Assembly: GCA_049967855.1 (NCBI GenBank)
Contig: JBMFRX010000024.1
Coordinates: forward strand, 1 to 11,518
Direction of reading: 5' to 3'
Source: Caldisericaceae bacterium
GTDB taxonomy: Bacteria; Caldisericota; Caldisericia; Caldisericales; Caldisericaceae
DNA: 11,518 bases
Below the pieces are notes generated by a model. That model saw only the letters and a program-made list of their open reading frames with translations, made no database searches and was not told where the DNA came from. Below are positions 1 through 11,518 of this stretch, in pieces. How positions within the stretch are numbered: the stretch's first letter is position 1; each line of letters opens with the position of its first letter. The position numbers and the translations under genes are program-made.

Positions 1-847
1 TCCCACTAGAGGTTGTAACTAAAATATCACCATTCCTCAACAATTTTGAACCTACATATTTTAAATTAACTTTACGAGTCGCAATATCATCAAAAAGCAT
101 TTTACCATCTTTAATGTTATTAGATCTAAGCACAGGATAACAGTTCTCAGAGCCATCAGGTTCGTCTCCCCAAATGCCTGAATCATATTGGCACACTTCG
201 CCGAGATTCTTTCTTTCCCATTTTTGGGCTTCGGGGCTTTCGAAAACTTCACGAAGGTATGCTGAAGGCAAGAATTTGGCTGCTTCAAGTTGCTTTTCGC
301 AGGAAGACCTTGCCTCATTGATATCATCCATCAGCATTTTCAGTTTTTCAGCAATCCGCTTTTGCAAAGAAAGAGGAGGAAGAGGGATAATTAATGATTT
401 AAACTCTTCAGCATTTATATTTGGCTGAGAGACTGTATGTTTTTTCTCTTCAACAAATGCGAAATACCCTGGAGAATGAGTGTAGTAAAACAAATAATAA
501 GGATCAATAAGCGTTCTTTTTGGAACAAATCTTATTAAATATGAAGCGAAAATTGACTTTGGTGGGTTACCTGTATATAAAAAAGTCCTACCTATTGAAC
601 CAGTTCTTGCAAAAAGAATGTCACCTTCCTTAAGTCCGTATCTTTTAAGTGTTTCCTCACCACAACTCACATATTTCATACTTTCCGTACTAATATTTCC
701 AAAATCGTCGATATCTGTTATTCTTATTAATGGAAAACCACTATCAGAAATAAATTCTGAAACAGTTAATCCATATTGACTGTATTCACACACTTCGCCG
801 AGCTTCACCCATTTCCACCCTGCAGGAAGGTCTTGCCTATTTTCCAT
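1..847 (-). CDS. hsdS: Type I restriction-modification specificity subunit (partial, 3' end beyond window start)
   Basis: Not in the ORF track. Manual translation from ATG 847 (RBS AAGGAG 853-858) is open to the window edge: MENRQDLPAGWKWVKLGEVC...GDILFARTGSIG...QPNINAEEFKSLIIPLPPLSLQKRIAEKL...LREVF...WERKNLGEVC...GDILVTTSSG. This shows the typical HsdS conserved regions (LPxGW, LGEV, IPLPPL..Q..I) flanking TRD1 and the start of TRD2. Confidence 0.95.
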   Translation of the reverse strand, partial: MENRQDLPAGWKWVKLGEVCEYSQYGLTVSEFISDSGFPLIRITDIDDFGNISTESMKYVSCGEETLKRYGLKEGDILFARTGSIGRTFLYTGNPPKSIFASYLIRFVPKRTLIDPYYLFYYTHSPGYFAFVEEKKHTVSQPNINAEEFKSLIIPLPPLSLQKRIAEKLKMLMDDINEARSSCEKQLEAAKFLPSAYLREVFESPEAQKWERKNLGEVCQYDSGIWGDEPDGSENCYPVLRSNNIKDGKMLFDDIATRKVNLKYVGSKLLRNGDILVTTSSG

Positions 848-903
848 CTATTCTCCTTTTATTTATAATTTTTGTTGACTTCCAGAAATCAAATACGTTA
901 ACT

Positions 904-997
904 CAATATGCGCCATTTTATGCGCCAAATTTTAGACTTATGCGCCATGCTAATATAAGCCACTATATGCGCCAAGAATTTCATATATGCGCCATGG
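904..997. repeat. Array of TATGCGCCA 9-mers (5 perfect, 1 degenerate) arranged as two 47-bp tandem units
   Basis: Perfect copies start at 907, 919, 939, 966 and 986; degenerate TATAAGCCA starts at 954. Start-to-start spacing is 12-20-15-12-20. Segments 904-950 and 951-997 align without gaps at 34/47 identity. Confidence 0.92.
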
Positions 998-2473
998 TTA
1001 GAGTGCTTCATATTTTGCACCTTTACCAGTGCCCACTGCTCTTGCTTGTCCACATTCAACTAATTTTGAGAGATCTCTAAGAGAAGTTCTTCTTGAGACA
1101 TTAAAAATCTGCTGATAAATCGAATTTGTCATCACTTTCCCTTCATTCACCATCATTCTCAAGGCTTCTATTTGCCTTTCATTGAGCCCAAGCTTTCTTA
1201 AATCTATTTGCCTCTCTTCTGGAATATCTGGTACTAAATCAAGGATTTTATCACCAGGACCATAAAAAGTCACTAGGAAGAAATTTCCAGGCTCGCTAAA
1301 TTCTGGTGGCTTTAAGCCATGGTTCACCATTTTGGTTTTCATCTTGCCAATACCCGTGCCGAATTTTTCCATATCCGCGGTTTCGTGGAATATTTCGCAA
1401 ATTTTCCTATTCCTTGTTTCATGAGTACCTTCAAGATTTTTAATATCCAGACGAGGAAGAAGCCCTCCAGGGCTTCTAACTTCTATTCTATTGTCAAAGA
1501 TGTCTATCTGAACATTTGCACCTGCCCTGTAGTAACTTCTGTGGGCAAGAGCGTTGATAACAGCCTCTCTTATTGCTTCAATGGGATACTCAGGAATATC
1601 AACTCTTTTGAATTCAACAATTTTACTTGCTAATCTTGTGTTTCTTTTGAAGAAAACTTCAAACTCATCAATCATTTTGTAAAATGGTCCAAAAATTTCC
1701 CTTGAGTCTATAAACTCAATTCTCGTGTTCCCTCTGAAGCGAGCCATTTTAATGCTGCTTTGAGAAATAAAATCCTGAGGATTATCAGAGAAAAATAATA
1801 TTGCTGCATTGGTTGGCTTAAGCAAACTATCTTCCTCTTTTACAACCTTCAGTGTTTTTAAAAGAAAATCTTTAACAGATATTTTGGGAATATCGACTTT
1901 TCGTTTTATCGCTCTATTTTTTAAAAAATCAATTACAAGCTCTTCGTTTATATCGTTATAGGTTGCGTCCTTGCAAATTGCTGTATCGAATGGAGAGTTT
2001 ATTACTAAGTCTTTTTCGGTAAGGAATTCTAGAAGACTGCTATTGACTTCGTCTTTCAAATCTTGAATATCTTTAAAACTCTTGAAGACAAAACCTGATT
2101 TTGGGTCTTTGATTCTATTTATAAGGTTTGTTACCTTTTCATCTCTTTCTGTGCTATCCCCGTTTTTTACATATGTTAGGATACACAGTTTTTTCTCCAC
2201 TGCTTTGGAAAATTCCCTTTCTATCGCGGAAGTACCATCAGAGCCGATATTCCCATAATCTTTACCCAGTATTAATATGAAAATGTCACTTTTAGAAACC
2301 TCTTTAAGATAAACTTTTTCAGAAGCTTCGCTTTTTGCATGCAAGTCTTCGAAAATGAAAACTTCAAAATACATACTCAGCAATTTGTCTTTTTCAATAA
2401 ACTCCTTTAATGCAGCTCTCTCTTTTTTGAATTCACTTTGAACACTGCTTATAAAAATATTGAACGGTTTCAT
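998..2473 (-). CDS. DUF4062 (TIR-like) domain + HATPase_c_4 ('RecG C-terminal' GHKL-like ATP-binding) domain + C-terminal winged HTH protein, ~491 aa
   Basis: N-terminal IFISSVQSEFKKER...SDIFILILGKDYG...SAIEREF..A fits DUF4062. The middle, EYPIEAIREAVINALAHRSY...IFDNRIEVRSPGGL...RNRKI...MEKFGTGIGKM, fits HATPase_c_4. C-terminal LNERQIEAL...VSRRTSLRDLSKLV...GTGKGAKY fits a wHTH. Start moved from TTG 2491 to ATG 2473, which has GAGGTG at 2481-2486. Confidence 0.85.
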   Translation of the reverse strand: MKPFNIFISSVQSEFKKERAALKEFIEKDKLLSMYFEVFIFEDLHAKSEASEKVYLKEVSKSDIFILILGKDYGNIGSDGTSAIEREFSKAVEKKLCILTYVKNGDSTERDEKVTNLINRIKDPKSGFVFKSFKDIQDLKDEVNSSLLEFLTEKDLVINSPFDTAICKDATYNDINEELVIDFLKNRAIKRKVDIPKISVKDFLLKTLKVVKEEDSLLKPTNAAILFFSDNPQDFISQSSIKMARFRGNTRIEFIDSREIFGPFYKMIDEFEVFFKRNTRLASKIVEFKRVDIPEYPIEAIREAVINALAHRSYYRAGANVQIDIFDNRIEVRSPGGLLPRLDIKNLEGTHETRNRKICEIFHETADMEKFGTGIGKMKTKMVNHGLKPPEFSEPGNFFLVTFYGPGDKILDLVPDIPEERQIDLRKLGLNERQIEALRMMVNEGKVMTNSIYQQIFNVSRRTSLRDLSKLVECGQARAVGTGKGAKYEAL

Positions 2474-2533
2474 TCTAGTGCACCTCTTCAAATAGTTTGC
2501 AAAATTCCAAATTGGTATTCTCTAATGGCATTT

Positions 2534-4861
2534 CTATGCTGCAAACAACCTTCGTTTAACTTCATAGATGATATTCTTTGGGTCTCCAAGCATTTTTAGA
2601 GACTCAAGTCCACCTGCTCTGCTAACTTCTGGCGTATCAAAAACATTTCGGTTTTCTAATTCTTCGGTGCCACCTTTTTCAAACTGCTTTGCAAGCGCTA
2701 AAAGAGTTGCTCTTGCTTCTTTTGGAAGGGAATTAAACCATTCACTGAATTTATATTCCAGAGCTGACACTCGTTCCTTTCTGCTTTTCGGAGCAATGCC
2801 GAACGCAATTTCTGCAAGAATATCATACAAATCATAATCGTATAATCCTAATAATTCTTGAAGCATTTTTACGCCAGCGGCACCGTTTGGAAGAAATTCA
2901 AGAAGAGCTTTTCTTTTCTGCGGATCAATCCAGAAATCCTGCAGTTCGCTAAAACTCCCAACCTCCTCACGCACTTTTGAAGCAATTGCTTGTTTATATT
3001 CCTCTACGGTAACTTTTCCAAGTTTTCCGTTAACATCTGTAACAATATATGTTCCAGCAGGATTTATATGGACATCAAAACCTTCCACTCTGATTATTTT
3101 TTCTTTTCTTTCTCCACTGTCTTCTCCTTCTTTGGAAGGAGAATTTCTTGTTACGAAGTCCTCTCCTAACAGGCGGGAAGCGTTTGTATAGTCGTAAGCC
3201 CTGAACATAAGTTTGTTAGTTGGGGCATAAACTCTTGAACCTCTGCCAAGCATCTGGTGAAAAGCAATAGGTGAGTTAACATACTTGAAAAACACAACAT
3301 TCTGAAGAATTGGAACATCAACACCTGTTGTAATCAAGTCAACTGTAGTTGCAATGAAATGGCTGCGTTCAGAACCACGAAGGTCTGAAATATACTGGCT
3401 ACCGCCAACAGATGCAGTGCACTTGAATGCGTATGGTTCAACTCTCTTCTCACCATTTTCAGAGCACCAGCTTGCATACAGATTATTCATTTCATTTGCT
3501 ACTTCATCAGCATGACAATCTCTTACGCAGAATATAACAGTTTTTTGATAAGGACCGCCTGTGTTTAAGAACATTTCAAAAAGATCCTTACACATTGCCT
3601 TAACTCTATCTGGAAGCTGGATAATAGACTCAAAACTTGGTGCTTCGTATTTTTCCCTTGTCTCATCATCTGAAATAATTTCACCTGTTGTTGCATCTCT
3701 TATTGGAAGTTGCTCGAAGTCTCTTTTTGTGATGCCTGTTAAATCAAGGTTTATTTCGCGCCTTACAATTTCACAGGCTGGGAGATATCCATCCTCTATT
3801 CCCTGAGACATTGGATACTCATAAACTGGCTCTCCGAAATAACGAATATTATCTTCTGTAATTTGCTCGTCTTCTTTCCTTTCATCTGGACTGCCTCCCT
3901 TGAAGTGACGAGGGGTCGCAGTAAGACCAACTTGAATTGCTTCTGGATTATTAGTGAGAACGATGCTCCATTTTCCCCATGCACTCCGGTGGCATTCATC
4001 AATTACAATGTGGCTAAAATAATTTTTCGGATAATTTTCAAGGAAAAACTTCGCATCTTCCTCTTCTCTTGCAACATTTAAAGTCTGATAAGTTGCAATA
4101 AGTATCCTTGCGTTCTTTTGAGGATTTGAAGAAGATACCTCTGCTGCATCTGCACCAAATACATTCTGAAAAGCACCTAATGCCTGTGTTCTCAACTCAT
4201 CTCTATCGCAAAGAAATAAAGCCCTGCGCAATTGTCCTGCATCGCCTATTTTTTTGAGGAGTTGAACTGCAATAAAAGTTTTACCTGAGCCAGTTGCAAG
4301 ATAAAGAAGAGCTCTTTTTTTACCTGACGCAATATGCTCAAGGACAGCCCTTATCGCCGCGTCCTGATAGTAGCGCCTGCTTGCTTCACCTCTTGCATAT
4401 GGAACAAGCAATGGTTTGGCTGCTTCGCTTTCCAAGGAGAAACCTAACCTGTATTCGATTTTCCTCCTTAACTCTTCAACCGTAGGGAATTCAATCATTG
4501 CTTTGGGTTCTGAGGTTATACCGCTGAAAGAATCATACTCTACGAATAAGTGTCCGTTGGAAGAATACACAAAGTGAACTTGATTTAAACGCGCATACTT
4601 TTTTGCCTGTTCTAAACCCTTTGTCGGTAACTCATTTTCCTTCTTTGCCTCTATCAAGGCAACTGCCAAAGGCTGAGTGGTTGCACTAACCTTGACTCGC
4701 AAAAGATAGTCAATTCTACCAGTTTCTTTCCTTGCAGGTTTGCCGTTTAGTATTACTATTCCTTTTTCAGTTTCCTCACGAGATATCAAATCTTCAGTCC
4801 ATCCCTTTTGATGAAGGATTGGATCTATTAGTTTTGCTCTTGTATCGGCTTCGTTAAGCAA
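2534..4861 (-). CDS. hsdR: Type I restriction enzyme R subunit, EcoEI/EcoAI-like, ~775 aa
   Basis: N-terminal NEADTRAKLIDP; nuclease motifs IDYLL...IEAKK...QAKKY; SF2 motifs RYYQ, ATGSGKT, DECHRS, TATP, TTGVD and QMLGRGSR; EcoEI_R_C-like tail (YDLYDILAEIAFG). Likely start is TTG 4861 with GGAGG at 4871-4875, rather than 4933. Confidence 0.93.
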   Translation of the reverse strand: MLNEADTRAKLIDPILHQKGWTEDLISREETEKGIVILNGKPARKETGRIDYLLRVKVSATTQPLAVALIEAKKENELPTKGLEQAKKYARLNQVHFVYSSNGHLFVEYDSFSGITSEPKAMIEFPTVEELRRKIEYRLGFSLESEAAKPLLVPYARGEASRRYYQDAAIRAVLEHIASGKKRALLYLATGSGKTFIAVQLLKKIGDAGQLRRALFLCDRDELRTQALGAFQNVFGADAAEVSSSNPQKNARILIATYQTLNVAREEEDAKFFLENYPKNYFSHIVIDECHRSAWGKWSIVLTNNPEAIQVGLTATPRHFKGGSPDERKEDEQITEDNIRYFGEPVYEYPMSQGIEDGYLPACEIVRREINLDLTGITKRDFEQLPIRDATTGEIISDDETREKYEAPSFESIIQLPDRVKAMCKDLFEMFLNTGGPYQKTVIFCVRDCHADEVANEMNNLYASWCSENGEKRVEPYAFKCTASVGGSQYISDLRGSERSHFIATTVDLITTGVDVPILQNVVFFKYVNSPIAFHQMLGRGSRVYAPTNKLMFRAYDYTNASRLLGEDFVTRNSPSKEGEDSGERKEKIIRVEGFDVHINPAGTYIVTDVNGKLGKVTVEEYKQAIASKVREEVGSFSELQDFWIDPQKRKALLEFLPNGAAGVKMLQELLGLYDYDLYDILAEIAFGIAPKSRKERVSALEYKFSEWFNSLPKEARATLLALAKQFEKGGTEELENRNVFDTPEVSRAGGLESLKMLGDPKNIIYEVKRRLFAA

Positions 4862-4964
4862 GATTAGTGGCCTCCAAAAAATTATCCATATTGCCGCGCA
4901 GGATGTCCGCAGCTTTGTAAAGATAGTCTTCAAGTTGCCTGAGTGTAATCTTTTCTCCGTTCAT
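4854..4964 (-). pseudogene. hsdM: Truncated Type I methyltransferase N-terminal remnant (36 aa)
   Basis: ATG 4964 to TAA 4854 reads MNGEKITLRQLEDYLYKAADILRGNMDNFLEATNLA*. The first 27 aa match the HsdM N-terminal pattern (L..LE..L[WY].AADILRG.MD), after which similarity stops. A G-rich RBS-like GGGGGG lies at 4968-4973. Confidence 0.8.
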
Positions 4965-5002
4965 TAGCCCCCCATTATAAAGAATAAGTACCTTTCAAGG
5001 AT

Positions 5003-5030
5003 ATTCTATTACTTTAGGGGCAAATTGCAA
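5003..5030 (-). promoter_or_regulatory. Putative sigma70 promoter of the hsd operon
   Basis: Minus strand TTGCAA (5025-5030) - 16 bp - TAGAAT (5003-5008). A second TATAAT lies at 4974-4979. Confidence 0.5.
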
Positions 5031-5116
5031 GATTTTCAAGGCATTTGTTTGGTTACCAATAGTGCGACCACATAAAGAAGTAATAAAGTTGATTTTAGAG
5101 AAAAGATAGGTTGTAA

Positions 5117-6253
5117 TTATGCAGCAAATATATCTCTTCCCTTGAATAGAAAAAGATACAGCGATATCAGGATGATTGCAATTGACAACAGAAAATCAGC
5201 TTTCACGTTAAAGATGGATACTATTAAAGCACCGAGGAGTGGTGCGTATATGCCACGAATCCCACAAGTGAAAAGATGGAGCGAAGACAAATCCTCGGTT
5301 CTGTAATCAGAATTACTAATCGAGAATGTCTGCCAGAAAAATGATATAGAGGACTCTCCTATGCCACAGAAAACGTTTGCAAGAATCATAGTCAGATAAT
5401 TAGGGAATAGTGCATATATCAATGCCATTCCAATGATGCTTGCTATACCAATTGTAAAAGTAGTATAGAGGCGGGATATGTTTTTCACATAGTGTGACCA
5501 AATTTCTATACCAAGTATGTAAGAAACGCTGTTGATTGCAAGTAGCACGCCTATCTTTGAATCTGAAAGGTTGAGAATATTCACTTCCAAAATTGGGACC
5601 GCAGGCAATATCATAAGCATGCCTGTGCCGGCTACCATGAAAATTAGAACGAGCCTCATTATATTGGAATCTTCTTTTATTATCGTAATTACGTTTGTTT
5701 TTTCTAAATCATTAGAATAAGGCTTAGGATTGGTTCTAAGAATGATAATCCCCGCAATTAACAATGCAGCTGTCGCCATTAGAAAAGTAGCCTTGTAACC
5801 CCAAAATCCCATAATAAGCCCTGAAAATGCAACGATAAGTGTGTATGAAGTGCTACGGAATTCATCAAAGCGTGCCATCACGTTTACTGCCAAACCCAGA
5901 TAAAGTAAATCAATCAGCGCTGGGTAAAGAACATCCCATGCCCCGAATAATACGAAATAAGCAATTACAAGGAATGAAAAAGGCAAAGGTGTTTTCACAA
6001 AAGAAAGAGCCGAAATTATTATTGAAGCTACGAATATTGCAATCGAAAGTGCTTTGTTAATTGTAATCTTCTCAGTTAGATAGGACCAAAAAGGGGCAAA
6101 AATATTACCAAGATAAGGGCTGCTTGATATTAGGCCAATCAATATAGGTGTTGCCCCAAGACGTGCAGCTACGACTGTAAAGAATGCTGATGCCAAACCC
6201 TGAGTTAGCCCAATATTAATTGGCACTACTGCGTCGGATTTCTTAAAAGTCAT
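5117..6253 (-). CDS. MFS transporter
   Basis: 378 aa with roughly 12 hydrophobic segments in two halves; MFS-like LGATPILIGLISS and GIYAPLLGALI. ATGA overlap with the upstream 90-aa gene. Confidence 0.85.
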   Translation of the reverse strand: MTFKKSDAVVPINIGLTQGLASAFFTVVAARLGATPILIGLISSSPYLGNIFAPFWSYLTEKITINKALSIAIFVASIIISALSFVKTPLPFSFLVIAYFVLFGAWDVLYPALIDLLYLGLAVNVMARFDEFRSTSYTLIVAFSGLIMGFWGYKATFLMATAALLIAGIIILRTNPKPYSNDLEKTNVITIIKEDSNIMRLVLIFMVAGTGMLMILPAVPILEVNILNLSDSKIGVLLAINSVSYILGIEIWSHYVKNISRLYTTFTIGIASIIGMALIYALFPNYLTMILANVFCGIGESSISFFWQTFSISNSDYRTEDLSSLHLFTCGIRGIYAPLLGALIVSIFNVKADFLLSIAIILISLYLFLFKGRDIFAA

Positions 6254-6522
6254 TTTTCAATCATAAGCACGCCAACAAACTTTCCTTCATAGGATAATTC
6301 AGTTTTGAGTCCAAAAGGGCCACTCCAGTATCGCATCACTTTGGTTTCTTCAATTGGTATTTTGGTGAGCAGGTAGCCAACTTTGCTTCCATTGTACCTC
6401 AGAATGATTTTGCTGCCCTTATCAACCAGCTCTACTTTCTTGAGGATTTGGATTACGCAAGGTTCCAGCTTTTCAGTCGTTATAGGATTTGCAAACAAAC
6501 TCTTAACGCATTCCTCATCCAT
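6250..6522 (-). CDS. Hypothetical protein (90 aa)
   Basis: Strong RBS (AAGGAGGGG) upstream, ATGA-coupled to the MFS gene, 22 bp after the oxidoreductase stop. No family recognised. Confidence 0.75.
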   Translation of the reverse strand: MDEECVKSLFANPITTEKLEPCVIQILKKVELVDKGSKIILRYNGSKVGYLLTKIPIEETKVMRYWSGPFGLKTELSYEGKFVGVLMIEK

Positions 6523-6544
6523 TTTGCCCCCTCCTTTTATTTTT

Positions 6545-8449
6545 TTATAATCTCATTCCCACTGCATAGCCGTCTCTAACTGCCTCAACAATTTTGGAGA
6601 CTTTTACAGCGTCTCCTATTCTGTAAGACGGTATAGGCATCTGTTCAAAAAATGAAGTCCTTCCTCCAAATGCTATGACAAAAATGTCAAAACTGATTTC
6701 CCTTTCAACACCATTGTTTATAAACTTCACGCTATTTTCGCTAAGGCTTTGAATCTTAGATTTTGCTAGAATCTCGACTTTGTGCTCGTTAAGTTCAGTC
6801 AACAGATGTTTTCGGCTTAGTGTTTCCATTCCAATTGCTACATCATCGAGCATCTCAATTATTGTAACTGCATTGCCGTTTTCAGCAAGGTATAAAGCAG
6901 TTTCACATCCGATAAGCCCTCCGCCTCCAACAACTATTTTCTTTGATTTTGAAGTTTCTTTTGTAAGGGCGTCTTTATAAAGAATAACATTTGGTCCGTC
7001 AATTCCAGGTATCCGCAAAATTAATGGTTCTGAACCAATTGCCAGAATAACTTCGTCTGGATTCTCCTGCAAAACCGTTTCTTTGTCAGCCTTTATTCCA
7101 AGCCTTACGTCGACTCTTAACCTTGCCAATTCGTTTTTGTAATAATCAACAAGCCAATTTATTTTTTCTTTTCCAGGTGGAATTGAGGCGAGATTTAAAG
7201 CACCGCCTATTTTATCTTCCTTCTCGAGCAATACTACGTTGTGGCCTCTTAAAGTCAAAACTCTCGATGCCTCCAGCCCCGCAGGCCCTGCTCCGACAAC
7301 AACTACTTTCTTCTTATTTAAGGCAGGAATAAGATTTGCATAAGACTCGCTCTTGCCAACATTTGGATTGACACCGCATCTGATTGCTGTACCGAGAACA
7401 TGTCTCGACATAATACACTCTGAACAGCCGATGCATTTTCTGATTGATTCAACTTTTCCGTACATCGCTTTTATAGGCCAATCAGGGTCAGCAATTAGAG
7501 TCCTACCAAGAGCAACTATGTCTGAAACACCATTCACAAGTAGCTGTTCAGCAAAGTCAGGCTCTCTAATGACGCCAACTGCTGCAACAGGGATTTTTAA
7601 GCCTTCGTCCTTCAGAACTTTGGCAAATCCTGAACGCCAGCCTTCAGCATAGGACATAGGTTCAAGGCGCTTTTCTTTGTCTCCCAATCCAACGTCGGCA
7701 TGCACATATGCATAACCGTATTCCTCAAATTTCTTAGCTATTAAGGTTCCCTCTCCTTCGGGAGTAATACCTCCTGTAATAAATTCCATCACACCAAGGC
7801 GTGCGGAAACGGTAAAATCCCTCCCGCACAATTCTTTTATCCTGTCTATTAGGAGTTTTGCAAAGCGTGTTCTATTATCAAGTGAGCCACCAAAATCATC
7901 TGTCCTTGTATTTGTAAGAGGTGATAAAAATTGTTCAACAAGAAGTCCATGAGCGGCTTCTATTTCAACGCCATCAAAACCTGATTTTTTTGCAATTAAA
8001 GCTGCATTAGCGAATTTCATTGCAATAGCATCAATTTCTTCAGTGTTTAATACGTGCGGTTTGACTCGATCGCTTCGCAGGGGTACATCGGATGGTGCAA
8101 AGACAGGAAAATTGGTTCCGTAGAGTCCTTGATGAGTGAGTTCTATGAATGCGAATGCTCCATATTTGTGGATTTCTTCTGTAAGTCTGCTTAGACCTGG
8201 TATGTATTCCTCTTTATCAAGCCTTGGTTGTGTTGCGCCTTCCATAGTTGTGGGATAATCGATGCAAGCATTTTCAACTGTGACTATGGCAGCGCCTCCT
8301 TTTGCACGCATAGCATAGTGATAAATAAAATCGTCTGTAGCTTCACCTGTTACTGACGCAAGATTAGTAGAAACGGGTGCAAATATAATCCTATTCCTTA
8401 GGACTAAGTTGCCTACCCTGATTGGAGAAAAAAGTTTTTCAAATTCCAT
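6545..8449 (-). CDS. NADH:flavin oxidoreductase, Old Yellow Enzyme family with 4Fe-4S and FAD/NAD(P) domains (FadH/BaiH/NADH-oxidase-like architecture)
   Basis: LFSPIRVG..LRNRI; GFDGVEI..AHG; QFLSPLTNTRTDDFGGSLDNR; GRTLIADPDW; Fe-S motif CIGCSEC-x11-C (CGVNP); Rossmann motifs VGAGPAG and GGGLIGCE; GDA near the C-terminus. RBS GAGAGG at 8457-8462. Confidence 0.93.
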   Translation of the reverse strand: MEFEKLFSPIRVGNLVLRNRIIFAPVSTNLASVTGEATDDFIYHYAMRAKGGAAIVTVENACIDYPTTMEGATQPRLDKEEYIPGLSRLTEEIHKYGAFAFIELTHQGLYGTNFPVFAPSDVPLRSDRVKPHVLNTEEIDAIAMKFANAALIAKKSGFDGVEIEAAHGLLVEQFLSPLTNTRTDDFGGSLDNRTRFAKLLIDRIKELCGRDFTVSARLGVMEFITGGITPEGEGTLIAKKFEEYGYAYVHADVGLGDKEKRLEPMSYAEGWRSGFAKVLKDEGLKIPVAAVGVIREPDFAEQLLVNGVSDIVALGRTLIADPDWPIKAMYGKVESIRKCIGCSECIMSRHVLGTAIRCGVNPNVGKSESYANLIPALNKKKVVVVGAGPAGLEASRVLTLRGHNVVLLEKEDKIGGALNLASIPPGKEKINWLVDYYKNELARLRVDVRLGIKADKETVLQENPDEVILAIGSEPLILRIPGIDGPNVILYKDALTKETSKSKKIVVGGGGLIGCETALYLAENGNAVTIIEMLDDVAIGMETLSRKHLLTELNEHKVEILAKSKIQSLSENSVKFINNGVEREISFDIFVIAFGGRTSFFEQMPIPSYRIGDAVKVSKIVEAVRDGYAVGMRL

Positions 8450-8489
8450 TTTTTAGCCTCTCTTTCATTTATAACTTATCCAGTTGCTT

Positions 8490-8498
8490 ATTATAGCA
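8490..8498 (-). promoter_or_regulatory. Extended -10 promoter (TGcTATAAT) for the oxidoreductase operon
   Basis: Perfect TGnTATAAT on the minus strand, 40 bp upstream of ATG 8449. No good -35 element. Confidence 0.55.
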
Positions 8499-8614
8499 CT
8501 AATTGGCCAAAAATAAATTCATTTTGCAATTTCCCGTTGCAAGGCTGTGTCTCTGTTGCAAATAATCTGAAATAGAATAGCGACCGCCGAAGGAAACTGT
8601 TTCCGACCAACAAC

Positions 8615-8642
8615 TTGACAGATTAAGAAAGAAGTTTAAAAT
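8615..8642 (+). promoter_or_regulatory. sigma70 promoter directly abutting the MFS start codon
   Basis: TTGACA (8615-8620) - 16 bp - TAAAAT (8637-8642) - 6 nt - GTG 8649. Confidence 0.65.
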
Positions 8643-8648
8643 TCCATT

Positions 8649-9809
8649 GTGGATAAAAATAAAAAGTACATTACACTAATGGTTATATTTAGATTGTTCA
8701 GAAGCCTTTCTGCTGGAATGATTGCAATTGCTTTCCCTTACAGGATTCTTGTTGACCTCAAGTACAGTACTTCCACTCTCGGATTGATTTACACGACTGC
8801 AACTATTGCTACCGCGATTTTTGGTTTATTATTTGGTTTCTTAGCCGATATCTACAGCAAGAAGATTACCCTACTGATGGCTGCGGTGCTCTTACCGTTG
8901 AGTGCCATCTTAATATTTTCATCAAATAACTTGTTTCTGCTTTTTGTTGCAGCAATGCTTGGAGGAATATCCGCAACAGGGTCAACATCGGGAGGAGGAG
9001 TAGGTGGAGCAGCTGCGCCAATACAGAACGCCATTATTACAGATTTAACAACGCCTCAAGAGAGAACGTTTTATTTTTCTTTGCTAATGTTCCTTGGTAG
9101 CATTATCGCTGCGTTAGGTTCATTGGCAGCAAGATTCCTTTCGAACAAAGACATATTCTTGTTGGCGGCTTTATTATCACTATGTTCTGCTTTAGCAGTA
9201 GCTCCAATAAAGCTCGCAAGACCGGTGAACCACGAAAATAAATTCGCTCTTAAAAGCGCTCTCACAATAGGTAAATTCACCTTAACTGGGATGCTTAATG
9301 GCCTGAGTCAGGGTCTGGTAACACCATTCCTGATTCCCTTTTTTGTTATCACATTTAAAATAACAGAATCTGTAATGGCTAATTATGCTTTCATTAGCGG
9401 AATCATCGCTTCATTTGCGCTCTTAGCTGCGCCATACCTAAAAAGGCGTTTTGGTTTCCTTAGAAGCATTATTATGACAAGAGGACTTGGGACGACACTA
9501 GCTGTAATTATGCCGATATTCAGGATATTGCCAGTTTCTCTGTTCATATATTTTTCAATGCCAGCATTAAGAGTAATGGCTCTGCCTGTGCAACAGTCTG
9601 CTATGACTGATATGGTCGATTCTGAAGAGGTTGGCAGGGCATTGGGCGTAAATCAAGTTACACGTCTTGCTTCGTCTTCTTTAGGGACTCTGTTCTCTGG
9701 TTATATGTTTGACATTTCGGAGATAGGTTTGCCGTTTTATACATACGGGGCAGTTATGGGAATTAACATTTTTCTCTATTACAAATTTTTTAAGGACTCA
9801 AAAGAATAG
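8649..9809 (+). CDS. MFS transporter
   Basis: 386 aa, about 12 TM segments, motif A-like GFLADIYSKK, Gly-rich GGGVGGAAAP, second-half LKRRFG and EEVGRALG. Confidence 0.9.
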   Translation: MDKNKKYITLMVIFRLFRSLSAGMIAIAFPYRILVDLKYSTSTLGLIYTTATIATAIFGLLFGFLADIYSKKITLLMAAVLLPLSAILIFSSNNLFLLFVAAMLGGISATGSTSGGGVGGAAAPIQNAIITDLTTPQERTFYFSLLMFLGSIIAALGSLAARFLSNKDIFLLAALLSLCSALAVAPIKLARPVNHENKFALKSALTIGKFTLTGMLNGLSQGLVTPFLIPFFVITFKITESVMANYAFISGIIASFALLAAPYLKRRFGFLRSIIMTRGLGTTLAVIMPIFRILPVSLFIYFSMPALRVMALPVQQSAMTDMVDSEEVGRALGVNQVTRLASSSLGTLFSGYMFDISEIGLPFYTYGAVMGINIFLYYKFFKDSKE

Positions 9810-9825
9810 TCAAATAAAATAATCT

Positions 9826-9852
9826 TTGAAAATGGCTCTGAAGTGTTAAAAT
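9826..9852 (+). promoter_or_regulatory. Extended -10 promoter abutting the glycosyltransferase start codon
   Basis: TG-T-TAAAAT (9844-9852) - 6 nt - ATG 9859. TTGAAA at 9826-9831 has a short 15-bp spacer. Confidence 0.55.
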
Positions 9853-9858
9853 ATTGTT

Positions 9859-10950
9859 ATGGAAGCTATAAAAATTTATTTTGGTATTTTTGGCTATCTG
9901 TTTTTGTTTTTGATTACCTTTATGATCCTTTTAGGCAAGTCTTCTAAGAAATTGCCTGTCAAGAAGAAATACTCTTTTGACAAATTCATAGCAGTTATCC
10001 CTGCTCACAACGAAGAAAGAGTAATATCAAATTCTATATTATCCTGTGAGAGGGCAGGTTTCGACAAGGTGATTGTGATACTTGACAGCTGTACAGATGG
10101 TACTCCTACTATTGCAAGCAAGCTTGGATGCGATACTATTGTTACTGACTTAAAGTCAAAAGGCAAATCTTTGACTTATGCAATTCCGTTAATTACCAAG
10201 CAATACGGTGAAAATTCTTTTTATATGATTTTTGATGCCGACAATGTTGTTGATGAAGACTATGTGAGAAAAGTAAAGGAGTATGTAGAGACTTATCCCT
10301 TAATCCAAACAAATCTATACAATCTGAATACCAGCGGCATTATCCCAAGGATGTACATTATTATGGATGCGATTTATCTTCGTATCCAGAAGGCGCTGAC
10401 TCTCTTAGGGATTTCCTCGATTATTTCAGGATACGGATGGGGTGCATACGGCTGGGTGTTCAGTAGATACAAATTTGAATGCAGTTCTGTCCTTGAGGAT
10501 TTTGAGTATACTGTTAAAATACCATTGAAGGTTGTATTTATAAGCGATGCAACTGTGAGAGATGAAAAACCTACTGAGTTCTTGCCTTCTTTCAGACAAA
10601 GACTGCGCTGGTACAGAGGATATTTCTACACGGTTTTCAAGGAGAAAGGTGCTGCAAAGAATGTTTTTACTGTCCCACTTATTTTGGTTTCTGCCTTAGG
10701 CATTTTGAGTTTTCTTATATCTCTTCCAGAACCACTTTATCTGTCTATCCCGCTGGTTGTATTTGCTATTCACACGTTTATTTTTCTGCTCTCTCTTAAT
10801 AAAATGGAATTGAAAGACGTTAAGCGTTTTGATATTTTTCTGATGTTTTTCTTCAATATGACAAATCTATACGCAATTCTACTTGCTATGTTTACTTCAA
10901 ACAAAACTGACTGGACAAAAACGTCTCACGTTTATAAAGCGAATATCTAA
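9859..10950 (+). CDS. Membrane-bound glycosyltransferase family 2 (CesA-like superfamily)
   Basis: N-terminal TM segment, IPAHNEE, DSCTDGT, KGKSL, DxD (FDADN), LED, QRLRW (QxxRW), and C-terminal TM helices ending W.KT.H. Confidence 0.92.
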   Translation: MEAIKIYFGIFGYLFLFLITFMILLGKSSKKLPVKKKYSFDKFIAVIPAHNEERVISNSILSCERAGFDKVIVILDSCTDGTPTIASKLGCDTIVTDLKSKGKSLTYAIPLITKQYGENSFYMIFDADNVVDEDYVRKVKEYVETYPLIQTNLYNLNTSGIIPRMYIIMDAIYLRIQKALTLLGISSIISGYGWGAYGWVFSRYKFECSSVLEDFEYTVKIPLKVVFISDATVRDEKPTEFLPSFRQRLRWYRGYFYTVFKEKGAAKNVFTVPLILVSALGILSFLISLPEPLYLSIPLVVFAIHTFIFLLSLNKMELKDVKRFDIFLMFFFNMTNLYAILLAMFTSNKTDWTKTSHVYKANI

Positions 10951-11074
10951 ATTTTTTGATAGGTAATTTTTACTTCGCTTTCATTTCCCTTGTAATCATA
11001 GGTCTCCTTCTACAAATTTCCCTCTTTTTGCTGCGCTTCATTTTTTCTCTGTCACTTCGAGTTTCCTTTTTCTT

Positions 11075-11106
11075 TGTCGTCCCGAAAAGTTGTTCTGAGG
11101 GATCTC
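11075..11106. repeat. Degenerate REP-like palindromic unit
   Basis: TGTCGTCCCGAAAAGTTGTTCTGAGGGATCTC has TCCC/GGGA and GAA/TTC arms. It resembles the recalled TGTCATCCTGAGC...GAAGGATCT class of intergenic repeats. Related starts occur at 11050 (TGTCACTTCGAG) and 11506 (TGTCACCCTGAGC). Confidence 0.4.
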
Positions 11107-11518
11107 CGTCTTTTCTTTGCCAGTGCATTTTTTGTCAAGCCGAAATCTCAACAAAGAAAGCCATACAGGCTAGTATTTATGCGTATTTACAGGAGCATTG
11201 CGTATGACACGAGCTAGTGGCCTTCCAAGAGGAGGTAATTTTGGATAGTATAAAAGTACCAAATGAGACGATTTTGCACGAAATAGCCCTATAAAACCTA
11301 TGGGTGAAAAACAAGGTATAATGCTACTTTCTGGCTAAAACACCTGAGAAGCAAGTATTTTTGAAAGTGGCAGAGTTACCCATATCGAAAGAAAGTGGCT
11401 TAAAATCATCATTCTCCAAAACGTGTTTTTGAGCAAAAAACTGTAAAAAAATGCGGAAAAAAATACTTGTGGTTTTATAAGGCTTATAGTTGTGGGTGGC
11501 CTCCTTGTCACCCTGAGC

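Follow-up and report, generated by a model that had tools for sequence, protein, structure and literature searches.

In the passages of three recent preprints, DUF4062 (NIR) domains are described as defense NADases and the tested DUF4062 systems work in abortive phage defense (10.64898/2026.05.01.722283; 10.64898/2026.09.04.749371; 10.64898/2026.06.25.731849); in one of them, Eva01, defense was abolished by E87A, according to the passages of the corresponding report (10.64898/2026.06.25.731849). The protein analyzed here shares with Swarozyc, PsAvs2, Vulcan, Vesta, and Eva01 the N-terminal effector family, the catalytic Glu, and the occurrence as a single gene in defense loci. Whereas the Swarozyc, Evangelion, Vulcan, Vesta, and Avs systems have a portal-binding AUX, a short AUX, HEAT repeats, a phosphatase partner, and STAND-TPR, the present protein has none of these, and its auxiliary part is a PF13749 GHKL ATPase plus wHTH with a predicted cognate DNA array. 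The GHKL-wHTH chassis and the ExxxN ATP site are shared with ‘Schlatpase’ (SLFN_AlbA_2 and PF13749, with or without HTH; DIP2311, 3lmm), and the chassis and location in RM-type operons are shared with RzAgo (10.64898/2026.05.29.728809), pSlfn HisKinase-HTH (PMC13056530), and BREX Schlafen-HK-wHTH (PMC12839542), as far as the passages of these sources describe them. In contrast to Schlatpase and RzAgo, a predicted NADase replaces the Schlafen RNase, and there is no Argonaute. The RzAgo passages count ~60,000 Schlafen-GHKL proteins, whose modules are stand-alone within RM operons or fused to HsdS (10.64898/2026.05.29.728809). The present analysis revealed the same kind of array at Schlafen chassis genes; the passages on Schlatpase/RzAgo and those of PMC13056530 and PMC12839542 make no mention of cognate repeats or of a wHTH specificity code.

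A toxic effector gene placed as a backup within a Type I hsd locus is likewise known from PrrC/EcoPrrI and Ronin, and ronA was reported as always linked to hsdMS (10.1101/2023.04.06.535777). The present protein differs from both in that it is unrelated to them, shows neither obligate hsd linkage nor co-divergence, and has a DNA array of its own. A site for a DNA-binding protein at the 3′ end of its own gene is likewise found in the self-roadblock of LacI with tmRNA tagging, in the passages of two reports (PMC13584721, PMC3985003). The system considered here differs from LacI in the phased direct-repeat array, the apparently swappable specificity, and the fused, predicted toxic enzyme. In retrons and Hailong, DNA keeps a toxic effector off until phage disturbs it, and this DNA is synthesized and single-stranded; the present system would instead use a chromosomal double-stranded site in cis.

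The window, that is, the whole stretch of 11,518 nucleotides analyzed, is an entire contig (C24; G000:C24:1-11518), and the features of the locus are collected in Table 1. Open reading frames and Pfam searches agreed with the original prediction of a 491-aa DUF4062-GHKL-wHTH gene between hsdR and hsdS: the hsdR stop ends at 2534, hence a 60-bp gap separates hsdR from the gene, and 150 bp separate the gene from hsdS. The motif SAIEREFSKA begins at residue 82, so that the numbering of its Glu as E87 was also correct; VINAL begins at residue 305. Pfam placed DUF4062 at residues 6–91 (E 2.9e-19) and HATPase_c_4 at 318–403 (E 2.6e-23), with weak TrmB and DeoR wHTH matches under the cut-off at 425–490. 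The wHTH was backed by the AlphaFold2 model of the protein (mean pLDDT 86) and by VIA, which returned winged helices over 430–491 with Z about 10.

Table 1 Features of the locus in the window
Feature	Position	Strand	Remarks
NIR(DUF4062)-GHKL(PF13749)-wHTH gene	998..2473	-	ATG at 2473; 491 aa; Pfam, predicted model, VIA
hsdR, EcoAI-like lineage	2534..4861	-	probable start TTG at 4861 behind GGAGG
hsdS, 5′ part	1..847	-	cut by contig end; Methylase_S E 4e-26
NIR/DUF4062 TIR-like NADase domain (predicted)	2009..2473	-	~residues 1–155; F7, S82, catalytic-position E87
Linker and GHKL ATPase module	1232..1996	-	residues 160–414; E303, N307, H311, G372-x-G374
C-terminal wHTH	1001..1192	-	residues 428–491; recognition helix S460-RRTSLRD, wing G481-KGAKY
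Array of six phased direct repeats	907..994	-	consensus TGGCGCATA; predicted sites for the wHTH of the adjacent protein

The flanking HsdR matched NF046051 with E 1e-140 and 470 bits, below the cut-off of 550. The window contains no hsdM; an EcoAI-type hsdM sits on contig C23, behind a DUF234 gene that runs off the edge of that contig, and from this arrangement the operon order is probably hsdR, the 491-aa gene, hsdS, the DUF234 gene, and hsdM, with the C24/C23 join inferred. This probable cognate hsdM (G000:C23:10674-13448; L001) thus would be preceded by another passenger, the DUF234 gene, in the hsdS–hsdM slot. Immediately upstream of hsdR, a 36-codon ORF (4854–4964, minus strand) presumably resembles, by motif, the start of HsdM from another Type I family; it had no Pfam match, and tblastn gave a weak match to L054 (E 0.002) and none to L136. 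It is possibly the scar of a replaced RM cassette. The remainder of the window (5117–10950) contains two MFS transporters, an NADH:flavin oxidoreductase, a family 2 glycosyltransferase, and a 90-aa ORF without Pfam match.

The N-terminal domain scored 69.5 bits against PF13271 (DUF4062), with a cut-off of 24.7. Fold comparison of residues 1–155 by VIA gave Z 12.9–13.1 to the TIR domains of SARM1 and TIRAP, and NDT folds tied with the TIR folds (Z 13–14). In a sequence alignment with Eva01, F11 and E87 of that protein corresponded to F7 and E87 of ours, so that E87 aligns with the essential Glu of Eva01; Eva01 was taken as the pMW2 protein, which agrees with the paper at six of the seven residues numbered there (position 177 being K instead of L). 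The profile of the DUF4062-GHKL family, over its positions 3–150 only, matched the KpSwz structure 10wc with E 2e-13, and E87 was kept in all 89 distant representatives having a full N-domain. Together with the 2026 preprints, these comparisons favor the catalytic Glu and the TIR-like NADase identity that had been proposed, and as judged from sequence the NIR domain is very likely an active NADase.

Residues 160–414 superposed on DIP2311 (3lmm) with VIA Z 22.1 and an rmsd of 2.9 over 233 residues, and the spacing of the ExxxN residues E303/N307 equals that of E314/N318 in RzAgo. According to the RzAgo passages, PF13749 binds and hydrolyzes ATP via E314 and N318 and drives tetramerization (10.64898/2026.05.29.728809); by analogy, ATP likely drives assembly of the present protein. 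The place of the N-terminal SLFN_AlbA_2 nuclease is taken by DUF4062 (Pfam), and the Schlafen version occupies the same pre-hsdS slot in loci L133 and L039, in accordance with the earlier proposal that the effector was swapped on a Schlafen-type GHKL-wHTH chassis. DUF4062-GHKL-wHTH is an apparently undescribed architecture of NIR NADases, although each of its domains is known and effector swapping is expected. A search of running text did not find the fusion in print, and it may be labeled in the NIR tree or in the domain figures of the three preprints; GHKL, HATPase, and RecG were absent from the main texts on Swarozyc, NIR/Vulcan/Vesta, and Evangelion and from one supplement.

The DUF4062-GHKL fusion was common in environmental genomes, with 797 matches among 8000 scored candidates, and both Pfam families were present in 119 of 120 among the matches listed. 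E87, E303, N307, and H311 were invariant in 118 close homologues. Clustering at 50% yielded 150 representatives, 89 of which had the full N-domain; 78 of these were 400–700 aa long, and all 78 kept E303, N307, and H311. A search of genome contigs with the single protein gave one locus, and therefore the neighborhood set derives mostly from the best 80 of 551 metagenome matches. The spread was patchy, with four close homologues in 93 genomes of the phylum. Integrases adjoin several copies, and one copy is carried by a plasmid, next to rep and par genes. Viral contigs gave no member of the close clade; the distant profile detected in them one full-length DUF4062 type among 32 loci. Two distant DUF4062-GHKL proteins, L132 and L137, have a wHTH of the Fic-like_C kind, and their linker regions contain perfect 12-bp repeats in frame; a Legionella plasmid carries one of them beside rep/par genes, and the other comes from a viral contig, close to hsdM and hsdS-like genes. 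Temperate phages often keep defense genes next to the integrase. Beside its integrase, Gordonia phage Nymphadora carries gp38 (L171), annotated as ‘DNA helicase’ but of the Schlafen-GHKL-HTH type. The loci L038 (4568–9464) and L039 (7950–16369) contain two or three chassis genes apiece, whose arrays differ from one another; the two copies of L038 are separated by an ADP-ribosylglycohydrolase gene.

Inspection of the DNA behind the gene revealed an array of a 9-mer, overlooked in the original prediction, starting 3 bp past the stop codon, with repeats at 986–994, 966–974, 954–962, 939–947, 919–927, and 907–915 and spacings of 20-12-15-20-12; five copies are exact and the one at 954–962 has two mismatches. 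Only three exact copies of the 9-mer occur elsewhere in the 1.3-Mb assembly. A structured RNA or terminator was rejected as an explanation, as no fold was better than those of shuffles (z +1.2). We collected 141 non-redundant chassis genes, among which 81 had a wHTH of the same subtype and 78 of these had enough flanking DNA. A phased triple repeat (p ≤ 0.05, 40 shuffles each) was present in 74 of the 78 loci, including 25 of 26 DUF4062 types as well as Schlafen types, and the other four failed the test; 72 of the 78 scored higher than the 99th percentile set by 300 ordinary gene ends. Spacings clustered at 20+12 (32 loci), 11+11 (20), and 20+11 (13), near whole helical turns. In 24 of 25 DUF4062 loci the first site fell between −13 and +6 bp relative to the stop; over 73 loci in total, it fell between −15 and +10 bp in 54, deeper inside the gene in 14, and further out in five. 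Among the 61 chassis genes with other tails, nine had 12-bp triples that keep the reading frame within the linker preceding the wHTH, seven of them perfect over the 12 bases, and no such triple was seen in the remaining 52. The array persisted at non-hsd loci with a convergent next ORF (L042, L046, and L067, by mechanical ORF calls); it belongs with the chassis gene and not with whichever gene lies downstream.

Distribution of the arrays outside this arrangement was limited. The pattern of the window array occurred in 3 of 93 genomes of its own phylum and in none of 167 genomes of another phylum. An orphan array of the same type (L175; G069:C132:358-395) precedes what look like decayed hsd genes, and no wHTH gene was detected in the 357 bp upstream of it. 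In L039 (9474–9980), L041, and L116, different repeat types stand in succession behind one gene, like a record of earlier wHTH–array swaps; the array carried by L116 is of the TTACACGAT type, which is non-cognate to the window protein. Phage decoy arrays received no support, the search with two patterns giving one match per pattern, one in low-complexity DNA and one an orphan triple. Arrays were also seen in loci that look archaeal from their neighboring genes, and tmRNA is not expected in archaea. Cognate arrays for the GHKL-wHTH chassis were not found in print within a search of the running text of mostly open-access papers, and a cis DNA array as partner of chassis genes is apparently undescribed.

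Comparison of the arrays with the recognition helices revealed a consistent pairing. In the close clade, SRRTxxRD was paired with TGGC(G/A)C, TNKTAATD with TTACAC, SNQTxVRD with TGTCA, and TDKTARMD with TTACCG. On the wHTH tree the site class changed five times, the minimum (0 of 200 shuffles as low; 22 rows), whereas on the NIR+GHKL tree it changed 11 times (18 of 200 shuffles as low; 22 rows), and L044 and L045 combine near-identical cores with different wHTH–array pairs. This suggested that the wHTH and the array swap as one specificity unit. Since physical linkage of the wHTH and the adjacent DNA could explain co-variation within the close clade, a cross-clade test was made on 66 loci, to which 73 were reduced by merging at 80% wHTH identity. 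Similarity between sites correlated with recognition-helix identity when the scaffold was controlled (partial r 0.225, p 0.002), and no significant correlation with the scaffold was found when the helix was controlled (r 0.058, p 0.118); the cross-clade correlation is modest (r about 0.2). The top columns were the helix and wing residues S460, R461, R466, K487, M441, and K484. Leave-one-out prediction from the nearest helix, with scaffolds less than 60% identical, scored 9.81 against 7.91 ± 0.18 and beat 200 of 200 permutations. Helix and site stayed paired whether the effector was Schlafen or DUF4062, and the pairing also held where the array is in frame and precedes the wHTH (SRRT with TGGCAC in L104; EKTIKRD with TGTCCC in L138). 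The protein-blind site register is imperfect for arrays of 11-bp period, and thus no residue-by-base code is given beyond these examples. As far as sequence comparison can tell, it is very likely indeed that the array following the stop codon is bound by the wHTH encoded just before it.

The original prediction of a DNA-gated design is supported, the likeliest gating DNA being this cognate array. We tentatively propose, with confidence approaching an even balance, that the gene is a one-gene abortive defense module with a cis DNA partner, in which binding of the array limits expression and silences the NADase, and release depletes NAD+. The wHTH would very probably dock on the phased repeats just 3′ of its own stop, where the position of the array and the LacI/tmRNA precedent suggest that the bound protein would stop RNA polymerase before it clears the gene; expression would then be self-limiting, with a few molecules staying docked on the DNA and the amount of protein kept close to that of the sites. 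In the passages of one report, tagging is placed roughly eight codons upstream of the protein on the DNA, and LacI is cited as doing so on its own gene (PMC13584721); those of another describe a CcpA roadblock (PMC3985003). A tmRNA is present in the genome of the window. By homology, the GHKL domain would assemble the protein upon ATP binding, as in RzAgo, and the NIR domain would act as an NADase via E87. Docking may keep the NADase off until a phage breaks down the host DNA or a DNA mimic drives the wHTH off, upon which the free protein would assemble, deplete NAD+, and abort the infection. Several observations count against this scheme. The RzAgo effector is switched on by target-DNA binding, according to the passages of that preprint (10.64898/2026.05.29.728809), so that the gating could have the opposite sign. 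Further points against it are the Schlafen-HisKinase fusions that gave no protection in E. coli (PMC13056530), the four of 78 loci failing the array test, the 52 of 61 genes with other tails and no in-frame triple, the arrays in archaeal-looking loci, the orphan array in G069, and the triple in a phage contig.

A somewhat unlikely alternative is that the array is bound but sets only the expression level by self-roadblock, and that the NADase is triggered by something else, for instance a phage protein or a change in ATP perceived through the GHKL or wHTH domain. Under this explanation the array is fully accounted for by its place at the stop codon together with the roadblock precedents of LacI and CcpA, and the HTH/winged domain of Swarozyc binds a phage portal protein in the passages describing it (10.64898/2026.05.01.722283). 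However, it explains less well the fast swaps of specificity, as in L044/L045 and in the older array types downstream in L039, L041, and L116, although some of the swapping could serve to prevent cross-talk where copies share a locus (L038, L039). Autorepression at the gene's own promoter was rejected, because cognate sites showed no excess within 300 bp upstream of the genes (4 observed vs. 4.5 expected, 60 loci), a range beyond which operon promoters may lie.

Analysis of the neighborhoods bore on a second alternative, in which the Type I Hsd complex holds the protein as a PrrC- or Ronin-like guard and anti-restriction proteins free it via Hsd inhibition. Among 25 de-duplicated DUF4062-GHKL loci, nine were inside a Type I operon and one abutted hsdR, whereas a local search detected a Type I neighbor in 0 of 47 loci whose chassis protein lacks DUF4062 (Pfam check of the controls: 141 of 153 listed neighbors within 3 kb, 42 loci covered). 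The expected hsd enrichment was thus found, 10 of 25 vs. 0 of 47, at a Fisher p of 6e-6, a value that kinship, redundancy among the control rows, and the shortness of contigs make too extreme. hsdS directly followed the gene in seven of the nine in-operon loci, one of them a weak call. These counts and the reported HsdS-fused Schlafen-GHKL proteins fit a guard. Against it, 15 of the 25 loci had no hsd gene nearby, in a set with many short contigs; the host hsd operons belong to three unlike lineages (EcoAI-like, a second hsdR lineage of 30% identity, and hsdM-first operons); the tree intermingles members with and without hsd neighbors; and divergence did not detectably track that of HsdR (rho 0.10, p 0.66; 21 non-independent pairs with low power). 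A search that took hsdR as its starting point found the hsdR lineage of the window in 6 of 93 genomes of the phylum: three with the gene, one with a Schlafen-GHKL-wHTH gene in the same slot, one with nothing, and one with a fragment. Three loci of this lineage have no such gene; of the plasmid copies examined, 2 of 2 lack it. Equivalent slots elsewhere hold RadC, Schlafen-GHKL, OLD, CAP12-TIR, AAA, or PDDEXK genes, or nothing. No fusion to Hsd subunits was found among 29 long or distant representatives, and a search of longer proteins gave one match, a Schlafen type, which is weak evidence. The absence of hsd at 15 loci, the three lineages, and the lack of co-divergence mean that a PrrC-type guard bound to the Hsd enzyme, as originally suggested, is not the best reading, and we consider it quite unlikely. 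Within the proposed defense module, the hsd operon would be a favored home, as a second line behind restriction, and not an obligatory partner, and the array could there also throttle transcription of hsdS and hsdM. For BREX loci, passages of one report predict Schlafen-HK-wHTH genes as backup effectors (PMC12839542).

Other passengers were observed in these operons. A RadC-like JAB gene with an N-terminal extension lies directly after hsdR in L004, L035, L039, L115, L116, and L133 (called by Pfam in five loci and by likeness in L133), but not in the window. Candidate NAD-targeting or STAND genes within hsd operons include a 1427-aa AAA/STAND gene (L115:2438-6718), a CAP12-type TIR gene (L116:8445-9251), a second DUF4062 gene just under the cut-off (L004:5700-6242), and a SIR2-like gene (L136:2643-4433).

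It is improbable that the locus is a selfish addiction module in which the DNA array is the antitoxin and cells losing the locus are killed, which would stabilize the RM cassette or mobile element with defense being incidental: the patchy spread, the nearby integrases, the plasmid copy by rep/par, and the rapid specificity swaps are in line with it, but the DUF4062 systems tested act in abortive phage defense in the passages of the 2026 preprints. An ATP- or nucleotide-sensing transcription regulator of hsdS/hsdM, with the array as operator and DUF4062 as a sensor or non-toxic hydrolase, close to the purely transcriptional role once offered as the alternative, is a poor fit and very improbable, for although the array lies 60–147 bp upstream of hsdS and NDT-type hydrolases tie with TIR domains in the fold search, the array travels with the chassis gene, is kept at non-hsd loci and inside coding sequence, lacks an excess of cognate sites upstream, and accompanies an invariant NADase Glu.

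Returning to the proposed module with its cis DNA partner, we suggest, still more tentatively, that the whole effector-GHKL-wHTH superfamily uses a double-stranded DNA array at its own gene end as an antitoxin: each gene would restrict its own expression, keep its toxic product parked on itself, and fire when this DNA is destroyed, lost, or out-competed. Of the four architectures tested in one study, Schlafen-HisKinase among them, the DUF262 and Ig-like fusions alone gave protection in E. coli, according to its passages (PMC13056530); if the downstream DNA was not cloned along, the absent array is a possible reason for the failure of Schlafen-HisKinase. The chassis family is among the commonest uncharacterized genes of defense islands, often mis-annotated as ‘RecG helicase’ or ‘HTH regulator’, and the array provides a concrete candidate ligand for it; the dozens of natural helix–site pairs are, in addition, a ready set for studies of wHTH–DNA recognition. 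If the superfamily reading is true, these genes would constitute a genome-integrity tripwire with a readable and swappable protein–DNA code and interchangeable NADase or RNase warheads, and plain chromosomal sequence would serve as the antitoxin, which would be categorically new only in that case.
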